The position numbers and the translations under genes were made by a program. DNA of 64,000 bases from Alistipes timonensis. GTDB taxonomy: Bacteria; Bacteroidota; Bacteroidia; Bacteroidales; Muribaculaceae. Below the pieces are notes generated by a model. That model was not told the DNA's origin, did not search any database, and saw only the letters and a program-made list of their open reading frames with translations. Where the stretch lies: NCBI GenBank assembly GCA_023663385.1, contig JAMPHO010000004.1:14053-78052 (forward strand), read 5' to 3'. Below, in pieces: positions 1 to 64,000 of the stretch. Positions within the stretch are counted from its first letter, which is position 1; each line of letters begins with the position of its first letter.

Positions 1-49
1 ACCCTCATAACGCCCCCACCCCGCCGTTGGTTCATCGCGCTATGGGAGG

Positions 50-93
50 TATAAAATAAAAAGGTCGTCCGGCACCGCGGGGCGCCGGACGAC
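50..93 (-). terminator. Rho-independent terminator downstream of the 205..2223 gene
   Basis: 10-bp GC stem gtcgtccggc (64-73) / gccggacgac (84-93) with a 10-nt loop. On the minus strand it is followed by cttttttatttt. Confidence 0.6.
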
Positions 94-204
94 GAACTTT
101 AACCAAAAAATCCGGAGAGAGATACCCCGGCGCGGCTGCTCACGCGGCCGCGCCGGTATATCGTTTGATCAGGTCAGTTCAAATTTTTAGCGTTGCTTCG
201 GGGC

Positions 205-2223
205 TCAGAGCACCACCTTGGCGACCTTGCCGCCGCGACGCTCGATGTAGAGGCCCGGAGCCGCGGACCGACGGTCGACGCGGACACCCTGCAGGTTGTA
301 AAGCTCAACCTCGCCGGCTGCTTCGGCGGCAATGGAGTCGATGGCGGTAACGGTGCTCTTGCCATTGTAGTGGAAACCTACGGCGTCAGAAACCTTGCCG
401 CGGCTATCGACGGCGCGAACCTGGATGCCGTGCTCGGTAACGCCTTCGGGAAGAGCGATAATGTTGTGGGTGTAAGTGGGGCCTTCGGCATCGGTCCACT
501 CACCAAACTCCATATTGTCGGCGGCACGGGAAGCGGCGTTGCGAACAAACCACTCGCGGTACTGGAGCTTGTGGCTGCTGTGGCGAGCAGTGAAGTCTAC
601 CACATCACCCTCAACCTTGCCCTCGAAATCGCCATAGATAGGAGCTTCGGCTGCAACGTAGTTCAGCTTGTAGAGCGATACCTGCGCATAACCATCCGCA
701 GTGGCGTTTGAGGAAGCATAATTCTTAAACATCTTGGAGCTAGTACTCATCAGAATCTGTCGAGTGCCAGCCAAGTTAATTTTTACATAATTGCCGGAGA
801 ACGAGAATGTGCCAGCAGTGGTATAATTTCCTACCTTTAAGTCAGTACTGGAAGAGGTGCCATGAACAACACCATTATCTTTGAGATTCACAGTAGTTAA
901 AGAGTATTTGCCGGCAGCGTCACCAGCGACCAACTTAAGCTTTAGAATATCGTCAGAAGCTGAAATCATTCCATCAGATACAATTGCCTCAACGCAGTCA
1001 ATTTGCTTGGAATATGATGCGGCGACCGCACTCATAGCATAGGTTACGCCTGCGTTGGTAGCGGCGATGGTGTAGTAGTCCTCTTCTACAATCTGGTCGA
1101 GGGAGGTGACGAGTTCGTAGCCGATGGGGCCGTTGATGTCGGAAAGGGTGACGGTGAGTTCGGTCTTGGAATCCTCGCTGAACTTGTAGAGGAGAGCAGC
1201 GGCTTCGGTAAGGGAGGCGGAAATGGTAGCGGTGCCGATGCCTTTGAGGGTTACAACGCCGGTTTCGGGGTCGAAGGTGGCTACAGACTCATTGGAGGAA
1301 GCGAACGAGAAGTTGTCGAGGCTGACGATGTCTGCGAGGTCGTTGAGAGCGGTGAAAGCCACGTTCTCGGTTTCGGGATTCGCGGGGTCGATAGCCTTGA
1401 CAATCGAGGTCGGGGCGAACTCAGCCACGAGTTCAACGAGGGGAGCGGTCACGACAACCTCCATAGTAAGGGGTTCAGTGCGGGCGTTGAACTTGGTGTC
1501 GGCATCCCAGGTCATCGAAATGGTGGTACTTCCGGCCTTGTAAGCGCAGAGTGTGCCATCAATAACCTCTGCCACAGATTCATCGGAAGAGGCCCAATTG
1601 ATAGTTTCAGGCTTTACTTCCGGCAGTTCGAGGTCGAGCATTTCGTTCACTTCGAGCTGCTTTTTCTCAGGAAGAGCGAACTCGAAGTCAACGGGGCCAA
1701 CGTGAGCATCCTCGTAAACTATTGTTATCGAGGACAAGGTCATACTGTTGCTTGTGGCCGAAGCCTGAGAAATTAATATATTTACGTTATCGACACAAGA
1801 AGTGTTGATATTGCCAAATATGCATTCAGTGCTGCTTGTATTGAGTTTTTGCGATTCCCCTACGCTTTTACCATCAACGAATGCTTCCACGCTCACGCTT
1901 CCGCCTGTTTTCGCAAACGCAGTGACCGAGATTGAGTTAATGATTTTACCCTTGAACGGATCGGCAGTCGTAAGAGACAAGCTCTTGAATTTATTGCTTT
2001 TAGAACCAAAGAGCAGACCATTAGTACCTTCTCTTTGCGCATAAAAACTGCTGCCGAAAGATTCGCATGTAGCGGACCAAGTTATACTTCCCAGTACCTG
2101 ATTGAAGGAAGCGGATTGGCTTGTTTTATCCGTGCCAGATATGGTCCAGGTATAGGTATAGGTTTCCGCCGCTGCGGGGAGTAGGGAGAGCAGGAGGGCG
2201 AAGAAGAGTAGAAGTTTCTTCAT
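205..2223 (-). CDS. Secreted surface protein with Ig-like (Big_2-type) repeats and a T9SS C-terminal sorting domain
   Basis: 672-aa ORF with signal peptide MKKLLLFFALLLSLLPAAA. Two Big_2-like segments (ASSDESVAEV..GSTTISMTW and ASSNESVATF..GTATISASL). The C-terminal tail VELYNLQGVRV..GLYIERRGGKVAKVVL fits the T9SS CTD pattern. Confidence 0.75.
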   Translation of the reverse strand: MKKLLLFFALLLSLLPAAAETYTYTWTISGTDKTSQSASFNQVLGSITWSATCESFGSSFYAQREGTNGLLFGSKSNKFKSLSLTTADPFKGKIINSISVTAFAKTGGSVSVEAFVDGKSVGESQKLNTSSTECIFGNINTSCVDNVNILISQASATSNSMTLSSITIVYEDAHVGPVDFEFALPEKKQLEVNEMLDLELPEVKPETINWASSDESVAEVIDGTLCAYKAGSTTISMTWDADTKFNARTEPLTMEVVVTAPLVELVAEFAPTSIVKAIDPANPETENVAFTALNDLADIVSLDNFSFASSNESVATFDPETGVVTLKGIGTATISASLTEAAALLYKFSEDSKTELTVTLSDINGPIGYELVTSLDQIVEEDYYTIAATNAGVTYAMSAVAASYSKQIDCVEAIVSDGMISASDDILKLKLVAGDAAGKYSLTTVNLKDNGVVHGTSSSTDLKVGNYTTAGTFSFSGNYVKINLAGTRQILMSTSSKMFKNYASSNATADGYAQVSLYKLNYVAAEAPIYGDFEGKVEGDVVDFTARHSSHKLQYREWFVRNAASRAADNMEFGEWTDAEGPTYTHNIIALPEGVTEHGIQVRAVDSRGKVSDAVGFHYNGKSTVTAIDSIAAEAAGEVELYNLQGVRVDRRSAAPGLYIERRGGKVAKVVL

Positions 2224-2280
2224 ACTTAGATAGTTAGATTGGTTGATTTTGTGGTATTATGAATTTTAAAATTCAATCTG

Positions 2281-2288
2281 CAAAATTA
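2281..2288 (-). promoter_or_regulatory. Bacteroidota -7 promoter box TAATTTTG for the 205..2223 gene
   Basis: Exact TAnnTTTG on the minus strand (plus strand caaaatta), 58 nt upstream of the ATG at 2223, inside an A+T-rich patch. Confidence 0.5.
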
Positions 2289-2396
2289 AACAAATCTTCA
2301 CATTTTACCCCCCCCTAATTGTTAAACTACGTTAATGGAATGATGCTGGCGGTGGTATTTAACTATTGCGGGGGGCGGGGGGAAGCTGGGGGGGCG

Positions 2397-2765
2397 GATA
2401 CCATGGACTCACGCCCTCCGGGCGCTCGCGAGAGCGATGCCATACCGCGGCCCCACGCTCCGGCGCCTGGCGGCGCCTACTCGTGGGGTTTGCGCACGAA
2501 CCCGCACCCTCCGGGCGCTATACTCATCGGAGTCTCCCCCACCCAATCCCGTCGGACGGGTCAGACGGGTCGGACAAGTCGGACGACCATGCGGATGAGG
2601 ATACCACGAACTCACGCCCTCCGGGCGCTCCCGAGAGGAGGCGAGGCTACAGCATCCCCCACGCTACGGCACCCGAGGGTGCCTACTCGTGGGGTTTGCG
2701 CACGAACCCGCACCCTCCGGGCGCTATACACACCGGAGTCTCCCAAACCAATCCCGTCGGACGGG
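2397..2765. repeat. Two copies of a ~165-bp direct repeat (2397-2560 and 2600-2765) in a gene-free region
   Basis: By-eye alignment. The flanks are near-identical (gatacca..actcacgccctccgggcgctc and cctactcgtggggtttgcgcacgaacccgcaccctccgggcgctata..cggagtctccc..ccaatcccgtcggacggg) and the ~20-nt core differs. The period is about 203 bp. Confidence 0.85.
2551..2587. repeat. Four tandem 9-mers GTC(G/A)GAC(G/A)(G/A) in the spacer between the 165-bp repeats
   Basis: gtcggacgg gtcagacgg gtcggacaa gtcggacga, read directly from the sequence. Confidence 0.8.
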
Positions 2766-2847
2766 AGGAGGGGTGGAGGGTAGAAGGAAAGGCCGCACTT
2801 CCTTATCTAGACTTCCGCCTCGCGCACCAGAGGACGGAAGGAGGGGA

Positions 2848-2877
2848 CTTCGGGCTTCGCCCTCACACGGAACGACA
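2848..2877. repeat. Dispersed 30-nt element, copy 1 (inverted partner at 39783-39812)
   Basis: The reverse complement of cttcgggcttcgccctcacacggaacgaca equals tgtcgttccgtgtgagggcgaagcccgaag. This matches 39783-39812 with a single A/G mismatch. Confidence 0.85.
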
Positions 2878-3113
2878 AGGCGGGGGAAAAGGGAGAAAGG
2901 GGGGGAAGGGGGAGGCTTTTTTGAGGGGAAGGGGGAGACGCTCGGCTTTCGCCTCGCCACAGTGGCGAGGCGAAACCAAGGGACGGGAGAGGACAGCTTC
3001 GCGATGGGAAGCCGCTCGCTTAGGCTCGCTCCGCCCGACGGCTTCGCGCGGGGAGGCCGCGGCATGCCGCGACCCTACGGGGGAAGGGGGGGGAACGGGG
3101 GAAGGGAGGGGCA

Positions 3114-4781
3114 CTACGGGTGGAGGGAGGGGGAGGGGCAGGCGATGAGGGTGATGGGTGGGGTGGCGGGGGGGTGGTACGGGGGGTAGGCGGTGTTGGG
3201 GATGACGCTGTTGCGGTGGAAGAGGAGGCGGGAGGTGGATTTGGCGTAGAGGAGGGGGGTGCCGAAGGTGTGGAAGGTGTTGTCGGTGATGGTGACGCCG
3301 CTGTGGAAGGGGCGGCGCTGGCGCTCCAGGTCGGGGATGACGGGGTAGATGGAGATTACGGCCTCGGTGAACTGGTAGGGGGTGGTGAGGGCGTTGACGA
3401 AGGTGTTGCGGCGTATGGTGACGTCGCGGCAGGCGCCGGTCTCGTACCAGCCGTTGCAGTCGCCGCAGAGGAGGATGGCGGCGCCGGAGGTGTGGTCGAA
3501 AAGGTTGTCCTCGCACACCACGCGGCGGGGCGTGCTGAAGAGGGCGCCGCGTGCGCGGTTGTGGCGGACGGTGTTGCGGGCGAAGTGTACCTCGGGGGCG
3601 CGGCTGAGGTTCTCGATGCCGTAGCCGTCGGCGGGGTCGAGGGGCGGAGAGAGGGGGCGGTCGAGGGTAATGAGAAATTCGCGGGCGCCGCGGTCAGTGG
3701 GGGTGTCGGCGGGGCGTATCTCCTTAATAATATATGGCGCGCCGACGGTGTCCATGGTCGCTGAGGCCACCACCGACACAGAGTCGCCGGGGGCGCCCCA
3801 GGTGAAGCCCCACGACTGATGGTGCATATATCGCCCGCGGAGGGTCGCGGGGCCGGGCGCGTCGGTGACTTTCAGGTAGGTGCCGTGAACGTTGATGGCG
3901 TCGTCCATCATCCCCTCGTAGAGTCCACCGACCGACTCAATCAGCCCCGAGCAGGCGGAGAAGTGTGTGGCGTCGGCCTGGGTGGTGAAATAGCGGGAGT
4001 CCTGAGGGCCTCGGAGCGCCACGGCGCAGCTGTCGAGCGTCACCCCGAGGCAGTTCTGAGCCAGGAGCCCCATCCCCTCGGCGTAATGGATGGTGACGCC
4101 GCGGAGCACCGTCGCGGTATCCTCGTCGAGGAACACCCCGGGAGCGGGCCGGCCATAGCCTCGCATCGCCAGACGCATGCCCGGCTTGAGGCGCGGGTCG
4201 CGCCAGGGGGCGGTGACGGTGCCGTCGCCGTTGTCGGTCGCGCCGCGCACCCCGACGTTGATGTCGCCCGTGCGGTAGGCCACCCGTCGGGTACCCTCCT
4301 CAAAAGCGATCGCCGTCTTGGGGGTCCGCTCCCAGTCGAGCCCCCGAGCGACGAACACGCTGTCGCGCACCACCCAGTCGACCCACGGCTCCGGGCGGTA
4401 GGTAATCCGCCCCGCGGCGGAGTCGTTGCGCTCGACCACCACCTGGGTGATGTGGGGGTTGGGAAAGTCGATTGAGAAGTCGCGGAGTTGACACCGGGAG
4501 CTCCCTATGAGCGCCACGGGGAGCATACTCCCGGCAAAGCTCAGCTCGGCGCCTCCGCCATCTAGAATCACGTCGGAGGCGTTTTCGATAAGGATTCCGA
4601 CCGCCTTGGGGTTCACCTGGTCGTGGTTCGAGATGTACAGCTCGCGGGTCAGGGCGGAGTCGGGGGTGAACTCGTAGAGGGCGGATGGCGCCAACTTTAT
4701 AACCAAAGTGTCGCCGGGAGCTTTGTCGGCAACGGCATCGCGGATGGCGCGGCACGCCTCGGCTCCCGTCACAGGCCCCAC
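3114..4781 (-). CDS. Right-handed beta-helix glycoside hydrolase, GH110-like (alpha-1,3-galactosidase family)
   Basis: 555-aa ORF. The N-terminal block ELYISNHDQVNPKAVGILIENASDVILDGGG..FSIDFPNPHITQ resembles my recollection of GH110 GlaA/GlaB proteins, and PbH1-like repeats follow. The annotated start is GTG. An in-frame upstream signal-peptide-like extension has no ATG/GTG/TTG (see findings). Confidence 0.6.
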   Translation of the reverse strand: MGPVTGAEACRAIRDAVADKAPGDTLVIKLAPSALYEFTPDSALTRELYISNHDQVNPKAVGILIENASDVILDGGGAELSFAGSMLPVALIGSSRCQLRDFSIDFPNPHITQVVVERNDSAAGRITYRPEPWVDWVVRDSVFVARGLDWERTPKTAIAFEEGTRRVAYRTGDINVGVRGATDNGDGTVTAPWRDPRLKPGMRLAMRGYGRPAPGVFLDEDTATVLRGVTIHYAEGMGLLAQNCLGVTLDSCAVALRGPQDSRYFTTQADATHFSACSGLIESVGGLYEGMMDDAINVHGTYLKVTDAPGPATLRGRYMHHQSWGFTWGAPGDSVSVVASATMDTVGAPYIIKEIRPADTPTDRGAREFLITLDRPLSPPLDPADGYGIENLSRAPEVHFARNTVRHNRARGALFSTPRRVVCEDNLFDHTSGAAILLCGDCNGWYETGACRDVTIRRNTFVNALTTPYQFTEAVISIYPVIPDLERQRRPFHSGVTITDNTFHTFGTPLLYAKSTSRLLFHRNSVIPNTAYPPYHPPATPPITLIACPSPSLHP

Positions 4782-4837
4782 CTCCAGGGTGTTGACGGAG
4801 GCGGAAAGAGCGAGCGGGAGAGCGAGCAGGAGGGCGG

Positions 4838-4927
4838 AGGTCAGAGTTATGAGGTTGGAAGTCAGAAGGCAGAGTTATGAGGTTAGAGGGCAGAGTTATG
4901 AGTTATGAGGTTGGAGGGCAGAGGTTG
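4838..4927. repeat. Short tandem-repeat array based on CAGAGTTATGAGGTT (minus strand AACCTCATAACTCTG)
   Basis: Three to four degenerate units of 21-28 bp between lpdA and the GH110-like gene. A related copy lies at 6240-6261. Confidence 0.8.
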
Positions 4928-6237
4928 GCGGCGGCAGCGGCGAGCACTTCCGAAAGGGTCGGGTGGGCGTGGATGGCCGAGGCGATGTCGGCGGCACGGA
5001 GCCCGGAGGCGATGGCGAGCGAAGCTTCGGCGGCGAGGTCGGCGGCGTGGGGGCCGCAGATGTGGCAACCTATGAGGCGCCCGTCGGGGTCGGCGATCAG
5101 TTTCACCAGCCCGTCGGCCTCACCCATGGCGGCGGCTTTGCCGTTGGCGCGGAACAGCGCCTTGGCGGTCTTGAACTCCGCTCCGCGCTCTTCGAGCACT
5201 TCCTGGGTCTCCCCGGCCATCGCGGCCTCCGGCATGGTGAACACCGCCGAGGGGATGACCGAGAGGTTAACCTCCTCACCCATGACGGCGCGGGCCTGGG
5301 CCGAGGCGGCGTGGGCCAGGAGGCAGCGCCCGTTGCAGTCACCAATGGCGTAGATGCCCGGGGCGGAGGTCGCGAAACGGTCGTCGACGGTGATGCCCCG
5401 CGGGGTGTGCTCCACCCCCGCCAAGTCCAGTCCGGCGGGGAGCGCCGGGCGACGCCCGACGGCCATCAGCACGGCGTCGGCCTCCACCTCGTCGGGTTTC
5501 CCCTTCTTGCCGAACTTCACGGCGATAGCGCCGTCGCGGCGTTCGAGCGCAGTCACTTCGGCGGAGGTGTGGAACTTGATGCCCCGCTTCTGCAGGGCCA
5601 TGCGGAGCCGCTTGGCAACCTCGCGGTCGAACGGCGGGAGCACCTCCTTGCAGTACTCCACCACCGTGACTTCCGAGCCGAAAGCCTCGAACACCGAGGC
5701 GAATTCCAGCCCTATCACCCCGCCGCCGATAATGGCGAGCCGCGGGGGGAGCGAGGCGATGTCGAGCAGGTCGGTAGAGTCCATCGCCAACTCCGCCCCC
5801 GGAATCGGGAGGCGGGCCGGGAGGGAGCCGGTCGCGATTATGATTTTCGGGGCGGTGTATTCCTCGCCGTTGACTGTCAGCAGGTTCTTGCCCGCGAATG
5901 AGGCTTCGCCGGTAATGACATCCGCCTTGGCGACGGTCATGGCAACCCCTTCGCGCAACTCGTCGACCACCCGGTTCTTGCGCCCGATGATGGCGGCGAG
6001 GTCGGCCTTCGGGGAGTCGTCGACGGCGATGCCGAACTCGGCGGCCAGGCGTGTGGTCTGAATCACCTCGGCCGAGCGGCAGAGGCACTTGGTAGGTATG
6101 CACCCGCGGTTGAGGCAGGTGCCACCCAGGCGGTCGCGCTCAATGAGGAGGGTTTTCAGGCCCTGGGCAGCGCCGATGGCGGCGGCTTCGTAGCCCCCCG
6201 GTCCGGCGCCGACAACGATAAGATCGTAAGAAGTCAT
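4903..6237 (-). CDS. lpdA: Dihydrolipoyl dehydrogenase (glycine-cleavage L protein)
   Basis: 444 aa. FAD motif VVGAGPGG, redox-active disulfide GGTCLNRGCIPTK, and last gene of the gcv cluster. Confidence 0.93.
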   Translation of the reverse strand: MTSYDLIVVGAGPGGYEAAAIGAAQGLKTLLIERDRLGGTCLNRGCIPTKCLCRSAEVIQTTRLAAEFGIAVDDSPKADLAAIIGRKNRVVDELREGVAMTVAKADVITGEASFAGKNLLTVNGEEYTAPKIIIATGSLPARLPIPGAELAMDSTDLLDIASLPPRLAIIGGGVIGLEFASVFEAFGSEVTVVEYCKEVLPPFDREVAKRLRMALQKRGIKFHTSAEVTALERRDGAIAVKFGKKGKPDEVEADAVLMAVGRRPALPAGLDLAGVEHTPRGITVDDRFATSAPGIYAIGDCNGRCLLAHAASAQARAVMGEEVNLSVIPSAVFTMPEAAMAGETQEVLEERGAEFKTAKALFRANGKAAAMGEADGLVKLIADPDGRLIGCHICGPHAADLAAEASLAIASGLRAADIASAIHAHPTLSEVLAAAAANLCPPTS

Positions 6238-6239
6238 AA

Positions 6240-6261
6240 GTCAGAGTTATGAGTTATGAAG
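6240..6261. repeat. Solo copy of the CAGAGTTATGAG repeat immediately upstream of lpdA
   Basis: gtcagagttatgagttatgaag. On the minus strand this reads cttcataactcataactctgac, followed by tt and the lpdA ATG. Confidence 0.75.
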
Positions 6262-6288
6262 TAAATTTATGGACACCTCACGTCATAA

Positions 6289-7749
6289 TCAGTAGGTTAC
6301 GATGGGATGGAGGGCGGCCTCCGTGTCGTCGGGGTGGGTGATGGGGGTGTTGTGGGGAGCGTTCTTAACCACGTCGGGGGTCTCGGCGGCCTCGCGGGCA
6401 ATGTCGCGCATCGCGGCGATGAAGTCGTCGAGCGTCTCGCGGCTCTCGGTCTCCGTAGGCTCGATCATCAGCGACTCGTGGAAAAGGAGTGGGAAGTAGA
6501 TGGTCGGGGCGTGGTAGCCGCGGTCGAGCAGACGCTTGGCGATGTTGAGGGTGGTGACGCCGGTCGATTTGTCGCGGAGCCCGTCGAACACGAACTCGTG
6601 CTTGCACGCCCCCTCGATCGGGAGGAGGTAGCAGTCTTTGAGCGACTCCTTGATATAGTTGGCGTTGAGCGTCGCGAGAGGGCCGACCTCCATAAGCCCT
6701 TCGGCGCCGAGCGACAGTATATAGCTCAGGGCGCGGGCCTGCACGGCGAAGTTGCCGAGGGTGGCCGAAATGGAGCCGAGGGCCTCCTCGGGGGCCTCGA
6801 TGGCGAAAGTGCCGTCGGGGCGCCGCGTAACGCGCGGCGAGGGGAGGAACCGCTCCAGCCCGGCGCGCACCCCTACCGGGCCGCTTCCGGGACCACCGCC
6901 GCCGTGGGGCGTGGAGAAAGTCTTGTGGAGGTTGATGTGCATCACGTCGAACCCCATGTCGCCCGGGCGGGCAATGCCGAGCATCGGGTTGAGGTTGGCG
7001 CCGTCGTAGTACATCAGCGCGCCCGCCTCGTGGGCCAGCCGCGCGATTTCGGGGATGTTTTTCTCGAAGATGCCGAGGGTGTTGGGGTTGGTCATCATTA
7101 CCGCGGCCACCGTATCGTCGAGCAGCGGGCGCAGGTCCTCGACATCGACCGTGCCGTCGGGGCGGCTCTTGACCTCCACCACCTCCAGGCCGCACACCGC
7201 CGCCGAGGCGGGGTTGGTGCCGTGGGCCGAGTCGGGCACGATCACCTTGCGGCGCGCCGAGTCGGAGCGGCTGTCATGGTAGGCACGGATCACCATCAGG
7301 CCGGTGAGCTCGCCGTGGGCCCCGGCGAAGGGGTTGAGGGTGAACTCGGCCATGCCGCCGATTTCCGAGAGGGCCCGTTGCAGCTCCCAGTAGATCGCCA
7401 GCGCCCCCTGGGCGGCTTTCGCCGGGGTCGCGGGGTGCAGACGGGCGAAGGAGCGGTGCGAGGCTATCTCCTCGTTGATTTTCGGGTTGTGCTTCATAGT
7501 GCACGACCCGAGGGGGTAGAACCCCGTGTCGACCCCGAAGTTGTTGGTCGACATATTGTTGTAGTGGCGCACCAGGCTCGGCTCGTCGCATTCGGGGAGG
7601 TCGAGGGGCGTCTCCCTGAGCAGTCCGGCGGGGATGGGCGCGGCGGCGGTATCGCCGACCACCGGCACCCCCGACTTCGGGAGCCTGAAAGCCGAGCGCC
7701 CCGGGCGCGAAATCTCAAAAACCAGTTTTCCGTATAATTCTCTATTCAT
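6289..7749 (-). CDS. gcvPB: Glycine dehydrogenase (decarboxylating) subunit 2
   Basis: 486 aa. PLP-lysine region HINLHKTFSTPHGGGGPG. Lies between gcvPA and lpdA. Confidence 0.93.
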   Translation of the reverse strand: MNRELYGKLVFEISRPGRSAFRLPKSGVPVVGDTAAAPIPAGLLRETPLDLPECDEPSLVRHYNNMSTNNFGVDTGFYPLGSCTMKHNPKINEEIASHRSFARLHPATPAKAAQGALAIYWELQRALSEIGGMAEFTLNPFAGAHGELTGLMVIRAYHDSRSDSARRKVIVPDSAHGTNPASAAVCGLEVVEVKSRPDGTVDVEDLRPLLDDTVAAVMMTNPNTLGIFEKNIPEIARLAHEAGALMYYDGANLNPMLGIARPGDMGFDVMHINLHKTFSTPHGGGGPGSGPVGVRAGLERFLPSPRVTRRPDGTFAIEAPEEALGSISATLGNFAVQARALSYILSLGAEGLMEVGPLATLNANYIKESLKDCYLLPIEGACKHEFVFDGLRDKSTGVTTLNIAKRLLDRGYHAPTIYFPLLFHESLMIEPTETESRETLDDFIAAMRDIAREAAETPDVVKNAPHNTPITHPDDTEAALHPIVTY

Positions 7750-7767
7750 ATCCTAAGTTTTTGAGGG

Positions 7768-9096
7768 TTAGAGTTTCGAGGCTATTTCGGCCAGGAGGTC
7801 GATCTGCGCGCGGGTCTGCATCTCGGTGGCGGCCATCAACAGGCGGTTTTCGGCCACGCGTATGCCGGCGAGGATGCCCCGGGCGAGTGCGGCGTCGATG
7901 AGCGCCTGGGCCGGGTAGTCGGTTTCCAGCAGAAATTCGTTGAGGAAGGGGCGGTCGGGGTACGCGAGCCGGGCGCGGCCCCCCTCGGTCATCTTGCCGA
8001 GCAGGTAGAGGGCGGCGTTGTGCCCCGCCATCGCGATTTCGCGCAAACCCTTGGCGCCGGTCAGACTCATATAGATCGCGGCGTAGAGGGTCATAAGCCC
8101 CTGGTTGGAGCAGATGTTGGAGGTGGCTTTCTCGCGGCGTATGTGCTGCTCGCGGGCCTGGAGGGTGAGCACGAACGAGCGGCGCCCCTCGCTGTCGGTG
8201 GTCGCGCCGACGATGCGCCCCGGCATCTTGCGCATCAGGGCCTTGGTCGCGCAGAGGAACCCGAGGTAGGGTCCGCCGAAACTCAGTGGTATGCCGAGGC
8301 TCTGGGCGTCGCCGCAGGCAATGTCGGCCCCCCACTCGCCGGGGGTGCGGAGCACCGCCAGGTCGGCGGCCACGCACTGGGTGATCAGGAGCGCCTTCTT
8401 CGAGTGGCATAGGTCGGCCACCCCGGAGAGGTCCTCCACGATCCCATAATAATTAGGTATGGGCATGATGACCGCCGCCACGTCGGAGCGGCTCGCGAGG
8501 AGCTCTTCGAGATGGGCCCGGGATGTCACACTCCCCTCCTCGCGCACCTCTTCCAGGTCGATGCCGTGGAAGCGGGCGTAGGTGGCCACCACTCGGCGCA
8601 CCGCCGGGGCGATGGTGGCCGACAGGAGCACGCGGCGCTTCTTGCGCGCCGCGGCAACGGCCATAAGTGCCGCCTCGGCAGTGGCGGTCGCCCCGTCGTA
8701 CATCGACGCGTTGGAGACCTCCATGCCAGTGAGGCGGCACATCATTGACTGGTATTCAAATATATACTGTAACGTACCCTGTGAGATTTCCGGCTGGTAG
8801 GGGGTGTAGGCCGTCAGGAACTCGGAGCGGCCAATCAGCGACGCCGCGGCGGCTGGCACGGCGTGGTCGTAGAAACCACCCCCGGCGAAACAGGCCGTCA
8901 GGGGTATGTCGCGCGAAGCGAGTTCGTCGAAATGGCGGCGCACGTCGGTCTCGCTCATCTCTTCCGGGAGGTCATAGGGGGCCTTGAGGGTGAGCTCGGG
9001 GGGGACGTCGGAGAAAAGCTCTTTGAGCTCGGCGACGCCGCAGCGGTCGAGCATCAGGCGTATATCCTCCTCGGTATGCGGAAAATAGCGGTGCAT
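7768..9096 (-). CDS. gcvPA: Glycine dehydrogenase (decarboxylating) subunit 1
   Basis: 442 aa. Typical split P-protein alpha subunit, positioned between gcvH and gcvPB. Confidence 0.92.
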   Translation of the reverse strand: MHRYFPHTEEDIRLMLDRCGVAELKELFSDVPPELTLKAPYDLPEEMSETDVRRHFDELASRDIPLTACFAGGGFYDHAVPAAAASLIGRSEFLTAYTPYQPEISQGTLQYIFEYQSMMCRLTGMEVSNASMYDGATATAEAALMAVAAARKKRRVLLSATIAPAVRRVVATYARFHGIDLEEVREEGSVTSRAHLEELLASRSDVAAVIMPIPNYYGIVEDLSGVADLCHSKKALLITQCVAADLAVLRTPGEWGADIACGDAQSLGIPLSFGGPYLGFLCATKALMRKMPGRIVGATTDSEGRRSFVLTLQAREQHIRREKATSNICSNQGLMTLYAAIYMSLTGAKGLREIAMAGHNAALYLLGKMTEGGRARLAYPDRPFLNEFLLETDYPAQALIDAALARGILAGIRVAENRLLMAATEMQTRAQIDLLAEIASKL

Positions 9097-9150
9097 TTTG
9101 GTTCGGGGGTGGAGGGTGAAGAGTGAAGGGGGTGAAAGGTGAAGGGGGGA

Positions 9151-9516
9151 TCAGTGGGCGGCGCAGAAGGCGGCGTAGCGCTCCTCGTCCATCAGGGAGT
9201 CGAGCTGGGAGGGGTCGTCGATGCTTACCTTGATGATCCAGTTGGCCATGGCGTCCTCGTTGACCAGGCGGGGGTTCTCCTCCAGGGCGGTGTTGACCTC
9301 CAGCACCTCGCCGCTGACGGGCGCGATGAGGTCGGAAGCAGCCTTTACGCTCTCGATGGCGCCGAAGTCGTCGCCGGCCTCGATGGTGTCGCCCTCCTCG
9401 GGCATATCGACGTAGACAACGTTGCCGAGCTGCTTCTGGGCGTAATCGGAGATGCCGATGTAGCCTTCGTTGCCTTCTACGCGGATATATTCGTGGGATT
9501 CAGAGTAGTAAATCAT
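9151..9516 (-). CDS. gcvH: Glycine cleavage system H protein
   Basis: 121 aa with the lipoyl-lysine motif ESVKAASD. Confidence 0.93.
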   Translation of the reverse strand: MIYYSESHEYIRVEGNEGYIGISDYAQKQLGNVVYVDMPEEGDTIEAGDDFGAIESVKAASDLIAPVSGEVLEVNTALEENPRLVNEDAMANWIIKVSIDDPSQLDSLMDEERYAAFCAAH

Positions 9517-9537
9517 AACTGACGGGTATGTGTGGGG

Positions 9538-10635
9538 TTAGTTTTTATAGGATTTCTTATAGAATTTGCGGGGAACGACCAGGGCGGGGAACTCCTTGCG
9601 GCGCACGCGCACCTTCAGTTCGGTGCCCTGCTTGGCGTAGCGGCTGTCAATCAGCGCCATGGCCACGCTCTTGTCGACCGAGATGCCGCGGTAGCCGGTG
9701 GTGACGTGCCCTATTACGTTGCCTTCGGGGTCGAGCACCTCGTAGCCGTGGCGTGGCACCGCGCGGTCGAGCAGCTCCAGCCCTACCGACTTGCGGCGGG
9801 GGCCCTCGGCCTTCTGGGCGGCGATGGCGTCGCGCCCTATCATATCGGTCTTGTCGAGTTTGACGAACATCGAGAGGCCCGCCTCCAGGGGGGTGATGTC
9901 GTCGGCCAGCTCGTCGCCGTAGAGGGGTAGCCCGACTTCGAAGCGGAGCGTGTCGCGGCAGCCGAGGCCGCAGGGGGCGCACTCGCCCGAGTCAATCAGC
10001 GCCTGCCAGGCCCGGCGTATCACCGCGGCGGGGGCGTAGAGCTCGAAGCCGTCCTCGCCGGTATAGCCGGTGCGGCTTATTATGGCGTGCTCGCCGTCGA
10101 TTTCAAGCTCCTTGAAGGTATAGAACGCGAGGTCGGCGCAGGGGATGCCGAGCACCCGCTCCACAACCTCCTCAGCCTTCGGACCCTGGATGGCCAGCTC
10201 GGCGGTGGAGTCGGAGAGGAGGTCGATTTTAGCGTCGAACCCCTCGGCGTTGGCGAGAATCCACGCCTCGTCCTTGGCGATGTTGGCCGCGTTGATTACC
10301 AGCAGGAAGCTGTTGGCGGCGCGCTTGTACACCAGCAGGTCGTCGACCACTCCCCCGTCGGGGTGGAGCATCATACCGTAGAAACACTGCCCCGCGGGGG
10401 CGCCGGACACATCGTTGGTGAACAGGCGGTTGACCAACCGCTCGGCATCGGGGCCCGAGATGTTGACCTCACCCATGTGGGAGACGTCGAACACGCCGCA
10501 CGCCTCGCGCACGGCCCGGTGCTCCTCTTCGATTCCGGCATACTGGATCGGCATATCCCAGCCCGCGAAGGGGCTCATCCGCGCGCCGAGGGCGACGTGC
10601 AGGTCATGAAGGCAGGTTTTCTTGATTTCTTCCAT
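9538..10635 (-). CDS. gcvT: Aminomethyltransferase (glycine cleavage T protein)
   Basis: The track ORF 9538..10755 was trimmed to the internal ATG at 10635 (MEEIKKTCLHDLH..). It carries the FAGWDMPIQY motif. The 40-aa extension is non-homologous and overlaps a promoter-like region. Confidence 0.9.
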   Translation of the reverse strand: MEEIKKTCLHDLHVALGARMSPFAGWDMPIQYAGIEEEHRAVREACGVFDVSHMGEVNISGPDAERLVNRLFTNDVSGAPAGQCFYGMMLHPDGGVVDDLLVYKRAANSFLLVINAANIAKDEAWILANAEGFDAKIDLLSDSTAELAIQGPKAEEVVERVLGIPCADLAFYTFKELEIDGEHAIISRTGYTGEDGFELYAPAAVIRRAWQALIDSGECAPCGLGCRDTLRFEVGLPLYGDELADDITPLEAGLSMFVKLDKTDMIGRDAIAAQKAEGPRRKSVGLELLDRAVPRHGYEVLDPEGNVIGHVTTGYRGISVDKSVAMALIDSRYAKQGTELKVRVRRKEFPALVVPRKFYKKSYKN

Positions 10636-10679
10636 TGTGTAAGCTGATTCTCCGTTTATGGCTTGAAAATTCAGGCCCC

Positions 10680-10687
10680 CTAAGTTA
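10680..10687 (-). promoter_or_regulatory. Possible -7 box TAACTTAG for the gcv operon
   Basis: Minus-strand TAACTTAG (7 of 8 to TAnnTTTG), 45 nt upstream of the gcvT ATG. Imperfect match. Confidence 0.35.
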
Positions 10688-10809
10688 CGCCGTTTTTGCC
10701 TCACGGCCAAACTCCGCCGTATGTTAGAAAACAGAATTTCGCAGGGCAAAAGCATCCCGCGCTCCGACGGCGGAACCCTTTGCCCTCCGGCGGCGTTCTA
10801 TAATAAAAT

Positions 10810-12195
10810 ATGAAGATGGCATACAGGACGTTTCAGCAGCCGGCCCCCGCGACGGAAAGCAACGGGGGCGCCGGGAGGCGGTTTTCACCGCTCCCCGAGA
10901 CCCTTGTGGGGCGACTGCGGGGACGTATGGGCGAGGATGTGTGGATCATAGTCCTCGCCATGGTGGCGGGGAGCCTCATCGGGGGGGCGGCCTGGGGGCT
11001 GAAGCGCCTCATCGCCTTAGTGTCGCGCCTCTCGGTCGGGTGCGCCGACCATTTCGGGTGGTGGACGATGCTCCTGCTACCGCTCGTCGGCATACTGCTG
11101 ACGGGCATCTTCCAGCGCTACATACTCCACCGCGAGATTTACCACGGGGTAGACCGCCTGCAGGCCGATTTCGCCCGCGGGCAGTCGCGGCTCCCGGTGG
11201 TGCTCACCTTCTCGCCGGTGCTGGCGTGCGCCATGACCCTCGGCTTCGGGGGGTCCGCGGGTTCCGAAGGACCTATAGCCTACGCCGGGGCCGCGATAGG
11301 GAACAACGTGGGGCGCCTCTTCGGCACTACCGACTGCGGGCTCCGCGCCATGATGGCCATCGGGGCCGGGGCCGGTATCGCCGGGATTTTCAAGGCCCCG
11401 GTTGGGGGCGCGCTCTTCACCCTCGAATGCCTCGGCATAGGGTCGGGACCATTTACGGCGATCGCCCTCTTCGCGGGGTGTGTGTGCGCCGGACTCACCG
11501 CCCTGGCCCTCTCGGGCTTCACGCCCGACATAGCCGTTGACACCCTCGCACCGTTCGACTGGCACCTGACGCTGCCGCTGCTGGCCCTTGCCCTCTTCTG
11601 CGGCGTATATTCGGCCTACTACTCGCGGATAATGGCCCGCATGACCTCCTGGTTCGAGGGGATGCGCTCCCCCTGGCGGCGCAACATAGTCAGCGGCCTG
11701 ATTGTGGGCGCGCTCCTTTTCATCTTCCCGGCCCTCTTCGGCGAGGGTTACGGCGTGGTAGGGGGGATAATCAACGGCCATCCCGAGGCCGCCGTGTTCC
11801 GCTCGCCGCTGGCGCTCCCGGCGCTCGGCCTCGACCCGGGAGTGACGCTTTTGGCGGTATGCTTCGGGGTGATGGCTGTGAAAGCTTTCGCCACCTCGGC
11901 CACCAACAGCGGCGGCGGTGTGGCGGGCGACTTCGCCCCCACCCTCTTCGCGGGCGCCGTGTGCGGTTACTTTTTCGCCCGTATGGCAGGGGTACTTTTC
12001 GGCATCGACCTCCCCGAGGGGGAATTCGCCGTGTACGGTATGGCGGCGGTGATGGCCGGGGCGGTCAAGGCGCCGCTGATGGCGATGTTCATCGTAACGG
12101 AGATGACGGCCACCCCGTCGGCGCTCCTCCCCGCGGCCATAGCCTCCGCGGTGTCCTACGTCGTGGCCTCGATACTGCGCCCCGCCGACCGATAA
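10810..12195 (+). CDS. ClC-family voltage-gated chloride channel/antiporter
   Basis: 461-aa polytopic protein. ClC signature blocks GFGGSAGSEGP, GIFKAPVGGALF and GDFAPTLFAGA. Confidence 0.85.
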   Translation: MKMAYRTFQQPAPATESNGGAGRRFSPLPETLVGRLRGRMGEDVWIIVLAMVAGSLIGGAAWGLKRLIALVSRLSVGCADHFGWWTMLLLPLVGILLTGIFQRYILHREIYHGVDRLQADFARGQSRLPVVLTFSPVLACAMTLGFGGSAGSEGPIAYAGAAIGNNVGRLFGTTDCGLRAMMAIGAGAGIAGIFKAPVGGALFTLECLGIGSGPFTAIALFAGCVCAGLTALALSGFTPDIAVDTLAPFDWHLTLPLLALALFCGVYSAYYSRIMARMTSWFEGMRSPWRRNIVSGLIVGALLFIFPALFGEGYGVVGGIINGHPEAAVFRSPLALPALGLDPGVTLLAVCFGVMAVKAFATSATNSGGGVAGDFAPTLFAGAVCGYFFARMAGVLFGIDLPEGEFAVYGMAAVMAGAVKAPLMAMFIVTEMTATPSALLPAAIASAVSYVVASILRPADR

Positions 12196-12216
12196 CGCCG
12201 TTTCAAAAAAATTCGC

Positions 12217-12224
12217 TACTTTCG
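12217..12224 (+). promoter_or_regulatory. -7 box TACTTTCG (extended TACTTTCGCGG) for the HAD phosphatase gene
   Basis: TAnnTT(C)G followed by CGG, 22 nt upstream of the ATG at 12246. Confidence 0.45.
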
Positions 12225-12245
12225 CGGTATTAGAAACTTTCGGTT

Positions 12246-12899
12246 ATGAAGAAACTCGTGATATTCGACCTCGACGGCACCCTGCTCAACACCATCGCCG
12301 ACCTCGGGAACGCCACCAACCACGCCCTGGAACAGTGCGGCTACCCGACCCACCCCCTCTCGGCCTACCCCAGGTTCGTGGGGAACGGGGTGCGGAAACT
12401 TATGGAGCGGGTGCTCCCCGAAAGCGCGCGCTCCGCGGCCCTTACCGAGCAGATGCTCGCGCATTTCCGCGAATACTACGACGCGCATATGACCGAGGAG
12501 ACCAAGCCCTACAGCGGCATACCCGAACTGCTCGCGCAGCTCACCCAGCGCGGCATCGCCGTGGCCGTGGCCTCCAACAAGTACCAGGCCGCGGTCGAAA
12601 AGCTCATCGGCCACTACTTCCCCGACATCCCCTGGGCGGCTGTCGAGGGGCAGAAGGAGGGGGTGCCCGTAAAGCCCGACCCCTCGATCGTGTTTGAAAT
12701 CCTCGGGAAACACCCGACACCGAAGGCCGACGTGCTCTACGTCGGCGACTCGGGGGTGGATATGGAAACCGCCCGCCGAGCCTGTGTAGACTCAGCGGGC
12801 GTTACTTGGGGTTTCCGGCCAGTGGCCGAACTGCGCGAATACCGCGCCGACAACATCATCGAGGCCCCGTCGGGGATTCTGCGGCTCTGCGCCATCTGA
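12246..12899 (+). CDS. HAD-IA family hydrolase (phosphoglycolate phosphatase-like)
   Basis: 217 aa. Motif I FDLDGTLLNT and a distal VGDSGVD motif. Confidence 0.85.
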   Translation: MKKLVIFDLDGTLLNTIADLGNATNHALEQCGYPTHPLSAYPRFVGNGVRKLMERVLPESARSAALTEQMLAHFREYYDAHMTEETKPYSGIPELLAQLTQRGIAVAVASNKYQAAVEKLIGHYFPDIPWAAVEGQKEGVPVKPDPSIVFEILGKHPTPKADVLYVGDSGVDMETARRACVDSAGVTWGFRPVAELREYRADNIIEAPSGILRLCAI

Positions 12900-12971
12900 C
12901 AAGATTTCCCGTACGATTTTTGAGGCTTTTTGAGATAAGAATTGGGAAAAGCGCTCAAAAAAAGCTCAAAA

Positions 12972-14774
12972 TCAGCTGTACATGGCCTCGATTTCGGAGG
13001 CGTAGTGCTTGTTGATTACCGGGCGGCGGATTTTCAATGTGTTGGTCAGCTCGCCCGACTCCATTGTGAACTCGCGGGGGAGCAGGGTGAACTTCTTAAT
13101 CTTCTCGAAACTTGCCAGACCGTATTGGAGCTTTCCGATGCGGCGCTCCATCATATCGTAAATCCCGGGGTCGGCCACCAGCGCGGCAACGTCGTCGCAG
13201 GGGATGTTATTCTTGGCGGCATACTCCTTCAGCGCCTCGAACGAGGGCACGATCAGGGCCGACACATATTTGCGCTGGTCGCCAATCACGGCCACCTGCT
13301 CGATGAAGCGGTCCTCGCCCAGGCGGGTCTCCAGCACCTGCGGGGCGATGTACTTGCCGTTGGAGGTTTTGAAGAGGTCCTTGATGCGGTCGGTGAGCAC
13401 GATGGCGCCCCGCTCGTCGATGTACCCGGCGTCGCCCGTGCGGAAGAAGCCGTCGGGGGTGAACGCCGCGGCGCTCTCGGCGGGTTTGTTGAAGTAGCCG
13501 CTCATAACGTTGGGCCCCTTGACGAGAATCTCGTTCTCCTCGCCAATCTTCACCTCCAGGCCGGGGAGCGGCTTGCCGACGGTGCCGACCTCGTAGCCGG
13601 TATAGGGGAGGAAACTTACAGTTGCGGTGGTTTCCGATAGGCCGTAGCCGATGACGATGGGCACGCCCATCGAGCGGAAGAACTCCACGATGGTGCCACT
13701 CAGCGGGGCCCCGGCGGTGGGGAAGATATTGCCGTTCTCGACACCCATCACGCGCTTCACCATCTTGAACACGCGGGCATGGTAGAAGCGGTAGCCCTGC
13801 TCCAGGAAGAAGGGTACCTTCAGCCCCAGGCGGACGTAATGGAGGTTGCGCTTGCGCCCCACGTTGAGAGCCCGGGCGCAGAGCCAGCGGTTGAAGCGCG
13901 ACATACGCGTCATCTTGTCCTGGATGGTGGCGTAGGCCTTCTCCCAAAAACGCGGCACGGAACACATACAGGTGGGGCGCACCTCCTTAAGCGCTTCCTG
14001 AATGTCGCGCGGGTCGCGGTTGACGTACACCCTTATGCCTATGTAGAGGCAGAGGTAGGTCCACGCCTTCTCGAAAATATGGCACAGCGGGAGGAAACTC
14101 AGCGAGGTGTCGTTGTCGCTCAGCGATGTGAGCGCCTCAACGTGAATGTCGAGGGCGGCTGAGAAATTAGCGTGGGTCAGTATGGCGCCCTTTGGCTCGC
14201 CGGTGGTGCCGGAGGTGTAGAGGAGCGTCGCGGTGTCGGAAGGGAGCGCGGCGGAGCGGCGGCGGGCCACTTCGGCGGCGACATCCGCGGAAGCCTCCTC
14301 GCCGAGCGCGAGGAAGTCGCTGAACCGCAGGGTAGTGTCGTCGGCCCGGTCGAGGTGAATGTCGTCGTAAACCACGATCTGCTTCAGCGACTCCACCGAG
14401 GCAGCCACGCGGCGCGCTATGAGATACTGCTCTGCAGTGCCGGCGAAGAGAATCTTGGCGCCGGAGTCGCGCACGATGTATTCGACCTGTTCGGCCGAGG
14501 AGGTGGCGTAAATCGACACCGGGACGGCGCGGTTGGCGAACGCCGCGAAATCGGTGACGAGAATCTTCACATTGTTGGGGGAGAAAACAGCGACGGTCTC
14601 CCGCTCGCCCAGTCCGAGCGAGGCGAGCGCCCTCGCGGCATTTTCAACCTGGCATTCAAAGGCTTGCCAGGAGGTCGGAATCCAGCGTCCGCCATCTTCG
14701 CGATGGTAAAACGCGGGTCGTCGGCCATATTTGGCCGCCTGGTTACCGACCAGGTCATTTAGTACGTTAGCCAT
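12972..14774 (-). CDS. Long-chain-fatty-acid--CoA ligase (AMP-binding enzyme)
   Basis: Track ORF trimmed to the ATG at 14774 (MANVLNDLVG..). AMP-binding signature LLYTSGTTGEPKGAIL and distal TGDAGYIDERG..TSNGKYIAP. Confidence 0.88.
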   Translation of the reverse strand: MANVLNDLVGNQAAKYGRRPAFYHREDGGRWIPTSWQAFECQVENAARALASLGLGERETVAVFSPNNVKILVTDFAAFANRAVPVSIYATSSAEQVEYIVRDSGAKILFAGTAEQYLIARRVAASVESLKQIVVYDDIHLDRADDTTLRFSDFLALGEEASADVAAEVARRRSAALPSDTATLLYTSGTTGEPKGAILTHANFSAALDIHVEALTSLSDNDTSLSFLPLCHIFEKAWTYLCLYIGIRVYVNRDPRDIQEALKEVRPTCMCSVPRFWEKAYATIQDKMTRMSRFNRWLCARALNVGRKRNLHYVRLGLKVPFFLEQGYRFYHARVFKMVKRVMGVENGNIFPTAGAPLSGTIVEFFRSMGVPIVIGYGLSETTATVSFLPYTGYEVGTVGKPLPGLEVKIGEENEILVKGPNVMSGYFNKPAESAAAFTPDGFFRTGDAGYIDERGAIVLTDRIKDLFKTSNGKYIAPQVLETRLGEDRFIEQVAVIGDQRKYVSALIVPSFEALKEYAAKNNIPCDDVAALVADPGIYDMMERRIGKLQYGLASFEKIKKFTLLPREFTMESGELTNTLKIRRPVINKHYASEIEAMYS

Positions 14775-14798
14775 AAATAAAGAGCTGATGAGTGGCCG

Positions 14799-14806
14799 CG
14801 AAGTTA
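14799..14806 (-). promoter_or_regulatory. -7 box TAACTTCG (extended TAACTTCGCGG) for the acyl-CoA ligase gene
   Basis: Minus-strand gcTAACTTCGCGGcc, 25 nt upstream of the ATG at 14774. Confidence 0.5.
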
Positions 14807-14903
14807 GCCCTAATTTGGCACTTATGGCCAAAAGTTCGCATAAAAACCACCCGGATTAACCAATCTTCACACTTCCGGGAGAAACCGCGCCCCGCGGGAG
14901 CCC

Positions 14904-16337
14904 TTAGCGAGCCACCTTGAGCAGCTTCACCGTGTCGGGGCCGAGGTTGACGCGAACGATGTAGGCGCGCGAGGCGAACGGCGCCGTGTCAACCGAGAAG
15001 TCAAGCGTCCCGGACGCCGGGAGGAACGCGAGGCGCAACCCGCCTATATCGAAGAGCTCCACGGCGGAAATCTCTGAGGTGGCGCTTACGCGGAGCACCG
15101 CGCCCTCGAACCATCCGCGGACCTCGGCCCCGGAGGGGGTGTCGGGGAGCGCTACCCCGGTTTCGCCGCTGGTGCGGGCCTCGATGTTGAAATCCTTCCA
15201 CTGCGGGGCATCGCGGAACGCGTCGAGCATATCGCGGCTCACATACAGGGTGGTGTTCCCCTTGTCGAGGGTGCCGAAAATATCGTCGCCTATCTCCGGG
15301 AGTTCCGTGAGGTCGGCGGCGTCGATATAGCGGGTGCCGGTCCAGTTGGCGAAAGCCGATTTGCCGACCTCGCGCATAGTCGAGGGGAACGCGACCGAGG
15401 GGCCTACCGAAGTGTAGGCCAGGGCGTAGTCGCCCACCTCGCTGAACGCGGCGGCGGTGCCGTCGGCGAGACCGCTGACGCTCTTCACCCCGGTAAAGGC
15501 GTGGGCGGGTATGGTCTCCAGCGATTTAAGCAGCTCCCCCGCGGCAACTTCGGCCGCGGCGTCGCGGAAGAAGGCGCCCTCCCCTATCGCGCGGGGCATC
15601 GACCCGGAGAAGGTCACCTCGCCGAGCGAGGCGCACCCCGTGAACGCCCAGGGGGCTATGGAGTCAATATCGTTTACAGCCACCACTTTCAGGCCGCTCC
15701 CGGCGAAAGCCTTCTCGCCGATCACCCTCACGGAGGAGGGTATCGCGAACGACTCCAGCGAACGGCAACCGCTGAACGCGAGGGGCGGGATTTCGGCGAT
15801 ATTCCCCTTGAAGGATACAGAAGCGAGTTTGCCGCATCCGCGGAACAGCCCGGTGCCGAGTTTCACGGCGGAAGCGGGGAGCGACACCGCTGATAGCTCC
15901 GGCGAGTCGGCAAACGCCGAGTTGCCTATGGAGGTCACACCTTCGGGAACAGCCACCGACGCGAGCGACGTGGCGGCGAAAGCCCCCTCCCCAATCGCGG
16001 TGGTGTTCTTCGGGAAAGAGAACTCCGCGATCTTCATACCCAAGAACGCCGCCGGGGGGATAACACCCGCCGGAGAGCTTGACACGGAGTTGAGGAGCGC
16101 CTCACCCTCGTAGGCCGCGAGCGTGGCGCCCGAAAGGTCAAGCGACTTCAGTGAAGTCATCTCCGAGTGGATGAACATAAGGTCGGCGGCGTCAACCGAG
16201 CCGCTAACTCGCAGCTCCGCGGCGTCGGTCGAAGTACCGACCGCTCCGCGGAGCTGTCCGGCCTCGGAAGTGACGTCGAGAGCCGCGGCCTGGAGAGATG
16301 CCGCGGCGGCTATGGCAAGGGGTAAGAGGTATCGCAT
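14904..16337 (-). CDS. BspA-type leucine-rich-repeat surface protein with a T9SS C-terminal sorting domain
   Basis: Start set at MRYLLPLAIAAAASLQAA (signal peptide). Repeated ~23-aa units of the form IP.SV..IG..AF..C..L. C-terminal VELFDIGGLRLA..AYIVRVNLG..KLLKVAR is CTD-like. Confidence 0.75.
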   Translation of the reverse strand: MRYLLPLAIAAAASLQAAALDVTSEAGQLRGAVGTSTDAAELRVSGSVDAADLMFIHSEMTSLKSLDLSGATLAAYEGEALLNSVSSSPAGVIPPAAFLGMKIAEFSFPKNTTAIGEGAFAATSLASVAVPEGVTSIGNSAFADSPELSAVSLPASAVKLGTGLFRGCGKLASVSFKGNIAEIPPLAFSGCRSLESFAIPSSVRVIGEKAFAGSGLKVVAVNDIDSIAPWAFTGCASLGEVTFSGSMPRAIGEGAFFRDAAAEVAAGELLKSLETIPAHAFTGVKSVSGLADGTAAAFSEVGDYALAYTSVGPSVAFPSTMREVGKSAFANWTGTRYIDAADLTELPEIGDDIFGTLDKGNTTLYVSRDMLDAFRDAPQWKDFNIEARTSGETGVALPDTPSGAEVRGWFEGAVLRVSATSEISAVELFDIGGLRLAFLPASGTLDFSVDTAPFASRAYIVRVNLGPDTVKLLKVAR

Positions 16338-16454
16338 ATAGTGGTTATTGCACAATTTCACACCTTAATAACTAAGAAACGCCCCGTTTATTGCCCCGCC
16401 CGGCGTTAAATCGGCGGAAGGCAATATCGGGCGGGGGTGTTACGTTAATAAGGC

Positions 16455-17921
16455 ATGTGTAAATCTCTTTCCCGAGGCAGAGTAGCCTCCAAGACGCGCC
16501 GGTTGTTCTTTGCCGCCGCGGCGGCCATAGGGCTTGCCGGGGCGCTGAGCTCGTGCATCGAGGATGGTTTCACCTCCTCACCCTCCGACCAGCCGGCGTT
16601 CTCGACCGACACACTGAGAATGGCCGACCTCTTCACGCTCGAACCTTCGCCGACGAACCGCTTCATCGTGTACAACCGACACGACAAGGGCCTAAACATA
16701 AGCTCGATACGCTTCATTGACGACCCCCGGGGGCTTTTCCGTCTCAACGTCGACGGTATGGCGGGGAGCGACTTCGCGAATGTCGAAATCCGCGCCAACG
16801 ACTCGATTTTCGTATTCGTGGAGGCGACCCTCCCCGAGAACGGCAACGGCGCCCCCGCCGACATTCTGGCCCATATCGAGTTCATTACCAACGGCGTGTC
16901 GTCGAAAATGCCCGTGAAGGTCACCGGGCAGGACGCCGTGCGCCTCTACGAAGGCACAATAATCGACACTGACACCCGCCTCACCGCCGAAAAGCCTTAC
17001 CTGGTGCGCGACTCCATAGTGGTGGCCGAAGGGGCCACGCTGACAATCGAGGCGGGCGCGAGGCTCTACTTCCACGACGGGGCGAGCCTCATAGTCGACG
17101 GCACACTCGACATCCGCGGCGAGGCCGGAAAAACCGTCGAACTCACCGGCGACCGAAAGGGGTTCGTGGCCGCGCAAATCCCTTACGAGATTATGGCCGG
17201 GCAGTGGGAGGGGATTCTCTTCCGCCCCACCTCCGCGGCCAACCGCATAGTCCACGCCTCGATACGCAACACGAAGTGGGGCATCGCCGCCGACAACGCG
17301 CGATCTGAGGGGGACGCCCCGGGGCTTTACCTGCTCAACAGCGTGGTTCGCAACTCGCAGGGGTATGTGCTCGAAACACTCTTCACCGACGTCACCGCCA
17401 TAGGGTGCGAGCTGGCCGAAGCCTCGTCCGGCATAATGTCGCTCACCGGGGGTAACCATCGGTTCAACCACTGCACCATAGCCAACTACTACCTATTCAC
17501 CGCCTTAGGGGGACCCGCGGTGCAGTTGGCACAGACCGGGTTCGCCGACGAGGAGCCGGTCGACCCGGAGCGCCCGATGATGACGGCAGACTTCGCCAAC
17601 TGCATCATCTACGGCAACGGCACGGAGCTGTCGCACCCCGACCTCTCTGGCACCGCCATCACCTTCAACCGCTGCCTGCTGAAATCGGCCGGATCCGACG
17701 ACGATAACTTCATCGAATGCCTCTGGGACACCGACCCCGACTATTACACCGACCGACCCAAGTACATATTCGACTACCGGCTCCGCCCCGGCTCACCCGC
17801 AGCCGCGGCTGCCTACGCGGCGCTGACCGACCCCGCGGCCTCCATCGACATCAACGGCACCCCGCGCCTGCCTGACCCCGACCTGGGCGCCTACCAGACG
17901 GTGCCCGAAGCCGAAGAATAA
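16455..17921 (+). CDS. Hypothetical lipoprotein (possibly beta-helix fold)
   Basis: 488 aa. Lipobox-like GALSSC after a hydrophobic segment. Coding-like composition. I recognise no family. Confidence 0.6.
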   Translation: MCKSLSRGRVASKTRRLFFAAAAAIGLAGALSSCIEDGFTSSPSDQPAFSTDTLRMADLFTLEPSPTNRFIVYNRHDKGLNISSIRFIDDPRGLFRLNVDGMAGSDFANVEIRANDSIFVFVEATLPENGNGAPADILAHIEFITNGVSSKMPVKVTGQDAVRLYEGTIIDTDTRLTAEKPYLVRDSIVVAEGATLTIEAGARLYFHDGASLIVDGTLDIRGEAGKTVELTGDRKGFVAAQIPYEIMAGQWEGILFRPTSAANRIVHASIRNTKWGIAADNARSEGDAPGLYLLNSVVRNSQGYVLETLFTDVTAIGCELAEASSGIMSLTGGNHRFNHCTIANYYLFTALGGPAVQLAQTGFADEEPVDPERPMMTADFANCIIYGNGTELSHPDLSGTAITFNRCLLKSAGSDDDNFIECLWDTDPDYYTDRPKYIFDYRLRPGSPAAAAAYAALTDPAASIDINGTPRLPDPDLGAYQTVPEAEE

Positions 17922-17945
17922 GCTACATCTCATCCACCCATATTG

Positions 17946-17985
17946 AATCCGCCAAGCCCGAGGGTTTTGGCGGATTTAACTTTTT
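17946..17985 (+). terminator. Rho-independent terminator after the lipoprotein gene
   Basis: Stem aatccgccaa (17946-17955) / ttggcggatt (17967-17976), followed by taacttttt. Confidence 0.65.
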
Positions 17986-18125
17986 ATGCGCGAACCAAAG
18001 CCCCTCGGGGGCGTTCTATCAGTGGAACGAGTGACAATTCCGCCACACCTCCCCCCCGCCTACCACCGGGGCGCCGGACAATACCGACTGAAAAACAAAC
18101 CAACTCATAAAAATATACCCTCAAT

Positions 18126-19283
18126 ATGGCAACTAAAACTTACTCGCCCGTCGTACAGGAACTCATCGACATGATCGAAACCAACGGCTGGCGCGACAAA
18201 TTCCAGAAAGCGCTTGACAACTGCCACGCCCTCAACACCATCGAATATGAGAACATAAAGACCCTCGAAGACTACTTCGACTGGCTCGAATCGAACCTCC
18301 ACTGGGTTCCGAAGGAGGATCCCGAAGGGGATGTCGTGTACCAGCACGTCACCATGTTCTACTTCCTGATTGACCAAAGCCCTGTGAAGGAGCTTCAGAC
18401 CCCGATCATCCCCAGCAAGCTCAAGGACAACGTAATGCCGGAGCTCACCCCCTTCTCGCAGTGGATCCGCAAGTACGTCATCTCCTTCGGCGCCTGGATG
18501 GACCAGCCCGAATCGCTCACCGACGAGGCAGTGAAGTCGTACTACGACTCCCCCCGCTACAATATGAGCGACTACGATATGCCCGAGGGTGGCTGGAAGA
18601 CCTTCAACCAGTTCTTCGCCCGCAGCTGCAAGCCCGGCTACCGCCCCATCGCCGCCATCAACGACGACCATATCATCGTGTCGCCGGCCGACTCCACCAA
18701 CGACGGCCAGTGGGAAATCAACTCCGACTCGCAGGTCAACATCAAGGGGCTCGAATGGAGCATCGAGGAGCTGCTCCAGGGTAGCGACTACAAGGACGAC
18801 TTCAAGGGTGGCCTCTGGATTCACCAGTTCCTCAACACCGTTGACTACCACCGCGAACACGCTCCCGTAGGGGGCAAGGTGCTCGAAGCCCGCGTGCTCC
18901 AGGGCGCTACCTGGCTCGGAGTAACCACCGAACCTATCGAGGGTGACGAAAAGGGCCGAGTGCGCATCGTGCGCCGCAAACTGTCGGCCCTCGACGAAGC
19001 CGGCTACCAGTTCCTCCAGACCCGCGGCCTGGTTGTAATCCAGTCGAAAATCGGCAAGGTTGCCATCCTCCCTATGGGTATGGCCCAGGTATCGTCGATC
19101 GTTGTCACCGCTCAGAAGGGGGTAACCCTGCGCAAGGGCGAGGAGATTTCCTACTTCCAGTTCGGCGGCTCCGACATCGTGATGGTGTTCGAGCGCGCAT
19201 CGAACGTCAACATCACCGCCCAGCCCGGCGTACACTACAAGGTAGGCACCAAGATTGCCGAGGCTTACCCCGTAGGCGAATAA
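18126..19283 (+). CDS. Soluble phosphatidylserine-decarboxylase-family (pyruvoyl-dependent) decarboxylase paralog, substrate unknown
   Basis: 385 aa with no signal peptide or TM segment. PSD-family DYHREH motif (nt 18843-18860). FQFGGS self-cleavage motif with Ser349 encoded at nt 19170-19172, which would leave a 37-aa alpha chain. Has a ~200-aa N-terminal extension. The canonical 230-aa psd is at 53100..53792. Confidence 0.75.
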   Translation: MATKTYSPVVQELIDMIETNGWRDKFQKALDNCHALNTIEYENIKTLEDYFDWLESNLHWVPKEDPEGDVVYQHVTMFYFLIDQSPVKELQTPIIPSKLKDNVMPELTPFSQWIRKYVISFGAWMDQPESLTDEAVKSYYDSPRYNMSDYDMPEGGWKTFNQFFARSCKPGYRPIAAINDDHIIVSPADSTNDGQWEINSDSQVNIKGLEWSIEELLQGSDYKDDFKGGLWIHQFLNTVDYHREHAPVGGKVLEARVLQGATWLGVTTEPIEGDEKGRVRIVRRKLSALDEAGYQFLQTRGLVVIQSKIGKVAILPMGMAQVSSIVVTAQKGVTLRKGEEISYFQFGGSDIVMVFERASNVNITAQPGVHYKVGTKIAEAYPVGE

Positions 19284-19335
19284 CCTCTCTTGCCGCCCGG
19301 CCCCATCAGGGGCGCTAACGAGAAAATAATATTTT

Positions 19336-19369
19336 ACAGGCGGGGCCAGCGGGTCCCGCCTGTGTTTTT
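19336..19369 (+). terminator. Intrinsic terminator/attenuator hairpin between the decarboxylase and antiporter genes
   Basis: Stem acaggcggg (19336-19344) / cccgcctgt (19355-19363) with a 10-nt loop, followed by gttttt. Confidence 0.55.
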
Positions 19370-19392
19370 CCACGTCAAAACTATTTTTCGAG

Positions 19393-21012
19393 ATGGGTAA
19401 AACAACATCCAACAAGGCACCCGCGCCCGAACTTACCGCGTCGGGGCGCAAGAAGCACGTTTCAACCGCCCGCGGCACCCTCACAATGGCCGCCATGGCG
19501 ATTATGATCGTCACTTCGATTCTGAGCCTGCGAGGACTCCCCTCCGAGGCGAAATACGGCATTCAGTCGATATTCTACTACGTTTTCGCGGCCATAGTGT
19601 TCCTGCTCCCCTTCTCGCTGGTGTGCGCCGAGCTGGCCTCCACCTACACCAAGCCGGGGGGACTTTACCGCTGGGTGGCCGAAGCGTTCGGCCCGAAATG
19701 GGGGTGGACGGCCATGTACCTCGAATGGCAGACAATCGTGTTCTGGTTCCCGACGGTGCTGATGTTCGGCGCCGCCTCGCTGGCCTACATTTTCTGGCCC
19801 GAGAGCTTCGACCGGGCGCTCGCATCCAACAAGCTGTACACCCTCGCCGTCGCGATGCTGATGTACTGGCTTGCGACGCTCAACGCCTTCCGAGGGCAGA
19901 AGTCGGCCAACGTGCTCAGCACCTACGGCGGTATGGTGGGCACCATCATCCCCGGCGCGGCGCTGATCGTGCTCGGCATCATATACTTCCTCTGCGGCAA
20001 GCATATATACCTGGCCGACGTGCCTTTCTTCCCCGACTTCACCAATATGGGCACCATAGTGCTGGCGGCCTCGATATTCCTCTTCTACGCCGGCATGGAG
20101 ATTCAGGCCGTGCATATCAACGATATGCGTAACCCGGCCCGCGACTTCCCCAAAGCGGTGTTCGCGGCCATCATCGTGATCATAGCCCTCTATGCTCTGG
20201 GCACGCTGGTGATCGGGCTGGTGATTCCGACCGAGAACATCAACCTGCTCCAGTCGCTATTGGTGGCCTACCGCGCGCTGTGGGCGAGCTTCGGCCTGAG
20301 CTGGCTGGGTAACGTCATGGCCCTGCTGATAATGTTCGGCGTCGTGGGCCAGATCAGCGCCCTCGTCACCGGTCCCGCCACCGGCCTTATGGCCGTGGCC
20401 CAGTCGGGCTACCTCCCGCGGAGTCTGCAAAAAGTCAACGCAAAGGGGGTCAACAAGCGCATCCTCCTCATCGAAGGTGGCTTCGTGAGCCTCATCAGCC
20501 TGGTGCTGATCGTGCTCCCCACCGTGGAGTCGGCCTACCAGATACTCTCGCAGATGGCCACGATTATCTACCTGGTGATGGTGGTGCTCATCTACGGCGC
20601 ATTCATACGTCTGCGGCGCACCTCCCCCGGGCGTAAGCGCGGCTTCAAGGTGCCGGGCGGCAAGTTCGGCGAATGGGCCGTGTGCGGCCTCGGCATAGCC
20701 GGAGCGCTGCTGGCCATGGTGCTGAGCTTCCTCCCCCCGTCGCAGATTTCGACGGGTAGCCCGGTTGTCTACGTCGGCATAATCTTCATCGGCGTGGCCG
20801 TGTTCATCGCCCTGCCGTTAGTGGTCTACTCGAAGCGCAAGCCATCGTGGCGTGACCCGAACGCCCACTTCTACCCCTTCGACTGGCAGATCGAGGGGCG
20901 CAAGCCCGGGGAGGTTTCCAAATGGGAGTCCGGCTACGAACCCACCGAGGAGCAGGTAGAAGCCGCCGAGGATAGGGCAGTCGCCGACCACGGCAAGTAT
21001 AAGCATACCTGA
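19393..21012 (+). CDS. APC-superfamily amino acid/amine antiporter, GadC-like
   Basis: 539-aa polytopic protein. It is co-linear with my recollection of E. coli GadC blocks (FFPDF, TENINLL, GFKVPGGK, SFLPP) and has a hydrophilic C-terminal tail. Confidence 0.8.
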   Translation: MGKTTSNKAPAPELTASGRKKHVSTARGTLTMAAMAIMIVTSILSLRGLPSEAKYGIQSIFYYVFAAIVFLLPFSLVCAELASTYTKPGGLYRWVAEAFGPKWGWTAMYLEWQTIVFWFPTVLMFGAASLAYIFWPESFDRALASNKLYTLAVAMLMYWLATLNAFRGQKSANVLSTYGGMVGTIIPGAALIVLGIIYFLCGKHIYLADVPFFPDFTNMGTIVLAASIFLFYAGMEIQAVHINDMRNPARDFPKAVFAAIIVIIALYALGTLVIGLVIPTENINLLQSLLVAYRALWASFGLSWLGNVMALLIMFGVVGQISALVTGPATGLMAVAQSGYLPRSLQKVNAKGVNKRILLIEGGFVSLISLVLIVLPTVESAYQILSQMATIIYLVMVVLIYGAFIRLRRTSPGRKRGFKVPGGKFGEWAVCGLGIAGALLAMVLSFLPPSQISTGSPVVYVGIIFIGVAVFIALPLVVYSKRKPSWRDPNAHFYPFDWQIEGRKPGEVSKWESGYEPTEEQVEAAEDRAVADHGKYKHT

Positions 21013-21035
21013 CTTTGACACCACTACATACGCGA

Positions 21036-21066
21036 CGAGGGCCCCGCGGAAACCGCGGAGCCCTCG
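21036..21066. terminator. GC-rich hairpin between convergent transporter genes (possible bidirectional terminator)
   Basis: cgagggc-ccgcgg aaa ccgcgg-gccctcg with single-nt bulges. The T-tract is weak. Confidence 0.4.
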
Positions 21067-21092
21067 CTGTGTTTATCTTATCCTACCCGGCG

Positions 21093-22754
21093 CTACGCGA
21101 AGCAGAGTATGAGCGCCTGGGCCGCCACCACGCGGAGGAACATTGTGAGCGGGTAAACCGTCGAATACGCCACCGCCGGAGCGTCGTTGCCGGTGGAGTT
21201 GCCGGCATAGGCCAGGGCGGGGGGATCGGTATAACCGCCCGACATCAGACCCATAAGGGTGAGGTAGTTGATTTTGAAAATGCCGCGGCCGATGAGCCCC
21301 ACGATCAGCAGGGGGAGGAAGGTGATGATGAAGCCCCAGATAACCCACCACATACCTGTGTTGTTGAACACGGTGGAGGCGAAGTTGGCGCCCGCGCCGA
21401 TACCTACGGCGGCGAGGAACATACATATGCCGAGCTCGCGGAGCATCAGAGACGCCGACGAAGAGGTGTAGGTGACGAGCTTGAACTTATAGCCGAAGCG
21501 GCTCAGAAGGATGGCCACAACCAGCGGGCCGCCGGCCAGACCGAGCTTCATGCCGAACCCGACGTTGATCGAGCCGACGATGATACCGAAGAGGATGCCT
21601 ACGAAGATGGTGATCAGGTTGGGGTGGTCGAGACGCTTCATCGAGTTGCCGAGCTTGGCCGAGAGGCGGTCGATGTCGTTGAGGTCACCCACGATGGTTA
21701 TGCGGTCGCCGATCTGGAGTCGCAGGCCGGGGGTAGCGAGGAGGTCGACACCGGCGCGGTTCACGCGGGTGCAGTTGAGGTTGTAACCCTTGTGGAGGCG
21801 GAGCTTGCCGAGAGCCACGCCGTTGTAGTCGTTGTTGGTGATGAGTATGCGGCGGCTCACGACGTGCTCGGGAGCAACCTCGTTCCAATCCTCGTCGTCC
21901 ATCTCGATCGAGGGACCTACGACGGCCTCGAAGCTGGGGAGGTCGGAGGCGTTCATCACAACGTAGAGCTTGTCGCCGACGCGGATCTGGGTGGTCGATT
22001 TGGGGATAATCGTCGAGCCGTCCTGCTGCATCAGACGCGACACCACGAACTCGCAGTGGATAATCTGGTGGAGCTGTACCAGGGTGCGGCCGTTGATAAG
22101 GGCGTTGGTCACCTCGAACGAGGCGAGGAACGGTTTCCCCTGGCCATCCTCGGCCTCGGCGTTCATCTTCTCGATCTCCTTCTCGGTCTTGATGCCGAAC
22201 AGGGCCTTGATGATGAGCATCGCCATAATGATGCCGAGCACGCCCAAGGGGTATGCGGCGGCGTAGCCCATCGACATCACGTTGACAGCTTCGGGGTTAC
22301 CGGCGGCCTGCTGGGCGGCTGCCAGACCCGGGGTGTTGGTGACGGCGCCAGACATCACGCCCACCAGGGCCTCGATCGAGGTGTTGCCGTCGATATAGTA
22401 AATCGCGAGCACGATAGCCACGTTGAGCGCTATGCCGAGCACTGCCAGCATATTGAGGCGTATGCCACCCTCCTTGAACGAGGAGAAGAAGGCCGGGCCC
22501 ACCTGGAGGCCGATCGCGAAAATAAACAGAATAAGGCCGAACTCGCGCACGAACTTCAGCACGTCGGGCTGCACGGTATAGCCGAAATGGCCCATGAGGA
22601 TGCCGACAAACAATACGAAAGTCACGCCCAGCGAAATCCCCGCGACGCGGAGCTTGCCGAGATAGATGCCCGCGGCGATCACGAACGACAGCAGCACCAG
22701 CGTGCTGGCCAGCGACGTGTTCCCCGGCATGAGCAGGTCATAAAAGAAATCCAT
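21093..22754 (-). CDS. AAEx-family transporter (AspT/YidE/YbjL type, with two central RCK_C/TrkA-C-like domains)
   Basis: 553 aa. Duplicated membrane halves flank a soluble central region. The N-terminus MDFFYDLL..GIYLGKLRVAGISLGVTFVLFVGILMGHFG is typical of the YidE/YbjL/AspT family. Confidence 0.75.
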   Translation of the reverse strand: MDFFYDLLMPGNTSLASTLVLLSFVIAAGIYLGKLRVAGISLGVTFVLFVGILMGHFGYTVQPDVLKFVREFGLILFIFAIGLQVGPAFFSSFKEGGIRLNMLAVLGIALNVAIVLAIYYIDGNTSIEALVGVMSGAVTNTPGLAAAQQAAGNPEAVNVMSMGYAAAYPLGVLGIIMAMLIIKALFGIKTEKEIEKMNAEAEDGQGKPFLASFEVTNALINGRTLVQLHQIIHCEFVVSRLMQQDGSTIIPKSTTQIRVGDKLYVVMNASDLPSFEAVVGPSIEMDDEDWNEVAPEHVVSRRILITNNDYNGVALGKLRLHKGYNLNCTRVNRAGVDLLATPGLRLQIGDRITIVGDLNDIDRLSAKLGNSMKRLDHPNLITIFVGILFGIIVGSINVGFGMKLGLAGGPLVVAILLSRFGYKFKLVTYTSSSASLMLRELGICMFLAAVGIGAGANFASTVFNNTGMWWVIWGFIITFLPLLIVGLIGRGIFKINYLTLMGLMSGGYTDPPALAYAGNSTGNDAPAVAYSTVYPLTMFLRVVAAQALILCFA

Positions 22755-22845
22755 AGAAATTATAGTGCCTTAAAAAACAGTACCTTGGAGATAGTTCGGC
22801 GGAAACCTCGGAGCTAATTCGGTGGAAGCCTCGGTTTTCCGACCG

Positions 22846-22853
22846 CGAAGTTA
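22846..22853 (-). promoter_or_regulatory. -7 box TAACTTCG (extended TAACTTCGCGG) for the AAEx transporter gene
   Basis: Minus-strand cgTAACTTCGCGGtc, 92 nt upstream of the ATG at 22754. Confidence 0.45.
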
Positions 22854-22899
22854 CGCCTTTTTCGCGAATTTTAACAGGGAGTCGCGAAAGAAATCCGCG

Positions 22900-23655
22900 T
22901 CAGAAGCGGAGGGTGTATTTGATTTTGTGGTTTTTGGCCCAGCGCTTCCAGAAGCGCTCGCGGTAGGCCAGGAGGTCGCGGCGGGATCGGTCGGGGTCCT
23001 CGCCGCGGGCCTTGGCATACTCCTCGGCCAGCAGGGCGAACATCTCGGGCTGCCCCCATAGGCGCACAAAGCCGTAGAGCCCCTCGCGGAAGGGGACCTC
23101 GCGGAACTGCATGCGGTTGATGTCGACCAGCGAGAAGCGCCAGCCCCCCTTGCCGTCGGAGTCGAAGAGGATGTTGCCCGGCGAGTAGTCGCGGTGTATG
23201 ATTCCGGCCTCGTGGAGGCGGGCCGTCAGGCGGGCGAACGGGCGCATCACCGGGGCAAACTGCTCCTCGGTCGCGTCGCCGAACTCGAAGAAGCGGCGAC
23301 TGAGCGCGCTCTGCACGCTCACGAAGTAGGAGTAAGCTATGAGCCCCCCCTCGCGGCGTTCGATGTAGGCCACGGGCGCGGGGGTTTCGAAGCCCCGCTC
23401 GATGAGCACCCGGGGGTACTCGAAGGCGCGGACCCCCTTGGGCTTGCGCAGGAAGGTGTAGGCCACGCGGTTTATCCATATCGGGCGGCGGTAGCGCTTG
23501 ACGTTGAGCTCGGGGCCTCCCGGAGGGGTCACGGCCCGGATTTCGTTGCGCCCCGAGTGTATGACGCGCCCCGAGGCGAAATGCTCCTCGATATTCTCCA
23601 GGTAGGGGCGGAGGCGCTCAAACTCGGGCGCTATCTGTATCAATGGTCGGCTCAT
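22900..23655 (-). CDS. Lipopolysaccharide kinase (Kdo/WaaP) family protein
   Basis: 251 aa. Protein-kinase-like catalytic loop IIHRDYSPGNILF and LVDINRM. Last gene of the LicD cassette, 1 nt after the upstream stop. Confidence 0.7.
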   Translation of the reverse strand: MSRPLIQIAPEFERLRPYLENIEEHFASGRVIHSGRNEIRAVTPPGGPELNVKRYRRPIWINRVAYTFLRKPKGVRAFEYPRVLIERGFETPAPVAYIERREGGLIAYSYFVSVQSALSRRFFEFGDATEEQFAPVMRPFARLTARLHEAGIIHRDYSPGNILFDSDGKGGWRFSLVDINRMQFREVPFREGLYGFVRLWGQPEMFALLAEEYAKARGEDPDRSRRDLLAYRERFWKRWAKNHKIKYTLRF

Positions 23656-23656
23656 A

Positions 23657-24493
23657 TCACTTGTTTTTCCAGAAGAATTTGCTGGAGGTGTGCTGCACGC
23701 GTTTTTCTTCCGGGGGGATGGTCATATAGTCGGGGTACTGGGGTATGAGGAACGTATGGTAGTCGGCGGGCACGCGCACCTCGGTGTCCTCGAAGGGCAT
23801 CAGCGCCGTACGGTCGAGGATGTCGGCGGGGAGATGGTCGCGGTAGACCCACCCGCGGGCCCCGAGCTGCGACACATGGCCGGTGGAGCCCCAGAGGTGG
23901 CGGGCCATCACGCGGAGCTGCCCGCGGTTGGCCTCCATAACCTCCTCATCGCTGACGCGGGCGCGCTTTGCCAGCACGCGTATCCAGCGCTGCCAGAGCT
24001 TCCACCCCCCGGAGAGGGCGCGGAGGTCGGCGAACTTTGCCAGCCGTTTGCGCAGATGGTTCACCTTGTCGAACAGCACGCGGCACTCCTCGGCCTGGCG
24101 GTCGAACACCACCGGGTCGTCGGAGACGGCGTCGAGGGGGAACACGTCGACCCACACGCCGCCGCGCTCACCCTTCTTCCACCCGTATTTGGTGAAGGCC
24201 AGCGTGTCGCGGGTGTCGTAGACCCTCGCCAGGGGCTGGTAGGAGTCCTCGCCGGGCACGGCAACCTTCAGTCGGTCCGAGCGGAACTCGCGGAGGAAGC
24301 GCTCATAGTCGGGGCGGGGCATCACGATGTCGACGTCGTCGTCCCAGGGGATGAACCCCTTGTGGCGCACAGCCCCGATCAGGGTGCCGTAGGCCACGGC
24401 GTAGCGCAGGCCGCGCTCCTCGCAGAAGGCGTGAATCTCCTTGAGGATGCCGAGTGAGAATAATTGCAGTTCGCGTAGGGTCAGTTCCTTCAT
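23657..24493 (-). CDS. LicD-family phosphotransferase (copy 1)
   Basis: 278 aa. LicD hallmark AYGTLIGAVRHKGFIPWDDDVDIVMPRPDYERF. Confidence 0.85.
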   Translation of the reverse strand: MKELTLRELQLFSLGILKEIHAFCEERGLRYAVAYGTLIGAVRHKGFIPWDDDVDIVMPRPDYERFLREFRSDRLKVAVPGEDSYQPLARVYDTRDTLAFTKYGWKKGERGGVWVDVFPLDAVSDDPVVFDRQAEECRVLFDKVNHLRKRLAKFADLRALSGGWKLWQRWIRVLAKRARVSDEEVMEANRGQLRVMARHLWGSTGHVSQLGARGWVYRDHLPADILDRTALMPFEDTEVRVPADYHTFLIPQYPDYMTIPPEEKRVQHTSSKFFWKNK

Positions 24494-25338
24494 TTCTTGT
24501 CTTTCCAGTAGAATTTGGTCGCGGAGAGGGTGTGCTGCTCGCGCTTGTTCTCGGGAGGGAGGGTCATATAGTCGGGATACTGCGGTATGAGGAAAGTGTG
24601 GTAGTCGCGGGGCACGCGCACCTCCATATCCTCGAAGGGCATCAGTATCGTGTCGTCGAAAAGGTCGGCGGGGAGATGGTCATGGTAGACCCAGGCGCGG
24701 ATTCCGAGCTGCGACACATGGCCGGTGGAGCCCCAGGGGTATTTCTCCATCAGGCGCGTCTGCTCGCGGTTCTCCTCCATGAGGTCGGGGAACCCGGCGC
24801 GGAGCTTCCACCACTGGGCGCGCACCCAGCGCCAGGGGAAGTGCCAGCGGGGTGGCACGTTGCGCAGGTCGGCGGCGGTGGCCATCATTTTGCGGCGGCG
24901 CACCATGCGGCGGTATAGCCGGCGGCACTCCTCGGCGTGGCGGTCGAACTCGGCGGGGTCGTCGGGCACATTATCAATCGGGTACACGTCGATCCAGAGC
25001 CCGGCCCTCTCGCCCCCCTTCTTGAAGGGGTACTTGGTGTAGGCCACGGTGTCGCGCGTGTCGTACACGCGGGCTATCGGCTGGCACGAGTCCTCGCCGG
25101 GAATGGCTACCTTGGCGCGGTCGGAGCGGAAACCGCGTATGAAGCGCTCGTAGTCGGGGCGGGGCATCACGATGTCGATGTCGTCGTCCCAGGGTATGAA
25201 ACCCTTGTGGCGCACGACACCGATGAGCGAGCCGTAGGCCATGGAGTATCGGACGCCGTTGGCCTCGCACCAGGCGTGGATTTCCTTCATCATATCGAGC
25301 GACAACAGCTGTATTTCGCGTAGGGTCAGTTCTTTCAT
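24490..25338 (-). CDS. LicD-family phosphotransferase (copy 2, tandem paralog)
   Basis: 282 aa. AYGSLIGVVRHKGFIPWDDDIDIVMPRPDYERF. Overlaps copy 1 by 4 nt. Confidence 0.85.
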   Translation of the reverse strand: MKELTLREIQLLSLDMMKEIHAWCEANGVRYSMAYGSLIGVVRHKGFIPWDDDIDIVMPRPDYERFIRGFRSDRAKVAIPGEDSCQPIARVYDTRDTVAYTKYPFKKGGERAGLWIDVYPIDNVPDDPAEFDRHAEECRRLYRRMVRRRKMMATAADLRNVPPRWHFPWRWVRAQWWKLRAGFPDLMEENREQTRLMEKYPWGSTGHVSQLGIRAWVYHDHLPADLFDDTILMPFEDMEVRVPRDYHTFLIPQYPDYMTLPPENKREQHTLSATKFYWKDKK

Positions 25339-25388
25339 CAGGTTGAAAGGTGAAGAGTGTGGATAGCGGAGAGATTATTTGGGAGAGA

Positions 25389-26687
25389 TTACTTAACGGA
25401 GAGGTTCACGGTGTCGGTACCGGCGGCGAAGTCGCCCATCACCCGGCTTATGGCCAGGCAAATGTCGCGGCTCACGGCCCCGGAGTCGGCGGGCGCCCCG
25501 CCGATGGCCCTGAGGAAGGCGAGAATCTGGTAGCGGATCCCCTCGCCGTCGAGCTGGTAGAAGTAGCGGCGGTTGTCCTGAGGGTTCTCGAACCGAGCCT
25601 CGAAATAGTCAGTTTTCCACCAGGGGGCGGGCACATAGAGGTACCCCTTGGTGCCGGCCACCACCAGCTCACCCTCGCTCTTGACCCCCTTGGCTGCCTT
25701 TGCCGAGGCGCATGCCGAGGGGTACACCAGCGACACGCGGGCAAACTCGTCGTAGTCGCCCACCCGTCGGGCCACAATCTGCTTCGAGCTGTAGCCGGTG
25801 CCGAGTATCTGCATGGCGGGAAGGAGGGCTATGGGGCCCCAGTCGGCCAGCGAGCTCCATTCGCGCCCAAGCGAGGCGGCGTCGGAGTAGTCGACCGGGC
25901 GGAGCGAGGTGCAGGTGGCGTCGACCGACACCACATCACCTATCGCGCCCCCCAAGGCGAGGAGCACCAGGCGGCGGTAGGCCGTCGCATAGGCCGTCTT
26001 GCACCCGGCCATCAGCACCAGTCCCCTCTCGTCGGCCAGGCGGAAAAGCTCGGCGGTCTGCGCCTCGCTGAGGGTCATAGGGAGCTCCAGCAGCACATGG
26101 CGCCCCAGTTCGAGGGCGCGGCGGGCCTGGCGGTAGTGGTCGCGCGGATGCGAGTATATATATAATGCGTCAACCCGGGCTGCGAAGGCGTCGAAATCCT
26201 CCCCAGGGTCGGGGAGGATGGGCTCGGCGCCGTCGACGTAGCCGCATTCGGCGGCGAACTTGTCGGTGACGGAACTCTGCCCTACGATGCCGAGGCGCAC
26301 CTTGGCGCGGGCCGAACGGATTTCGGTGCTCGACACCCCGGCGGTGCGTTCGAGGTACACCACCTCGCAGTAGGGCTTGAGATAGTCGAACTTCCCCTCC
26401 CAGTCGCTGCCGATGGCGAACACGTCGATGCCGCGGTCGCGGATGTCGTCGATTTTCTGCCCCTCGTACTCCTCGGCGATAATCTCGTCGGCGATGCCGG
26501 TGGCGCGGAGGGCCTCGACGCGCTCCATAAAGCTCTGGCGCACGTTTATTTTGCCGCGGGCGCGGTCGAAGTCGTCCGAGGTCACCCCTACCACCAAGTA
26601 GTCGCCCAGGGCCTTGGCGCGCTCAAGCAGGCGCAGGTGGCCCCGGTGGAGCAGGTCGTAGGTGCCGTATGTAATTACTTTCTTCAC
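25389..26687 (-). CDS. Fusion protein: TagD-like cytidylyltransferase plus Gfo/Idh/MocA-like oxidoreductase
   Basis: 432 aa. N-terminal ~130 aa are near-colinear with glycerol-3-phosphate cytidylyltransferase (TYGTYDLLHRGH, RTAGVSSTEIR). The C-terminal ~300 aa have a Rossmann start (RLGIVGQSS) and an oxidoreductase-like body. Confidence 0.75.
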   Translation of the reverse strand: MKKVITYGTYDLLHRGHLRLLERAKALGDYLVVGVTSDDFDRARGKINVRQSFMERVEALRATGIADEIIAEEYEGQKIDDIRDRGIDVFAIGSDWEGKFDYLKPYCEVVYLERTAGVSSTEIRSARAKVRLGIVGQSSVTDKFAAECGYVDGAEPILPDPGEDFDAFAARVDALYIYSHPRDHYRQARRALELGRHVLLELPMTLSEAQTAELFRLADERGLVLMAGCKTAYATAYRRLVLLALGGAIGDVVSVDATCTSLRPVDYSDAASLGREWSSLADWGPIALLPAMQILGTGYSSKQIVARRVGDYDEFARVSLVYPSACASAKAAKGVKSEGELVVAGTKGYLYVPAPWWKTDYFEARFENPQDNRRYFYQLDGEGIRYQILAFLRAIGGAPADSGAVSRDICLAISRVMGDFAAGTDTVNLSVK

Positions 26688-26711
26688 GTCGGAGGGGGGC
26701 GGGTTGATGGT

Positions 26712-27785
26712 TCAGATGAGGCCCCGGCGGCGCATATCGCGGAGGGCGTCGATGAGGGCGTCGTTGTCGGCGGGGGTGAGGGCCCCGATATGCCCCACGC
26801 GGAACACGCTGTCGCGCAGCTCGCCGCCGTTGGGGCACACCCATATGCCGTACTCGTCCTTGAGGGTGGTAAATATGTCGTAGGCCGAGGCCGTGGTCGG
26901 GTGGAGCGGGGTTACGCAGTTCGAGAGGCTTTCGGAGACAATCTCGAACGGGAGGTTGCCGATTTTGGCGCGGAAGTCGGCGGCGATGGCGGCGATGGCG
27001 TCATGCTCGGCACGCGCCCCTCCGGCAGCCTCGATTTCGCGCAGACGGGTATTGATTTGGCGCAGAATACCTACGGCGGGGGTGAAGGGGGTCTGCCCCC
27101 GCTCGCCGTTCTTCAGCGCGTCGCGCAGGTCGAGGTACATACATTTGCGCTCGGCCTTCAGCGCACGCTCCACCCCGGAGGGGGAGAGCACTATTATCGA
27201 CACCCCGGGCGGGCATGCCAGCGCCTTCTGCGAACCGGTAATCATAGCCCCGGCCCCGAGCGCCTCCATGTCGAAATCGTCGGTGAGGAACGAGCTTATG
27301 GCGTCGACTATGAGGAACATCCCCTCGCGGCGGCAGAACCCGGCGATCATCTCCAGGTCGTAGAGCACCCCGGTCGAGGTCTCCCCGGCGTTGACCACCA
27401 GGGCGGTGAACCCCTGCCCGGCATACTCCCCGAGCCGCTCGGGCCGCAGGGCCTTGCCGGGGGCGAGGCGTATCTCCTCGAAAGGTATGCCGTGGAGCTC
27501 CAGAAGCTCGACGAAGCGGTGGCCGAAGCTGCCGCCGTTGACGGCCAGCACCTTGTCGGCCGGGGTGAGGAGGTTCATCACCGCCGCCTCCATCGAGGCC
27601 GTGCCCGAGCCGGTGATGAACACCGCCCGGCTCCCGGCGGGAGCGTTGGCGAAGCGGAGCATCAGGCGCTCGTTCTCCAGCATCACCTCGGAAAACTCCG
27701 GGGTGCGGAAATAGGGCACCTGCTCGGCCCCGACGGCGCGCACGCCGTCGGACGACTGCACCGGGCCCACTGTGAAATTGATCAT
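26712..27785 (-). CDS. Class V aminotransferase-fold PLP enzyme (AGXT/PhnW-like)
   Basis: 357 aa. [12 protein letters not shown] and the PLP-lysine block [13 protein letters not shown]. First gene of the cassette. Confidence 0.75.
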
Positions 27786-27827
27786 TCCTTTAAACTTTTC
27801 AGATTATATAAGGTCTTCTCTTATCCG

Positions 27828-27835
27828 CGAAGTTA
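27828..27835 (-). promoter_or_regulatory. -7 box TAACTTCG (extended TAACTTCGCGG) for the aminotransferase-LicD operon
   Basis: Minus-strand agTAACTTCGCGGat, 43 nt upstream of the ATG at 27785. Confidence 0.5.
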
Positions 27836-27875
27836 CTTAATTTAGACGAAATAATATTGAAATAAACCAAAACCT

Positions 27876-27906
27876 TTTGACGTTTGTTAAAATAGTGTTA
27901 ACTTTG
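27876..27906 (+). promoter_or_regulatory. Bacteroidota promoter for ompA-like gene (-33 TTTG and -7 TAACTTTG)
   Basis: TTTG at 27876-27879 and an exact TAnnTTTG at 27899-27906, with a 19-nt spacer. The ATG is at 27947. Confidence 0.6.
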
Positions 27907-27946
27907 CCGACCAACGTTTCAACGAATACTTTAAAATTTTTCAGTT

Positions 27947-29104
27947 ATGAAGAAGTTATTACTCATAGCAGCCCTCGCTGCCGGGACAATCGGAGCCTCC
28001 GCGCAGGTAACCGTAGCAGGTAGCAAATTCACCGACAACTGGTCGTTCACCCTCAAAGGTGGCGCTGTTACACCCCTCAAGAACCACGACTTCATAAAGT
28101 CGGCCCGCGGCATCGCCGGCGCCGAACTCCGCAAACAGATCACTCCCTGCTTCGGCCTCGGCGTTGAAGGCGAGTGGACTGTGAACACCTCCGCCTGGAC
28201 CGGCTACAAGTCCAGCAACGCCTTCGACCACCAGTATGTAGGCGTGTTCGGTACCCTTAACCTGATGAACGCCTTCGCCGGATACAAGGGCGCTCCCCGC
28301 GTATTCGAAATGGAAGTCGTGGCCGGCACCGGCTGGCTCCACGCCTACTACCCCCACACCGAGGGTGGCGACTCCAACACCTGGGGCACCAAGGCTGGCC
28401 TGAACTTCAACTTCAACCTCGGCCAGGCCAAGGCTTGGACCATCTCCCTGAAGCCCGCGTTCCTCTGGGCGATGAACACCAACGGCGACTTCAGCGCCAT
28501 GGGCATGGACGCCACCTACAACGGCAACGCATGCGTGTTCCAGCTCCAGGCCGGCGTAACCTACCACTTCGGCAACTCCAACGGCACCCACCACTTCTCG
28601 ATCGTGCGCCCCTACGACCAGGCTGAAATCGACGCCCTCAACGCGCAGATCAACGACCTCCGCGGCGAACTCGAAGCTTGCGGCGCCGGCTCCGCGGCCC
28701 TCATGGCACAGCTCGCCGACCTCCAGGCCCAGCTCGACGCTTGCAACCGCCGCCCCGTGGCAGTTGAGAAGGTTGTGAAGGACCTCAACAACATCCGCTA
28801 CGTCTTCTTCAACCTCAGCAGCGCTACCGTTCAGGCCAACCAGCAGCCCAACATCGCCATGGTGGCCGACGCCCTCAAGGCGAACTCCAACGCCACCTGC
28901 ACCGTCAAGGGCTACGCCTCCAAGGACGGCTCGCTCGCCTTCAACAAGAAGCTCGCCCAGCGCCGCGCCGACTCCGTCAAGAAGGAGCTCGTGAAGCGCT
29001 ACGGCATCGCCTCCGACCGCGTCAAGGCCGAAGGCCAGGGTATCGGCGACCTCTTCTCCGAGAACTCCTGGAACCGCGTGGCAGTCTGCACCGTCAACGA
29101 ATAA
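27947..29104 (+). CDS. OmpA-family outer membrane protein
   Basis: 385 aa. Signal peptide, beta-barrel-like N-half, coiled-coil linker (AEIDALNAQINDLRGELE..) and a C-terminal OmpA domain (GYASKDGS..FNKKLAQRRADSV). Confidence 0.88.
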   Translation: MKKLLLIAALAAGTIGASAQVTVAGSKFTDNWSFTLKGGAVTPLKNHDFIKSARGIAGAELRKQITPCFGLGVEGEWTVNTSAWTGYKSSNAFDHQYVGVFGTLNLMNAFAGYKGAPRVFEMEVVAGTGWLHAYYPHTEGGDSNTWGTKAGLNFNFNLGQAKAWTISLKPAFLWAMNTNGDFSAMGMDATYNGNACVFQLQAGVTYHFGNSNGTHHFSIVRPYDQAEIDALNAQINDLRGELEACGAGSAALMAQLADLQAQLDACNRRPVAVEKVVKDLNNIRYVFFNLSSATVQANQQPNIAMVADALKANSNATCTVKGYASKDGSLAFNKKLAQRRADSVKKELVKRYGIASDRVKAEGQGIGDLFSENSWNRVAVCTVNE

Positions 29105-29127
29105 TATCACCCCGATATACGATTGAA

Positions 29128-29158
29128 GCGCGCCCGGCACCCCCGGGCGCGCTTTTTT
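29128..29158 (+). terminator. Rho-independent terminator after ompA-like gene
   Basis: Perfect 10-bp stem gcgcgcccgg / ccgggcgcgc with a 5-nt loop, followed by tttttt. Confidence 0.8.
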
Positions 29159-29172
29159 AACGCGAAATTTGT

Positions 29173-29180
29173 TATATTCG
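29173..29180 (+). promoter_or_regulatory. -7 box TATATTCG for hflX
   Basis: TAnnTT(C)G followed by CG, 24 nt upstream of the ATG at 29204. Confidence 0.45.
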
Positions 29181-29203
29181 CGTACGCAACCATCAAGAAC
29201 TTT

Positions 29204-30454
29204 ATGAAAGACCTCGTTATAAGCCGCGAAACCACCGAGCGGGCGCTCCTCGTGGGGCTCGTCACACCCCGCCAGGGTGAGGCCAAAGTCAACGAATACC
29301 TCGATGAGCTCGCCTTCCTGGCCCAGACCGCCGGGGCGGAAGTCGTCGGCCGCTTCACACAGAAACTCGAATACCCCAATCCCCGCACCTTCGTAGGGCA
29401 GGGTAAGCTCGAAGAGATACGCCAGTATGTCGAGAAAAACGAAATCGGCATGGTGATTTTCGACGACGACCTCTCGACCAAGCAGGTGGCCAACATCGAA
29501 AAGGCCCTGCAGGTGAAGATTCTCGACCGTTCGAGCCTCATCCTCGACATATTCGCCAAGCGCGCCCAGACCGCCACGGCCAAAACCCAGGTGGAGCTGG
29601 CCCAATACCAGTACCTCCTCCCCCGACTGACCCGTATGTGGACCCACCTCGAACGCCAGAAGGGTGGTATCGGTATGCGCGGCCCGGGCGAAACCCAGAT
29701 CGAGACCGACCGACGCATAATCCAGCGCCGCATATCGCTGCTCAAACAAGAACTCGCCGACATCGACCGCCAGAAAACCCTCCAGCGCAAGAACCGCGGC
29801 AAGCTCACCCGAGTGGCACTCGTGGGGTACACCAACGTTGGCAAGTCGACCCTGATGAACCTCCTGAGCAAGAGTGAGGTGTTCGCCGAAAACAAGCTTT
29901 TCGCCACCCTCGACACCACAGTGCGCAAGGTTATCATCGACAACCTCCCCTTCCTGCTCACCGACACCGTGGGGTTCATACGCAAGCTCCCCCCGCACCT
30001 GGTGGAGTCGTTCAAATCGACCCTCGACGAGGTGCGCGACGCCGACCTGCTGGTCCACGTCGTCGATGTCTCCCACCCCGGCTTCGAGGAGCAGATCGAG
30101 GTGGTCAACAAGACCCTCGCCGAGGTATGCGGCTCGGCCGACAAGCCGGTAATCGTGGTGTTCAACAAAATCGACGCCTACTCCCACACCCCCAAGGATG
30201 AGGACGACCTCACACCCCGCACCCGCGAGAACATACCCCTCGAAGAGCTCAAGCAAACCTGGATGAACCGCCTCGAACCCGACAACTGCGTGTTCATCTC
30301 GGCCAAGAAAGGTATCAACATCGACGAGCTCAAGGAGAAGATATACCAGCGCGCCAAGGAGATACACACCGAGCGCTTCCCCTACAACGACTTCCTCTTC
30401 AACCACTACGAGGAGGACACCCCCTCCTCCGATGACACCTCCGCGGAACAATGA
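29204..30454 (+). CDS. hflX: GTPase HflX
   Basis: Track ORF trimmed to MKDLVISRE. G1 GYTNVGKST, G3 DTVGF, G4 NKID. The N-terminal HflX domain is present. Confidence 0.9.
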   Translation: MKDLVISRETTERALLVGLVTPRQGEAKVNEYLDELAFLAQTAGAEVVGRFTQKLEYPNPRTFVGQGKLEEIRQYVEKNEIGMVIFDDDLSTKQVANIEKALQVKILDRSSLILDIFAKRAQTATAKTQVELAQYQYLLPRLTRMWTHLERQKGGIGMRGPGETQIETDRRIIQRRISLLKQELADIDRQKTLQRKNRGKLTRVALVGYTNVGKSTLMNLLSKSEVFAENKLFATLDTTVRKVIIDNLPFLLTDTVGFIRKLPPHLVESFKSTLDEVRDADLLVHVVDVSHPGFEEQIEVVNKTLAEVCGSADKPVIVVFNKIDAYSHTPKDEDDLTPRTRENIPLEELKQTWMNRLEPDNCVFISAKKGINIDELKEKIYQRAKEIHTERFPYNDFLFNHYEEDTPSSDDTSAEQ

Positions 30455-31794
30455 CTAAGATGCGATGGAGCCGCCTGGTGAGCGACAAGCGGTTCGGACT
30501 CGAACATTACCACGACCCCAAGCGGGGCAACCGGTCGGAATTCCAGCGCGACTTCGACCGGCTGGTGTTCTCGTCGCCCTTCCGGCGGCTTCAGAACAAG
30601 ACGCAGGTGTTCCCCCTGCCGGGGAGCATCTTCGTGCACAACCGCCTGACCCACTCCATCGAGGTGGCGTCGGTGGGGCGCTCGCTTGCCCGCGAAATCG
30701 CCATACTGCTCACCCCGCGCCACGCCGACGAGGCCGACCGCCAGGCCCTCGATTCCATCGGCGAGATAGTGGCCGCCGCGTGCCTGGCCCACGACCTTGG
30801 GAACCCCCCGTTCGGCCACTCGGGCGAGAAGTCGATCTCGACCTTCTTCTCCGAAGGGGCCGGGGCCGACCTCCGCGACTCCCTCACCGAGGGTGAGTGG
30901 GCCGACCTGGTATGCTTCGAGGGTAACGCCAACGCCTTCAGGCTGCTCACGCACCAGTTCCACGGACGCCGCGAGGGGGGCTTCGCGATGACCTACCCGA
31001 TGCTCGCCTCCATCGTCAAATATCCCTACTCCTCGACCCTGGCCGGAGAGCGGGGCAAATTCGGCTTCTTCACCTCCGAGGAGGAGAGCTTCCGCCGCGT
31101 GGCCGACGAGCTGGGTATGCTCCGCCTCCCCTCTCCCGAAGGTACCCTGCGCTACGCCCGCCACCCGCTGGTCTACATCGTGGAGGCCGCCGACGACATA
31201 TGCTACGAGGTGATGGACATCGAGGACGCCCACAAACTCAAAATCCTCCCCACCGAGCGGGTCAAGAGCCTCTTCTTAGGGTTCCTCGACCAGGCGCGCC
31301 GCGAGCGGGCGCTCGGGGTGATGGCCTCGATCGACGACCCCAACGAGCAGGTGGCCTACCTGCGGTCGTCGGTGATCGGCACCCTGGTGAGCCGCTGCGC
31401 CGCCGCCTTCGCCGACAACGAGGAGGCCATACTCGCGGGCACGTTCGAGGGCTCGCTCATCGACCATATGCCCCCGCTGGAGCGCGAGGCATACGAGGCG
31501 TGCGTCGCCCTGTCGTGGGACCGCCTTTACCGCGCCCCCGAGGTGGTCGACATCGAGCTGGCGGGCAACCGCATCCTCACCTTCCTTCTCGAAAAACTGG
31601 TGCACGCCGTGCGCAACCCCTCGCTCAACTACTCGCGGCTGCTCCTTTCGCAGGTGCCGAAGCAGTACGACGTCGAGGCCCCCACCCTCTTCGGCAAGCT
31701 CCAGGCCGTGGTCGACCACGTCTCGGCCATGACGGACGTCTACGCCCTCAACCTCTACCGCAAACTCAACGGCCAGACCCTCCCCGCCGTCTGA
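30451..31794 (+). CDS. dgt: dGTP triphosphohydrolase-like HD-domain protein
   Basis: 447 aa. HNRLTHSIEVASVGRS and HDLGNPPFGHSGE motifs. 4-nt ATGA overlap with hflX. Confidence 0.88.
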   Translation: MTKMRWSRLVSDKRFGLEHYHDPKRGNRSEFQRDFDRLVFSSPFRRLQNKTQVFPLPGSIFVHNRLTHSIEVASVGRSLAREIAILLTPRHADEADRQALDSIGEIVAAACLAHDLGNPPFGHSGEKSISTFFSEGAGADLRDSLTEGEWADLVCFEGNANAFRLLTHQFHGRREGGFAMTYPMLASIVKYPYSSTLAGERGKFGFFTSEEESFRRVADELGMLRLPSPEGTLRYARHPLVYIVEAADDICYEVMDIEDAHKLKILPTERVKSLFLGFLDQARRERALGVMASIDDPNEQVAYLRSSVIGTLVSRCAAAFADNEEAILAGTFEGSLIDHMPPLEREAYEACVALSWDRLYRAPEVVDIELAGNRILTFLLEKLVHAVRNPSLNYSRLLLSQVPKQYDVEAPTLFGKLQAVVDHVSAMTDVYALNLYRKLNGQTLPAV

Positions 31795-31994
31795 GAAACT
31801 GTTTAAAAATCTTTCGGAAAAAATTTTAAACAGTTTCTGACCCCCTGCAAAAACGGGGCTTTTCGGGGCCAAAACCGATTTTATGTTTTATAACATATCG
31901 CCGCAAGTCGCTGTGCTTGCGGCGATTGACGTTTATTAACATTGTTAAAGGGTGTTTTGGAACTTGAAAAAATTGCATTGTTAGGGATTTTCGA

Positions 31995-32002
31995 TAATTT
32001 TG
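31995..32002 (+). promoter_or_regulatory. -7 box TAATTTTG (extended TAATTTTGCGG) upstream of susC-like gene
   Basis: This is the only exact TAnnTTTG I find in 31795-32300. It implies a ~290-nt leader. Confidence 0.4.
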
Positions 32003-32183
32003 CGGCTGATTCTAAAAAAACGATTTAGCGCCGGAGGGAGCGACACCGCGACCTCTCAACTACCAAACCATGGAAAACGGCCACCAGGCCAACCCCAGCC
32101 CCTCTCTCCGCGAGCCGGCCCCGCCTCTCCGAGCGCCTTAGAGATTATCTGATTTAACTAAACTTTTAAGCGATTAATTGTTA

Positions 32184-32226
32184 TTAGTAAGCGCGGCCGC
32201 GCTTACTAACGTGCCCCCGGGGGCAC
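32184..32226. promoter_or_regulatory. Two adjacent perfect palindromes in the susC leader
   Basis: ttagtaagcgcgg/ccgcgcttactaa (26 nt, 32184-32209) and gtgccccc/gggggcac (16 nt, 32211-32226), ending 75 nt upstream of the susC ATG. Confidence 0.6.
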
Positions 32227-32300
32227 GGCGCGAAAAATCGAAAGCCGATTCTACCTACATCATCCGTGAAAGCGAAACATCAATCCCAAACACTTAATAA

Positions 32301-35300
32301 ATGAAACATTCACAAACAGGAATCGCCAAGAAACTTCTGTTTCTACTGGTGGGGCTGCTTTGCGCCGTAGGCGCCAACGCGCAGTCAATCTCCGTCAGCG
32401 GCACAGTCACCGACCCCTCGGGTGAGCCGCTGATCGGCGCGAGTGTTATAGCGCAGGGCTCATCGGCCGGCGCCGCAACCGACATCGACGGCCGCTACAC
32501 GATCTCAGTGCCGGCCAACGCCGTGCTCGTGTTCTCCTACGTCGGCTACGACGCGCAGAACGTGCCCGTCGACGGCCGCTCGGTGATCAACGTCACCATG
32601 CAGGAAAACTCCGTGATGCTTAACGAAGTCGTGGCCATCGGTTACGGCGTTGTGAAGAAAAGCGACGCCACCGGCTCCGTGGCCGTGATCAAACCCGACG
32701 AAATCGAGGCCGGCCTCGCCACCTCCGTGCAGGACATGCTCGTGGGCCAGACCCCGGGCGTGGTGGTGACCACCGCCGGCGGCCCCGAGGGTAACGCGAC
32801 CATCCGCATCCGCGGCGGCTCCTCCCTCTCGGCCTCCAACAACCCCCTGATTGTGATCGACGGCGTGCCCATCGAGAGCTCCGCCTCGGTAGGTATGACC
32901 AACCCCCTGGCGCTCATCTCCCCGGAGAACATCGAGTCGATGACCGTGCTCAAGGACGCTTCGGCAACCGCCATCTACGGTTCGCGCGCTTCGAACGGCG
33001 TAATCATCGTCACCACCAAGAAGGGCAAGGCCGGCAAGCCCCAGGTGAACTTCGCCGCCAATATGTATGTGAACCACGCCCGCAAGACCTGGGACGTGCT
33101 CTCGGCCGGCGAGTTCCGCTCGCTCATCGGCGAGAAATACGGCGAGGACTCCGGCGCCTACAAGGCAATGGGCAACGCCGACACCGACTGGCAGGACGAG
33201 GTTCTGCGCACCACCGTGTCGCACGACTACAACCTCTCCGTGGCCGGTACCGCCGGGATACTCCCCTACCGCGTCAACGTGGGCTACACCGGCTCCAACG
33301 GCATCCTCCTCGACTCGAAGATGGACCGCGTGACCGCCGGGCTCTCGCTCAACCCCAAGTTCTTCAACGACCACCTCTCCGTTAACCTCAACGGCAACTA
33401 CACCTATATCTACAATAAGCGCGTCGAGGAAGGCGCCATGAACGCCGCGATGAACTTCGACCCCACGCACCCCGTGAAGGACAACCGCGAAATCGTAGGC
33501 GGCACCGCCATGGACCAGCACAAGTACCTCTACAACGGTTACTTCAACTGGGACAACACCAACGACAAGGGTGAGACCGCCGTTAACGACAACGCCACCC
33601 AGAACCCCGTGCAGATGCTCAAGGACCGCGACTGGCACGCCAAGCTCAACCGCTTCAACGGCAACCTCCAGCTCGACTACGCCATCCACGGATTCGAAGA
33701 CCTCCACGCCAACATCAACCTCGGCCTCGACGTTCAGCGCGGCGACGAATGGAACGCCGTCGAGTCCAACTCCATCATGGCATGGCGCGGCCACGACCAC
33801 TACGCCGGCTCCTTCGAGGACCGCCTCCATCAGGAACGCAACAACTACCTCCTCGACTTCTACCTCAACTACAAGAAGGAGGTCGAGAGCATCTACTCGG
33901 TGTTCGACGTCACCGCCGGTTACTCCTGGCAGCGTTTCGAGGACTCCGGCTGGAAGCGCGGCGCCGACTCCAACTCGGGCTACCGCACCGGCGTGGGCTA
34001 CCTCACCCCGACCGTCAACGGCACCGGCTGGAACCTCAACGTGAATGAAGGCACCACCAACCTCGTAGGCAAGAACTTCGCCGACGACGTGATCAACGCC
34101 GAAGGGAACTACCACTGGAAAAACCGCCTGCAGCTCCTCTCGTTCTTCGGCCGCGTGAACTACTCGCTCTACGAGCGCTACCTCCTTACCGTCACCGTCC
34201 GCGGCGACGCCACCTCGCGCTTCTCGAAGGACAACCGCTGGGGTGTGTTCCCCTCCGTGGCCCTGGGCTGGAAGATTAACGACGAAGCCTTCATGCAGCC
34301 CGCCTCCGGCTGGCTCAGCGACCTGAAGCTCCGCCTGGGCTGGGGTGTCACCGGCCAGCAGGAAGTAGGCTCGACCTGCAACTACCTGCCGATGTACTCC
34401 ATAGCCGCCCCCGGCTCCCTCTACCCCGATATGCTCGGCGGCAACGGCTACCAGAGCACCTACTTCCTGATCGGCTACAACCCCGACCTCAAATGGGAGC
34501 AGACCGTTACCTGGAACGCCGGACTCGACTTCGGGTTCCTCAACAACCGCGTCAACGGTAGCATCGACTACTACTACCGCAAGACCAAGGACCTGCTGTC
34601 GTTCGTGACGGTGCCCGCCGGTTCCTCGACCACCAACATGCTCAACCGCAACATCGGTGATATGAAGAACTACGGCGTCGAGTTCAACATCTCGGCCAAG
34701 CCCGTGGTGACCAAGGACTTCACCTGGACCCTCACCTACAACGTAGGCTGGAACCACAACGAAATCACCAAGCTCAACGACAACGCTGCCATCTACAAGG
34801 TAGGCGGCATCTCGGGCGGTACCGGCAACACCGTGCAGGCCCACGCCGTAGGCTACCCCGCCTACTCCTTCTACCTCCTGCAGCAGGTTTACGACGCCGA
34901 CGGCAAGCCCCTCGAAGGTTGCTACGTCGACCAGAACCAGGACGGCAAGATCGACGAGTCGGACCGCGTGCTCAACCACTCGGCCGCCCCGAAGGTGACT
35001 ATGACATTCGGCTCGCAGTTCCGCTACAAGCAGTGGGACCTCGGCTTCAACCTCCGCGCCTCGCTGGGCAACTACGTTTACAACAACGTGCTCTCCACCA
35101 AGGCCGTGTATAACGACCTCTTCGGCTACGGCCTGAACAACCTCGTGGTCAACGACGTGTACTTCGAGCAGGCACAGCTCATGAGCGACTACTACCTCCG
35201 CAACGGCTCATTCCTCCGCTGCGACAACATCACCCTGGGCTACACCTTCGAGAACCTCCTGCGCGACAAGCTCCGCCTCCGCATCTTCGCCGGTGTGCAG

Positions 35301-35417
35301 AACCCCTTCGTGATCACCAAGTACAAGGGCCTCGACCCCGAAGTCGACGGCGGTATCGACAACAGCGTATACCCCAAGGCCGTCACCTACTCGCTGGGCC
35401 TCGTAGCGACCTTCTAA
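32301..35417 (+). CDS. SusC/RagA-family TonB-dependent outer membrane transporter
   Basis: 1038 aa. Signal peptide, CarboxypepD_reg-like SVSGTVTDPSGEPLIGASV, plug region NPLIVIDGVP, and a terminal aromatic residue (..LVATF). Confidence 0.93.
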   Translation: MKHSQTGIAKKLLFLLVGLLCAVGANAQSISVSGTVTDPSGEPLIGASVIAQGSSAGAATDIDGRYTISVPANAVLVFSYVGYDAQNVPVDGRSVINVTMQENSVMLNEVVAIGYGVVKKSDATGSVAVIKPDEIEAGLATSVQDMLVGQTPGVVVTTAGGPEGNATIRIRGGSSLSASNNPLIVIDGVPIESSASVGMTNPLALISPENIESMTVLKDASATAIYGSRASNGVIIVTTKKGKAGKPQVNFAANMYVNHARKTWDVLSAGEFRSLIGEKYGEDSGAYKAMGNADTDWQDEVLRTTVSHDYNLSVAGTAGILPYRVNVGYTGSNGILLDSKMDRVTAGLSLNPKFFNDHLSVNLNGNYTYIYNKRVEEGAMNAAMNFDPTHPVKDNREIVGGTAMDQHKYLYNGYFNWDNTNDKGETAVNDNATQNPVQMLKDRDWHAKLNRFNGNLQLDYAIHGFEDLHANINLGLDVQRGDEWNAVESNSIMAWRGHDHYAGSFEDRLHQERNNYLLDFYLNYKKEVESIYSVFDVTAGYSWQRFEDSGWKRGADSNSGYRTGVGYLTPTVNGTGWNLNVNEGTTNLVGKNFADDVINAEGNYHWKNRLQLLSFFGRVNYSLYERYLLTVTVRGDATSRFSKDNRWGVFPSVALGWKINDEAFMQPASGWLSDLKLRLGWGVTGQQEVGSTCNYLPMYSIAAPGSLYPDMLGGNGYQSTYFLIGYNPDLKWEQTVTWNAGLDFGFLNNRVNGSIDYYYRKTKDLLSFVTVPAGSSTTNMLNRNIGDMKNYGVEFNISAKPVVTKDFTWTLTYNVGWNHNEITKLNDNAAIYKVGGISGGTGNTVQAHAVGYPAYSFYLLQQVYDADGKPLEGCYVDQNQDGKIDESDRVLNHSAAPKVTMTFGSQFRYKQWDLGFNLRASLGNYVYNNVLSTKAVYNDLFGYGLNNLVVNDVYFEQAQLMSDYYLRNGSFLRCDNITLGYTFENLLRDKLRLRIFAGVQNPFVITKYKGLDPEVDGGIDNSVYPKAVTYSLGLVATF

Positions 35418-35451
35418 ACCCTTGTTCCGAACCATTTAGCAAAGAATCAAC

Positions 35452-37170
35452 ATGAATCTCAAAAAATATCTACTGTTGGGCGGCGTGGCTCTCGGCATGG
35501 GCATCACTACCTCCTGCGTGGGCGACCTCGACCTCGAACCCAACGACCCCAACCAGACCGGCCAGGCCCATACCACCCAGTTCTACCTGGGAGCGCTGGC
35601 CAAATGCTACTCCGGCATGGCGGTTTCCGGCCAGAACGGCGCCGGAAGCTCCGACATCTCCGGCCTCGACAACGGCACGGGCTGCTACTCCCGCGCGCTG
35701 TTCATGATGAACGTGTTCCCCACCGACGAGGCCCTCTGGATATGGCCCGACGCCGGAGTGGTCGACCTGGTGACCAACACCTGGGACGCCTCCAACGGCA
35801 ACATCTACGGCACCTACTCGCGCCTCTACACCCACATCTCGACCTGCAACGACTTCCTGACGATGACCGCCGACGCCGCCGGTAACGACATGGAGCAGAT
35901 GCGCGCCGAGGCCCGCGCCCTCCGCGCCATGAGCTACTACTGGGTGATCGACATCTTCGGCAACGGCTCCTATGTGACCGAGGCCGACGAAATCGGCTCC
36001 TCCCCCCGCCAGGCCACCCGCACCGAGCTCTTCGACTTCGTTGAACGCGAACTCTGCGAGGTAGCCGGCGTATCGTTCGACGAGGCCGGTTACATCCAGG
36101 AAGGTCAGTCGCTCATTCCCAACGACAACTTCTATGGCCGCCTCAACCGCGACGCCGCGCTCGGCCTCCTGAGCCGCCTCTACCTCAACGCCGAAGTCTA
36201 CACCGGCACACCCCAGTACCGCAAGTGCGCCCAGGTGAGCGACCTGGTAATCTCGCGCCACAGCGGCGGCTTCCAGGGTTCCGGCCTGGCCGAGGACTAC
36301 CTCTACCTCTTCTGCGCCTCCAACCGCGACTACCAGGGTGCCAACGGCGAAATCCTCTGGGCCATCCCCTACGAGAAGGACGCCATCCAGAGCTATGGCG
36401 GCACCACCTTCCTCATCGCCGCCTCCATCGCCAACGAGCTGGGCATGAGCCAGACCAACTACGGCCTCTCCTCGGCCTGGAAGTGCATGCACGCCCGCAC
36501 CCAGTTCTCCAACCGCTTTGACGAAGGTGACGCGCGCGACGCCATGTGGGTCAAGGGCAAGGTAGAATACAAGGACGGCACCAACGACGACGGCACCGAC
36601 AAGTATACCACCGCCGACTACATCGCCGAGAACACCGAGTTCTCCGAGTGGACCAACGGCTACGCCGTGATCAAATTCACCAACCTCCTCAAGGGTGACG
36701 GCCAGGGTGATCCCAAAGACCTCTCCGGCACCTTCTGGGACGCCGCATCGTTCGCCGACGGCTATGCCAGCGCCTTCGCCGACACCGACCTCCCCATGAT
36801 CCGTCTGGCCGAAATGTACCTCAACTACACCGAGAGCTACATCCTTGGCGGCGGTCAGGCCGCTGACTCCGAAAAGGCCCGCAAGTACGTCAACATCGTG
36901 CGCTCCCGCTCCGACAACTCCGAATGGGGCTCGGCCGACCTCACCGCCGACAACATCCTCGACGAGCGCTGCCGCGAACTCTACTGGGAGCTCACCCGCC
37001 GCTCCGACCTGGTGCGCCACCACAAGTTCACCGGCCCCAACCAGGCCCTCTGGTCGTGGAAGGGCAACGTCGCCGCCGGCGCCCGCATCGCCGACCGCTA
37101 CGACCTGATGCCTATCCCCACCAACACCCTGGCCGCGCAGCCCGAATTCAAGCAGAACCCCGGCTACTAA
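35452..37170 (+). CDS. SusD/RagB-family nutrient-binding lipoprotein
   Basis: 572 aa. Lipoprotein signal ending TTSC, located directly after susC, and a SusD-like C-terminal block (ERCRELYWELTRRSDLVR). Confidence 0.9.
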   Translation: MNLKKYLLLGGVALGMGITTSCVGDLDLEPNDPNQTGQAHTTQFYLGALAKCYSGMAVSGQNGAGSSDISGLDNGTGCYSRALFMMNVFPTDEALWIWPDAGVVDLVTNTWDASNGNIYGTYSRLYTHISTCNDFLTMTADAAGNDMEQMRAEARALRAMSYYWVIDIFGNGSYVTEADEIGSSPRQATRTELFDFVERELCEVAGVSFDEAGYIQEGQSLIPNDNFYGRLNRDAALGLLSRLYLNAEVYTGTPQYRKCAQVSDLVISRHSGGFQGSGLAEDYLYLFCASNRDYQGANGEILWAIPYEKDAIQSYGGTTFLIAASIANELGMSQTNYGLSSAWKCMHARTQFSNRFDEGDARDAMWVKGKVEYKDGTNDDGTDKYTTADYIAENTEFSEWTNGYAVIKFTNLLKGDGQGDPKDLSGTFWDAASFADGYASAFADTDLPMIRLAEMYLNYTESYILGGGQAADSEKARKYVNIVRSRSDNSEWGSADLTADNILDERCRELYWELTRRSDLVRHHKFTGPNQALWSWKGNVAAGARIADRYDLMPIPTNTLAAQPEFKQNPGY

Positions 37171-37208
37171 GCCAAGGACTAATCCTCACCGTTTAAGACT
37201 AAAACTCA

Positions 37209-38144
37209 ATGAATAAGATAGCTTTAACGCTCGGCCTGGCCGCGACAGTAGCCCTCGGGTTCTCGGCTTGCGACGAAACCTGGGATGACAACCCCGTCGT
37301 GAAGGCCCCCAACAAGGAGTACACCGACTTCCTCAACGAGCCGGAACTCCGCGAAACCTGGATTACCATCACCAAAGAGGGCGCCGACAAGAACGCCGCC
37401 CTCCATATGACCTGCTCGCAGCCCGACTTCGGCTTCGCCGCCGTTGCCAACTATGTGGTCGAGGTCTGCCTCTCCCCCGACTTCACCAAGGCATACGTCG
37501 ACGGCGAAACACCCGTGCAGGGCGACTACTACTCGACCGAGACCGTGTTCACCGACTGCGCCCAGATCAACCCCATCGCCGACGAAATCGCCGAGTGCGT
37601 GTGCAAGCTCAAAGGGTGGACCGCCGACGAAGAAGTCGTAGCCGACGAATACTCGAAGGTGTATGTGCGCCTCCGCGCCTACATCCCCGAGGCTGAGGAG
37701 CTGACCACCATATGGTCGCAGCCCCAGTCGTTCGAGCACATCCGTGTGACCTACTACGCCGCCTCCGTGCCCGGCCTCAGCCTCGAACCGCGCCTGTGCA
37801 TCCGCGGCGACGCCTTCGGCACCTGGGCCGACAGCGGGCTCCCCGTCGATGACGAGTTCTTCACCACCGCCAAGCGCGGCATCTATGTGCTCCCCCATGT
37901 GAAGATTCCCAAGAACTCGGCCTTCAAATTCGCCTCCGACAAGTGGAACCCCATCAACCTCGGTGCCGGCGCTAGCGCCAAAGTAGGCTCCGCGTTCCGC
38001 CTCGACAACTCCGGCGGCAGCGGCAACCTCACCCTCTCGCAAGATTTCGAGGGCCGCGTGGTGCTCAGCAACAAGGGTGGCCAGTGGAAGGCAATCCTTG
38101 AGCAAGACGGCAAATTCGACCCCAACGTCCTCCCCAAGTTCTGA
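37209..38144 (+). CDS. SusE-like surface lipoprotein
   Basis: 311 aa. Lipobox GFSAC. The N-terminal SusE-type segment (..LHMTCSQPDFGFAAVANYVVEV..) follows susD. Confidence 0.7.
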   Translation: MNKIALTLGLAATVALGFSACDETWDDNPVVKAPNKEYTDFLNEPELRETWITITKEGADKNAALHMTCSQPDFGFAAVANYVVEVCLSPDFTKAYVDGETPVQGDYYSTETVFTDCAQINPIADEIAECVCKLKGWTADEEVVADEYSKVYVRLRAYIPEAEELTTIWSQPQSFEHIRVTYYAASVPGLSLEPRLCIRGDAFGTWADSGLPVDDEFFTTAKRGIYVLPHVKIPKNSAFKFASDKWNPINLGAGASAKVGSAFRLDNSGGSGNLTLSQDFEGRVVLSNKGGQWKAILEQDGKFDPNVLPKF

Positions 38145-38171
38145 TAATCACAACTTTCCCAGACTACAGAA

Positions 38172-39659
38172 ATGAAAAAACTCAGCATACTACTGACCGG
38201 CGTTCTCGCCCTCGCGGCCTTCACCGCCTGCGATGAAGCGCCCGAGGCCCCCAAGCCTCAGAAGAACCCCCAGCCGGCTATCTTCACCAACGCCGACGTC
38301 AGCGCCCAGCTCGCCGCGCCCCTGGCACAGGCTTCCACTCCCGGCGCCGAGCCCCTCAAGCTCCAGGAATACCGCGAAGCGGGCCTCATCACACTGATGG
38401 ACAACGTTTCGGCCATCAACGTGCCCGCCGGCTCCGAAGTCGTGTTCGACCTCAAGCTCTCGACCGACGCCGGATTCGACAAAGAGCAGACCACCATCCT
38501 CACCGCCTCGACCAACGAGCAGGGGCAGGCAACGATCCTCACCGTCGACTGGAACGACGCACACTACTTCCTGGCCGGCAAGTCGATGACTCCCCGCAAG
38601 TTCTACTACCAGGTTTACGGCTATGTGAGCCTCGACGAAACCCGCTACGCCATCGGCGAGGCCGACCCCGCCAACCCCACGGCTATGGTGGAGAAGGTGT
38701 TCGCCCAGGGCGAGTACGAGGAGGTGCCCTTCGAGCTGTTTATCGACTCGGCCTACTACTTCCTCGGCGACTGCACCACCTGGGATTTCGCCGAATGCGC
38801 TCCCTACAAGTTTGACCACGACGGCGACAACGTATACGAGAACCCCGTGTTCACCTTCAAGTTCGAAGTGCCCGCCGACAAGGCCGCCAAAGGCGCTTAC
38901 TGGAAGGTCGCTTCGCAGACCGCCGTCGACACCAAGAGCTGGGACGCCGTATACGGCCCCTCCATCAACGGCGACAAGAGCATCAGCGGCAATCTGATCG
39001 TGGCCGGACAGGCCGGGCAGATCACCGAGGCCGGCGAGTACACCATCACCATCGACATGGAGAAGATGACCTACGAGATCGTCAAGAAAACCCGTCCCGA
39101 CTTCATCGTGGTGGCCAGCGAGGCCAACGGCTGGAGCAAGACCGACGGCAAGTCGCGCCTCACCTGGTCCAACAAGGAGGACAAGGACAAGCAATACTTC
39201 TGCGGCGCGGCTGTTGCCAATAACGCCAACGGCGGCTTCAAGTTCGTCTACGACGACAAATGGCATGGCGTTGACTTCAGCACCGCCGACGATGCACAGA
39301 ACATCAAGGCCCCCGTTGACGACACCCGCCTCTACTGGTTCACCGTCGATACCGAAGGCCTCTCCTACACCATCAAGGAGGTAACCTCCCTGGGCCTGAT
39401 TGGCATCAATGGCTGGGATGCCGATAACAATGTGATCGAGATGACCCCCTCGGCCGACTACCTCACCTGGACCGTCGACGTCGACATCACCGCCGGGTTC
39501 AAGATCCTGATCAACCACGACTGGGCCTCCAACTACGGCTACAACGGCGACGGCGAACTCACCTTCGACACCGGCAACATCGAAGGCTTCAGCGGCAACT
39601 CCACCGTTACCCTCTCCTTCGCCGGCAACGCCCCCGCGCTGACCGTCACCCCCAAGTAA
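38172..39659 (+). CDS. SusF/SusE-like surface glycan-binding lipoprotein
   Basis: 495 aa. Lipobox AAFTAC, Ig/CBM-like repeated beta-rich segments, and fourth gene of the Sus-like locus. Confidence 0.65.
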   Translation: MKKLSILLTGVLALAAFTACDEAPEAPKPQKNPQPAIFTNADVSAQLAAPLAQASTPGAEPLKLQEYREAGLITLMDNVSAINVPAGSEVVFDLKLSTDAGFDKEQTTILTASTNEQGQATILTVDWNDAHYFLAGKSMTPRKFYYQVYGYVSLDETRYAIGEADPANPTAMVEKVFAQGEYEEVPFELFIDSAYYFLGDCTTWDFAECAPYKFDHDGDNVYENPVFTFKFEVPADKAAKGAYWKVASQTAVDTKSWDAVYGPSINGDKSISGNLIVAGQAGQITEAGEYTITIDMEKMTYEIVKKTRPDFIVVASEANGWSKTDGKSRLTWSNKEDKDKQYFCGAAVANNANGGFKFVYDDKWHGVDFSTADDAQNIKAPVDDTRLYWFTVDTEGLSYTIKEVTSLGLIGINGWDADNNVIEMTPSADYLTWTVDVDITAGFKILINHDWASNYGYNGDGELTFDTGNIEGFSGNSTVTLSFAGNAPALTVTPK

Positions 39660-39712
39660 CCCCCTCCCGCTAACTCGGCGCTCGCGGCTCCGCCGCCAGC
39701 GCCCCGCGATAA

Positions 39713-39745
39713 AAGGCGCGCCCACCCCGGGCGCGCCTTTCTTTT
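39713..39745 (+). terminator. Rho-independent terminator after the Sus-like locus
   Basis: Stem aaggcgcgccc / gggcgcgcctt with a 5-nt loop, followed by tcttttg. Confidence 0.75.
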
Positions 39746-39782
39746 GCCCCGCCCCCTGCCAGCGCGCCGGCCCCTCCCCTCC

Positions 39783-39812
39783 TGTCGTTCCGTGTGAGGG
39801 CGGAGCCCGAAG
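39783..39812. repeat. Dispersed 30-nt element, copy 2 (inverted relative to 2848-2877)
   Basis: tgtcgttccgtgtgagggcggagcccgaag. One mismatch to the reverse complement of copy 1. Both copies abut purine/pyrimidine-pure tracts. Confidence 0.85.
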
Positions 39813-39918
39813 CCCCCTTTACCCTTCCCCCTTCACTATTCACCCTTCACCCTTAACTCCCCTCCCCCTTTTTAATATTTTTTGTTAAAAATGATGGTGG
39901 CGGCAAGGAATTAATGCG

Positions 39919-39926
39919 TACATTTG
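39919..39926 (+). promoter_or_regulatory. -7 box TACATTTG for the FKBP gene array
   Basis: Exact TAnnTTTG followed by CG, 43 nt upstream of the ATG at 39969. Confidence 0.5.
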
Positions 39927-39968
39927 CGTTTTAGAATATAGCAATCATAAGATACGACTCATAAAACT

Positions 39969-40598
39969 ATGGAAGAAAATAAATTAGACCGCATCTCCTA
40001 TGCTCTCGGACTGAGCATGGGCAATAACTTCCGCGCGTCCGGCATCTCGGAACTCAACGTGCAGGACTTCGCCGACGGCGTGGCCGCCGTGTTCTACGGC
40101 TCTCAGCCCAAGATGACCTACGACGAAGCCAAGGCCGAAATCCAGGCTTTCTTCACCGAGATGGAGAAGAAGCAGCAGGAAGCCGCCGCAGCCGCCGGCG
40201 AGGCCAACCGCCAGGCCGGCGAGGCTTTCCTCCTCGAAAACGGCAAGCGCGCCGAGGTGAAGACCACCCCCTCCGGACTCCAGTACGAGGTGCTCACCGA
40301 GGGTGACGGCCCCATGCCCGCCGCTACCGACCAGGTTGAGGTACACTACACCGGCAAGCTCATCGACGGCACCGTGTTCGACTCCTCCGTTGACCGCGGC
40401 ATGCCCGCCACCTTCGGCGTCAACCAGGTAATCCCCGGATGGGTCGAAGCCCTGCAGATGATGAAGGCCGGCTCGAAATGGCGCCTCTACATCCCCTCGA
40501 ACCTCGCATACGGCCCCACCGGCACCCCCGGCGGCCCGATCGGCCCTAACAGCACCCTGCTCTTCGACGTCGAACTGATCAAGGTGCTGGGCAAGTAA
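39969..40598 (+). CDS. FKBP-type peptidyl-prolyl cis-trans isomerase (FklB/Mip-like, no signal peptide)
   Basis: 209 aa. C-terminal FKBP domain (VHYTGKLIDGTVFDSS..VIPGWVEALQMMK..LYIPSNLAYG..LLFDVELI). Confidence 0.88.
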   Translation: MEENKLDRISYALGLSMGNNFRASGISELNVQDFADGVAAVFYGSQPKMTYDEAKAEIQAFFTEMEKKQQEAAAAAGEANRQAGEAFLLENGKRAEVKTTPSGLQYEVLTEGDGPMPAATDQVEVHYTGKLIDGTVFDSSVDRGMPATFGVNQVIPGWVEALQMMKAGSKWRLYIPSNLAYGPTGTPGGPIGPNSTLLFDVELIKVLGK

Positions 40599-40617
40599 GA
40601 ACCAGCGCGCCGAAGCG

Positions 40618-41454
40618 ATGAATACCGTTGCCAAAGCGATATTAGGCTGCGCCGCGGCCGCCGCGCCCCTGGTGTGCGGCGCCGCGGAGCCGTATGTGCC
40701 CACCCAGGCCGAAACCGACTCGGTGAACGCCGCTTTCGCGGCCACGATGGCCCACTACCTCGCCCCCGACCTGGCGAAACGCTTCCCCGGCGACCCAAAG
40801 GCGGTCGGCGAGTTTGTCGACGGCATGGCCCACGCGTTCGACATCAAGAACCTCGACGCCCCCTACTACCAGGGGGTGCGCGCCGGGTTCGCATTCATGA
40901 TCGACCGCCTGGAGCAGATGCGCGACATGGGGTTCCCCGTGACCCCCGAGAAGTACCTCGCGTCGCTCCGCGCGGCCCTGGCCGACTCGACCGCCACCGG
41001 GTTCACCAACCGCGAGGCCGACGAATACCTCCACTCGTTCATGAACAGGATGTATCCGGCGCCCGAGCGGCTCAGCGACGAATCGCAGCAGGCGTTTATC
41101 GACGCGCAACTCACCCGCGAGGGGGTGCAGCGCCTCCCCTCCGGCCTCGTGTTCGAGGTAATCACCGAGGGTGAGGGGGAGCACCCGACGATGGACGACC
41201 GCGTGCGGCTCCTCTACACCGGCTCGCTGGCCGACGGCACCGTGTTTGACCGCACGGAGCGCCCCGTCGATTTCCCCCTGCGGGGACTCGTGCCCGGCTT
41301 CGCCGAGGGGCTGAGCCTGATGAAGCCCGGAGGCACCTACCGCCTCTTCATACCCCCCTCGCTCGGCTACGGCGAAGAGGGCGCGGCCGGAGCCATACCC
41401 CCCAACGCCGCCATCGACTTCCAGGTGCAGCTCCTGGAAATCCTCCCCCGCTGA
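40618..41454 (+). CDS. FKBP-type peptidyl-prolyl isomerase (secreted, FkpA-like)
   Basis: 278 aa. Signal-like N-terminus. FKBP domain LLYTGSLADGTVFDRT..LVPGFAEGLSLMK..LFIPPSLGYG. Confidence 0.85.
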   Translation: MNTVAKAILGCAAAAAPLVCGAAEPYVPTQAETDSVNAAFAATMAHYLAPDLAKRFPGDPKAVGEFVDGMAHAFDIKNLDAPYYQGVRAGFAFMIDRLEQMRDMGFPVTPEKYLASLRAALADSTATGFTNREADEYLHSFMNRMYPAPERLSDESQQAFIDAQLTREGVQRLPSGLVFEVITEGEGEHPTMDDRVRLLYTGSLADGTVFDRTERPVDFPLRGLVPGFAEGLSLMKPGGTYRLFIPPSLGYGEEGAAGAIPPNAAIDFQVQLLEILPR

Positions 41455-41510
41455 ACCCCAGCCACAAAAACTACCACACAACCGCTAATCACATTAAACA
41501 AACCCCAGAT

Positions 41511-42422
41511 ATGAAAAAGATTCTTCTTACTCTCGGCGCCGCCGCTCTTGTCGGCGCTTCCTTCGTATCCTGCGACAAGGGTACCGACAGCAAGGTTTCC
41601 GCCGAAGACAAGGCTTTCGGCGACTCGATCGCCGTGGCTCTCGGCGAATTCGCCGGCGCGCAGCAGAACAGCCAGTTCAACCGCATGCAGACCCAGCTCG
41701 ACTCCGCCGAGGCAGCCAAATACTCACGCGACGACTTCATGCGCGGCCTCAAGACCGTGATGGCCGCCGACACCTCCAAGCTCGCCTACTACCAGGGCCT
41801 TATGTTCGGCCTGCAGCTCATCCAGCCCATCAACGGCATGACCAACCAGTACGGCTTCCCCGTTGACAAGGACGTGGTTATCAAAGCCTTCCAGAAGGTG
41901 TTCGACATGCCCGCCGACTCCGTGCAGGCCAAGGGCCAGGAATTCTACATGGCCTACTCCACTCTCTTCCAGGAGGCTGAAACCCGCATGAAGGCACGCC
42001 AAGCAGCCGAGCGCTCCGGCTCCCCCGAGGCCCAGGAAACCCTCTCCAAGGGTAAGGCTTACGCCGAAAAGATGACCAAGGAGGGTTACACCCGCTCCGC
42101 TTCCGGCCTCGTTTACAAAATCGAGAACCCCGGCACCGGCGACAAGGTGAAAGCCACCGACAAGGTTAAAATCAACTACGTTGGTAAGCACATCGACGGC
42201 GAGGTATTCGACCAGACCCAGCCCGAGCACCCCTACACCTCGGCCGCCAACAGCTTCGTGCCCGGCTTCACCGAGGCCCTGCAGCTCGTCGGCAAGGGTG
42301 GCAAGGTAACCGTGGTTATCCCCACCGATCTGGCCTACGGCGCTGACGGCGCCGGCAGCGTGATCGCTCCCAACGAGACCCTCGTGTTCGACATCGAAGT
42401 GCTCGACGTAAACCCCGAATAA
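41511..42422 (+). CDS. FKBP-type peptidyl-prolyl isomerase (lipoprotein)
   Basis: 303 aa. Lipobox SFVSC. FKBP domain INYVGKHIDGEVFDQT..FVPGFTEALQLV..VVIPTDLAYG. Confidence 0.85.
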   Translation: MKKILLTLGAAALVGASFVSCDKGTDSKVSAEDKAFGDSIAVALGEFAGAQQNSQFNRMQTQLDSAEAAKYSRDDFMRGLKTVMAADTSKLAYYQGLMFGLQLIQPINGMTNQYGFPVDKDVVIKAFQKVFDMPADSVQAKGQEFYMAYSTLFQEAETRMKARQAAERSGSPEAQETLSKGKAYAEKMTKEGYTRSASGLVYKIENPGTGDKVKATDKVKINYVGKHIDGEVFDQTQPEHPYTSAANSFVPGFTEALQLVGKGGKVTVVIPTDLAYGADGAGSVIAPNETLVFDIEVLDVNPE

Positions 42423-42470
42423 TCCGCGCCACATCGGGGCCGGAGGGCCCCTGACACATACACCATATCG

Positions 42471-42523
42471 CTGACCCCGCCATCACGGAACTTCCCGCAC
42501 AGTGGCGGGGTCAGCCTCTTTCC
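42471..42523 (+). terminator. Hairpin terminator after the FKBP array
   Basis: 12-bp stem ctgaccccgcca (42471-42482) / tggcggggtcag (42503-42514). The following T-tract is weak (cctctttcc). Confidence 0.45.
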
Positions 42524-42570
42524 AAAACTCTTTCCCAACATTATACACCCCCCTCAACCAACACACTGCC

Positions 42571-44610
42571 ATGAAGAAATTAGCCATATATAAGAATGAC
42601 CCCTGGCTCCAGCCCTACGCCGAGGCTATCGACGGGCGCCACGCCGACGCCCTGGCGAAAGAAGCCGACCTCACCCAGGCCTCCGGCTCGCTCAACGACT
42701 TCGCCAACGCCCACAAATATTTCGGACTCCACCGCGTGCGCGGCGGATGGGCGTTCCGCGAGTGGGCCCCCAACGCCACAGCCATCACCCTTATAGGCGA
42801 TTTCTCCGGCTGGCAGGAGGACCCGGCCTACGCCCTGCGCCCCGTGGGTGGAGGCGTGTGGGAGGGGATTTTCCCCGCCGCGGCCCTCAGCCACGGACAG
42901 CTCTTCAAGATGCGCGTCCACTGGCCCGGCGGCGAGGGTGACCGCATACCCGCCTACGCCACCCGCGTGGTGCAGGACCCCGAGACCAAAATCTTCTCCG
43001 CCCAGGTATGGCACCCGAAAGCCTACAAATGGCGCGTCGACAACTTCAAGCCCGACACCCGCCCGCTGCTCATCTACGAATGCCACATAGGTATGGCCCA
43101 GCAGACCGAGGGGGTAGGCTCCTACGCCGAGTTCAGCGAAAAAATCCTCCCCCGCATTGCCAAGGACGGATACAACGCCATACAGATCATGGCCATCCAG
43201 GAACACCCCTACTACGGCTCGTTCGGTTACCACGTTAGCAGCTTCTTCGCCCCCTCGTCGCGCTTCGGCACCCCCGAGGAGCTTAAAAGCCTCATAGACC
43301 GCGCCCACGAGCTTGGCATTGCCGTGATCATGGACATAGTGCACTCCCACGCCGTGAAGAACGTCAACGAGGGGCTCGGGGGACTCGACGGCACCCGCGA
43401 CCTCTACTTCTACCCCGGGGCCCGCGGCGAGCACCCCGCGTGGGACTCCTACTGCTTCGACTACGGCAAGAACGAGGTGCTCCACTTCCTCCTCTCAAAC
43501 TGCAAATACTGGATCGAGGAGTTCCGCTTCGACGGCTTCCGCTTCGACGGAGTAACCTCGATGCTCTACTACGACCACGGCCTCGGTAAAGCCTTCGGCT
43601 CATACGGCGACTACTACGACGGGGGCCAGGACGTAAACGCCATCACCTACCTCTCGCTGGCCAACAAGCTGATTCACGAAATCAATCCCCGCGCAATCAC
43701 CATTGCCGAGGAGATGAGCGGCATGCCCGGACTCGCCCTCCCCTTCAAGAAAGGGGGCATAGGGTTCGACTACCGCATGGCCATGGGTATCCCCGACTAC
43801 TGGATCAAGACCATCAAGGAGAAGAAGGACGAGGACTGGCACCCGACCTCCATTATCTGGGAGCTCACCAACCGCCGCGCCGACGAAAAGACCATATCCT
43901 ACGTCGAGAGCCACGACCAGGCCCTCGTGGGGGACAAAACCGTGATTTTCCGCCTCATCGACAAGGAGATGTACTGGCATATGATGGTGGGCGACACTAA
44001 CGCCGTGGTGACCCGCGGCATGGCCCTCCACAAGATGATACGCCTCGTGACCTGCGCGACCATCAACGGCGGCTACCTCAACTTCATGGGCAACGAGTGG
44101 GGCCACCCCGAATGGATTGACTTCCCCCGCGAAGGTAACGGCTGGAGCTACAAGTACGCCCGCCGCCAGTGGGACCTCGTAGACCGCGAAGACCTCCAGT
44201 ACAAGTTCCTCAACGCCTTCGACAACGCGATGATTGAGACCGTGAGCGCCGTGCGCGACTTCCAGGCCCTCCCCGTGGTGAAGCTCTGGGACAAGGACTC
44301 CGACCAGGTGCTCGCCTTCATGCGCGGCGACCTCGTGTTCGTGTTCAACTTCTCCCCCACCGAAAGCTACTCCGACTACGGCTTCCTCGCCCCGCAGGGT
44401 AGCTACTCCACGGTGCTCTCGACCGACAACCCCGCCTTCGGCGGCTTCGGCAACATCGACGAGACCGTAGAGCACCTCACCCAGTTTGACCAACTCTACG
44501 CCCCCGACGGCAAGGGATGGCTCAAACTCTACATCCCGGCCCGCTCCGCGATGGTGCTCCGTCTCAACCGCCCCAAAGCACCCCGCAAACCCCGCGCCAA
44601 AAAGAAGTGA
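42571..44610 (+). CDS. glgB: 1,4-alpha-glucan branching enzyme (GH13)
   Basis: Track ORF trimmed to MKKLAIYKNDPWL. GH13 regions DIVHSHA, GFRFDGVTSM, IAEEMSG and YVESHDQA. Confidence 0.9.
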   Translation: MKKLAIYKNDPWLQPYAEAIDGRHADALAKEADLTQASGSLNDFANAHKYFGLHRVRGGWAFREWAPNATAITLIGDFSGWQEDPAYALRPVGGGVWEGIFPAAALSHGQLFKMRVHWPGGEGDRIPAYATRVVQDPETKIFSAQVWHPKAYKWRVDNFKPDTRPLLIYECHIGMAQQTEGVGSYAEFSEKILPRIAKDGYNAIQIMAIQEHPYYGSFGYHVSSFFAPSSRFGTPEELKSLIDRAHELGIAVIMDIVHSHAVKNVNEGLGGLDGTRDLYFYPGARGEHPAWDSYCFDYGKNEVLHFLLSNCKYWIEEFRFDGFRFDGVTSMLYYDHGLGKAFGSYGDYYDGGQDVNAITYLSLANKLIHEINPRAITIAEEMSGMPGLALPFKKGGIGFDYRMAMGIPDYWIKTIKEKKDEDWHPTSIIWELTNRRADEKTISYVESHDQALVGDKTVIFRLIDKEMYWHMMVGDTNAVVTRGMALHKMIRLVTCATINGGYLNFMGNEWGHPEWIDFPREGNGWSYKYARRQWDLVDREDLQYKFLNAFDNAMIETVSAVRDFQALPVVKLWDKDSDQVLAFMRGDLVFVFNFSPTESYSDYGFLAPQGSYSTVLSTDNPAFGGFGNIDETVEHLTQFDQLYAPDGKGWLKLYIPARSAMVLRLNRPKAPRKPRAKKK

Positions 44611-44718
44611 TCCCGGTCCGATAACCACATACCCCCCTCGCGGCGGCTCCGCACAGGCCCTGTTCCTGGCGCGAGCCGCCGCGGCGGCGAGGGCACACAT
44701 CCAAAACACCCTCCACCC

Positions 44719-45495
44719 TTGGAAACAATCAGCGAAAACGACCTCCGCGACCTGCTCGACCGCGAGGCCGCCCGAATCAACAACCCCGAGTTCGCCCTCG
44801 GCGACCCCGTGCAGTTCCCCCGCCGCTTCGAGCGGCAGGAGGATGTCGAGATAGCCTCGCTCCTATGCTCCTCCATAGCCTGGGGCAACCGCAAGATGAT
44901 ATGCGCCAACTGCGAGAAGATGCTCGCCCTGATGGACAACCAGCCCTACGCGTATATGATGGACCGCGGCTACGAGGAGCTCCCCGATATGAACATCCAC
45001 CGCACGTTCTTCGCCCGCGACCTCCGCGCCTTCCTCCGCGGCCTGCGCGCCGTGTACTCGCGCCACGAAAACCTCGACGCCTTCGCCGCCTCCATCCGCG
45101 CCGGCGAGTCGGAAACCCCGTCGTGGGCGCTCGTCGAGGCCCTCAACGCCATCCTCCGCGAAGAGAACCGCGACCACCCCGAGGCCAACCTCTCGCGCTG
45201 CCTGCCGCAGAACCTCGCGACCACCGCCCTCAAACGCGTCAACATGGCCCTCCGCTGGCTCGTGCGCGACGACGGTATCGTGGACCTCGGCCTCTGGCGC
45301 TCCATCAAGCCCTCGCAGCTCTACATACCCCTCGACGTGCACGTCGGCGACACCGCCCGCGAGCTCGGACTACTGACCCGCCGGGCCGACGACCGCCGCT
45401 CGACCGTCGAACTCACCGCCGCCCTCCGCCGCTTCAACCCCGCCGACCCCGTGCTCTACGACTACGCCCTCTTCGGCATCGGCATGGGACTCTGA
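44719..45495 (+). CDS. TIGR02757/DUF2400-family protein
   Basis: 258 aa with a TTG start. The block NNPEFALGDPVQFPRRF..EDVEIA..IAWGNRKMI matches my recollection of the DUF2400 N-terminus. The start codon is uncertain. Confidence 0.65.
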   Translation: METISENDLRDLLDREAARINNPEFALGDPVQFPRRFERQEDVEIASLLCSSIAWGNRKMICANCEKMLALMDNQPYAYMMDRGYEELPDMNIHRTFFARDLRAFLRGLRAVYSRHENLDAFAASIRAGESETPSWALVEALNAILREENRDHPEANLSRCLPQNLATTALKRVNMALRWLVRDDGIVDLGLWRSIKPSQLYIPLDVHVGDTARELGLLTRRADDRRSTVELTAALRRFNPADPVLYDYALFGIGMGL

Positions 45496-45505
45496 CCCCT
45501 CCAAT

Positions 45506-45623
45506 CCTGGAAAAACGGCAAAATCCCGCCAAAATCCCTTAGAAAAACGGCAAAAACACCGCAAAAACCCTTGGAAAAACGGCAAAAACGCCCTATTTTT
45601 GCCATAGAAAAACGGCACCGCCC
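45506..45623. repeat. About four tandem copies of a ~32-bp repeat (core GAAAAACGGCAAAA)
   Basis: cctggaaaaacggcaaaatcccgccaaaatc / ccttagaaaaacggcaaaaacaccgcaaaaac / ccttggaaaaacggcaaaaacgccctatttttg / ccatagaaaaacggcaccgccc. Confidence 0.85.
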
Positions 45624-45673
45624 ACAATACCAGCACATTAACGCATTATAAAAATCCGTTCCACTCAATGCCC

Positions 45674-45713
45674 CAGCCCGCAGATCGCTATGCGGGCTGA
45701 GGCCGCTGTTTTT
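45674..45713 (+). terminator. Hairpin plus T-run, possible terminator for the DUF2400 transcript
   Basis: Stem cagcccgca / tgcgggctg with an 8-nt loop. A ttttt run begins 10 nt downstream. Confidence 0.4.
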
Positions 45714-45726
45714 GGGGATTTTTTGC

Positions 45727-45734
45727 TAAATTCG
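45727..45734 (+). promoter_or_regulatory. -7 box TAAATTCG (extended TAAATTCGCGG) for asd
   Basis: TAnnTT(C)G followed by CGG, 43 nt upstream of the ATG at 45777. Confidence 0.45.
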
Positions 45735-45776
45735 CGGTGGAAAATGTAATTAGTGAATTAAGCGCGATATTAAAGG

Positions 45777-46784
45777 ATGAATATAGCTATCGTTGGAGCC
45801 TCCGGGGCCGTCGGCCAGGAGCTTATGAAGGTGCTCGAAGAGCGCCATTTCCCCGCTGAAAAGGTAACCCTGTTCGGTTCGAGCCGCAGCGCCGGGCGCA
45901 AATACGCGTTCCGCGGTCAGGAGCTGACCGTCAAGGAGCTCACGGAGAATCCCGACGATTTCAGCGGTATCGACATAGCTTTCACCTCGGCCGGCGCGGG
46001 CACCTCGCGCCGATTCGCCGAGGTAATCACCTCGCGCGGCGCGGTGATGATCGACAACTCGTCGGCCTTCCGCATGGACGAGGATGTGCCCCTGGTGGTG
46101 CCGGAAGTCAACGGCGACGACGCTTTCAACGCGCCGCGCCGCATCATCGGCAACCCCAACTGCACCACCATACAGATGGTGGTGGCCCTCAAGCCTATCA
46201 ACGACCTCTCGCCGCTGCGCCGGGTGCGCGTGGCAACCTACCAGGCAGCCTCCGGCGCCGGCGCGGCCGCGATGGACGAGCTCCGCGAGCAGACCGGCCA
46301 GCTCCTCCGCGGCGAGGAGCCCACAGTCGAGAAGTTCTCGGCCCAGCTCGCCTTCAACCTCATACCCCACATCGACGTCTTCACCGACAACGGCTACACT
46401 AAGGAAGAGATGAAGATGGTCAACGAGACCCGCAAAATCATGCACGCCCCGGGGCTCCGCGTCAGCGCGACCTGCGTGCGCGTGCCGGTGATGCGCGCCC
46501 ACTCCGAGGCCATCTGGGTTGAGACCGAGGGCCCGGTGACCCTCGAACAGGCCCGCGAGGCGTTCCGCTCGGCCCCCGGCGTGGAGCTGATGGACGACCC
46601 GGCCAACCGCGTCTACCCGATGCCCTACACCCTGGCCGGATGCGACCCGGTGTACGTCGGTCGCCTGCGCCAGGACCTCGCCGACGACAACGCCCTGACC
46701 TTCTGGACCGTCAGCGACCAGATACGCAAGGGCGCGGCCCTCAACGCCGTGCAGATCGCCGAGCTCCTCATCAATAAGAAATAA
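45777..46784 (+). CDS. asd: Aspartate-semialdehyde dehydrogenase
   Basis: 335 aa. N-terminal [11 protein letters not shown] and active-site block [12 protein letters not shown]. Confidence 0.93.
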
Positions 46785-46826
46785 CCCCTCCGGCCCGCAA
46801 TCCGGCCACGACTTAACCGTTCAAGC

Positions 46827-49034
46827 ATGCATCTCCTATCGGCGCCATTGGTCACTGGTCCCGTCACGATATTCCTTATCGTGATGGTGATTATCCTACT
46901 CGCGCCGGTGCTGCTGAACCGCCTGAAGATACCCCATATAGTCGGGATGATCGTGGCGGGCATCATCGTGGGTCCCTACGGACTCAACATCCTCGACAGC
47001 GACAGCTCGTTCGCCATTTTCGGCCAGGTGGGGCTGCTCTACCTTATGTTCTTGGCGGGGCTGGAAATCGATATGTTCCATCTGCGGCTAAACCTGCGCC
47101 GCGGGCTCGGCTTCGGGCTGCTCACATTCTTCATACCGATGGTGATGGGGGTTGTGGCGAGCGTCTACATACTCCACACGGGGTGGCTCACGGCCTTCCT
47201 CCTGGCGTCGATGTACGCTTCGCACACCCTGATAGCCTATCCCGTCGCGGCCCGTTTCGGGGTCACCAAGAGCCCGGCGGTGCTTATCTCCGTGGTAGGC
47301 ACCATAATAGCCGTGATCGGTGCCCTCTTGGTGTTGGCGGCGTGCGTCAACATCCACGCGACGGGCGAGTTCCAGCTGTCGTCGATGGGTTGGCTCGTGG
47401 GGAAGTTGGCGCTTTACTGCGGCGGCGTGCTTTACGCCTATCCGCGGGTGGCGCGCTGGTTCTTCAAGAGTTACAGCGACCGCGTGACGCAATACGTATT
47501 CGTGCTCGCGATGGTGTTCTTCTCGGCATGGCTCTCCGGGGCGATCGGCCTGGAGCCTGTGCTCGGGGCCTTCTTCGCCGGACTGGTGCTCAACCGCTAC
47601 ATACCCGCCAACTCGGCGCTGATGAGCTCCATTGAGTTCGTCGGCAACGCCCTGTTCATCCCCTACTTCCTGATCGGGGTGGGCATGATGATCAACGTCG
47701 GGGTGATTGTGAAGGGCAACACCCTGTGGGTGGCCTCGGTGATGATGGCCGTTGCCCTGGCGAGCAAATGGATAGCCGCATGGGGGGCGCAGAAGCTCTA
47801 CGGCATGGAGGGGGCAGACCGACGCATGATGTTCGGCCTCACGACGGCCCACACCGCCGTGGCCCTGGCCGTGGTCACCATCGGCTACAATATGATACTC
47901 CCCGACGGGTCGAGGATGATGGACGAGACGATACTCAACGGCACGGTGCTCGTGATCCTCGTCACCTGCGCCATAGCCCCGGTGGTGGCCTCGGCCGCGG
48001 CGGCCAAAATCAAGGTGCGGGTGCTCAACGCCATAGGCCCCGAGTCGGCCCAGGAGCAAGCCGCCGCCAACCGCCGCTACCGCACCCTGGTGGGTGTGGC
48101 CAACCCGATCACCGCCGCGTCGCTCGTCGAGTTGGCGCTCCTGTCGCGGGTCAACCGCGGAGGCGCCTCGCCCGACCTGATGTACGCCCTGCACGTCCGC
48201 AACGACACCACTCCCGCCTCCCGCGCCCTGGGGCGCAACGCCCTGCGCCTGGCCCAGGAAGCCGCCGCGGCCGCGGCCGCGAGCCTCGACACCATTGAGC
48301 GCTACGACCTCAACACCGTCACCGGGCTGCTGAACGTCATAGAGGAGCGCGACATCAACGAGGTGGTGCTCGGCATGCACCGCAAGGCAACGGTAATCGA
48401 CACCTTCCTCGGCTCGAAAATCGAGCAGCTGCTCCGCCAGACCAACAGGATGGTGCTCGTGTCGCGCTGCTACATCCCCCTGAACACCGTGACCCGCATA
48501 ACCGTGTTCGTGCCCGAAAAGGCCGAGTACGAAACCGGATTCTCCCGCTGGGTGCTCACCATAAGCTCGCTCGCCCGCGAAATCGGGTGCCGTCTGATAT
48601 TCTGCTGCAAGAGTTCCCAGCAGCCTCTGATAAAGGGGGTGATAGCCGCGGCCGACATCGGCGTGCGCCGCGAATACCGCCCGATGGAGGGCCTCGACGA
48701 CTTCATACTCCTGGCCAACCGCGTGCTCGACGACGACCTGATGGTGGTCGTGGGCGCCCGCGCCAACTCGGTGAGCCACTCGGCCGACCTGGCCGAGATA
48801 CCGATGCTTCTGCAGCAGCACTGCGAGCGCAACAACCTCCTGGTGGTCTACCCCGAGCAGTTCGGCGACGCGCCGCAGCTACCCTCGTTCACCGACCCCC
48901 TGCAGGCCGACCTCGACGCCCCCGTAAGCGGCCTGTGGCACTCGCTTCGCTCCCGCGGCCGCATCGCCGTCCGCGCCCTGCGCCGCCGCCTCAATCGAAA
49001 AAGACATAATTCTAAGGGAAAAGAAGATATATGA
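46827..49034 (+). CDS. CPA2-type cation:proton antiporter with a large C-terminal cytoplasmic (USP-like) domain
   Basis: 735 aa. ~400-aa polytopic Na+/H+-exchanger-like N-half (IPHIVGMIVAGIIVGPYGLNIL) plus a ~330-aa soluble C-half. Confidence 0.8.
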   Translation: MHLLSAPLVTGPVTIFLIVMVIILLAPVLLNRLKIPHIVGMIVAGIIVGPYGLNILDSDSSFAIFGQVGLLYLMFLAGLEIDMFHLRLNLRRGLGFGLLTFFIPMVMGVVASVYILHTGWLTAFLLASMYASHTLIAYPVAARFGVTKSPAVLISVVGTIIAVIGALLVLAACVNIHATGEFQLSSMGWLVGKLALYCGGVLYAYPRVARWFFKSYSDRVTQYVFVLAMVFFSAWLSGAIGLEPVLGAFFAGLVLNRYIPANSALMSSIEFVGNALFIPYFLIGVGMMINVGVIVKGNTLWVASVMMAVALASKWIAAWGAQKLYGMEGADRRMMFGLTTAHTAVALAVVTIGYNMILPDGSRMMDETILNGTVLVILVTCAIAPVVASAAAAKIKVRVLNAIGPESAQEQAAANRRYRTLVGVANPITAASLVELALLSRVNRGGASPDLMYALHVRNDTTPASRALGRNALRLAQEAAAAAAASLDTIERYDLNTVTGLLNVIEERDINEVVLGMHRKATVIDTFLGSKIEQLLRQTNRMVLVSRCYIPLNTVTRITVFVPEKAEYETGFSRWVLTISSLAREIGCRLIFCCKSSQQPLIKGVIAAADIGVRREYRPMEGLDDFILLANRVLDDDLMVVVGARANSVSHSADLAEIPMLLQQHCERNNLLVVYPEQFGDAPQLPSFTDPLQADLDAPVSGLWHSLRSRGRIAVRALRRRLNRKRHNSKGKEDI

Positions 49035-50494
49035 AACAAGGTTTCGACAACGAGAAATACCTCCGAATACAATCGGAGCACATCAAGGAACGCATAGCCC
49101 AGTTCGGCAACAAGCTCTACCTCGAACTCGGCGGGAAGCTCTTCGACGACCACCACGCCTCGCGCGTGCTCCCCGGCTTCCAGCCCGACAGCAAGCTGCG
49201 TATGCTCCAGCAGCTCAGCGACAAGGCCGAAATCGTAATCGTCATCTCGGCCCGCGACATCGAGAAGAACAAGGTGCGCTCCGACCTGGGCATCACCTAC
49301 GATATGGACGTGCTGCGCCTGCGCACCGAGTTCCGCAACCGCGGATTCCTCGTAAGCTCCGTGGTAATAACCCACTACAACGGCCAGAGCAGCGCCGACG
49401 CCTTCCGCGCACGCCTCGACCGCATGGGCATACGCACCTACTGCCACTACACCATCGAGGGGTACCCCACCAACGTGGCCCTGATTGACTCCGACGAAGG
49501 GTTTGGCCGCAACGACTACATCGAAACCACCCGCCCGCTGGTGATTGTCACCGCCCCCGGCCCCGGCAGCGGCAAGATGGCCGTATGCCTCAGCCAGCTC
49601 TACAACGAGAACAAGCGCGGAGTCGAGGCCGGTTACGCCAAGTTCGAGACCTTCCCCGTGTGGAGTCTCCCCCTGAAGCACCCCGTCAACATCGCCTACG
49701 AGGCCGCCACCGCCGACCTCAACGACGTGAACATGATCGACCCCTTCCATCTCGAAGCCTACGGCAAGACGGCCATCAACTACAACCGCGACATCGAAAT
49801 CTTCCCCGTGCTCGACGCTCTCTTCGAGGGTATCTACGGCAAGAACCCCTACAAGTCGCCAACCGATATGGGGGTCAACATGGTGGGGTTCTGCATCAGC
49901 GACGACGCCGTGTGCCGCGAGGCATCCCGCCAGGAAATCATCCGCCGCTACTTCGCCGCCCTCAACCATATGGCCCAGGGTGACGGCAACGAGGCCGAGG
50001 TCAACAAGATCGCGCTCCTGTTCCGCCAGGCCGAAATCACCCCCGAGTACCGCAAGCCGGTAGGGGCGGCCCGCGCCCGCGCCGAGCGCAGCGGGGTCCC
50101 CTGCTCGGCCATCGAACTGGCCGACGGCACCATCATCACCGCCGAGACCTCGGCGCTCCTCGGCCCCAGCGCCGCGCTGATACTCAACGCCGTGAAGCAC
50201 CTCGCCGGCATCGACCACTCAGTGAAGCTTATACCCCAGGCCCTTATCGAGCCGATACAGCACACCAAGCTCACCTACCTCGGAGGGCGCAACCCGCGGC
50301 TGCACACCGACGAGGTCCTCGTGGCTCTCTCCGTGCTCTCACCCCGCGACGAGCTCTGCCGCCGCGCCCTGGAGAAGCTCCCCGAGCTCAACGGCTGTCA
50401 GGTACACAGCACCGTGATGCTCGGCGAAGTCGACCACAAAATCTTCAGCAAGCTCGGCGTCGGCCTCACCTGCGACCCCGCCAAAAAGCACTAA
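49031..50494 (+). CDS. DUF1846 (UPF0371) family protein
   Basis: 487 aa. The N-terminus MKQGFDNEKYLRIQSEHIKERI..GGKLFDDHHASRVLPGF matches my recollection of UPF0371. 4-nt overlap with the antiporter gene. Confidence 0.75.
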   Translation: MKQGFDNEKYLRIQSEHIKERIAQFGNKLYLELGGKLFDDHHASRVLPGFQPDSKLRMLQQLSDKAEIVIVISARDIEKNKVRSDLGITYDMDVLRLRTEFRNRGFLVSSVVITHYNGQSSADAFRARLDRMGIRTYCHYTIEGYPTNVALIDSDEGFGRNDYIETTRPLVIVTAPGPGSGKMAVCLSQLYNENKRGVEAGYAKFETFPVWSLPLKHPVNIAYEAATADLNDVNMIDPFHLEAYGKTAINYNRDIEIFPVLDALFEGIYGKNPYKSPTDMGVNMVGFCISDDAVCREASRQEIIRRYFAALNHMAQGDGNEAEVNKIALLFRQAEITPEYRKPVGAARARAERSGVPCSAIELADGTIITAETSALLGPSAALILNAVKHLAGIDHSVKLIPQALIEPIQHTKLTYLGGRNPRLHTDEVLVALSVLSPRDELCRRALEKLPELNGCQVHSTVMLGEVDHKIFSKLGVGLTCDPAKKH

Positions 50495-50572
50495 TCCCCC
50501 TCCATCCTTTGGAGGCACCAGCCACCACATCCAAAGGACTCCCGCCATAAACAACTCCCACACAAAGTACAA

Positions 50573-50612
50573 GGCACCGCGCCACCCCGTCCCCGAGGAC
50601 TGGCGCGGTGCC
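50573..50612 (+). terminator. Hairpin terminator after the DUF1846 gene
   Basis: 12-bp stem ggcaccgcgcca / tggcgcggtgcc with a 16-nt loop. A T-rich stretch follows (gctattgtatagctgttttg). Confidence 0.5.
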
Positions 50613-50719
50613 GCTATTGTATAGCTGTTTTGTATCGCAGTTTCGCCAACACACGCATCAGCACTTCGCTCAACAGCTCGCTCAATACCCCGCTCAATAC
50701 CCCGATTCCCCTTGCCATA

Positions 50720-50850
50720 GGTGGAAAACCGCTCCCAAAACCGCGTTTTCCACCTTCCTCACAGCTTCCTCTTGGTGGATTTTTCGCTCGCGACAGGGGT
50801 AAATTCCACCTTTTTGGCGATTTTCCACCCCCTGCAAGCCATTTTCCACC
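50720..50850. repeat. Iteron-like cluster of six (T/A)TTTCCACC / GGTGGA(A/T)(A/T)(A/T) boxes
   Basis: Forward boxes at 50746-50754, 50802-50810 (aattccacc), 50821-50829 and 50842-50850. Reverse boxes at 50720-50728 and 50774-50782. The last three forward boxes are 19-21 bp apart. Confidence 0.8.
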
Positions 50851-51066
50851 TGTTTCTCAGCCCTGTGAGGCGGTAGTCTCAAACGGAAGCCGCGGCAATT
50901 CCCGTCAAAAGTCGAATTATCATCATCCATCCCTTTTTCCCGCCAAAGAACACCCCGCTGCCAACCCCCTCCTTTCCCTAACTTTGCGACATCGGAGCGC
51001 CCCGAATCTCGTTGGCCGGTTAGAATAAAAATCCGCTGAAGAGTTGGGCGTTCACCGCGAAATAGG

Positions 51067-51074
51067 TAGTTTTG
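51067..51074 (+). promoter_or_regulatory. -7 box TAGTTTTG (extended TAGTTTTGCGG) for the 51130 membrane protein gene
   Basis: Exact TAnnTTTG followed by CGG, 56 nt upstream of the ATG. Confidence 0.5.
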
Positions 51075-51129
51075 CGGATAGTCAACCATTGAAGGCTGGT
51101 TACAGCCGTTTAACCAACTCTTATGTCAA

Positions 51130-51831
51130 ATGGATATATCAAGTTCGGCTATTATAAGCTACTTTGTTATCGGCTGGAGCGTGTTCATAACGCTTTACTG
51201 CCTGGTCGCGCTCGGCCAACTGTCATTTTTCGCCTGCGAGTCGCTGCGGCGGCGGGAGTATGGATCGGCTCTGCGATACGCCGCGCTGTTTGTCGCCGCG
51301 GCCCTTCTGTCGTGGTTCATACTGCCGTTTGAGAAACTTGGAATCAGTTGGTCGGCCGACAGCCTGTTTAAGGCATTCTCCGTAAGTGACATCGCGATGG
51401 AAGGCACCTGGAGCGGCTTCGTAATCACCGCGGGGCAGGTTTTGCGCGCCTTGTTGCTCATCGGCTTAATCGTAAGCATAATTCGATTTATCCGGCGCTC
51501 GATAATCACGAAAGATGGGTGGTCAATCGCCGGAAGCGTCGTGTTTTCCCTGATTTTCATCTGTTTCGCCGCGGTGATACTTACGGGCGTCGAGAACCTG
51601 TTTGCCAAAATAGCCGCGAACGGACAAGGTGTCACCCTCACGGTCGCCAATTGCGCCGCGCTCATCTCCTTTATAGTCCTATGGATTTTCGCCCTTGGCG
51701 CCACGGCGCGGGCATTCTACAAAGCCGTAGCCCGAGAGTCAAGGTCGCAACTCATCCTCAGCGCCGTCCTCTTTTTCGTCGGACTGCCGCTGCTTAGCTA
51801 TGTCAGCTGGCTGATAGTTCCGGGGATATGA
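51130..51831 (+). CDS. Hypothetical polytopic membrane protein
   Basis: 233 aa with about six hydrophobic helices. Visibly lower G+C than neighbouring genes. I recognise no family. Confidence 0.6.
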   Translation: MDISSSAIISYFVIGWSVFITLYCLVALGQLSFFACESLRRREYGSALRYAALFVAAALLSWFILPFEKLGISWSADSLFKAFSVSDIAMEGTWSGFVITAGQVLRALLLIGLIVSIIRFIRRSIITKDGWSIAGSVVFSLIFICFAAVILTGVENLFAKIAANGQGVTLTVANCAALISFIVLWIFALGATARAFYKAVARESRSQLILSAVLFFVGLPLLSYVSWLIVPGI

Positions 51832-51888
51832 AGTGGGCTATTGCCGCCCGCGTCTAATGCCGACGCATAGCGAGGCCCGAGCCCGGGT

Positions 51889-52263
51889 TCAGTTGCCGGA
51901 GGGGGGAAGTTCCTCCCAGGTGACGTCGATGGTCTGCGACTCGATTTCGATGGTGGTCTCGGTGGTTGTGGCCGAGGGAGCCGAGGGGTCGGCGGGAAGC
52001 TCGGTGAAACGGGCGTAGTCGCCCGAGGCGGGGTCGATTTTCTTGCGGCGGGGAGCGGGGGCGCTCCATCCACCCTTGCGCCCTTTTTCGCGGCGGGGAG
52101 CCTCGCCGGAGGCGCTGTCAGCGGCGGTTGTGAAGCCGTTGCGGCGGAGGAAGTCCTCCATGGCCTTCTGCGGGTCGCGGTAGGCCTTATAGACGCGCCA
52201 CGCGGGACGCGCCACGAAATAGAAAAGAATTACTATAAGTATTATCCAAATCATCGCATTCAT
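51889..52263 (-). CDS. Small N-terminally anchored protein (DUF4834-like by recollection)
   Basis: 124 aa. A single N-terminal TM (MIWIILIVILFYFV) followed by a charged, low-complexity tail. Lies directly downstream of pssA on the same strand. Confidence 0.6.
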   Translation of the reverse strand: MNAMIWIILIVILFYFVARPAWRVYKAYRDPQKAMEDFLRRNGFTTAADSASGEAPRREKGRKGGWSAPAPRRKKIDPASGDYARFTELPADPSAPSATTTETTIEIESQTIDVTWEELPPSGN

Positions 52264-52346
52264 AGGGTTAACGGCCCGAAGTCATCGCGGGCCGGATGGT
52301 GTGGGGAAAGAGTGCGGCAGGGGGTACAAACCCCGCCGGGCCGGGA

Positions 52347-53060
52347 TTACTTGAACAGCAGGGCCAGGACGATGTAGAGGAGGATGGCCGGAGCGAAACC
52401 GGCTACCCCGAAGAATACAACAAACGCGGCGCTCCCGAGGATTAGCAGATAGCGGGGAAAATTCTCGCTCAGCGAGAAGTTCTTGAGCTTCAGGGAGAAC
52501 ATACGCGCCGGGGCGACCATCATCAGCGAGGCCGCGGCTATCAGAGCGCACCAGCAGAGGGCCGAAAGCCAGGCGGCCCCGAACGACACCAGCGAGGGTT
52601 CGGAGGCGATCCAGGCCGTCGCGCCGATCCAGAAGATGGCCTCGGCGGGGATGGGGAGGCCGCGGAACACTGTTGCCTGCGACTCGTCGATATTGAACTT
52701 GGCCAGACGGAGCTGCCCCATCACGGGTATCAGCAGCGCGGCATACGGGAGCCAGCCCACCGGGCTGTAGGCGCGCAGGAGGTTGAAAAGGAGCATCGCG
52801 GGGGCCACGCCGAAGCTCACCAGGTCGGAGAGGGAGTCAAGCTCCTTACCCATGGCCGAGTAAGCCTTCAAAAGGCGGGCCGAGAGGCCGTCGCAGAAGT
52901 CGAAAACGGCGGCGAGCCCTATGCACACCCACACCCACTGGTACCCCGCCAGGGGGCCGAACTGCTCGAACGGGCTGAAGGCGAAGGTGATTGCCACCGC
53001 GCCGCTTATGAGGTTGCAGCAGGTGATTGTGTTGGGTATGGAGCGGGTGATTACGTTCAT
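52347..53060 (-). CDS. pssA: CDP-diacylglycerol--serine O-phosphatidyltransferase
   Basis: 237 aa. CDP-alcohol phosphatidyltransferase motif DFCDGLSARLLKAYSAMGKELDSLSDLVSFG. Confidence 0.9.
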   Translation of the reverse strand: MNVITRSIPNTITCCNLISGAVAITFAFSPFEQFGPLAGYQWVWVCIGLAAVFDFCDGLSARLLKAYSAMGKELDSLSDLVSFGVAPAMLLFNLLRAYSPVGWLPYAALLIPVMGQLRLAKFNIDESQATVFRGLPIPAEAIFWIGATAWIASEPSLVSFGAAWLSALCWCALIAAASLMMVAPARMFSLKLKNFSLSENFPRYLLILGSAAFVVFFGVAGFAPAILLYIVLALLFK

Positions 53061-53099
53061 CGTAAAAAGCGTTTTGTTGGGAAACTGGCTCGGCCGCGC

Positions 53100-53792
53100 T
53101 TAAGCCTCCGCGGGGGCGGCGTCGGGGCGGAGGAGCCCCACCTGGGTGATGCCTCCGACGGTCGGGTCGCCGATTTTCACGAAAATCTCGGTCGAGAGGG
53201 GCAGGTAGAGGTCGATGCGCGACCCGAGCTTGATGAAGCCCATGTGGTCCTCAATCGAAGCCTCGACGCCCGGCTGGGCGTAAGTGACGATGCGGCGGGC
53301 CATAGCCCCGGCCACCTGGCGCATGAGCACGAGCTGCCCCTGGGGGGTGCGGATCACCACGGTCGAGCGCTCGTTCTCGGTGCTCGACTTCGGGAGGTAG
53401 GCGGCGCGGCAGCGGCCATTGTGGTGCGTTGAGTAAACCACCTCGCCGTCAACCGGGAACCAGTTGGCGTGCACGTTGAGGGGCGACATAAACACGGAGA
53501 GCTGTATGCAGCGGCACTTCAGGTACTCCCCCTCGTAGGTCTCCTCAAGGGCCACCACCTTGCCGTCGGCGGCCGACACCACGGCGTTGACCGGGTTGCC
53601 GGGGAAATGGCGGCGCGGCGAGCGGTAGAAGTTGACAACCAACAGGAAGAACACCAATGACAGAACGCTGACCGACACGGCCAGCCAACGCATATGCGGC
53701 AGCCAGATCCACAGCGGCAGGTTTACAAGCAGCAGCCCCGCGGCAAGAACGGTGAGCACATGGGTGCCCTCGCGGTGTATCTTTACTCTCAT
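53100..53792 (-). CDS. psd: Phosphatidylserine decarboxylase proenzyme (canonical, membrane-anchored)
   Basis: 230 aa. Two N-terminal TM segments. The LGS cleavage motif lies in GFIKLGSRIDLYLP. Adjacent to pssA. Confidence 0.9.
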   Translation of the reverse strand: MRVKIHREGTHVLTVLAAGLLLVNLPLWIWLPHMRWLAVSVSVLSLVFFLLVVNFYRSPRRHFPGNPVNAVVSAADGKVVALEETYEGEYLKCRCIQLSVFMSPLNVHANWFPVDGEVVYSTHHNGRCRAAYLPKSSTENERSTVVIRTPQGQLVLMRQVAGAMARRIVTYAQPGVEASIEDHMGFIKLGSRIDLYLPLSTEIFVKIGDPTVGGITQVGLLRPDAAPAEA

Positions 53793-53837
53793 TTCAGTTT
53801 TATGCTCGGTTTCAGAGGGGTTTCAGTTATCAAACTA

Positions 53838-53845
53838 CAAAGTTA
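53838..53845 (-). promoter_or_regulatory. -7 box TAACTTTG for the psd-pssA operon
   Basis: Exact TAnnTTTG on the minus strand, 46 nt upstream of the psd ATG. Confidence 0.55.
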
Positions 53846-53957
53846 ACAACAAATTTCCGATTAAGAAACTGTTTGAAAATTTTTCCGCCCCCAGCCCCAA
53901 AAAATCGCAAAAACGCGCGGCACTCCTCCATGCGCCAGCCGGTAGAGAAATGTCGCG

Positions 53958-54236
53958 CTACTTATCGCCGTAGTGGCCTTTAAGCGATACTACTGAGACA
54001 ACGACAGCTTCGTCTTCAATCGCATAAATCATTCGTGAGCCCTTATCAATCCGTCGGCTCCAATATCCCGCCAAATCCCCTTTAAGCTGCTCTACCTGGC
54101 CCGTACCGTAAGTCGGATGTTCACGGAGTTCGGCAAACAGCCCAACAATCTTTTTGAGGATTTTCTTCTGCCCGGATTTTTGCCACTCTTTCAGATGCTT
54201 TTCAGCCTCCGGCAGCAATATCAGCTCATAAGTCAT
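53958..54236 (-). CDS. Type II toxin, YoeB/Txe family
   Basis: 92 aa. GYWSRRIDKGSRMIY and a C-terminal GHYGDK. 4-nt ATGA overlap with the upstream small gene. Confidence 0.85.
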   Translation of the reverse strand: MTYELILLPEAEKHLKEWQKSGQKKILKKIVGLFAELREHPTYGTGQVEQLKGDLAGYWSRRIDKGSRMIYAIEDEAVVVSVVSLKGHYGDK

Positions 54237-54532
54237 ACGCCCAGCATAGCCTTGATTTCATCCATTGTGTAGGCACGGCCTTTGCCCGCTTTTTTTTCAG
54301 CGATGCCGCGTTTGACCGATTCCATATTCTCCGCGTCGTCAAACCACTTGTCACCGGAAGGCGATGGATTCTCCTTCACTTCAACCGCGATGGAATCCGC
54401 CTTGGAAATCAGTATCGTTTCGATGTAGTTCTTCAAGCTCTTACCCTGCGCCACCGCCATTATCGACAGTTTACGCAGCGTCTCAACTGGAAGGTCGATA
54501 TTCTTACGCTTTACATTTACCGCTGTTGCCAT
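54233..54532 (-). CDS. Putative antitoxin cognate to the YoeB-like toxin
   Basis: 99 aa. Position and overlap are typical of a type II TA pair. The N-terminal segment (LPVETLRKLSIMAVAQGKSLKNYIE) looks like an RHH/DNA-binding fold. Confidence 0.7.
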   Translation of the reverse strand: MATAVNVKRKNIDLPVETLRKLSIMAVAQGKSLKNYIETILISKADSIAVEVKENPSPSGDKWFDDAENMESVKRGIAEKKAGKGRAYTMDEIKAMLGV

Positions 54533-54540
54533 AGTCTTTA

Positions 54541-54574
54541 TTATATTTCCCGATTATATTTCCCGACAAAGATA
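54541..54574 (-). promoter_or_regulatory. TA promoter -7 box TATCTTTG followed by two 13-nt direct repeats (candidate operator)
   Basis: On the minus strand, TATCTTTG (54567-54574) is followed immediately by TCGGGAAATATAA x2 (54541-54566), ending 8 nt before the antitoxin ATG. An imperfect palindrome centred on GTATAC lies just upstream. Confidence 0.55.
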
Positions 54575-54628
54575 TATAATGTATACAATATATACAACAA
54601 CGGAGAGGACAAAGTTTCCCGCGGAGAG

Positions 54629-57010
54629 CTATTTGGCTTTCAGAATCGAGTTTTCGAGTTGGGTTTCGGCGGGTTTCAAGGCGTCCTTTTTGATTTTTTT
54701 GCCGAAGTCGAAGCTGTAGGCGACCTTGACGAAGCCGTGGCGGCTCGCCGTACGCGACACGAGCGTGTTGGCGTAGTTGTAGACGGGATTATAGGTGACG
54801 AACCTGTAGCTCGCGTTCTTGGTGAACGGCGCCTCCGTGCCCGCCTCAAAGCGCCAATGGCTCAGCGCGTAGGATACCGACAGGCCGTACTTCCACGGGG
54901 TGGAAACTTTGGCCAGGTCCATCCCCATGGCGTTCTGAGGGGTCGACACCCAGAGATTGGCGCCGAAATTGCCGATGTAGTACGAGCCGTTGAACTTCCC
55001 TTCCCAGCTTCCGACACTCGCGTCCTGGTAGCCGCGGTAGGCGTACAGGTTGTAGCCGCCGCTCAGTTGCAGACTCAGGGCCTTGAGTGGGCGGTATGTC
55101 AGCGATAGGTTGGTGTTCAGATAGTGGGAGTTCTCGTCGGTGCGCCAGCTCTCCACAATCCTGTCGGCCTCGGCCACATAGCAGCTTACCGGCAACTTGT
55201 GGTTGAACTGGTACTGGGCCATGGCCTGTATGCCGACGCGCTGGGAATTGTAGCCGTACACCACCAACGCCTGATAGAGCTTGGTGTTGTCGATGTCTGG
55301 GTTACCCTTTATGATGTGCAGGGAGTTGACGGCCTGCTCGGCGGTCGACAGGCTCGCGAGGCTCGGGAAGGAGTTGCCGATGTTGCACGACAACATCAGG
55401 AACTGGCGGTCGGCAATAGCCGACGTCAACCTGAGGTTGAGGCGCGGCGCGAAGAGGTTAATCTGATCCCTCCCCCGCTGCCTATACTGCAAGGCCGACA
55501 CGCCGGGGCGCAGCATCAGCCTCGTGCGTTTCCCTATCGGCTGGTCATATTGCACGAACAGCAACTCCTCGTTGCTCCACAGCGCCGAGTTGGAAACATT
55601 CGTGCCGCGGTAGTCGGCGCGGCTATCCTTGAAGAGGTCTATAAGTTTGACCGCTATCGAGTTGCCCCGCTTGAAGGTTTTGCCGTAGGCCAGCGTTACA
55701 TCGGCGTCCCACCGATGCTCCACCGAGCTGTTGTCGATGCGGGATTCCCCGCTCCCGACCCACCGCTCGGTAAGGTCGTAGGAATAGTCGTTCCTCGTAT
55801 ACGCTCCCTGCGCCGTGAACTCGAAAAACTGGTGCGCCGGGAGATTGAACCGCGTGTGGAGTTTCGCGCTCCCTTTCTGCCCGCGGCTCGCGGTCTCACC
55901 GCGCCTTTCGGAGAGCGCCCGCGCGTCGTAGCCGTAAGTATAGTCTATGTTCTCGGTCGAACGGCTGAAAGGCGTGTTGTCGCGGTTGTAAGCGGCTGAG
56001 GCCTGGATCACGCGCTTCTTGTTGGCGTTGGTGACATCGACCTGCGCATAAGCCTTGTCGTTCCTCACGCGGCCCGACGCCGTGCGTGACCGCTGCCTCA
56101 CCACAGCGTTGCCAAGGTTGTACCGAGCGTCACCGTCCGTGCGGTCCGTGTCATGCTCGCCCAGGGCGTAACCGCCGTAGACCTGCCACGTCGTGTTCTT
56201 GCGCGAGATTCTTCCGGCGAGGTTGTACGCGCCGTCGAGAAAGCCGATTTTCTGCTCGCCGTTGACCTCCGCGTACCCACCTGTCTCGTATTTGCGCACG
56301 ATGAAGTTCACCACGGCGTTTTCCCCGACGTACTGCCCCGTTGGCGCGTCGTAATACTCCACCCTCAGCACGTCCTTGGAGCGGATAGCCCTCACTTCGC
56401 GGGCCGTAGCCTTGATGCCGTTTATGTAGAGGGTCGCGTTGCCAAACAGGGCCGAAACCTCGCCCGTCGCCTTGTCGACCGTCACTCCGGGTATCTTAAG
56501 GCTGTTGAGCAGGTCGTAACCACCGAAGGCGTGGCGCTTCTCCTCGGCGCCGGGTATCGCGACTATGTGCCCCTTCTCGCTCCTTATCACCGGCTCACCC
56601 TCGACCACTACCTCGCCCAAGGCGTAGGAGGCATCCCTCATAACCATATCAACCGTTAGGCTTTCATTGCCGGAGAATGACACCTCGGCGATAGCGGGCT
56701 CGAAGCCCAAGGACGAAAAACCTACAAATCCGGCATTCTCCTCTATGCCCGTAAGCTCATACCGACCCACTGAGTCGGTAACCGCGGATTTGACGAAACT
56801 CGAATCAGCCTTCAAAAACCTCACGGCCACGAATTCAAGCGGCTGGTTGCGCGAGTCTCTCACATAACCATTCAGTGAGTTTCGCGCGAAGCAATCCCCG
56901 CTGACAATCAGCAAGAGCGCCGCGGCCATCAGCTTATACAAACTCGCCACAGCAAAACTTTTGGCGCTAATTTCACACATATGGGGGGGGTAGTGGTTCC
57001 TATCTTGCAC
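54629..57010 (-). CDS. Outer membrane beta-barrel / TonB-dependent-receptor-like protein with a CarboxypepD_reg domain
   Basis: 793-aa ORF. LNGYVRDSRNQPLEFVAVRF..DSVGRYEL (CarboxypepD_reg), a plug-like region, and a barrel rich in Y/N/S-alternating strands. The true start is probably the ATG at 56980 or 56929, because a -7 box sits only 11 nt upstream of 57010. Confidence 0.75.
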   Translation of the reverse strand: MQDRNHYPPHMCEISAKSFAVASLYKLMAAALLLIVSGDCFARNSLNGYVRDSRNQPLEFVAVRFLKADSSFVKSAVTDSVGRYELTGIEENAGFVGFSSLGFEPAIAEVSFSGNESLTVDMVMRDASYALGEVVVEGEPVIRSEKGHIVAIPGAEEKRHAFGGYDLLNSLKIPGVTVDKATGEVSALFGNATLYINGIKATAREVRAIRSKDVLRVEYYDAPTGQYVGENAVVNFIVRKYETGGYAEVNGEQKIGFLDGAYNLAGRISRKNTTWQVYGGYALGEHDTDRTDGDARYNLGNAVVRQRSRTASGRVRNDKAYAQVDVTNANKKRVIQASAAYNRDNTPFSRSTENIDYTYGYDARALSERRGETASRGQKGSAKLHTRFNLPAHQFFEFTAQGAYTRNDYSYDLTERWVGSGESRIDNSSVEHRWDADVTLAYGKTFKRGNSIAVKLIDLFKDSRADYRGTNVSNSALWSNEELLFVQYDQPIGKRTRLMLRPGVSALQYRQRGRDQINLFAPRLNLRLTSAIADRQFLMLSCNIGNSFPSLASLSTAEQAVNSLHIIKGNPDIDNTKLYQALVVYGYNSQRVGIQAMAQYQFNHKLPVSCYVAEADRIVESWRTDENSHYLNTNLSLTYRPLKALSLQLSGGYNLYAYRGYQDASVGSWEGKFNGSYYIGNFGANLWVSTPQNAMGMDLAKVSTPWKYGLSVSYALSHWRFEAGTEAPFTKNASYRFVTYNPVYNYANTLVSRTASRHGFVKVAYSFDFGKKIKKDALKPAETQLENSILKAK

Positions 57011-57020
57011 ATAACATCGG

Positions 57021-57028
57021 CGAAGTTA
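57021..57028 (-). promoter_or_regulatory. -7 box TAACTTCG for the outer membrane barrel gene
   Basis: Minus-strand gcTAACTTCGCCGat. Confidence 0.45.
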
Positions 57029-57148
57029 GCGATTAATCCGTCGAAATCAAAGCGATTTGTCGATATTTTGTCGACATCCGGAAGGGGGCGGTGGGGGAAA
57101 AACGGGGGGCGGGGCGACATTTTTTTGCGATTCAGAGCGGAAAACGCT

Positions 57149-57156
57149 AATTTTGC
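57149..57156 (+). promoter_or_regulatory. -7 box TAATTTTG for nadB
   Basis: Exact TAnnTTTG, 118 nt upstream of the ATG at 57274. Confidence 0.45.
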
Positions 57157-57273
57157 ATCTGCGAGCCTGTCCAAAATTATTTCGACATCTCTGTTCGTCA
57201 GATTTTGAGATTTTTGGGCGCGCTCCGGCCCGGCTCCCCCTCCGGGGGCCACCCTCGTGAACATATCGAAGCA

Positions 57274-58866
57274 ATGACCAGGGAATACGACTATTTAGTG
57301 ATCGGCAGCGGCATCGCCGGAATGAGCTTCGCCCTGAAGGTGGCTCACGCCGGAAGGGTCGCGCTTGTGTGCAAAACCAAGCTCGAAGAGGCCAACACGG
57401 CCCTCGCCCAGGGGGGCGTGGCCTCGGTTACGAACCTCGAAGTCGACGATTTCGAAAAGCATATCCGCGACACCATGGTGGCGGGCGACTGGCTCTCCGA
57501 CCCGGAGGCCGTGAGGAAGGTGGTCACCGGGGCCCCCGGACAGATACGCCAGCTCCTTGAGTGGGGCGTGAACTTCGACCGCCGCCCCGACGGCTCATTC
57601 GACCTCCACCGCGAGGGGGGCCACTCGGAATTCCGCATCCTCCACCACGCCGACAATACCGGCTTCGAGATACAGCGGGGCCTCATCGAGGCGGTGAAGG
57701 CCAACCCGAACATCGACATCTACGAGGACCACTTCGCGATCGAAATCATCACCCAGCACCACCTTGGGAAGGTAGTGACGCGCCGCACCCCCGACATCAC
57801 CTGCTACGGAGCCTACGTCCTCGCCCCCGACGGGCGGGTCGACAAGTTCCTGGCCCGCGTGACCCTGATGGCCACCGGCGGCGTCGGGGCCGTTTACCAG
57901 ACCACCACCAACCCGCTTGTGGCCACCGGCGACGGCATCGCGATGGTGTACCGCGCAAAGGGCACCGTGAAGGATATGGAGTTCATCCAGTTCCACCCGA
58001 CGGCCCTTTTCCACCCCGGCGACCGCCCCAGCTTCCTCATCACGGAGGCCATGCGCGGCTACGGCGGCATACTGCGCAACCTGGCGGGTGAGCGCTTCAT
58101 GGAGCGCTACGACCCGGAGCGCATGGAGCTGGCCCCGCGCGACGTGGTGGCCCGCGCGATCGACTCCGAGATGAAGCAGCGCGGCGAGGACCATGTGTTC
58201 CTCGACGTGACCCACAAGGACCCCGAGGAGACCCGCCGACACTTCCCCAACATCTACGCCCACTGCCTGGAGCTCGGCATCGACATCACCAAGGAGCCGA
58301 TACCCGTGGCCCCGGCGGCCCACTATCTCTGCGGCGGCATCAGCGTCGACCAGAACGCCGAGTCGTCGATCAAGCGGCTCTACGCCGTCGGCGAGTGCTC
58401 GCGCACCGGGCTCCACGGCGGCAACCGCCTGGCCTCCAACTCGCTGATCGAGGCGGTGGTCTACGCCGACGCCGCGGCGCGCCACGCCGTTGAGAACGCG
58501 CCCCACTACGAGCTCCGCTCCGACATACCCGACTGGAACGACGAGGGCACGCGTCACCCCGAGGAGATGGTGCTCATAACCCAGAGCATCCGCGAGGTGA
58601 ACCAGATCATGGGCACCTACGTCGGCATCGTGCGCTCCGACCTGCGCCTCGACCGCGCATGGAACCGCCTCGACATCCTCTACGAGGAGACCGAGCGCCT
58701 GTTCAAGTCGTCGACCGCCTCGCGGCAGATTTGCGAGCTGCGCAACATCATCAACGTCGGCTACCTCATCATGCGCCAGGCTAAGGAGCGCAAGGAGTCG
58801 CGCGGACTGCACTACACCATCGACTACCCCCCGACCGACCACACTCCCCCCTCGGCCGCGAAATAA
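57274..58866 (+). CDS. nadB: L-aspartate oxidase
   Basis: Track ORF trimmed to MTREYDYLVIGSGIAGMSFA (FAD dinucleotide fold). Flavoprotein blocks HPTAL..FLITEAMRGYGG and LYAVGECSRTGLHGGNRLASNSL. Confidence 0.92.
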   Translation: MTREYDYLVIGSGIAGMSFALKVAHAGRVALVCKTKLEEANTALAQGGVASVTNLEVDDFEKHIRDTMVAGDWLSDPEAVRKVVTGAPGQIRQLLEWGVNFDRRPDGSFDLHREGGHSEFRILHHADNTGFEIQRGLIEAVKANPNIDIYEDHFAIEIITQHHLGKVVTRRTPDITCYGAYVLAPDGRVDKFLARVTLMATGGVGAVYQTTTNPLVATGDGIAMVYRAKGTVKDMEFIQFHPTALFHPGDRPSFLITEAMRGYGGILRNLAGERFMERYDPERMELAPRDVVARAIDSEMKQRGEDHVFLDVTHKDPEETRRHFPNIYAHCLELGIDITKEPIPVAPAAHYLCGGISVDQNAESSIKRLYAVGECSRTGLHGGNRLASNSLIEAVVYADAAARHAVENAPHYELRSDIPDWNDEGTRHPEEMVLITQSIREVNQIMGTYVGIVRSDLRLDRAWNRLDILYEETERLFKSSTASRQICELRNIINVGYLIMRQAKERKESRGLHYTIDYPPTDHTPPSAAK

Positions 58867-58939
58867 AACACCCGCTTTCTCCGTTTTCCATATATAACGC
58901 TTATATACAGCCCCGAAAAAAGAAAAAACTCTCTCCAGA

Positions 58940-59602
58940 TTGCGAAACCTATCGATCCGACATATTCTGCTATCGCTCGCTTTCCTTGTCGCTGCCGCCG
59001 GAGCCTCCGGGGCCGACTTCCAGGAGCTTGAGGCGCAGACACCCTCAATCGACAACCCCGGAAGCGGCCGCAAGCCCGTGTACCGAGGGAAGTACCACAC
59101 GGTAACCCCGGAGGGGGACACCGTGCTCGTGGTGATTTTCAACGACATCACCGTTTTCCCGAAGCTCCGCTTCAAGAACCGCAAGCAGGAGGAATTCTAC
59201 TGGCGCACCGTGCGCGACGTGAAAAAGGCGCTCCCCTACGCCAAACTCATCAGCGCGACGCTCCTGGAAACCTACGAGTACCTCGAAACCTTCCCCACCC
59301 AGAAGGAGCGCGAGGCGTATCTCAAGGAGATGGAGGGCGCGATTTTCCGCCAGTACAAGCCCGCCCTGAAGCGCTTCACCAAGGGGCAGGCCCGGATGCT
59401 GGTGAAGCTGATCCAGAGGGAGACCAACCAGAGCGGCTACGACATCGTGAAAGCCTTCTTAGGCTCGTTCCGTGCAAGCTTCTGGCAAGGGTTCGGCAAG
59501 CTGTTCGGCGTGAGCCTCAAAGGGGAATACCGCCCCGAGAAAAACGCCGACGACGCCATTATCGAACGCGTGTGCGTCGGAGTAGAGCAGGGTGAACTAT
59601 GA
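58940..59602 (+). CDS. DUF4294-like secreted protein
   Basis: 220 aa with a TTG start. Signal peptide ILLSLAFLVAAAGASGA. The block ..RFKNRKQEEFYWRTVRDVKKALPYAKL.. matches my recollection of DUF4294. Confidence 0.6.
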   Translation: MRNLSIRHILLSLAFLVAAAGASGADFQELEAQTPSIDNPGSGRKPVYRGKYHTVTPEGDTVLVVIFNDITVFPKLRFKNRKQEEFYWRTVRDVKKALPYAKLISATLLETYEYLETFPTQKEREAYLKEMEGAIFRQYKPALKRFTKGQARMLVKLIQRETNQSGYDIVKAFLGSFRASFWQGFGKLFGVSLKGEYRPEKNADDAIIERVCVGVEQGEL

Positions 59603-59636
59603 CACTTGAAAGAATCAAACTCAACAACATAAACCA

Positions 59637-60980
59637 ATGAATACCATCGAAGTAAACGTTAAAGACACACTCAGCGCCGTTTCCGCCGAGCAGATCAAGG
59701 CCCTCAACCCCGCAGCCGAAAAGGCTATGAAGATGCTCGCCGACGGCACCGGCGCCGGCGCCGACTTCCTCGGATGGGTCAACCTCCCCTCCGAAATCAC
59801 CGACGCCCATCTGGCCGACATCGAAGAGGCCGCCAAGAACCTCCGCGAAAACTGCGACTACGTCGTGGCCATCGGCATCGGCGGCTCCTACCTGGGCGCC
59901 AAGGCCGTGATCGAGGGTCTCAGCGACTCCTTCTCCCAGCTCCGCCCCGAAGGTGACGCCCGCCGCTGCCGCGTGATTTTCGCCGGACAGAACATCGGCG
60001 AGGACTATCTCTACGAACTCCAGGACCTCCTCAAAGGGCATAAGTTCGGCATCATCGTGATTTCCAAGTCGGGCACCACCACCGAGCCCGCCATCGCCTT
60101 CCGCCTCCTCAAGGAGCAGCTCGAAAGCCAGCTCGGCAAGGCCGAAGCCTCGAAGCGTATCGTGGCCATCACCGACGCCGCCCGCGGCGCCCTGCGCCAG
60201 CTCGCCACCGAAGAGGGCTACAAGACATTCGTCATCCCCGACAACGTTGGTGGCCGCTTCTCGGTGCTCACCCCCGTGGGTCTCCTCCCCATCGCCGTGG
60301 CCGGGTTCGACATCCGCGCCCTCGTGGCCGGCGCCCGCCGCATGCAGGCAGCTACCGCCGAAGGTGTCGAGAACAACCCCGCCGCCCTCTACGCCACCAC
60401 CCGCAACGCCCTCTACGGCGCCGGCAAGAAGATCGAGATTCTCGTGAACTACAACCCCAAGCTCCACTTCCTTGCCGAATGGTGGAAGCAGCTCTACGGC
60501 GAGTCGGAGGGTAAGGACGGCAAGGGCATATTCCCCGCGTCGGTCGACTTCACCACCGACCTCCACTCCATGGGCCAGTGGATCCAGGAAGGCGAGCGCA
60601 CCATCTTCGAAACCGTGCTCTCCGTTGAATCTACCGCCCACAAGACCGTCATCCCCACCGACGAAGCCAACCTCGACGGCCTCAACTTCCTGGCCGGCAA
60701 GCGCGTCGATGAGGTGAACAAGATGGCCGAGCTCGGCACCCGCCTGGCCCACGTCGACGGCGGTGTACCCAACATCCGCATCACCGTGCCCGCCCTCACC
60801 GAGGAGTACTTCGGCGAGCTGATTTACTTCTTCGAGAAGGCCTGCGGCATCTCTGGCTACATCCTCGACGTGAACCCCTTCAACCAGCCCGGCGTGGAGG
60901 CTTACAAGCGCAATATGTTCGCCCTCCTCGACAAGCCCGGCTACGAGGAAGCTTCCGCCGCCATCAAGGCCCGCCTCTGA
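59637..60980 (+). CDS. pgi: Glucose-6-phosphate isomerase
   Basis: 447 aa. [13 protein letters not shown] and [10 protein letters not shown] signatures. Confidence 0.93.
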
Positions 60981-61006
60981 TTCCCGATTGACCCCATAAC
61001 ACATAG

Positions 61007-61052
61007 AACGCCTCACCTTCAGCGGCAAATAGCCGCGGTTGGTGAGGCGTTC
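61007..61052. terminator. Hairpin after pgi (12-bp stem)
   Basis: gaacgcctcacc / ggtgaggcgttc with a 22-nt loop that carries a nested small hairpin. Confidence 0.5.
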
Positions 61053-61098
61053 GTATGTTAAGTAACTGGCGAAATTATTTTGAACAGTTAGTTATAAA

Positions 61099-61163
61099 GC
61101 AAGGTCGGAGATTTCTCGCGAATGAAGCCCCGGTCGCAAGTTATGCGAAATCTCCGACCTTGC
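61099..61163. repeat. Long inverted repeat (17-19-bp arms, ~29-nt loop) between convergent pgi and helicase genes
   Basis: gcaaggtcggagatttc(t)cgc ... gcgaaatctccgaccttgc. Confidence 0.8.
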
Positions 61164-61186
61164 GGAATTGTTGCCGCGCTATGCCC

Positions 61187-62602
61187 CTACTCCGTGATGG
61201 GGATGGTGGGGTTTATGAGGTAGAGCCTGCGTGTGGCGCGGGTAACGGCGGTGTAGAGCCAGCGGTGGAGGTCGAGGGTGCGGTAGGCGTCGGCTGGTAT
61301 GTAGCCCATGTCGATGAATACTGAATCCCACTGGCCACCCTGGGCCTTATGGCAGGTGACGGCGTAGGCATACTTCACCTGCAAAGCGTTGTAGTACGGG
61401 TCCTTGCGGAGCGTGTCGCGCTGCGCCGCGGCTGAAGCGTCCAACCGGCCGTCGTCGGCCAGCGCCCGGGTGGCGATGGTCTGGAGCTTCTCGCGGCCGA
61501 GCGCCGCCTGGTCGGAGGTGAGGCAGTCGAGCGAGAGCTTGGCGTCGATCGTGAACCCCTTTTCGGGGAGGTTCAGCTCGACGTTGGCGAAGAGGCACCC
61601 GTCGCGCTCCTCGGTGCCGTAGATTTTCTCGACCACGGCCACCTCGCCGTTGGCGATAAAGTCGATCTGCGCGTGGCCGCGGGTCCAGTAATAGTTGTTT
61701 TTGGCGATCATGAGGCGCTCGCCCGGGGCGAGCATCTCCTCGTGCTCGTAGATAATGCCGCGTATGGCGAGGTTGAAGTCGACCGCCCGGCGGTTCGAGC
61801 GGGTCACCAACAGCACCTGGTCGGCCCCCACCTCGCGGAGAGCGTCCTCAAGCACCTCCTGGAGCGATTCCGGCTCGACGACGGCGACGTCGTCGAACCC
61901 ACGGGTACGCAGCGAGGGCACCGGGATCGGCACCTCCTGCATGGAGCGGCGCAGGGCGGTCGCGTTGTACAGGATGCCCGAGCGAGCCTTCTGACGCACG
62001 GTGCGCGTCATCGTGGCGCGGGTAACGCTGATTCCCAGCCGCTTGTAAGCCTCGGGAGTCATGGCGGGCGACTCCTCGAACCCCACCGGGGGGAGCTGGG
62101 CGGTGTCACCAACGAGAATCAGGCGGCAGTTGATGCCCGAGAACACATACATCAGCAGGTCTTGGAGCAGGCTGGAGCGCCCGGGACCCTCGTCGTCGCC
62201 TATCATGGATGCCTCGTCGACGATGAACACCGTGTTGCGGTGAGGGTTGTGCTTGACGGAAGCGTGAACGCGCCCGTCGGGGGAAACCGCGGGCGCGTTG
62301 TAGACGTATCGGTGTATGGTGAACGCGGGCTGGCCGGTGAACGACGACAGCACTTTGGCGGCGCGGCCGGTGGAGGCCAGCAGCACGGTGGGCATGGCCA
62401 CGGCGCGGAGCGAGCGCACCAGGGCGCCCATCACCGAGGTCTTGCCGGTGCCGGCGTAGCCGTTGAGGATAAACACCCGGTCCTGCCCGGCGGTATAGGC
62501 CGAGCAGTAGCGCGAGAGAGCCGCCACCAGCTTGATTTGCTGGTCGGTAGGCTCAAACGGCAGATTACCGAGCATCAGCTCGCCGAATCCCTGCAGGTCC
62601 AT
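61187..62602 (-). CDS. SF1 RecD/TraA-like ATP-dependent DNA helicase
   Basis: 471 aa. Walker A GYAGTGKTS, Walker B VFIVDEASM, and a C-terminal AYAVTCHKAQGGQW block. Confidence 0.8.
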   Translation of the reverse strand: MDLQGFGELMLGNLPFEPTDQQIKLVAALSRYCSAYTAGQDRVFILNGYAGTGKTSVMGALVRSLRAVAMPTVLLASTGRAAKVLSSFTGQPAFTIHRYVYNAPAVSPDGRVHASVKHNPHRNTVFIVDEASMIGDDEGPGRSSLLQDLLMYVFSGINCRLILVGDTAQLPPVGFEESPAMTPEAYKRLGISVTRATMTRTVRQKARSGILYNATALRRSMQEVPIPVPSLRTRGFDDVAVVEPESLQEVLEDALREVGADQVLLVTRSNRRAVDFNLAIRGIIYEHEEMLAPGERLMIAKNNYYWTRGHAQIDFIANGEVAVVEKIYGTEERDGCLFANVELNLPEKGFTIDAKLSLDCLTSDQAALGREKLQTIATRALADDGRLDASAAAQRDTLRKDPYYNALQVKYAYAVTCHKAQGGQWDSVFIDMGYIPADAYRTLDLHRWLYTAVTRATRRLYLINPTIPITE

Positions 62603-62621
62603 AGCCCGGAGCCGCCTCGGT

Positions 62622-64000
62622 TCACTTGTTGAGCGACCACTCGAACGAGCCGTCGCGCGTATCCTTCACGGCGAAGCCTATCGCGGCCAGGCGGTCGCGG
62701 ATCAGGTCGGAGGTGGCCCAGTCCTTGGCGGCCTTGGCCTGCGCGCGCACTTCGAGCAGCAGGTTCACGGCCTCCTGATAAGGTGCCAATGCCCCCTCGC
62801 CACCCTCGGCCCCGTCGGCGGGGAGCATTCCGAGAATCTCGAAAAGGAAGGTGTCGAAGAGTTCCCTGAGGGCGTCTATGTCGGCCTGGGTGGCGCGCAT
62901 ATGGCCGTCGCGTGCCTTGTTGATGAGCGACAGCGCCTCGAACAGGTGGGCTATAACCACCGGGGTGTTGAAGTCGTCGTTCATCGCGTCGTAGCACGCC
63001 TGGCGTATCTTGGCGATCTCCCCGGCCATGTCGCTCTCGGCGGCGGGCTTGAGGTCGGCCAGGCGCTTCCACCCCTCCATCATGCGGGCATATGCCTTCT
63101 CGGAAGCCTGAAGGGCCTCGTTGGAGAAGTCAACCGTCGAGCGGTAGTGGGCCTGGAGGAGGAAGAAGCGGATCGTCATAGGCGAATAGGGCTGCTGGAG
63201 CAGCTCGTGGCGCCCGGTGAAGAACTCATCGAGGGTTATGAAGTTCCCCTTCGACTTGCTCATCTTCTCGCCGTTGATGGTCAGCATATTGTTGTGCATC
63301 CAGTAGCGCACGCTGTCGCGGCCGTTATGGGCCACGCTCTGCGCGATTTCGCACTCGTGGTGGGGGAACTTGAGGTCCATGCCGCCGCCGTGGATGTCGA
63401 ACTGCTCGCCCAGGTACTTCTCGCTCATCACGGAGCATTCGAGGTGCCACCCGGGGAAGCCGTCGCTCCAGGGTGAGGGCCAGCGCATTATATGCTCGGG
63501 AGCCGCCTTCTTCCAGAGGGCGAAGTCGGCCGCCTCGCGTTTCTCCTGCTGGCCGTCGAGGGCGCGGGTCTCGGAGAGGAGCTCGTCGATGTTGCGCCCC
63601 GAGAGCTTGCCGTAGTGGTGGTCGGCGTTATACTTGCGCACGTCGAAGTACACCGAGCCGTCGCTGACGTAGGCGTAGCCCGCGTCGAGAATCGCCTGTA
63701 TATACTGCTGCTGCTCGATGATGTGGCCCGATGCGTGGGGCTCGATCGAGGGGGGGAGCACGTTGAGGCGCTCCATGTCGCGGTGGTAGCTGTTGAGGTA
63801 GTGCTGCACCACCTCCATGGGCTCCAGACGCTCCAGGCGCGCTTTCTTGGCTATCTTGTCCTCCCCTTCGTCGGCGTCATGCTCCAGGTGGCCTACGTCG
63901 GTGATGTTGCGCACATAGCGCACCTTCAGCCCCAGGTGAGTGAGGTAGCGGAACACTACGTCGAAGGTGATGGCCGGGCGGGCGTGGCCCAGGTGGCCGT
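62622..64000 (-). CDS. cysS: Cysteine--tRNA ligase (5' end beyond the window)
   Basis: The frame stays open to the window edge. KMSKS motif [11 protein letters not shown] and the class I synthetase core. The N-terminal HIGH region is not in the window. Confidence 0.9.

Follow-up and report, generated by a model that had tools for sequence, protein, structure and literature searches.

A putative amino-acid decarboxylase of the phosphatidylserine decarboxylase fold paired with a GadC-like transporter in Muribaculaceae

Two neighboring genes in the 64,000-nt stretch of DNA analyzed here (the window) seem, on balance, to form a decarboxylation/exchange module, in which an enzyme of the phosphatidylserine decarboxylase (PSD) fold acts on a free amino acid and the adjoining transporter exchanges precursor for product. 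This reading, put forward in a first-pass annotation of the DNA, draws support from the conserved adjacency of the two genes, the antiporter families to which the transporter is closest, the structural matches found with Foldseek, and enzyme scores that miss the cutoffs of established PSD models. The combination had been thought uncharacterized, and no description of it was found in the searchable literature. Both open reading frames lie at the coordinates first assigned to them. The features discussed below are the following.

18126 to 19283, forward strand: gene for a PSD-fold proenzyme, an open reading frame of 385 aa encoding a soluble, predicted pyruvoyl-dependent decarboxylase
18126 to 18602, forward strand: N-terminal all-helical domain (aa 1–159, AlphaFold model)
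18603 to 19259, forward strand: PS_Dcarbxylase (PF02666) catalytic core (aa 160–378, E 8.8e-46)
18690 to 18692, forward strand: codon of Asp189, aligned with Asp90 of E. coli PSD (Glu in PsiD and Ao-ADC1), self-cleavage triad
18843 to 18860, forward strand: DYHREH motif (aa 240–245), from alignments
19164 to 19172, forward strand: Gly347-Gly348-Ser349, the serinolysis site predicted from alignments, with Ser349 as the predicted source of the pyruvoyl group
19284 to 19392, forward strand: spacer between decarboxylase and transporter genes, 109 nt
19335 to 19369, forward strand: terminator-like hairpin followed by TTTTT (stem-loop 19335–19364, 13 bp of which 9 are G-C, about -26 kcal/mol)
19393 to 21012, forward strand: gene for an APC-superfamily transporter of the GadC subfamily (539 aa, PF13520 E 2e-52), a predicted exchanger
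52347 to 53060, reverse strand: pssA, from profile matches
53100 to 53792, reverse strand: housekeeping membrane psd

The 385-aa protein (MCM1071035.1) is named "phosphatidylserine decarboxylase" by NCBI, and this name and the PF02666 domain would fit a second lipid decarboxylase, i.e., a soluble or peripheral isozyme of PSD whose substrate is phosphatidylserine, lyso-PS, or some other Bacteroidota lipid bearing a serine headgroup, with the permease as an unrelated neighbor or a supplier of serine. Such a role is very improbable, since the same window carries a genuine membrane psd, which passes model NF003678 (240.7 bits; cutoff 225), together with pssA, both where the first-pass annotation had placed them (52347–53792), while the 385-aa protein falls under the cutoff of all six PSD/ASD models in NCBIfam, and by a wide margin even for the best of them (NF001941, 108 bits vs. 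371). Nor are this protein and the housekeeping psd product recent paralogs, as had been supposed; a BLASTP comparison of them gave E 0.043. The absence of a membrane anchor, also proposed at the outset, was confirmed by hydropathy analysis: the maximal 19-residue Kyte-Doolittle mean is 1.58, located in a core β-strand, compared with 2.55 for the housekeeping psd, and the scan revealed no transmembrane-like segment and no hydrophobic or amphipathic anchor.

The N-terminal extension, originally estimated at ~200 aa, is about 125–160 aa long. In the AlphaFold (AF2) model of the decarboxylase (pLDDT 87.5, pTM 0.83), this domain contains helices at residues 8–19, 23–35, 47–57, 70–82, 109–126, and 133–140. 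E. coli Psd (7CNW, 6L06) resembles the window protein in its PF02666 core, its self-cleavage system (D90/D142-H144-S254), and its pyruvoyl mechanism, but it is a monotopic membrane enzyme whose three amphipathic N-terminal helices are absent from the latter; these helices (H1–H3) do not align with the N-terminal domain, which stands in place of them. It is common to Muribaculaceae and fungal relatives, with conserved residues W60, P62, Y79, S111, W113, and G122, and a Pfam search with it found no match even at E 10. PF12588 (PSDC), one of the profiles originally suggested for checking the protein, was not matched at E up to 10 by residues 1–160 or by three fungal relatives; the PF02666 profile and the structural match to PsiD (see below) did bear out that suggestion.

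The sequence elements needed for self-processing, namely DYHREH, FQFGGS, and Ser349 (codon 19170–19172, within FQFGGSD), are all present where they had been reported. In E. coli PSD, residues D90, D142, and H144 participate in self-cleavage, while Tyr137 contacts the phosphate and Leu252 the acyl portion of the substrate (PMC7952604). Alignments place Asp240 and His242 opposite E. coli Asp142 and His144, and the histidine also corresponds to His296 of PsiD and His332 of Ao-ADC1, the roles of which have been described (PMC11929908 and PMC12904898, respectively). At the sequence level, G348-S349 aligns with G253-S254 of E. coli PSD, the cleavage site being LGS in that enzyme and GGS in the window protein, and the β chains of PsiD (8X4Q) and Ao-ADC1 (9JER) in the PDB terminate at the aligned GG(S). 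Residues G347, G348, and S349 are invariant in the family alignment (A3). Across the 97 family members examined, GGSD is always present and position 189 is either D or E; besides the window gene, 96 others of the family, drawn from 79 genomes, retain the self-cleavage residues. The predicted chains after cleavage have masses of 39.75 and 3.99 kDa. Retention of the equivalents of D90 as well as D142, a trait shared with E. coli PSD, would suit a lipid substrate, whereas Phe235 and Gly347 occupy the places of the lipid-contacting Tyr137 and Leu252, and the same replacements are found in PsiD. No counterpart of E. coli Ser166 could be assigned in these alignments.

Structural comparison also separates the window protein from the lipid enzymes. 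In Foldseek searches with the AlphaFold model, PsiD came first (E 6e-14, about 394 columns, with a moderate TMq of 0.54–0.57), and Ao-ADC1 (E 1.4e-11, about 430 columns) was also ahead of E. coli PSD, whose match (E 3e-11, TMq 0.45) extends over about 260 columns, the core only; the modeled full-length fold is thus closer to the soluble amino-acid decarboxylases. By phmmer, which aligned the core alone, the E value for E. coli PSD (5.5e-13) was similar to those for PsiD (2e-12) and Ao-ADC1 (3.5e-10; ~16% identity for both fungal enzymes). Profile comparison of the catalytic core placed E. coli PSD little below PsiD, which is a point in favor of lipid decarboxylation. The conserved linkage to a predicted amino-acid exchanger, described below, again argues for a free amino acid as the predicted substrate.

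PsiD, the L-tryptophan decarboxylase of Psilocybe cubensis (8X4Q, 8ZIA), is a soluble free-amino-acid enzyme and provides both the best Foldseek match and the best PDB profile match. It resembles the window protein in its N-terminal helical region, PF02666 core, GGS cleavage site, YH histidine, acidic triad residue, and the Phe that takes the place of E. coli Tyr137. The differences are that the N-terminal domains cannot be aligned by sequence, that PF12588 is unmatched in the window protein, that the PsiD pocket residues V292/T293/T374/E375 correspond to T238/V239/A320/Q321, and that PsiD is encoded in a fungal secondary-metabolite cluster without an antiporter partner. It had been cited as the precedent for action of this fold on free amino acids, and it is one, although not the sole one: Ao-ADC1, the pyruvoyl-dependent arginine decarboxylase of Aspergillus oryzae (9JER, 9JF5), is an acid-active free-amino-acid decarboxylase without PSD activity (PMC12904898). 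Ao-ADC1 likewise has the PSD fold, an N-terminal helix region, and a GGS(T) site, and differs in its length (483 aa), in having Asp aligned with V239, and in being fungal and without a linked exchanger.

The decarboxylase falls in a separate clade with uncharacterized fungal proteins, apart from the characterized members. Its closest relatives outside Bacteroidales are fungal "PSD-domain / PsiD-like domain-containing" proteins of 40–52% identity, e.g., from Beauveria (KAK8143587.1), Rhizophagus (EXX75017.1), and Metarhizium (XP_007825942.1), with further members in Aspergillus, Botrytis, and Fusarium. These are alike over the full length, N-terminal domain included, share every catalytic residue, and constitute the window protein's actual sequence family; they differ in being eukaryotic and in lying in other neighborhoods, where no APC exchanger was seen. 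No function for them was found in the searchable literature.

The transporter was described initially as co-linear with GadC, and alignments agree. E. coli GadC (4dji) is its best PDB match (E 1.2e-59; next match 6e-09), with residues 30–481 aligning with GadC 13–466 as an APC fold of 12 TM helices, and the best NCBIfam family is the GadC Gln/GABA antiporter TIGR03813, matched over model positions 3–477 of 479. Because the score (598.6 bits) narrowly misses the equivalog cutoff of 650, the protein is placed in a sister group of GadC and is not an equivalog. Further matches were to NF053662 (436 bits; cutoff 640), TyrP (286), and TIGR00910 (244; cutoff 673.5), so that the top four families (GadC, GadC, TyrP, and GadC) are all precursor/product antiporters and grouping with non-exchanger APC families, which had been considered, was not found. 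Following the last aligned residue, 481, is a His/charge-rich cytoplasmic tail of 55–58 aa, in which alignment detected no sequence similarity to the pH-gating C-plug of GadC.

Conservation of the gene pair, which the first-pass annotation had proposed to check, was borne out by a survey of 79 related loci taken from GTDB species genomes. In 62 of them the next gene downstream of the decarboxylase, on the same strand, is the APC gene; if an immediate neighbor on either flank is counted, the number rises to 66, and in 11 loci no APC gene adjoins the decarboxylase. These 11, together with the terminator-like hairpin between the window's genes, could be taken to mean that the adjacency is inherited or due to chance, that there is no functional coupling, and that the decarboxylase protein does something else, whether pyruvoyl-dependent or purely proteolytic. 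We give this possibility hardly any credence: the adjacency is kept at decarboxylase identities from 87% down to 57%, while the flanking genes differ almost wholly between loci, and it outlasts rearrangement, with the APC gene divergent and upstream in L018, L019, L022, and L023 and present on both sides in L017 and L020. It also outlasts amplification, tandem decarboxylase paralogs (2–3 per locus) being found in 15/79 loci.

Within the window the transporter gene follows on the same strand, as had been noted, after a spacer of 109 nt and not 110. Given the strength of the hairpin in this spacer, co-transcription of the two genes is not assured. Of 60 homologous spacers, 33 contain a comparable hairpin (at least as strong as -10 kcal/mol) with a T-run, and the structure may work as an attenuator or incomplete terminator that tunes the proportion of enzyme to transporter. 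An Rfam search of the locus found no element.

Accessory genes bear on a further alternative, in which a pyruvoyl amino-acid decarboxylase is served by a plain substrate importer and the amine is used in the cell, for example as a polyamine precursor, β-alanine, or ethanolamine, or leaves via an MFS transporter. An MFS transporter gene (MFS_1, after the APC gene), whose product is a possible exporter, is present in 37 of the 79 loci, an outer-membrane porin in 29, a PLP group-II decarboxylase in 9, and panB nearby in 5, and no transporter gene adjoins the relatives found in one Pseudomonadota MAG and one archaeal MAG. The MFS and panB genes, the transporterless relatives, and the APC protein's score under the GadC cutoff are all compatible with import alone. 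Yet the panB association is rare, the transporter's best families and best PDB relative are exchangers, and no MFS, porin, or PLP-decarboxylase homolog was found in the window itself, so that the two-gene unit appears sufficient. We therefore regard simple import as unlikely and favor precursor/product exchange.

The organization thus predicted resembles GadB/GadC, TyrDC/TyrP, and HdcA/HdcP, in which a cytoplasmic amino-acid decarboxylase gene stands beside that of an APC precursor/product exchanger; the window exchanger belongs to the same GadC/TyrP branch, and HdcA is likewise pyruvoyl-dependent. The decarboxylases of those systems have the PLP fold-type I or the HdcA pyruvoyl fold, unlike that of the window, and many Muribaculaceae versions differ from GadB/GadC-type systems in having additional genes, for an MFS transporter, a porin of the outer membrane, further decarboxylase paralogs, or a PLP decarboxylase.

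In the proposed mechanism, a cytoplasmic proenzyme would cut itself between Gly348 and Ser349 by means of Asp189 and Asp240-His242, yielding a 39.8-kDa β chain and a 4.0-kDa α chain whose N-terminal Ser would become the pyruvoyl group. The pyruvoyl would form a Schiff base with the α-amino group of a free amino acid, and the α-carboxyl would be lost, using up one cytoplasmic proton. The same mechanism has been shown for PsiD with Trp and Ao-ADC1 with Arg. The GadC-type transporter would bring the amino acid in and carry the amine product out in exchange, and the predicted cycle would export amine, alkalinize the cytoplasm, and possibly generate proton-motive force. As the enzyme is soluble and of a self-cleaving type, like the fungal makers of tryptamine and agmatine, and adjoins an exchanger, the pair probably provides a vitamin B6-independent amine route, which would be a previously unrecognized form of amine production by gut bacteria.

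A Glu/Gln-like substrate, or else another neutral-polar amino acid, is offered as a first and rather doubtful guess, made because the transporter is nearest to the Bacteroidota-type GadC. The pocket-aligned residues T238, V239, A320, and Q321 give no clear substrate signature in the alignment; all are uncharged, which argues weakly against a basic or fully ionized acidic substrate.

Surveys of gut amine production count PLP-dependent enzymes and the pyruvoyl classes HdcA, PanD, and PdaD, and one example mentions neither PF02666 nor phosphatidylserine (PMC12484125). Since databases name the present family "phosphatidylserine decarboxylase," such surveys miss it. If the pair is an amino-acid decarboxylase/exchanger, it would extend bacterial decarboxylation/antiport systems to a fourth enzyme fold, supply a testable source of microbiota-dependent amines in mice, and give a lead to the function of hundreds of fungal homologs that lack annotation. 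A broader proposition, given somewhat less than an even chance, is that a diversified family of PLP-independent PSD-fold decarboxylases exists as cassettes of 1–3 paralogs and a GadC-type exchanger with optional MFS, porin, or PLP-decarboxylase genes, that each paralog has its own substrate, that the family shares a cross-kingdom ancestry with the fungal PsiD-like proteins, and that it contributes acid tolerance and uncounted gut amines, possibly GABA or related neuroactive compounds.

The family is common: GTDB species genomes contain at least 586 related loci, single 90%-identity clusters occur on 420 and 707 metagenomic contigs, and members are present in human-gut genome collections (MGYG-HGUT, UMGS). 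The tandem paralogs vary at positions 192, 237–239, and 320–321, which align with the indole pocket of PsiD, and form a ready-made set for tracing what determines specificity in the PSD fold.

The module under study comprises a gene for a protein with the phosphatidylserine decarboxylase (PSD) fold and a transporter gene that follows it on the same strand. Its features are as follows.

18126-19283, + strand: gene for the PSD-fold decarboxylase, 385 aa (ORF listing)
Residues 160-378 of this protein, + strand: PS_Dcarbxylase, PF02666, E 8.8e-46, its sole Pfam domain
18843-18860, + strand: motif DYHREH, residues 240-245
19170-19172, + strand: Ser349 of the motif FQFGGS, with predicted cleavage before this residue
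19284-19392: spacer between the two genes, 109 nt
19335-19369: terminator-like hairpin followed by TTTTT, 13 bp, about -26 kcal/mol, inside the spacer
19393-21012, + strand: gene for the APC-superfamily transporter, 539 aa, PF13520, E 2e-52

The ORF listing, Pfam and hydropathy bore out the first-pass annotation on both reading frames, both motifs, the lack of a membrane anchor and the predicted chains of ~39 and ~4 kDa, which were computed from the 385-aa sequence as 39.75 and 3.99 kDa for a cut before Ser349. Two of its lengths required correction: the spacer is 109 rather than 110 nt, and the N-terminal extension comprises about 125-160 rather than ~200 residues. No stretch of the 385-aa protein is transmembrane-like: 19-residue hydropathy peaks at 1.58, in a core β-strand, and in the 230-aa housekeeping psd product it reaches 2.55, at residues 35-55. 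By alignment, the self-cleavage system is complete, with D240, H242 and G348-S349 corresponding to D142, H144 and G253-S254 of Escherichia coli PSD (PMC7952604). In addition, D189 aligns with E. coli D90, a position occupied by Glu in PsiD, the L-tryptophan decarboxylase of Psilocybe cubensis, and in Ao-ADC1, the arginine decarboxylase of Aspergillus oryzae.

The possibility that this protein is a second lipid PSD is very unlikely, as it scores far under all six PSD/ASD equivalog cutoffs of NCBIfam (best, 108 bits vs 371), and a genuine psd/pssA pair is already present in the window. That pair is located where the first-pass annotation had placed it, with psd (53100-53792, - strand) above the PSD-family cutoff of NF003678 (240.7 bits vs 225) and adjoining pssA (52347-53060, - strand). 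The 385-aa protein also differs from E. coli PSD in having Phe235 in place of the phosphate-binding Tyr137, as does PsiD (F289), in having Gly347 in place of Leu252, which contacts the acyl chain, and in possessing no counterpart of the three amphipathic membrane helices. Its description as a paralog, in the sense of a recent copy of the window's psd, was rejected, because the two PF02666 proteins are barely alignable (BLASTP E 0.043). No plasmid match was found and the GC and GC3 of the decarboxylase gene match those of its neighbours, so that a mobile element or recent transfer was likewise rejected.

An AlphaFold2 model of the 385-aa protein, built on a 69-sequence alignment (mean pLDDT 87.5, pTM 0.83), contains an all-helical N-terminal region, whose helices fall within residues 8-140, and then a β-rich PSD core. 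PF12588, which had been proposed for comparison with the protein, gave no match to its N-terminal region even at E 10. The proposed comparison with PsiD fared better: it headed the Foldseek ranking against the PDB (8ZIA, 8X4Q; E 6e-14, 390-394 aligned columns, TMq 0.54-0.57), followed by Ao-ADC1 (9JER, 9JF5; E 1.4e-11, about 430 columns, TMq 0.54) and then by E. coli PSD (E 3e-11, about 260 columns, TMq 0.45). By this ranking, the modelled protein resembles the two known PSD-fold enzymes with free amino acids as substrates over their whole architecture, beyond the core. In phmmer searches, which aligned the core only, the three were about equally distant by sequence (E. coli PSD, E 5.5e-13; PsiD, 2.4e-12; Ao-ADC1, 3.5e-10). 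The substrate of PsiD is tryptophan (PMC11929908); that of Ao-ADC1, an enzyme active at low pH and devoid of PSD activity, is arginine (PMC12904898).

Among 1.84 billion representative proteins searched, 214 representatives matched at E <= 1e-30, many of which align over their full length, including the N-terminal domain. The proteins of the close tier (57-98% identity), almost wholly from MAGs and isolates of Muribaculaceae and Bacteroidales, all carry the database name "phosphatidylserine decarboxylase." The family is misnamed in databases and is abundant among Bacteroidales of the mouse and human gut; with a homologue, WP_123478249.1, in cultured Muribaculum, it is directly testable there. 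Several submitter taxa, '[Clostridium] fimetarium', 'Alistipes timonensis', 'Pseudoflavonifractor sp.', 'Clostridiales bacterium' and 'Gallionella sp.' (proteins MCM1071035.1 and MCM1406007.1; loci L005, L009 and L071), seem at odds with a gene content of the Muribaculaceae type; the bins are probably mislabelled.

The next tier, at 40-52% full-length identity, is mostly fungal (Beauveria, Rhizophagus, Metarhizium, Aspergillus, Botrytis, Fusarium) and also holds one Theionarchaea MAG and one Pseudomonadota MAG; the neighbourhoods of its members are eukaryotic-looking or contain no transporter. The nearest relatives outside Bacteroidales are these uncharacterised fungal proteins (representatives P0122, P0125, P0136, P0148 and P0277-P0389; loci L080-L082), and ancient horizontal transfer could be the source of the cross-kingdom distribution. 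Because the fungal representative P0148 is itself distant (E about 1e-12) from E. coli PSD as well as from PsiD and Ao-ADC1, the window protein belongs to a third, uncharacterised clade of enzymes combining a helical domain with a PSD core. In a Theionarchaea-type archaeal MAG (L085:8001-13056), the gene for a 369-aa member precedes those for another PF02666 protein, of 525 aa, and for a radical SAM enzyme that binds B12, a context unlike the antiporter pairing of the module.

Scanning of one genome per GTDB species with a narrow alignment (A2) yielded at least 586 loci, the best 79 of which were examined. An APC homologue lies directly downstream on the same strand in 62 of the 79, confirming that the adjacency is conserved in relatives; two of the 62 also have a divergent upstream copy. 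Elsewhere the homologue is divergent upstream only (4/79) or at another position in the locus (1/79), the contig end is too near to judge its presence (1/79), or there is none (11/79), the neighbours in these 11 being unrelated housekeeping genes. Flanking genes are otherwise almost wholly different from locus to locus, so the linkage is not explained by inherited synteny, and chance adjacency of the two genes is effectively excluded by this survey. Two to three tandem decarboxylase paralogs precede a single APC gene in 15/79 loci (L030, L038, L040, L044, L045, L047, L048, L050, L052, L055, L056, L058, L062, L064 and L067); the tandem copies, around locus position 8001, are 50-62% identical to the window protein and retain the catalytic residues but diverge from one another at positions 192, 237-239 and 320-321, which align with the pocket.

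Neighbour clustering identified three additions to this cassette: downstream of the APC gene, an MFS_1 transporter (37/79 loci) and an outer-membrane porin of the Porin_2/DcaP-like type (29/79) and, immediately upstream, a group-II PLP decarboxylase (9/79). Such extension is seen in many loci of Muribaculaceae, for example L017:3258-5878(-), L005:6190-7947(+), L026, L027, L043, L066 and L072. No homologue of the cassette MFS, porin or PLP genes occurs in the window, which carries the minimal two-gene version. The frequent MFS gene after the APC gene favours a biosynthetic decarboxylase coupled to an importer, a plausible arrangement to which we assign a rather low probability. Linkage to panB, in just five of the 79 loci, was judged to be synteny noise and, being so rare, gives no real support for an aspartate-to-β-alanine reading.

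Decarboxylase/antiporter modules are classical. The 539-aa transporter was co-linear with GadC, as the first-pass annotation had it, and grouped with exchangers. Its four top NCBIfam families are all precursor/product antiporters: Gln/GABA GadC (TIGR03813, 598.6 bits, cutoff 650, model positions 3-477 of 479), Glu/GABA GadC (NF053662, 436 bits, cutoff 640), TyrP (NF040513, 286 bits, cutoff 630) and GadC (TIGR00910, 244 bits, cutoff 673.5). In the PDB, strong similarity is confined to GadC of E. coli (4dji, residues 30-481, E 1.2e-59), with the second-best match at 6e-09. With the equivalog cutoffs missed and GadC as top relative, the protein is best placed by sequence as a sister of GadC rather than a GadC equivalog. 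A charged, His-containing tail of 55-58 residues follows the last aligned helix, and has no sequence similarity to the C-plug of GadC.

The fold and motifs of the enzyme, its solubility, the family of the transporter and the linkage of the two genes are direct results of the analysis. From analogies with PsiD and Ao-ADC1 at the level of the enzyme, and with GadB/GadC, TyrDC/TyrP and HdcA/HdcP at that of the module, we infer a decarboxylation and exchange cycle. The cytoplasmic proenzyme would cleave itself between Gly348 and Ser349, Ser349 being converted to a pyruvoyl group, to which a free amino acid would become linked as a Schiff base. Loss of the α-carboxyl would be accompanied by uptake of a proton, and the GadC-type exchanger would carry the amine out and fresh substrate in. 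Such a cycle might help the cell to tolerate acid, generate proton-motive force or release an amine. PSD-fold amino-acid decarboxylases are already known in the form of two fungal enzymes; a full-text search of non-subscription literature found no account of a bacterial one or of its coupling to an exchanger. The only pyruvoyl classes listed in a 2025 survey of amino-acid decarboxylases from the gut are HdcA, PanD and PdaD (PMC12484125).

All 96 paralogs retain the GGS site together with the histidine of YH, and positions aligned with the PsiD indole pocket vary: N, F, H or Y at 192; NTV, NTT, NTY, NTF, NTN or GPA at 237-239; and AQ, GQ or SN at 320-321. Such variation would be expected had the substrate specificity diversified. 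In the window clade, the pocket-aligned residues T238, V239, A320 and Q321 are small and uncharged, and Ao-ADC1 has Asp where the window protein has V239. Assignment of a substrate from the positions aligned with the PsiD pocket and Ao-ADC1 was dropped, as they are uncharged and non-diagnostic. The affinity of the transporter to Bacteroidota-type GadC weakly suggests a Glu/Gln-like substrate. An Rfam search of 17800-19500 found neither riboswitch nor leader, which removed a possible substrate clue.

Structures comparable to the spacer hairpin occur in 33/60 homologous spacers. The hairpin suggests partial termination, which would lower expression of the transporter relative to the enzyme, and makes co-transcription of the two genes less certain. 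Neither gene is preceded by a Bacteroidota -7 motif (TAnnTTTG) on the + strand.

The module is immediately preceded by genes for a BspA-type leucine-rich-repeat surface protein (14904-16361, - strand) and for a protein of 488 aa that matches neither Pfam nor NCBIfam (16455-17921, + strand), neither of which is conserved with the module. Abutting the module is a convergent gene for a 553-aa AspT/YidE/YbjL-family transporter (21093-22754, - strand; NF003007, 606 bits), with two Asp-Al_Ex halves and TrkA_C domains, which was rejected as part of the module because none of the 79 loci contains a homologue. Next to the housekeeping psd, 53958-54532 (- strand) includes a 92-aa YoeB/ParE-type toxin, of which an overlapping upstream 99-aa ORF without a Pfam match is probably the antitoxin. 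At 22900-25338 (- strand), a Kdo/WaaP-like kinase gene precedes a tandem pair of LicD-family genes (278 and 282 aa, with a 4-nt overlap), an arrangement that resembles a cluster for surface-glycan or phosphocholine decoration.
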